A stretch of DNA of 4,214 nucleotides, taken from positions 1 through 4,214 of IMG/VR virus record IMGVR_UViG_2565956624_000005. One strand, 5' to 3'. Below the pieces are notes generated by a model that saw nothing but the letters and a program-made list of their open reading frames with translations, made no database searches and was not told where the DNA came from. Source of the DNA: a virus (taxonomy: Duplodnaviria; Heunggongvirae; Uroviricota; Caudoviricetes). Below, in pieces: positions 1-4,214 of the stretch. Position 1 is the stretch's first letter; the number at the start of each line of letters is the position of its first letter. A program made the position numbers and the translations under genes.

Positions 1-82
1 TACAGAGCGTGGCGTTAAGTGGTCAGACGAAGCGCGACTGGCTCTGGAGTGGAAAGCAAGATGGGGAGACAGGGCTGCATGA
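1..82 (+). CDS. ninB: 3' end of upstream gene, probably NinB-like (partial; start lies upstream of the window)
   Basis: Frame starting at pos 2 is open to TGA 80-82 (…[22 protein letters not shown]). Its stop overlaps the NinC ATG (ATGA at 79-82). Identity rests on position directly upstream of ninC; not verified by search. Confidence 0.4.
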   Translation, partial: TERGVKWSDEARLALEWKARWGDRAA

Positions 83-924
83 TAAATGTCGTTAGTTTCT
101 CAGGTGGCAGGACGTCAGCATATTTACTCTGGCTAATGGAGCAAAAGCGACAGGCAGGTGAAGACGTGTATTACGTTTTCATGGATACAGGGGCAGAGCA
201 CCCTAAAACATATGAGTTCATCCGAAATATCGTCAGTAACTGGAAAATAGACTTACATTGCCTTCGTGTAATACCTAATCCAGAAATGGGGAAGGCCAGT
301 AGTTATGAAGAGATAGGTGTCAATGATATTGGTCCAGATCTTATACCGTGGAAAAGGATGTTGAATAAATACGGACATCCATATATCGGCGGTGCGTTCT
401 GTACCGACAGAATGAAGTCTGTTCCATTCACCAAATATTGTCAGGAAAAGTTTGGGAAAGGAAATTACATCACATGGCTTGGCATTCGCACAGATGAACC
501 AAACAGGCTTAAAAGGGCTAATGGTTTTCGGTACCTGGCTGATATAAGCGATTTTGAAAAACAGGATGTGCTTGATTGGTGGAGTGAGCAGAAGTTTGAT
601 CTTGGCATACAGGAGCATCTTGGTAATTGTGTTTTCTGCATAAAAAAAAGTATGCAAAAGGTGGCGCTGGCAGCCATGGATGAGCCAGAACTTGCAGATG
701 CATTTATCAACATCCTTGATACAGAAATAAAAACAGGAAAGGAACCGGTTATGTATCGAGGGAATAATACACTTAAATCACTGATTGCCTTGTTTAGTGA
801 TATATCAAGAGATGAGTTAGCCTCAAGAATGACATCAATGCGACAGTATGATTCAGGTTCGTGTTCTGAATCATGTGAAGCATTTTCATGTCAGCTTGGA
901 TTTAATTTTGAGGATGCGGCATGA
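79..924 (+). CDS. ninC: NinC-like protein, phosphoadenosine phosphosulfate (PAPS) reductase / PP-loop ATP-pyrophosphatase family
   Basis: ORF-track frame 19..924; preferred start is ATG 79 (GGAGA at 65-69, 9 nt upstream) rather than GTG 19. N-terminus [24 protein letters not shown] carries a PP-loop-like SGGxxS motif (codons ~100-117). Matches remembered lambda NinC closely. Cys codons at 628, 637, 862, 874, 889. Stop TGA 922-924 overlaps the next ATG. Confidence 0.85.
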
Positions 925-1097
925 GACGACAGCGACGAAGTATCACCGACATAATCTGCGAAAACTGCAAATACCTTCCAACGAAACGCTCCAGAAATAA
1001 ACGCAAGCCAATCCCAAAAGAATCTGACGTAAAAACCTTCAACTACACGGCTCACCTGTGGGATATCCGGTGGCTAAGACATCGTGCGAGGAAATGA
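921..1097 (+). CDS. ninE: NinE family protein (58 aa)
   Basis: Not in the ORF track (under 60 aa). Hand translation from ATG 921: [58 protein letters not shown], stop TGA 1095-1097. GAGGA at 910-914, 6 nt upstream. Very similar to remembered lambdoid NinE. ATGA overlap with ninC stop. Confidence 0.8.
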
Positions 1098-1099
1098 CA

Positions 1100-1501
1100 A
1101 TGCTTTTAATTCAACCTGGATTTGGCCTTAGCATCAAAAAAGGGCACATGTTTGGCGAGAAAGAGTCTCAACGAAAAATGGTGTCTATCCAGTTGCCATT
1201 TATCAGTATTTATTGGCTAAACAGGGAGGCAACAAATTATTGGTATACATGCGCCAGAGCGGCATTTAACGACCCTGACTGGTTTGTGAAAAATCACCAT
1301 GCAGTTCGTCAGGCAAAGAGAAAGGCCAATACGACATACATGAAGGCGTATCGAAAAGCATGGAAAGAACACCGCGATCGATACCAGCAAGACATGGAAA
1401 AGCTTGAATCAGAAAACATGGAATTAAGACGAAAGCTTGGTGAAGCAAAACGAGACATTGATGCTTACAAGCGACTTTTTAATGGTGAAAGCCATGCTTA
1501 G
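1100..1501 (+). CDS. Hypothetical protein, NinX-like by position (between ninE and ninF); function unknown
   Basis: ORF-track frame 1058..1501. Candidate starts are ATG 1094 (ATGA overlap with ninE stop) and ATG 1100 (GAGG at 1088-1091, 8 nt upstream); GTG 1058 is less likely. Aromatic-rich core (ISIYWLNREATNYWYTCARAAFNDPDWF) followed by a basic, coiled-coil-like C-terminus (KAYRKAWKEHRDRYQQDMEKLESENMELRRKLGEAKRDIDAYKRLF). NinX label is by synteny with P22/HK97-type nin regions only. Confidence 0.55.
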   Translation: MLLIQPGFGLSIKKGHMFGEKESQRKMVSIQLPFISIYWLNREATNYWYTCARAAFNDPDWFVKNHHAVRQAKRKANTTYMKAYRKAWKEHRDRYQQDMEKLESENMELRRKLGEAKRDIDAYKRLFNGESHA

Positions 1502-1670
1502 CCCATCCCAATCCCTTCAATACCAGAAAGAAAGCGTTGAGCGAGCTTTAACGTGCGCTAACTGCGGTCAGAAACTGCATGTGCTGGAAGTTCACGTGTG
1601 CTCCGATTGCTGCGCAGAACTGATGAGCGATCCGAATAGCTCAATGTACGAGGAAGAAGACGATGAATGA
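1494..1670 (+). CDS. ninF: NinF family protein (58 aa)
   Basis: ORF-track frame 1437..1670 begins with TTG; the ATG at 1494 gives MLSPSQSLQYQKESVERALTCANCGQKLHVLEVHVCSDCCAELMSDPNSSMYEEEDDE*, nearly identical to remembered lambda NinF. Overlaps the upstream gene by 8 nt. Stop TGA 1668-1670. Confidence 0.8.
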   Translation: MLSPSQSLQYQKESVERALTCANCGQKLHVLEVHVCSDCCAELMSDPNSSMYEEEDDE

Positions 1671-2385
1671 GTTAATAAATGGCAATGCCATCAAAATGAC
1701 AAGCATTGAAATCGCTGAGTTGGTTGGTAAGCGTCATGACAATGTGAAACGTACCATCGAAACGCTGGCTAAAAATGGTGTTATCCGGCTTCCTCAAATT
1801 GAGGTTTCCGAAAGAATCAATAACTTAGGGTTCAATGTTCAGTACGAGCATTACGTCTTCGAAGGCGAACAAGGTAAGCGCGACAGCATTGTTGTCGTTG
1901 CCCAGTTGTCGCCGGAATTCACGGCTCGCCTTGTTGACCGTTGGCGAGAGCTTGAAGAAGCTGCGGTTAATATCCCAAAAACGCTACCAGAAGCGTTGCG
2001 CCTTGCTGCTGACCTTGCTGAGCAGAAAATGCAACTGGAAAACCAGCTCGCAATTGCCGCACCTAAAGTTGAGTTTGCCGATCGCGTTGGCGAGGCCAGA
2101 GGAATTTTGATTGGAAACTTTGCAAAGGTTGTTGGAATTGGTCCAAACAAACTGTTTGCGTGGATGCGCGATCACAAAATCCTTATTGCTTCAGGTTCCC
2201 GGCGCAATGTGCCAATGCAGGAATATATGGATCGCGGCTATTTCACAGTGAAAGAAACAGCGGTCAACACAAATCACGGAATACAGATATCGTTCACCAC
2301 AAAAATCACCGGGCGTGGTCAACAGTGGCTGACCAGAAAGCTGCTCGATAACGGAATGCTGAAAGTAACAGGGGAGGCTGCTTAA
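1663..2385 (+). CDS. Phage regulatory protein, Rha-family N-terminus fused to KilA-C/antirepressor-type C-terminal domain (Roi-like)
   Basis: ORF 1663..2385 (240 aa). ATG 1663 with GAGGA at 1651-1655, 7 nt upstream; ATGAATGA overlap with ninF stop. N-terminus (MTSIEIAELVGKRHDNVKRTIETL) resembles the Rha family; the segment LPEALRLAADLAEQKMQLENQLAIAAPKVEFADRV resembles the KilA-C/Ant C-terminal domain. Sits where lambda has ninG. Confidence 0.8.
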   Translation: MNELINGNAIKMTSIEIAELVGKRHDNVKRTIETLAKNGVIRLPQIEVSERINNLGFNVQYEHYVFEGEQGKRDSIVVVAQLSPEFTARLVDRWRELEEAAVNIPKTLPEALRLAADLAEQKMQLENQLAIAAPKVEFADRVGEARGILIGNFAKVVGIGPNKLFAWMRDHKILIASGSRRNVPMQEYMDRGYFTVKETAVNTNHGIQISFTTKITGRGQQWLTRKLLDNGMLKVTGEAA

Positions 2386-2675
2386 TGGCTAACCTACGCA
2401 AAGAAGCACGCGGCAGAGAATGCCAGGTACGTATTTACGGCGTATGCAATGGCAATCCTGAAACTACAGTTCTGGCACATTACCGGATGGCTGGAATTTG
2501 CGGAACGGGAATGAAGCCTGACGACCTGATCGGCGCATGGGCTTGTAGTGACTGCCACGCGGAGATCGACCGACGCACCCGGATTCTCGACAACAAAGAC
2601 GCCAGACTTTACCACCTCGAAGGCGTGATCAGGACGCAGGCGATACTGCTGAAGGAGGGGAAGATTAAGTCATGA
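2385..2675 (+). CDS. ybcO: DUF1364 family protein, YbcO-like putative zinc-binding nuclease
   Basis: ORF 2385..2675 (96 aa) MANLRKEARGRECQVRIYGVCNGNPETTVLAH…CSDCHAEIDRR…, matching the remembered DLP12 YbcO. GGGGAGG at 2371-2377, 7 nt upstream. TAATG overlap with the upstream stop. Confidence 0.8.
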   Translation: MANLRKEARGRECQVRIYGVCNGNPETTVLAHYRMAGICGTGMKPDDLIGAWACSDCHAEIDRRTRILDNKDARLYHLEGVIRTQAILLKEGKIKS

Positions 2676-3034
2676 ACGAATATCAGTTTGTGCTTCCATA
2701 CCCGCCGTCGGTGAATACCTACTGGCGAAGACGGGGAAGCCAATATTACATAAGCGATAAAGGCCAGAAATACCGAAAAGACGTTCAGCAAATCATCCAC
2801 CAACTCAAGTTAGATATTTTCACCAAATCACGACTCCGCATCAAAGTCATCGCAGACGTTCCAGACTCCCGCCGCCGCGACCTCGATAACATCCTGAAAG
2901 GTTTACTCGATTCCCTTATCCACGCCGGATTTGCGGAAGACGACGAGCAATTCGATGACATTCGCGTAATTCGTGGTGTGAAAGTACCAGGCGGACGGCT
3001 TGGAATAAAAATCACCGAACTGGAGAACGCATGA
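2672..3034 (+). CDS. rusA: Crossover junction endodeoxyribonuclease RusA (Holliday junction resolvase)
   Basis: ORF 2672..3034 (120 aa). Hallmark RusA segments: LPYPPSVNTYW, DVPDSRRRDLDNILKGLLDSL, GGRLGIKITE; length typical of RusA. ATGA overlap with ybcO stop. Confidence 0.9.
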   Translation: MNEYQFVLPYPPSVNTYWRRRGSQYYISDKGQKYRKDVQQIIHQLKLDIFTKSRLRIKVIADVPDSRRRDLDNILKGLLDSLIHAGFAEDDEQFDDIRVIRGVKVPGGRLGIKITELENA

Positions 3035-3219
3035 ACGCCACAATTCAAACGATACCAGAGCTTCTTATCCAGACACGAGGCAATCAGACCGAAGTGGCGA
3101 GGATGCTTTCCTGTGCAAGAGGAACAGTGCTCAAGTACAACCGAGACAGCAAAGGCGAGCGTCATGTAATAGTTAACGGCGTCCTGATGGTCAAACAGGG
3201 AAAGAGGGGAAGACGATGA
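3031..3219 (+). CDS. ninH: NinH family protein (small putative DNA-binding protein)
   Basis: ORF 3031..3219 (62 aa). The core TIPELLIQTRGNQTEVARMLSCARGTVLKY…VIVNGVLMV resembles remembered lambda NinH. ATGA overlap at both ends. Confidence 0.8.
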   Translation: MNATIQTIPELLIQTRGNQTEVARMLSCARGTVLKYNRDSKGERHVIVNGVLMVKQGKRGRR

Positions 3220-3734
3220 GCATAAGAGAACTAAACCTCACCAAAGAACAGCACGATTGGCTGAATGGCTGGCTTGAACTGTGGGGCGCATGGGTTTATT
3301 CAGGCCGCCTGGAAAAGCGCATGAGCAGCGTAATAGCGAAATTCATGGAGAGCGTAGAGCCGGGAAGAGTTATGACAAGGCCAATGTGTAATGATGATGA
3401 TGGAATGTTGATTTCTCAGGTCGTCGATTCCGTCATGTGCATTGACAAGAAAGCCTTTGGCATCCTCCTCAGCTACTACGCTCATGGTTCATCTAAGCGA
3501 GCAATTGCATCCTACTATCACGCGACTGCAAAGCCACGCAAGATGTGTGGACGTGGTGGCGAGGGATGGAGAAAACCTTCACTGGCAACCTGTAGAAACG
3601 AAATTGACGACATCCTGAAAGCGTCATTATTTGTTTTATACCAGCCAATGCAAAATGCTTTCAAAATGCGTAAACGTGTTGAGAAAGTTAAGCATATTGC
3701 TGTTAAAAGCCTTGACATGCAATTAGCCATTTAG
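3216..3734 (+). CDS. Q: Late-gene antitermination protein Q (non-lambda type, Q21/Q82-like family)
   Basis: ORF 3216..3734 (172 aa). Last gene of the nin operon, immediately upstream of a candidate late promoter, tRNAs and holin. GAGGGG at 3204-3209, 6 nt upstream. No similarity to remembered lambda Q; family assignment is by position and general resemblance and needs an HMM search. Confidence 0.7.
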   Translation: MSIRELNLTKEQHDWLNGWLELWGAWVYSGRLEKRMSSVIAKFMESVEPGRVMTRPMCNDDDGMLISQVVDSVMCIDKKAFGILLSYYAHGSSKRAIASYYHATAKPRKMCGRGGEGWRKPSLATCRNEIDDILKASLFVLYQPMQNAFKMRKRVEKVKHIAVKSLDMQLAI

Positions 3735-3741
3735 CCATAAT
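3712..3741 (+). promoter_or_regulatory. Candidate sigma70 late promoter (pR'-like): -35 TTGACA, 18-nt spacer, -10 CATAAT
   Basis: TTGACA at 3712-3717 and CATAAT at 3736-3741. The -35 and spacer lie inside the last codons of Q; the position between Q and the lysis genes is the canonical pR' location. Confidence 0.45.
3723..3738 (+). repeat. Perfect tandem direct repeat TTAGCCAT x2 within the promoter spacer/-10 region; candidate Q-binding element
   Basis: TTAGCCAT at 3723-3730 and again at 3731-3738, followed by AATTAG. Read directly from the sequence; the functional assignment is inference. Confidence 0.3.
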
Positions 3742-3751
3742 TAGAAGGTAA

Positions 3752-3797
3752 GCTGCCGTTAGTGACTCTTAAGTTGCAACGGTGGCTTTTTTTATTT
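3752..3797 (+). terminator. Putative intrinsic terminator (tR'-like): imperfect hairpin followed by a T-run
   Basis: GCTGCCGTT (3752-3760) can pair with AACGGTGGC (3778-3786), 9 bp including two G.U pairs, 17-nt loop, then TTTTTTTATTT (3787-3797). The large loop lowers confidence. Confidence 0.45.
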
Positions 3798-3872
3798 GGG
3801 TCAGTCGTATAAAGGTCATTACGGAAGGCTGTTAACCTTCTTATCGTGGTTCGAGTCCACGCTGTCCCGCCA
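3798..3872 (+). tRNA. tRNA-Asn (anticodon GUU)
   Basis: Manual cloverleaf: acceptor GGGTCAG / CTGTCCC (one T.T mismatch), 3-bp D stem with GG-containing loop, anticodon stem GAAGG/CCTTC with loop CTGTTAA (U33, GUU, A37), 4-nt variable loop, T arm CGTGG-TTCGAGT-CCACG, discriminator G, encoded CCA. Anticodon loop and T loop match remembered E. coli tRNA-Asn. Confidence 0.6.
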
Positions 3873-3877
3873 AATAT

Positions 3878-3953
3878 GCTGGTTTAGCTCCAATGGTAGA
3901 GCAGTCGCCTTGTAAGCGAATGGGTAGCGGTTCAAGTCCGTTAACCAGCACCA
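3878..3953 (+). tRNA. tRNA-Thr (anticodon UGU)
   Basis: Manual cloverleaf: perfect acceptor GCTGGTT / AACCAGC, U8, D stem GCTC/GAGC with loop CAATGGTA, anticodon stem (4 bp plus G.A) with loop CTTGTAA (U33, UGU, A37), 5-nt variable loop, T arm AGCGG-TTCAAGT-CCGTT, discriminator A, encoded CCA. Confidence 0.7.
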
Positions 3954-4069
3954 TAACTGAGCCGTAGCCACTGACTATCCTGAACTCATCAGCGATAGTT
4001 ACGCTGCGGCCTTCTTTTCCCCTTCCCAATATAAGAACTACGCAATCCGTTACTGGCGGAGGCGTTGCT

Positions 4070-4214
4070 ATGAAATCAATGGACAAAATCTCAACTGGCA
4101 TTGCTTACGGAACATCCGCTGGTAGTGCGGGATACTGGTTTTTGCAGTGGTTGGATCAGGTCAGTCCGTCACAGTGGGCTGCGATTGGAGTGCTTGGAAG
4201 CCTTGTGTTGGGTT
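4070..4214 (+). CDS. S: Holin, phage 21 S-type pinholin (class II), dual-start motif; 3' end beyond window
   Basis: Not in the ORF track because no stop lies within the window. From ATG 4070: [48 protein letters not shown]…, matching the remembered S21 sequence. GGAGG at 4058-4062, 7 nt upstream. Second in-frame ATG at 4079. Confidence 0.85.

Follow-up and report, generated by a model that had tools for sequence, protein, structure and literature searches.

The nin region and its ninC gene

The window, the whole stretch of 4214 bp that was analysed, is 100% identical to a prophage region in E. coli FDAARGOS_1288. It carries, in order, the 3′ end of ninB, ninC, ninE, a 147-aa open reading frame without assignment, ninF, a Rha/KilAC ‘Roi’ antirepressor-like gene, ybcO, rusA, ninH, the antiterminator gene Q, and the genes for tRNA-Asn and tRNA-Thr. 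Lambda-like DNA is restricted to nt 60–191 (96% identity), and the ninC of the window is 98.6% identical at the DNA level to the annotated NinC of the P22-like Salmonella phages SE16 and SF11. We conclude that the window is a typical mosaic lambdoid nin region and that the open reading frame at 79–924 is the genuine ninC of a lambda-like E. coli prophage. Translation bore out the open reading frame from which the sequence-only reading had started, on the plus strand and with 281 aa. The genes at this end of the window are as follows.

1–82, plus strand: 3′ end of ninB (recombination mediator), from the frame translation; NinB lies directly upstream of NinC in lambda and in phage SE16
79–924, plus strand: ninC, 281 aa, a PAPS-reductase-fold protein of the NinC/anti-Dnd-like phage clade, from PF01507, PHROG 33262 and homology to NinC
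921–1097, plus strand: ninE, 58 aa (PF05322, E 7e-44), whose start overlaps the ninC stop (ATGA)

The ninB coding sequence runs to nt 79, and its TGA stop at 80–82 overlaps the ninC ATG, again as ATGA. Because the ninC start codon overlaps the ninB stop and its own stop overlaps the ninE start, ninC is translationally coupled to both neighbours. Position, with ATGA coupling to ninB and ninE next, and orthology to lambda NinC both place the protein in the NinC family.

The ninE gene forms the downstream edge of a variable slot, and the order ninB, slot, ninE recurs in phages and in E. coli genomes. Nin regions that are otherwise nearly the same differ in the content of this slot behind ninB: ninC in the window and in lambda, only dam in phage N7, and nothing in CUS-3. 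In the E. coli 2024CK-00474 prophage the genes run ninB-dam-ninC-ninE, and stop codons overlap start codons. ninC is frequently missing where ninB is present. Of 5426 complete E. coli genomes, 28 contain the allele of the window at a gene coverage of at least 80%, as compared with 2605 that contain any part of the 4.2-kb window. Since the content of the slot varies and the allele is sporadic, ninC behaves as an accessory, swappable cassette. The literature under ‘NinC’, a name mostly used for unrelated things, yielded only that lambda ninC is non-essential.

Fold and conserved residues of NinC

PF01507 (PAPS_reduct) matched NinC with 33.8 bits against a gathering cut-off of 22.5 (E 4.4e-8), the match being confined to aa 3–142, and the same domain was precomputed for 117 of the 120 relatives listed. 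The product also matched PHROG 33262 (E 8e-113), labelled PAPS reductase both there and in RefSeq. An AF2 model built with 52 homologues (pLDDT 87.2, pTM 0.86) had the [4Fe-4S] APS reductase 2GOY as its closest structure, with a superposition that covers only ∼155 of 281 residues, and showed a Rossmann-like α/β fold for nucleotide binding, its P-loop following strand 1. In the BFVD viral fold library the additional matches were all relatives labelled ‘PAPS reductase’. The proposal that NinC belongs to the PAPS-reductase-fold/PP-loop superfamily, made in the sequence-only reading, is thus supported, and the HMM search proposed alongside it gave the significant PF01507 match. The nearest studied relative is p0018 of Vibrio phage 44E38.1. 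A search of the PDB with the single NinC sequence gave nothing informative (E >0.1), and a family profile was required.

Relatives were collected with HMMER by searching 1.84 billion cluster representatives exhaustively; 1514 reached E ≤ 1e-3, and 116 reached E ≤ 1e-30. Conservation was assessed across 102 aligned, nearly full-length proteins, made up of 100 cluster representatives, the NinC of the window and lambda NinC, at ∼30–70% identity and with a mean column identity of 27%. The following motifs and codons lie within ninC.

94–117, plus strand: PP-loop-type motif SFSGGRTS (aa 6–13; SGGRTS at aa 8–13), matched in alignments to the P-loop of APS/PAPS reductases
184–219, plus strand: counterpart, in alignments, of the PAPS/APS reductase nucleotide-binding motif DTGxxxPETYxF (aa 36–47)
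400–417, plus strand: CTDRMK (C108 to K113); C108 and K113 are 100% conserved, and C108 aligns with an Fe–S ligand position of APS reductase
481–507, plus strand: GIRTDEPNR (aa 135–143), counterpart by hhalign of the sulfonucleotide reductase ‘Arg-loop’ GLRRxQxxxR
622–648, plus strand: GNCVFCIKK (aa 182–190), with invariant C184-x2-C187 and K190, placed by a low-confidence but collinear local hhalign alignment
862–879, plus strand: CSESCE (aa 262–267), identified by conservation, with the near-invariant dyad C262-x3-C266 on the C-terminal tail
889–891, plus strand: codon of C271, non-conserved; the column is mostly gap, D, S, E or G, and lambda NinC has Gly

The SGGRTS motif that had been noticed near the N-terminus is therefore present, at aa 8–13, and its loop is well conserved (S8 97%, G9 92%, G10 96%, T12 86%, S13 97%). 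It differs from the loop of canonical ATP pyrophosphatases in having Thr in place of Asp, and it is similar to the APS-reductase loop SFSGAED as well. T37, G38, E40, T44 and F47 are each at least 93% conserved, and G135, R137, E140 and R143 of the Arg-loop counterpart are invariant. Taken together, the signature of the family reads SFSGGRTS / TGxEHxxTxxF / xCTxxLK / GIRxDExxR / GNCxxCxKKS / YRG / CSESCE.

Five cysteines had been noted by their codons at 628, 637, 862, 874 and 889, and all five codons do encode cysteine. The pattern drawn from them stood only in part, because NinC has eight cysteines (C61, C108, C121, C184, C187, C262, C266 and C271), of which the last is not conserved, and because the invariant C108 had been missed. 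Across the 102 sequences C108, C184 and C187 are conserved in 100%, C262 in 97% and C266 in 96%, as compared with 42% for C61 and 33% for C121. Judged by this conservation, the true constellation is C...CxxC...CxxxC, formed by C108, C184/C187 and C262/C266, rather than CxxC...CxxxCxxxxC. With a mean column identity of only 27%, the conservation of the five cysteines is far beyond chance. Besides them, K113, R137, E140, R143, N183 and K190 vary little or not at all.

Alignment of the NinC family with APS reductases by hhalign (94.7% probability) placed C108 on the first cysteine of the reductase CC pair and K113 on its conserved lysine, both with good column confidence. C184 and C187 fell on the APS-reductase CxxC ligands in the local alignment only; in the global alignment they were two columns out of register, and we regard their equivalence to these ligands as suggestive. 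By alignment, three of the four [4Fe-4S] ligand positions of APS reductase appear to be kept in NinC, the second position of the CC pair being Thr109. The three cysteines might therefore cluster at a [4Fe-4S]-type site. The C-terminal region is predicted to be helical and family-specific; the tail itself is weakly modelled, with a mean pLDDT of 54 at aa 261–270, which hold C262 and C266, and <50 for aa 270–281. The strict invariance of the P-loop, the Arg-loop, the lysine and the five cysteines at 30% identity argues for catalysis rather than mere binding, and NinC appears to belong, with its catalytic apparatus intact, to a large clade carried by phages.

Links to Dnd escape and to adenine methyltransferases

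The Vibrio phage protein p0018 (QZI91755.1), named ‘Dam methyltransferase with PAPS reductase domain’, aligned with NinC at 62% identity (E 1e-121; NinC aa 1–270 against p0018 1–278). Homology extends over the full PAPS-like module, and all the NinC motifs, CSESCE included, are common to the two proteins. p0018 sits in the early/recombination region of its phage, with a ninG/rap-like gene adjoining. It has a C-terminal Dam domain (aa 300–476) and is preceded by p0019 (DUF6475), whereas the NinC of the window stands alone: neither a dam gene nor a p0019 homologue was found in the 4.2-kb window, so that the fused or adjacent Dam and the companion that mark the p0018 type are missing from it.

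p0018 and p0019 are the sole genes specific to phages infecting a Dnd-carrying Vibrio (Piel et al., 10.1101/2021.05.05.442762; Nat Microbiol 2022). When both were recombined into a sensitive phage, it reached 1e11 PFU/ml on a Dnd+ host deleted for the retron, while a Vibrio phage with Dam only stayed sensitive to Dnd (10.1101/2021.05.05.442762). Judged by sequence, NinC is closely related to the PAPS-like part of p0018, the single phage protein connected with escape from Dnd. The escape effect is not pinned to the NinC-like module, because two genes were moved and the protein bears a Dam domain. A 2026 NAR paper cites the work of Piel et al. for a phage PAPS reductase promoting Dnd evasion, and reports PAPS reductases in Aca-regulated anti-defence operons. 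‘Anti-Dnd’ is listed among anti-defence systems in a virome survey, with its molecular mechanism given as unknown, and is counted as a class of anti-defence gene in another survey.

The description of NinC as a protein of no assigned function is, given the homology to p0018 and the ‘Anti-Dnd’ catalogue entry, partly outdated. The idea of DNA modification or counter-defence has gained support from the 62% identity to the p0018 module and from fusion or adjacency to Dam; the adenylation or thiolation chemistry suggested along with it is still conjectural. JSS1_004, another anti-Dnd protein, was considered as a relative of NinC and rejected, being a T7 gp0.7-like kinase and unrelated.

Lambda, which normally carries ninC, plates on three Dnd systems at an EOP of 0.016–0.3, corresponding to a restriction of 3- to 60-fold, and lytic phages are cut by up to five logs on DndB7A, the strongest of the three. 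Since lambda is still restricted by all three systems, lambda NinC can be at best a partial counter-measure under those conditions. DndFGH is not blocked by GATC methylation alone, which fits the Vibrio result that the Dam-only phage was sensitive.

Among 10 long relatives scanned, six have the NinC module fused to a DNA adenine methyltransferase, in both orders and with two unrelated families, PF05869 Dam and PF02086 D12. A PF05869-like Dam was present at 10 of 80 IMG/VR loci. It is fused to the NinC module as one open reading frame at five of them and probably at a sixth (L052, in which no single NinC open reading frame was resolved); at the remaining four it lies upstream on the same strand, abutting ninC at two and at 0.2–0.8 kb at the other two. 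That such fusions have arisen repeatedly and independently argues for a substrate common to NinC and Dam, namely DNA.

The neighbourhood survey covered 134 neighbour-cluster representatives from 80 viral loci, with 25 of 79 families listed. The listed families comprise helicases, polymerases, SSB, NinB/NinG, O/P, Ead and similar proteins and no sulfur genes, and none of the 25 suggested a cysteine desulfurase, DndD/E, SspB/C or a BrxC-type partner. The lack of conserved partner genes among the families listed for the 80 loci argues against a canonical multi-gene module of the Dnd or Ssp kind.

The interpretation that we find most plausible, and hold tentatively, is that NinC is a DNA-directed counter-defence enzyme with nucleotide-dependent Fe–S and Cys-dyad chemistry. 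It would act on DNA as an accessory enzyme, alone or with a Dam-type adenine methyltransferase, and its likeliest target would be phosphorothioate-based (Dnd-type) restriction. The P-loop would bind ATP or an adenylated sulfonucleotide, and the Cys dyad and Fe–S cluster could form a sulfur or redox relay, the sulfur probably coming from a host cysteine desulfurase. As an outcome, phage DNA would be marked or the restriction module otherwise blunted. A bolder version, which we consider distinctly unlikely, is that proteins of the NinC type modify DNA with sulfur on their own, as single polypeptides that dispense with partners of the DndD/E or SspB/C kind, and write phosphorothioate or thio-base marks. 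Host IscS would supply sulfur through the C-terminal dyad, a fused or adjacent Dam would often steer the enzyme to GATC-like sites, and the resulting ‘self’ mark would blind phosphorothioate-sensing restriction; the mark might be sparse or host-specific, which would explain its absence from observations of lambda DNA.

Three other accounts of the protein were weighed against the counter-defence reading. If NinC were a true APS/PAPS reductase, ninC would be an auxiliary metabolic gene that raises the supply of sulfite and cysteine during infection. The best structural matches are indeed APS/PAPS reductases; the DTG...P.T motif, the Arg-loop and, as far as the alignment shows, three of the four cluster-ligand positions are common to both; the C-terminal cysteine tail is analogous to the catalytic ECGLH tail; and both PHROG and RefSeq give this name. 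The family consensus, however, has CSESCE in place of ECG[LI]H, and the curated sulfonucleotide reductase models, equivalogs included, scored far below their cut-offs (PRK02090 17.6 against 154, TIGR02055 15.5 against 235, TIGR02057 12.1 against 254). On the defining motif and these models we rejected NinC as a sulfate-assimilation reductase. The partial superposition, the fusions to DNA methyltransferases and the replication and recombination neighbours also speak against a metabolic role, and E. coli already has cysH; we regard this account as very unlikely. It is also unlikely, if less so, that NinC modifies RNA, as a [4Fe-4S] PP-loop thiolase or an enzyme of the lysidine-synthase type that retunes or protects tRNAs, for example against tRNA-targeting defences. 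Matches to the RNA-enzyme families were below cut-offs, THUMP, PUA and TilS C-terminal domains were not detected in NinC, the fusion partners are DNA adenine methyltransferases, and the restriction system implicated by experiment senses DNA.

NinC could instead counter defence or aid DNA metabolism while leaving DNA unmodified. It might inhibit host restriction complexes or complexes that contain DndC, or act on them as a decoy; it might drain a sulfur carrier or nucleotide cofactor on which a defence depends; or it might be an accessory to NinB/Orf recombination. The families listed for the 80 loci hold no conserved modification partners, ninC is coupled to ninB in translation, and the mechanism of the catalogued anti-Dnd activity is unknown, all of which would suit such a role. 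Lambda DNA is not known to be modified, which would suit it as well. Against it, the strict invariance described above points to catalysis, ninC is often missing despite the presence of ninB, and the fact that two unrelated methyltransferase families have been fused to it independently suggests DNA as a common substrate. We therefore judge this account improbable, to about the same degree as RNA modification.

NinC is among the last sizeable genes of the lambda family without a demonstrated role, and its database label as a sulfate-assimilation enzyme is probably misleading. Homology to p0018, which is alone among phage PAPS-like proteins in being associated with Dnd escape, together with a putative APS-reductase-like Fe–S triad plus a Cys dyad and the linkage to Dam, makes its function directly testable. 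Were the counter-defence reading true, it would provide a mechanism for the catalogued ‘Anti-Dnd’ entry and would correct readings of virome ‘phage PAPS reductases’ as auxiliary metabolic genes, such as a sulfur-metabolism reading (bioRxiv 10.64898/2026.02.18.706556).

NinC and known systems

Lambda NinC (NP_040635.1, ‘Nin 290’) is 56% identical to the protein of the window (E 1e-117) and occupies the same position after ninB. It keeps C108, C184, C187, C262 and C266, is without C271 and has an extra cysteine in TGCEHP; it is thus a different allele. The closest solved structure by sequence is PptA (PDB 21fy chain C), found with the family profile at E 3.4e-7 and by hhalign at 97.6% over NinC aa 1–219. 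PptA has the five cysteines as in NinC (C92, C172xxC175 and C237xxxC241), with NNCVGCVK and ECSLVCS at matching positions, but its P-loop, FSCGAPS, is degenerate, unlike that of NinC. A 62-aa fragment of PptA used as a query matched, at 100% identity, a gene in Vibrio phage vB_VhaP_VH-5 (MN497414.1, 18758–19510), a T7-like phage in which this gene lies just 3′ of the RNA polymerase gene. A literature search for PptA of PDB 21fy found no paper.

Comparison with APS reductase (P. aeruginosa 2GOY, M. tuberculosis 7LHR) and CysH (1SUR, 6VPU) shows that the ECGLH tail of these enzymes is absent from NinC, which has the C262/C266 dyad placed where their catalytic tail lies. NinC also has one cysteine for the CC pair of APS reductase and a further helical stretch of ∼70 aa that separates the CxxC from the tail, and its genomic context differs from that of APS/PAPS reductase genes.

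SspD (6.4e-14), BrxP (6.9e-8) and DndC (1.6e-4), ATP pyrophosphatases with a PAPS-reductase domain from DNA phosphorothioation systems, have an N-terminal PP-loop domain homologous to NinC, over NinC aa 4–144 only. DndC and SspD carry the motif SGGKDS, in place of which NinC has SGGRTS. In the PADLOC SspD profile NinC aa 4–144 aligned with positions 3–122 of 277, a match to part of the protein, and the TIGR03183 DndC equivalog model gave 12 bits against a cut-off of 290. NinC as a canonical DndC or SspD was rejected on this partial HMM coverage and on the lack of partner genes in the window and among the listed neighbour families. Phosphorothioate writing is reported to require a PAPS-domain protein together with a P-loop NTPase of the DndD/SspC/BrxC type (PMC12914056). 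At review level, DndC is credited with a three-cysteine [4Fe-4S] cluster and, in addition, with a Cys dyad for which sulfur relay has been proposed (PMC10853773). This set, compared by its published description only, parallels the triad and dyad of NinC, and DndC, SspD and BrxP are like NinC in their linkage to DNA.

The variable slot after ninB and a joint within ninC

The position directly 3′ of ninB is a variable slot, which in the nin regions compared is found in four states: ninC, dam, dam together with ninC, or empty. At every junction of the slot in the loci compared, stop and start codons overlap. Examples of the three states other than ninC alone are:

L087:879-2248, E. coli 2024CK-00474, dam+ninC
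L004:1579-2106, phage N7, dam alone
L005:1579-1755, CUS-3, empty

A mosaic joint is located within ninC itself. Window 60-191, comprising the end of ninB and the first ∼38 ninC codons, has 96% nucleotide identity to lambda; beyond window 191 the nucleotide similarity of ninC to lambda is lost, and the two proteins are 56% identical overall.

Downstream genes of the window

Three further features lie downstream of ninC:

window 1058-1501, + strand, 147-aa ORF with a GTG start, between ninE and ninF and overlapping both
window 3798-3872, + strand, phage-borne tRNA-Asn(GTT), directly 3′ of the Q antiterminator gene
window 3878-3953, + strand, phage-borne tRNA-Thr(TGT), downstream of the Q antiterminator gene with tRNA-Asn(GTT)

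A Pfam search with the 147-aa ORF returned no family above cut-off, and its counterpart in related phages is labelled only as hypothetical.

Insertions, extensions and a companion gene

Many NinC relatives are ∼320–380 aa long, and their match to NinC is split into two stretches (cluster representatives P0123-P0156, plus loci L043, L045, L049 and L066). The matches break at NinC residues ∼145–150, which indicates that these relatives contain an insertion of ∼40–80 aa separating the nucleotide-binding domain from the CxxC region. Two longer family members, P0128 (492 aa) and P0249 (420 aa), have extensions of ∼130–200 aa; a Pfam scan of these extensions gave no match, and they may therefore carry further fusion partners. 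In Vibrio phage 44E38.1, the PAPS-Dam fusion gene was co-transferred in the anti-Dnd experiment with one partner:

L003:3411-3998, p0019, encoding a DUF6475 protein

A PptA-like relative in a T7-like phage

A distant NinC relative is encoded in the genome of a T7-like phage:

L086:5980-6732, Vibrio phage vB_VhaP_VH-5 (MN497414.1), PptA-like gene directly after the RNA polymerase gene

Across the 62-aa fragment queried, its product is 100% identical to ‘PptA’ of PDB 21fy, for which a literature search found no publication. The PptA-like protein has the same five Cys as NinC; unlike that of NinC, its P-loop is degenerate (FSCGAPS).

Follow-up and report, generated by a model that had tools for sequence, protein, structure and literature searches.

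A tandem repeat in the late-gene control region of a lambdoid prophage as a probable binding element for a phage 21-family Q antiterminator

The window examined here (the whole stretch of analysed DNA, 4214 bp) is 100% identical over its entire length to a prophage segment of E. coli FDAARGOS_1288 and extends from the nin region into the beginning of the late genes. Based on RefSeq and Pfam, the nin-region genes are arranged in the order PAPS-reductase-like gene, NinE, NinF, KilAC antirepressor-like gene, YbcO/DUF1364, RusA, and NinH. Stop and start codons overlap as ATGA at 921-924, 2672-2675, 3031-3034, and 3216-3219, and the pairs joined in this way are the reductase-like gene and NinE, YbcO and RusA, RusA and NinH, and NinH and Q. 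Tight translational coupling via ATGA overlaps is typical for lambdoid nin regions. The Q gene lies 3' of NinH, and the features from this gene onward are as follows.

Positions 3216 to 3734, plus strand: Q antiterminator gene of the phage 21 Q family, 172 aa (RefSeq name 'antiterminator Q family protein')
Positions 3712 to 3717, plus strand: -35 hexamer of pR', TTGACA, with homologous counterparts in the -35 of phage 21 and in the annotated promoters of Sf6 and HK75
Positions 3721 to 3728, plus strand: predicted upstream Q-binding subsite AATTAGCC, with the core TTAGCC (3723-3728) at -25 to -20, in the register of phage 21 QBEu ATTGAGCA
Positions 3729 to 3736, plus strand: predicted downstream Q-binding subsite ATTTAGCC, with the core TTAGCC (3731-3736) at -17 to -12, in the register of phage 21 QBEd AATGAGCA
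Positions 3736 to 3741, plus strand: -10 hexamer CATAAT, 5/6 to consensus, separated from the -35 by an 18-bp spacer
Position 3748, plus strand: predicted transcription start (G), placed 7 nt past the -10 from the phage 21 register, with an uncertainty of ~3 nt either way
Positions 3749 to 3755, plus strand: putative sigma-dependent pause element TAAGCTG, -10-like, at +2 to +8, identical to the phage 21 SDPE
Positions 3750 to 3793, plus strand: tR' intrinsic terminator (hairpin 3750-3788 plus a T7 run at 3787-3793)
Positions 3798 to 3872, plus strand: tRNA-Asn (GTT), the first gene of the late transcript (ARAGORN, Rfam RF00005), also found in phage 21 and Sf6
Positions 3878 to 3953, plus strand: tRNA-Thr (TGT) (ARAGORN, Rfam RF00005), also found in phage 21 and Sf6
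Positions 4070 to 4214, plus strand: 5' part of a class II holin gene of the S21 pinholin type (RefSeq annotation), the first late protein gene

The Q protein matched the PDB Q21 chains 6jnx/6p18 (E-value 5e-90 over residues 1-162) and the Pfam family PF06530, Phage_antitermQ (89.9 bits; cutoff 26), and the product of the gene upstream of the promoter is, by sequence, a close homologue of phage 21 Q. Its residues 1-100 are nearly identical to those of Q21, and thus the RNA-polymerase-engaging N-terminal part is retained, whereas residues 100-162 are far more diverged and are followed by a 10-residue C-terminal extension. Because the window Q is 10 residues longer than Q21, its coding sequence covers the -35 and both subsites: the final 10 codons and the stop overlap the -35 and the binding element, and the TAG codon (3732-3734) lies inside the second repeat. 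In the Q21 structure, H95, A124, R127, and R128 contact bases and R113 makes a minor-groove contact (Shi et al. 2019, PMC6606751). S93, K94, R113, A124, T125, and R127 are kept in the window protein, whereas two base-contacting residues are changed (H95R and R128N), so that R95/N128 stand in place of the H95/R128 of phage 21 Q.

The initial annotation had placed TTGACA at 3712-3717, CATAAT at 3736-3741, and TAAGCT at 3749-3754, all of which proved exact, and had read the first two as a near-consensus promoter at the pR' position over the end of Q. This reading holds: order and spacing agree with the curated phage 21 record (GenBank OL657228), in which a -35, QBEu, QBEd, a -10, the start site, an SDPE at +2, a terminator, tRNA-Asn, tRNA-Thr, and the S21 pinholin follow one another, and the homologous 30 bp carries a pR' annotation in the Sf6 and HK75 records. 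In a promoter scan, TTGACA-18 bp-CATAAT was the sole 11/12 site of the window. The phage L paper puts its start ~3 nt further downstream than the 3748 register (bioRxiv 10.1101/2020.10.05.325894). The exact direct repeat, TTAGCCAT at 3723-3730 and 3731-3738, was likewise confirmed, and its proposed role as the Q-binding element appears well founded in that Q21 uses a direct repeat with an 8-bp period in the same register; what did not stand was the frame, which was off by 2 bp. We therefore dropped TTAGCCAT as the subsite frame in favour of the phage 21 frame, shifted by 2 bp, because the latter accounts for the constancy of the final repeat base, with which the -10 begins: in the window, the final base of the downstream subsite is the first base of the -10 hexamer. 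The predicted Q-binding DNA of the window, written as one stretch, is AATTAGCCATTTAGCC. A short match to the start of the upstream subsite, AATTAG (3739-3744), overlaps the -10/discriminator and is probably due to chance; it was considered as a third subsite and rejected, having no counterpart in other family members.

TAAGCT had been put forward as a candidate pause element, and together with the next base it forms TAAGCTG, identical to the phage 21 pause element, with the hexamer at +2 to +7 if the phage 21 start register applies. The 5' arm of the tR' hairpin overlaps this element, as in the phage 21 annotation, and the terminator is 100% identical to that of phage 21. Folding of the RNA from 3748 to 3800 gave -20.2 kcal/mol (z -4.8), and none of 200 shuffled sequences was equally stable. 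A simple terminator scan of the window did not report tR'; since folding shows a strong hairpin with an internal bulge, this miss is not evidence against the terminator. An Rfam search of 3600-4100 returned the two tRNAs only and matched no family to the leader RNA. Both tRNA genes are located in the interval from tR' to the holin gene, differ hardly at all from their phage 21 counterparts, and would be expressed only upon Q-dependent read-through. The holin gene is ~99% identical to phage 21 S21 in a pairwise MAFFT alignment. It opens with ATG AAA TCA ATG (4070-4081), the second ATG being at 4079 and the two starts 9 nt apart; the annotated dual starts of the phage 21 S21 antiholin/pinholin are likewise 9 nt apart. 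In the source genome, genes for lysozyme RrrD, a lysis protein, and terminase (RefSeq) follow 3' of the holin, so that late genes lie downstream of the terminator.

Chance expectations were estimated from 3000 dinucleotide-preserving shuffles of the window. Of these, 176 (5.9%) contained an exact tandem 8-mer at some position and 164 (5.5%) a promoter scoring 11/12 or better, so that each feature alone is just mildly unusual. An 8-mer nested in a promoter directly at the end of the Q gene is far less likely by chance. The real weight of the case lies in the arrangement conserved across relatives.

In phage 21, two Q protomers bind a direct repeat with an 8-bp period between the -35 and the -10 (Shi et al. 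2019, PMC6606751; Yin et al. 2019, bioRxiv 10.1101/651190). The upstream subsite is weak, the downstream subsite is moderate, and the two act cooperatively when together (Yin et al., bioRxiv 10.1101/651190). The subsites are direct repeats of TGAGCA, and Q21 action requires the C:G pair at -21 as well as that at -13; during pausing, the bubble spans +3 to +15 and sigma region 2 sits on the -10-like element (Shi et al., PMC6606751). Element by element, phage 21 and the window compare as follows.

-35: TTGACA in phage 21; TTGACA in the window
Bases 5' of the upstream subsite: TC in phage 21; TGC in the window
Upstream subsite: ATTGAGCA in phage 21; AATTAGCC in the window
Downstream subsite: AATGAGCA in phage 21; ATTTAGCC in the window
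Next 12 bases (remaining -10 to +1): ACACTATTCGCA in phage 21; ATAATTAGAAGG in the window
Pause element: TAAGCTG in phage 21 and the window alike

Relative to the -10, the start, and the pause element, the register of the window equals that of phage 21 base for base: in both, the subsites end at -12, the start (a predicted one in the window) follows 7 nt past the -10, and the pause element begins at +2. With the start taken as 3748, C3727 is the counterpart of the -21 C:G pair and C3735 that of the -13 pair. The spacer is 17 bp in phage 21 and 18 bp in the window, whose extra base sits between the -35 and the upstream subsite. The -10 hexamers also differ, AACACT in phage 21 (1119-1124 of locus L004) against CATAAT in the window, the latter (5/6) being much nearer to consensus. 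The type of site constrains promoter strength, since the -10 begins with the base on which the subsite ends, and this base is C or A and never the consensus T. The cores TGAGCA and TTAGCC match at 4/6 positions and are not equal, and this mismatch appears to mark a separate specificity class in the Q21 family, not a separate mechanism.

Block-wise identity in the pairwise MAFFT alignment with phage 21 reveals a mosaic of three parts.

Positions 3216 to 3485: ~97% identity; Q residues 1-90
Positions 3486 to 3748: ~65% identity; Q from ~residue 91 to the C-terminus, the -35, both subsites, the -10, and the bases to +1
Positions 3749 to 4214: ~99% identity; pause element, tR', tRNAs, and holin

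The diverged block of ~265 bp comprises exactly the DNA-binding half of Q and its presumed target, and on this evidence it looks like a swappable specificity cassette.

All elements of a Q21-type cassette are present at the locus, i.e., a Q homologue, a promoter at the 3' end of Q, two 8-bp subsites, a pause element, a terminator, and late genes. On the strength of this homology, we consider it probable (roughly 0.88) that 3712-3793, with pR', the Q-binding element, the pause element, and tR', makes up the late-gene control cassette of a lambdoid prophage with a phage 21-family Q, and the tandem repeat very probably serves as the docking site for the Q antiterminator of this phage. The architecture, homology, and register were observed directly, as was the family-wide covariation described below, and we infer the start site, pausing, Q binding, and antitermination by carrying them over from phage 21.

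The late promoter element itself is already known, being annotated in Sf6 and HK75 and proposed in phage L. In Sf6 (gene 59), the sequence from the -35 through tR' is identical to the window but for one T in the terminator run; in the Sf6 record of 2004, the corresponding 30 bp are labelled 'putative late promoter, nearly identical to phage 21 late promoter' and an approximate qut site is marked downstream, and the HK75 record annotates pR' and tR' likewise. In phage L (gene 23), AATTATCC/ATTTAGCC replace the phage 21 QBE and are 'quite likely' the L QBE, and gp23 is divergent from residue 94 to the C-terminus with 3/6 contact residues changed (bioRxiv 10.1101/2020.10.05.325894; PMC8022706). 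The upstream allele differs among these phages: the window and Sf6 have a perfect TTAGCC repeat, whereas phage L, ST64T, and HK75 have TTATCC. A literature search with sequence strings yielded no further relevant paper, and a literature search for binding or transcription assays on the window allele found none. The general logic of a binding element between the -35 and the -10, a sigma-dependent pause, and a terminator before the late genes is shared with lambda pR' (PMC6606751). However, Q-lambda and Q21 have no obvious sequence homology, their structural likeness being limited to an analogous helix-turn-helix motif, and Q-lambda also needs a -35-like element that is absent from other lambdoid late promoters (PMC6606751); the window Q belongs to the Q21 family.

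In HK629 (locus L349; 760-900 and 1531-1581), the -35, binding element, and -10 are the same as in the window, and from -6 on there is a different leader of the kind found in Hafnia phage yong1, with a terminator of its own and a pause-like TATGCTG. Farther 3' in HK629 are an HNH endonuclease gene and then an orphan second TAAGCTG and tR'; several E. coli prophages share this HNH insertion. The leader switch at -6 to +1 (~3742-3748 of the window) suggests that this joint is a recurrent recombination point.

Q21-family loci were collected from annotated phages, from one genome per species, and from IMG/VR (~330 related loci overall), and for each locus the Q open reading frame was located together with the best -35/repeat/-10/pause arrangement. 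The first survey set consisted of 136 loci with 35 distinct protein/site combinations, counts that do not represent independent evolutionary events, the sample being in part near-identical and the per-position profile weighted toward near-identical sequences. In 35/35 combinations, two period-8 repeats end 13 nt 5' of a TAnnnT hexamer, whose A and T are invariant partly by construction because the extraction script demanded them at pause-hexamer positions 2 and 6; in an independent MAFFT alignment of six diverse loci, the T, A, and T of the pause hexamer are invariant. Alignment with related late promoters, a check suggested in the initial annotation, shows the same arrangement recurring across the family.

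Two residues of Q vary together with two subsite positions. Subsite position 4 (core position 2) is T in all N128 proteins and G in all R128 proteins except that of the register-shifted L048, and subsite position 8 (core position 6) is C with R95 and A with H, Y, I, or L at residue 95, with one exception (L018, in which R95 is paired with the phage 21 site). L048 comes from an Arsenophonus MAG; its register is off by 1 nt, its Q protein carries R113M, and the locus may be decaying. The classes found are listed below.

Non-Arg 95 (H, Y, or I) with R128: core TGAGCA
R95 with R128: core TGAGCC
R95 with N128: core TTAGCC (the class of the window)
H or L at 95 with N128: core TTAGCA
R124 proteins: TGGNCA or TGACCA
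Q127: TGGCAC, with L045 (Edwardsiella hoshinae) combining an R124/Q127 protein with TTGGCAC repeats
E124 with K128: TTACCC, with L025 and L139-L164 (Cedecea-type loci) carrying TTTACCC repeats

All four states of residues 95 and 128 occur, each with matching DNA, and the further classes suggest a role for residues 124 and 127 in reading the middle of the subsite. In a held-out test, further loci were fetched with four rare-class queries, and 21/21 new combinations obey both residue rules. Two loci that seemed to violate the rules (L247 and L299) were rejected as violations, since they end at the Q stop codon and unrelated sequence had been taken as their site. In phylogenetic trees, the N-terminal halves of Q group by host clade and the C-terminal halves cluster with site type. 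As the structure papers give no per-base contacts for residues 95 and 128, the assignment of residues to bases is drawn from the covariation itself. Close relatives have two common upstream subsites, AATTAGCC (51 loci) and AATTATCC (33 loci; TTATCC in ~40%), and the downstream subsite ATTTAGCC is nearly invariant among them. This polymorphism of the upstream subsite indicates that the perfect tandem repeat is an allele and not a requirement, and a dispensable perfect repeat would fit the weak upstream subsite of phage 21.

Considering that the repeat overlaps the final Q codons, that its upstream copy is variable in relatives, and that 5.9% of shuffled windows hold an exact tandem 8-mer, it might be a neutral slippage duplication or a by-product of coding the C-terminal tail of Q (..QLAI-stop), unrecognised by Q. 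However, all family members examined have period-8 repeats in this register, changes in repeat sequence go along with changes at the base-contacting residues 95 and 128, and the repeats of phage 21, L026, and L029 are non-coding, with Q ending 28-42 nt upstream; we regard such an origin as extremely improbable. It is also highly improbable that the true Q target lies 3' of the -10, at the Sf6 'qut site' (~3739-3787 of the window), and that the repeats are mere spacer DNA. Although the 2004 Sf6 record sets its 'approximate' qut site there by analogy with phage 21 and the stretch is 100% conserved with phage 21, that annotation is older than the 2019 structures that locate the Q21 binding element between the -35 and the -10, and the stretch consists of the pause element and the terminator, which in the older qut concept were included without being a DNA-binding site. 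Being identical between phages with different Q DNA-binding halves, 3739-3787 cannot carry the specificity.

A third possibility, very unlikely in our view, accepts the repeat as the target but holds that in this allele class the downstream subsite (3729-3736) alone is functional, with the upstream copy as a dispensable or weak helper. The near invariance of the downstream subsite would agree with this, as would an upstream subsite that is TTAGCC or TTATCC here and more degenerate in other genera, and the upstream subsite of phage 21 alone has low affinity (bioRxiv 10.1101/651190). In contrast, substitution at -21 lowers antitermination in phage 21, where the upstream protomer enters the RNA exit channel (PMC6606751), and the family as a whole strongly conserves the upstream-subsite bases T-25, A-23, and C-21.

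If both subsites form the docking site, as we prefer, the cassette could operate in the following way. Sigma-70 RNA polymerase would initiate at ~3748 from TTGACA-18 bp-CATAAT, and sigma region 2 would then re-bind the -10-like TAAGCT (+2 to +7) and cause the polymerase to pause; as in phage 21, the bubble at pause capture would be expected to span +3 to +15, with the complex backtracked to +14. Two Q protomers would occupy AATTAGCC and ATTTAGCC, at this stage directly upstream of the paused polymerase, and the upstream protomer would load into the RNA exit channel. The modified polymerase would pass the tR' hairpin (3750-3793) and continue into the tRNA, lysis, and structural genes, whereas without Q a terminated leader RNA of ~45 nt would be made. 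TTAGCC and R95/N128 would form a matched specificity pair, different from the TGAGCA and H95/R128 of phage 21.

The survey also raises a broader hypothesis, to which we give slightly better than even odds: the Q21 family may be split into mutually orthogonal Q/QBE classes, with residue 128 responsible for core position 2 and residue 95 for core position 6, and the ~265-bp cassette (3486-3748) may be exchanged as a whole by recombination in near-identical flanks. In such a code, Arg at residue 128 may go with G and Asn with T:A, Lys and Ser also being seen with T; at residue 95, Arg may go with C:G and His, Tyr, Ile, or Leu with A; and the fit at the middle positions is apparently adjusted by residues 124 and 127. 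In this scheme, the window would belong to the R95/N128-TTAGCC class. The phage L paper noted the differing site and three contact residues (bioRxiv 10.1101/2020.10.05.325894), and our literature search found no statement of a two-position code. What is added here is modest, namely the apparent family-wide residue-to-base covariation and the sharply bounded cassette that seems to unite half of Q with its target.

The late cassette sets the timing of prophage lysis and of virion gene switch-on. In related Stx phages, the same cassette controls toxin production. For the window, the result is a confident annotation and not a discovery; it is the way in which Q residues 95 and 128 pair with two subsite positions across the family that has some wider value. 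Should this pairing be confirmed, it would predict which co-resident prophages cross-activate one another's late genes and would provide orthogonal antiterminator/site pairs for synthetic circuits.

Inside Q, the minus strand at 3528-3541 (TTGCGTGGCTTTGC) fits TTGY-N6-TTGY, at the place of the annotated CII site and antisense promoter paQ of phage 21. It is the sole match in the window, yet 150/200 shuffles contain at least one match, and the case for a CII-type site at 3528-3541 is thus one of position, not of statistics.

Follow-up and report, generated by a model that had tools for sequence, protein, structure and literature searches.

Genes for tRNA-Asn (anticodon GUU) and tRNA-Thr (anticodon UGU) at the start of the late operon are a long-known and widely annotated feature of lambdoid phages. 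Annotation of the pair goes back to the work on phages 21 and Sf6, and as a sequence feature the copy described here is ordinary, already known and nothing new. The late regulatory region of phage 21 was reportedly described by Guo, Kainz and Roberts in 1991. In the GenBank record of that phage (OL657228.1) the late promoter pR', the Q-binding element, the transcription start site, a pause element, the terminator tR', tRNA-Asn and tRNA-Thr (CPT_21_64 and CPT_21_65) and the holin gene S21 are all marked, and in Sf6, SfI, BTP1 and P22-like phages the two tRNA genes stand between the gene for a Q homologue and the holin. The description of SfI places the pair downstream of Q and mentions 'one or both' of the genes in Sf6, ST64T, PS3 and p21 (PMC3636060), and the papers on epsilon34 and phage L report likewise for P22-like phages (PMC2629481, PMC8022706), phage L itself having Asn(GUU) with Leu(UAA) at the equivalent site (PMC8022706). 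A different cargo is found in the Stx phage 933W, where ileZ-argN-argO occupies the same slot, downstream of Q, pR' and the terminator and ahead of the first late cargo; that trio has an annotated putative promoter of its own, pT, and is followed by stx, not directly by a holin.

Two nucleases that cut tRNAs provide the other point of comparison. The Old protein of phage P2, the effector of the classic P2-lambda interference, is a Toprim nuclease directed at the anticodon stem (PMC12445682). Its cuts fall behind C28 and C40, within paired CNG motifs of that stem, and it is lethal through removal of the anticodon arm from host tRNA-Thr(UGU) (PMC12445682). Phage tRNA-Thr(UGU) genes rescue cells from Old toxicity, and the tRNA-Thr of phage 21 (tRNAThr21) protects Old+ Gam+ cells (Govande et al. 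2025, PMC12445682). This molecule resists Old in vitro, site 1 being almost fully resistant, a property ascribed to the C28U/G42A changes together with a shortened stem; altering the motif without shortening the stem gave no protection of tRNA-ThrU (PMC12445682). [quoted passage not shown] The context of the cut is U36-A-A-U39-C40/N41, and the change U39A abolishes cleavage of tRNA-Lys (PMC12409363). Variants of tRNA-Lys, tRNA-Thr and tRNA-Asn encoded by phage T5 neutralise AriB (PMC11464382, PMC12409363), and full rescue needs all three (PMC12409363).

Layout of the late leader and its tRNA genes

The stretch analysed here (the window, 4,214 nucleotides in all) is 100% identical to positions 3225-7438 of E. 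coli FDAARGOS_1288 (NZ_CP070007.1), where a lambdoid prophage with myovirus-like tail genes and gtrABC lies between ybhC and ybhB and where RefSeq has already annotated both tRNAs. Pfam matches in the upstream part outline a nin region with a PAPS-reductase-like protein, NinE, an unassigned 133-aa ORF, NinF, a Rha/KilAC antirepressor, YbcO (DUF1364), RusA and NinH, and then a late antiterminator Q of 172 aa. The Q gene (3216-3734, plus strand; PF06530 Phage_antitermQ, E = 1.5e-25) is of the Sf6 type, is labelled 'antiterminator Q family protein' in NZ_CP070007.1, and is matched in position by the Q gene of phage 21 and by gene 59 of Sf6. A late promoter pR' is predicted on the plus strand at 3712-3741, with a -35 element TTGACA (3712-3717), an 18-nt spacer and a -10 element CATAAT (3736-3741) that together gave 11 of 12 matches in the promoter scan. 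Column by column, this segment corresponds to pR' and the Q-binding element as marked in phage 21, and it is the same as the annotated late promoter of Sf6; by this homology it probably acts as the late promoter of the present prophage. At the site of the Q-binding element of phage 21, with its repeats ATTGAGCA/AATGAGCA, the window carries instead the direct repeat AATTAGCC/ATTTAGCC at 3721-3736.

The intrinsic terminator tR' (3750-3797, plus strand) consists of a stem-loop at 3750-3788 and a U-run that extends to 3797. It was passed over by the loop rule of the terminator scan and was confirmed by folding, which gave -20.2 kcal/mol (z = -4.79) with none of 200 shuffled sequences as stable; in sequence it equals the annotated terminators of Sf6 and of phage 21, for which the GenBank record cites PMID 1704887. 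RNA polymerase modified by Q is expected to read through it, and tRNA-Asn begins immediately behind the U-run, 3797 being the last base of the one and 3798 the first of the other.

Exactly two tRNA genes were found in the 4,214-nt window by ARAGORN, both on the plus strand and both also found with Rfam: tRNA-Asn(GUU) at 3798-3872 (75 nt) and tRNA-Thr(UGU) at 3878-3953 (76 nt). The Rfam tRNA model, RF00005, was covered in full (1-71) by each, with 55.3 bits (E = 2e-10) for tRNA-Asn and 61.5 bits (E = 5e-12) for tRNA-Thr, far above the gathering score of 29, and by cloverleaf and score both are bacterial elongator tRNAs. No RNA family besides tRNA was matched by an Rfam scan of the whole window at E <= 1, which together with the ARAGORN result rules out a third tRNA, or the remnant of one, between tRNA-Thr and the holin; the conserved sequence in that interval folds simply as a long hairpin. 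The original prediction had been made from the sequence alone; its two genes, their anticodons and their coordinates were recovered unchanged by both programs, and the encoded CCA ends and the discriminators that it gave, G for Asn and A for Thr, can be read in the sequence.

The acceptor stem of tRNA-Asn is GGGUCAG/CUGUCCC, with U4.U69 as a non-standard pair and a second one at U13.U22; the anticodon stem is GAAGG/CCUUC (GCGGA/UCCGU in the host), the anticodon loop CUGUUAA, the variable loop 4 nt long and the T loop UUCGAGU. In tRNA-Thr the acceptor stem is GCUGGUU/AACCAGC, the anticodon stem GUCGC/GCGAA (ACUGA/UCAGU in the host), the anticodon loop CUUGUAA, the variable loop 5 nt long and the T loop UUCAAGU; here a G27.A43 mismatch reduces the anticodon stem to 4 bp, and U28/A42 are present. 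Host and phage anticodon stems thus have almost nothing in common, for Asn and Thr alike, and overall tRNA-Asn is 63% identical to E. coli asnT and tRNA-Thr 72% identical to thrU, values that rule out recent capture of a host gene. The parts that govern aminoacylation and decoding are those of the host. Asparaginyl-tRNA synthetase recognises G34, U35, U36 and G73, and threonyl-tRNA synthetase G1-C72, C2-G71, G35 and U36; every one of these elements is present in the respective phage sequence, the discriminators G73 and A73 are those of asnT and thrU, and both anticodon loops equal the host loops. Because host loops and identity elements are retained, normal decoding of AAC/AAU and of ACA is to be expected.

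Beyond the tRNAs lies a long hairpin (3961-4010, plus strand; -28.2 kcal/mol, z = -7.13) followed by a U-rich run. It is kept 3' of tRNA-Thr in phage 21, in Sf6 and in 117 IMG/VR copies among the matches listed, and it accompanies the tRNA module irrespective of the lysis cassette downstream; it may serve in 3' processing or RNA stability, or as a second terminator. The protein-coding genes of the late operon begin with that for an S21-type class II holin (a pinholin), of which the window holds the 5' part (4070-4214, plus strand; PF04971 'Bacteriophage P21 holin S', E = 1.4e-21) before its end truncates the gene. The holin has dual starts at 4070 and 4079 (MKSM...), is annotated as a class II holin in NZ_CP070007.1 and aligns with S21-71/S21-68 of phage 21. 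Promoter scan, folding and Pfam thus agree with the predicted position of the tRNA genes between a Q-dependent pR'/tR' and the holin.

With identical tRNAs and tR', a Q gene upstream and a holin downstream, the locus is a late-leader tRNA module of the phage 21/Sf6 type. Phage 21 and Sf6 each carry tRNAs 100% identical to the two in the window, and in both phages the layout between the transcription start and the end of the tRNAs matches that of the window base for base. Phage 21 shares in addition tR', the hairpin behind tRNA-Thr and the S21 pinholin, with 97.5% identity between the transcription start and the start of the holin. Upstream of the start site, however, the window is of the Sf6 type and not of the 21 type, both in the promoter and Q-binding element and in the Q gene, which encodes 172 aa as against 162 aa in phage 21; the remainder of the prophage, with its RusA/Ant-type nin region, myovirus-like tail genes and gtrABC, is also unlike phage 21. 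Sf6, SfI, BTP1 and the P22-like phages agree with the window in tRNAs, Q type, pR' and tR'. Sf6 differs in having a holin of the lambda S type in place of the S21 pinholin, and its homology to the window stops past the module hairpin, at about 4015.

The pair had been singled out in the original prediction for not being the familiar ileZ-argN-argO set. The cargo does indeed differ from the Ile, Arg and Arg tRNAs of 933W, as the GUU and UGU anticodons assigned by ARAGORN in the window do not belong to that trio, but there is nothing unusual in it, since phage 21, Sf6, SfI and BTP1 carry the identical pair: Asn/Thr is an equally established alternative cargo.

Distribution, mosaicism and conservation of the module

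The segment matches 90 phage records (phage 21, SfI, Sf6, BTP1, SPN9CC, HK446, Kapi1 and others), most of which annotate tRNA-Asn followed by tRNA-Thr, and the 156-base pair of genes occurs in 369 of 5426 complete E. coli genomes (about 7%). A scan of IMG/VR with the D-arm pattern returned at least 119 contigs. A search of one genome per species added four matches, in Escherichia sp., E. albertii, Shimwellia and a Segatella MAG that is probably contaminated; the spread of these four is uninformative, because the element varies from strain to strain. Among the matches listed, the Asn-Thr pair is present at 108 of the resulting 123 loci (119 IMG/VR contigs and four species-representative genomes).

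The module is facultative and mosaic. In HK629, HK75 and CUS-3 the Q-pR'-tR' segment agrees with that of the window as far as about 3792-3798, after which the sequences diverge and no tRNAs follow, and among the IMG/VR matches listed about 74 of 119 contigs with an identical tR' carry the pair while about 43 have no tRNA. The 3' boundary of the module lies just beyond the 3961-4010 hairpin. A variant seen at about 12 loci and in E. albertii consists of tRNA-Asn, a chimeric tRNA-Thr and a tRNA-Gly(UCC); in the chimera the 5' acceptor strand and the D arm are those of the phage, and they are joined to an anticodon arm and a T arm that resemble thrU, with G42U/U43C.

Such a distribution would fit tRNAs that are neutral passengers, a mosaic 'moron' or a decaying remnant that spreads with the late leader, or a module whose main effect is on RNA processing, by punctuation of the late transcript or, jointly with the 3' hairpin, by stabilisation of the lysis mRNA. 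The loci with the same tR' and no tRNAs (HK629, HK75, CUS-3 and the roughly 43 in IMG/VR) fit this explanation, as do the conserved hairpin that rides along in the module and the two U.U mismatches of tRNA-Asn. Set against this, the Rfam scores of both genes lie well beyond the tRNA gathering threshold, and no identity element is missing from either, nor the encoded CCA. In 89 homologous IMG/VR copies among the matches listed, per-site diversity is 0.009 for tRNA-Asn and 0.008 for tRNA-Thr, compared with 0.035 in the hairpin region and 0.11 in the 5-nt spacer, so that the tRNAs are about four-fold less diverse than neighbouring non-coding sequence; the anticodon arm of tRNA-Thr is invariant in the same 89 copies. 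Identical copies make up 101 of 111 for tRNA-Thr and 88 of 121 for tRNA-Asn among the matches listed, and they stand in differing Q, holin and virion backgrounds and in different host genera. These values suggest purifying selection on both tRNAs, the copies not being independent samples. Decoding of ACA in vivo by the identical tRNA-Thr of phage 21 is, moreover, implied by its rescue of cells from Old (PMC12445682). A neutral passenger, or an element that acts mainly in RNA processing, is a highly improbable description of the pair.

Codon demand in the prophage and its relatives

Another explanation is that the tRNAs do nothing more than raise the pools of ACA and Asn readers for ACA-rich late structural genes, with nucleases playing no part. 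For threonine the demand is evident, since ACA accounts for 34-37% of Thr codons in the prophage (17-21 per 1000) against 8% (4.7 per 1000) in 19 flanking host genes, an enrichment of about four-fold, and in K-12 thrU is the sole gene with a UGU anticodon, as is also stated in PMC12445682. SfI has the same bias towards ACA (17.3 versus 7.1) and no bias for Asn (PMC3636060). An argument from Asn supply has been made for phage L, on the ground of AAC codons (24 of 25) in its coat gene (PMC8022706). In the present prophage, however, Asn usage is only slightly above that of the host, which has four asn genes in K-12.

A comparison between relatives speaks against codon supply as the whole explanation. 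When 33 contigs that carry the pair are set beside 21 that lack it, all with the same tR', ACA makes up 23.0% and 23.5% of Thr codons in late ORFs (p = 0.6) and Asn codons number 42.6 and 41.4 per 1000 (p = 0.46), the ORFs having been called heuristically and the loci being phylogenetically non-independent. Codon demand thus does not predict which phages carry the module, because ACA and Asn usage are equal with and without the pair; the enrichment in ACA is general to phages sharing this tR'. A further point is that over-expression of host thrU gave little or no protection from Old, whereas the phage tRNA-Thr was protective (PMC12445682). Matching of late-gene codon demand, one of the two roles raised in the original prediction, is therefore borne out for ACA, but it fails for Asn and does not separate carriers from non-carriers. 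Supply is a plausible benefit of tRNA-Thr, yet it explains neither the tRNA-Asn nor the distribution of the module, and we regard it as unlikely to be the sole reason for the pair.

tRNA-cleaving nucleases and the role of the pair

The other role raised in the original prediction was replacement of host tRNAs cleaved by anticodon nucleases, with colicin E5 acting on tRNA-Asn as the named example. In kind this idea is right, in that replacement has already been demonstrated for tRNA-Thr against P2 Old (PMC12445682), and it is the choice of nuclease that does not stand. Under the colicin reading tRNA-Asn would be a replacement or decoy against E5-type nucleases that cut within the anticodon loop. 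Colicin E5 does cleave tRNA-Asn, along with the tRNAs for Tyr, His and Asp, and additional copies of a target could buffer partial cleavage. Its recognition, however, is of Y-Q34-U35 in the anticodon loop, and resistance of this type would call for a loop that differs from the host target; the loop is CUGUUAA in both the phage and the host tRNA-Asn, with no resistance determinant visible, and E5 should cut the phage molecule equally well because its loop is identical to that of asnT. Colicin E5 is, moreover, a cell-killing bacteriocin, and phage infection is not known to trigger it. The tRNA-Asn would in any case be produced only late in infection, and the partner tRNA-Thr(UGU) is no target of E5. 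Taken together these points leave the colicin reading with next to no credibility. HepS of Gifsy-1, which acts mainly on Thr(GGU) and secondarily on Thr(UGU), was set aside as the relevant nuclease as well, being another loop anticodon nuclease for which the phage loop equals the host loop.

Nucleases that cut the anticodon stem present a different case, as it is there that the phage tRNAs depart from those of the host. The window tRNA-Thr reads U28 C29 G30 / C40 G41 A42, where host thrU reads C28 U29 G30 / C40 A41 G42 within a 5-bp stem, and it therefore combines the altered CNG motif with the shortened anticodon stem that characterise Old-resistant tRNA-Thr. With U28/A42 and G27.A43 it is the same molecule as tRNAThr21, a match that rests on the description in the text of PMC12445682 and on the GenBank record of phage 21. 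A role for tRNA-Thr in defence against Old has accordingly been shown in the literature for a sequence identical to the present one. In that study tRNAThr21 was supplied from a plasmid and assayed in vitro, without the neighbouring tRNA-Asn. A limit on this role is that Old was found to cleave many tRNAs, the Thr tRNAs giving partial rescue only (PMC12445682).

Our preferred interpretation, to which we give a probability of roughly 60%, is that the locus is a phage 21/Sf6-type late-leader tRNA module whose selected role is the upkeep of translation in the face of OLD-family Toprim tRNases. Two functional elongator tRNA genes would thus stand at the extreme 5' end of the late operon. Polymerase would start at pR' and, without Q, halt at tR', one base ahead of tRNA-Asn; with Q it would read through, and RNase P and the 3' processing enzymes of the host would excise both tRNAs, which would need no addition of CCA because CCA is encoded. 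The timing speaks against a role in defence, since Old is triggered by early functions (Gam) and the tRNAs, being located behind tR', would appear only after Q has been made. Q-dependent expression and processing of this kind would be expected in the present prophage from the arrangement of its leader. An indirect hint of expression comes from the transcriptome of a BTP1 lysogen, where the highly expressed prophage genes were listed with the two tRNA genes left aside (PMC7067206). Late-gene translation would in this way be sustained when host tRNA-Thr(UGU), and probably also tRNA-Asn(GUU), is destroyed by the tRNases of competing elements, such as Old of P2 and possibly AriB of PARIS. A secondary benefit would be a larger pool of the ACA reader, which is scarce and encoded by a single gene, for phage genes rich in ACA. 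Correctly read, the locus is of value as an example of phage tRNAs that replace host tRNAs destroyed by defence nucleases, and its tRNA-Thr is among the few tRNAs of temperate phages with direct experimental support for such a role.

Host tRNA-Asn(GUU) is among the slower substrates of Old that were followed (PMC12445682). It carries a CNG pair, C28 G29 G30 / C40 C41 G42, which in the phage molecule has become A28 A29 G30 / C40 U41 U42, while the phage anticodon stem keeps its full 5 bp. Whether this tRNA would resist Old is uncertain, because the stem is of full length and a change of the motif alone failed for tRNA-ThrU. Nor is the loss of CNG, or of U39, by itself evidence of selection, because at 63% and 72% identity to the host genes unrelated stems would likewise lose these features by chance. 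For tRNA-Asn a role in defence is only hypothetical.

It is possible, and we put it forward tentatively, that Asn and Thr form a matched two-tRNA kit with which lambdoid phages counter the OLD-family Toprim tRNases of P2/P4-type elements. If so, tRNA-Asn should also be resistant to the nuclease and should have a measurable share in escape, and possession of the pair would account for the ability of some lambdoid phages, and not of others, to grow on P2 lysogens or on PARIS+ strains.

For PARIS the closest parallel is phage T5, which is virulent and includes a tRNA-Lys(UUU) variant in its set, whereas the window belongs to a temperate lambdoid prophage that shares the UGU and GUU anticodons with T5 and has no tRNA-Lys. 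ARAGORN found no tRNA-Lys in the window, and none was present at the module site in 153 related loci among the matches listed; with tRNA-Lys(UUU), the primary target of AriB, absent, the module cannot by itself defeat PARIS as characterised. The window tRNAs are only 62-66% identical to those of T5. At the AriB cleavage site itself there is a resemblance, in that positions 36-41 read UAACCU in the window tRNA-Asn and UAAGCG in tRNA-Thr, so that 39 and 41 are altered in both; host tRNA-Asn has the context UAAUC/C, with U39 and C41. The corresponding T5 sequences are UAAGCA for Thr, UAAGUU for Asn and UAAACC for Lys, with position 39 altered in all three and position 41 also in Asn and Lys, and from these positions resistance of the window tRNA-Thr to AriB appears plausible.

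Boundaries of the tRNA module

Phages HK629, HK75 and CUS-3 have near-identical versions of the Q gene, late promoter pR′ (3712–3741) and late-leader terminator tR′ (3750–3797) found in the window, with homology ending exactly where tRNA-Asn(GUU) begins (~3792–3798), and none of the three carries tRNA genes at the equivalent junction. Among the matches listed, 42 IMG/VR loci likewise have an identical tR′ yet no tRNA. The pair of tRNA-Asn (3798–3872) and tRNA-Thr(UGU) (3878–3953) is therefore polymorphic by insertion or deletion, and its 5′ limit falls sharply at the U-run of the terminator.

The 3′ edge of the mobile module is marked by a very stable hairpin at 3961–4010, directly 3′ of tRNA-Thr (−28.2 kcal/mol, z = −7.1), which phage 21, Sf6 and at least ~117 IMG/VR copies conserve alongside the two tRNA genes. 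A U-rich run follows it only in the context of an S21-type holin. Possible roles for the hairpin are in 3′ processing or stability, or as a second terminator.

Variant tRNA genes

A variant module, in the order tRNA-Asn, chimeric tRNA-Thr, tRNA-Gly(UCC), is present in an E. albertii locus (L012, 5400–5800 region) and in IMG/VR loci L018, L036, L065, L078 and L085. In the chimeric gene, the D arm and the 5′ strand of the acceptor stem are those of the phage, fused to an anticodon arm and T arm resembling those of thrU, the host tRNA-Thr(UGU) gene; the phage tRNA-Thr seems to have recombined with a tRNA gene similar to thrU. Within the thrU-like part, G42U and U43C leave a 3-bp anticodon stem, and most chimeric copies in the variant modules drew no tRNA call from ARAGORN. 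In IMG/VR locus L021 (~13,400–13,480), a single copy of the Asn gene has the anticodon GAU (U35A) and two further substitutions, for which reason ARAGORN calls it tRNA-Ile; the anticodon may truly have switched, or the change may be an artefact of sequencing or mutation.

The late promoter and nin region

Between the −35 and −10 elements of pR′ lies a direct repeat, AATTAGCC/ATTTAGCC (3721–3736). The Sf6 repeat is identical, whereas in phage 21 the same position is occupied by the Q-binding element ATTGAGCA/AATGAGCA. This difference suggests that the window has a distinct Q/Q-binding-element specificity, coupled to the same downstream tR′ and tRNAs as in phage 21.

Upstream of Q, between NinE and NinF, a plus-strand ORF of 133 amino acids (1100–1501; hypothetical in RefSeq) gave no match in a Pfam search; charged residues are abundant in its C-terminal half, which looks like a coiled-coil. 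The plus-strand gene at 79–924 encodes a PAPS-reductase-family protein (PF01507, E = 4e-8); some relatives have a DNA N-6-adenine methyltransferase in the equivalent nin slot.

The resident prophage

In NZ_CP070007.1 (E. coli FDAARGOS_1288), the prophage containing the window is flanked by ybhC and ybhB, adjoining the bio operon, in the region classically associated with lambda attB. Its early, nin and lysis backbone is lambdoid, but its tail genes are of myovirus type (DUF3383 sheath-like, baseplate J). A gtrABC serotype-conversion cassette is also part of this combination, and the prophage encodes Ral and SieB as well.
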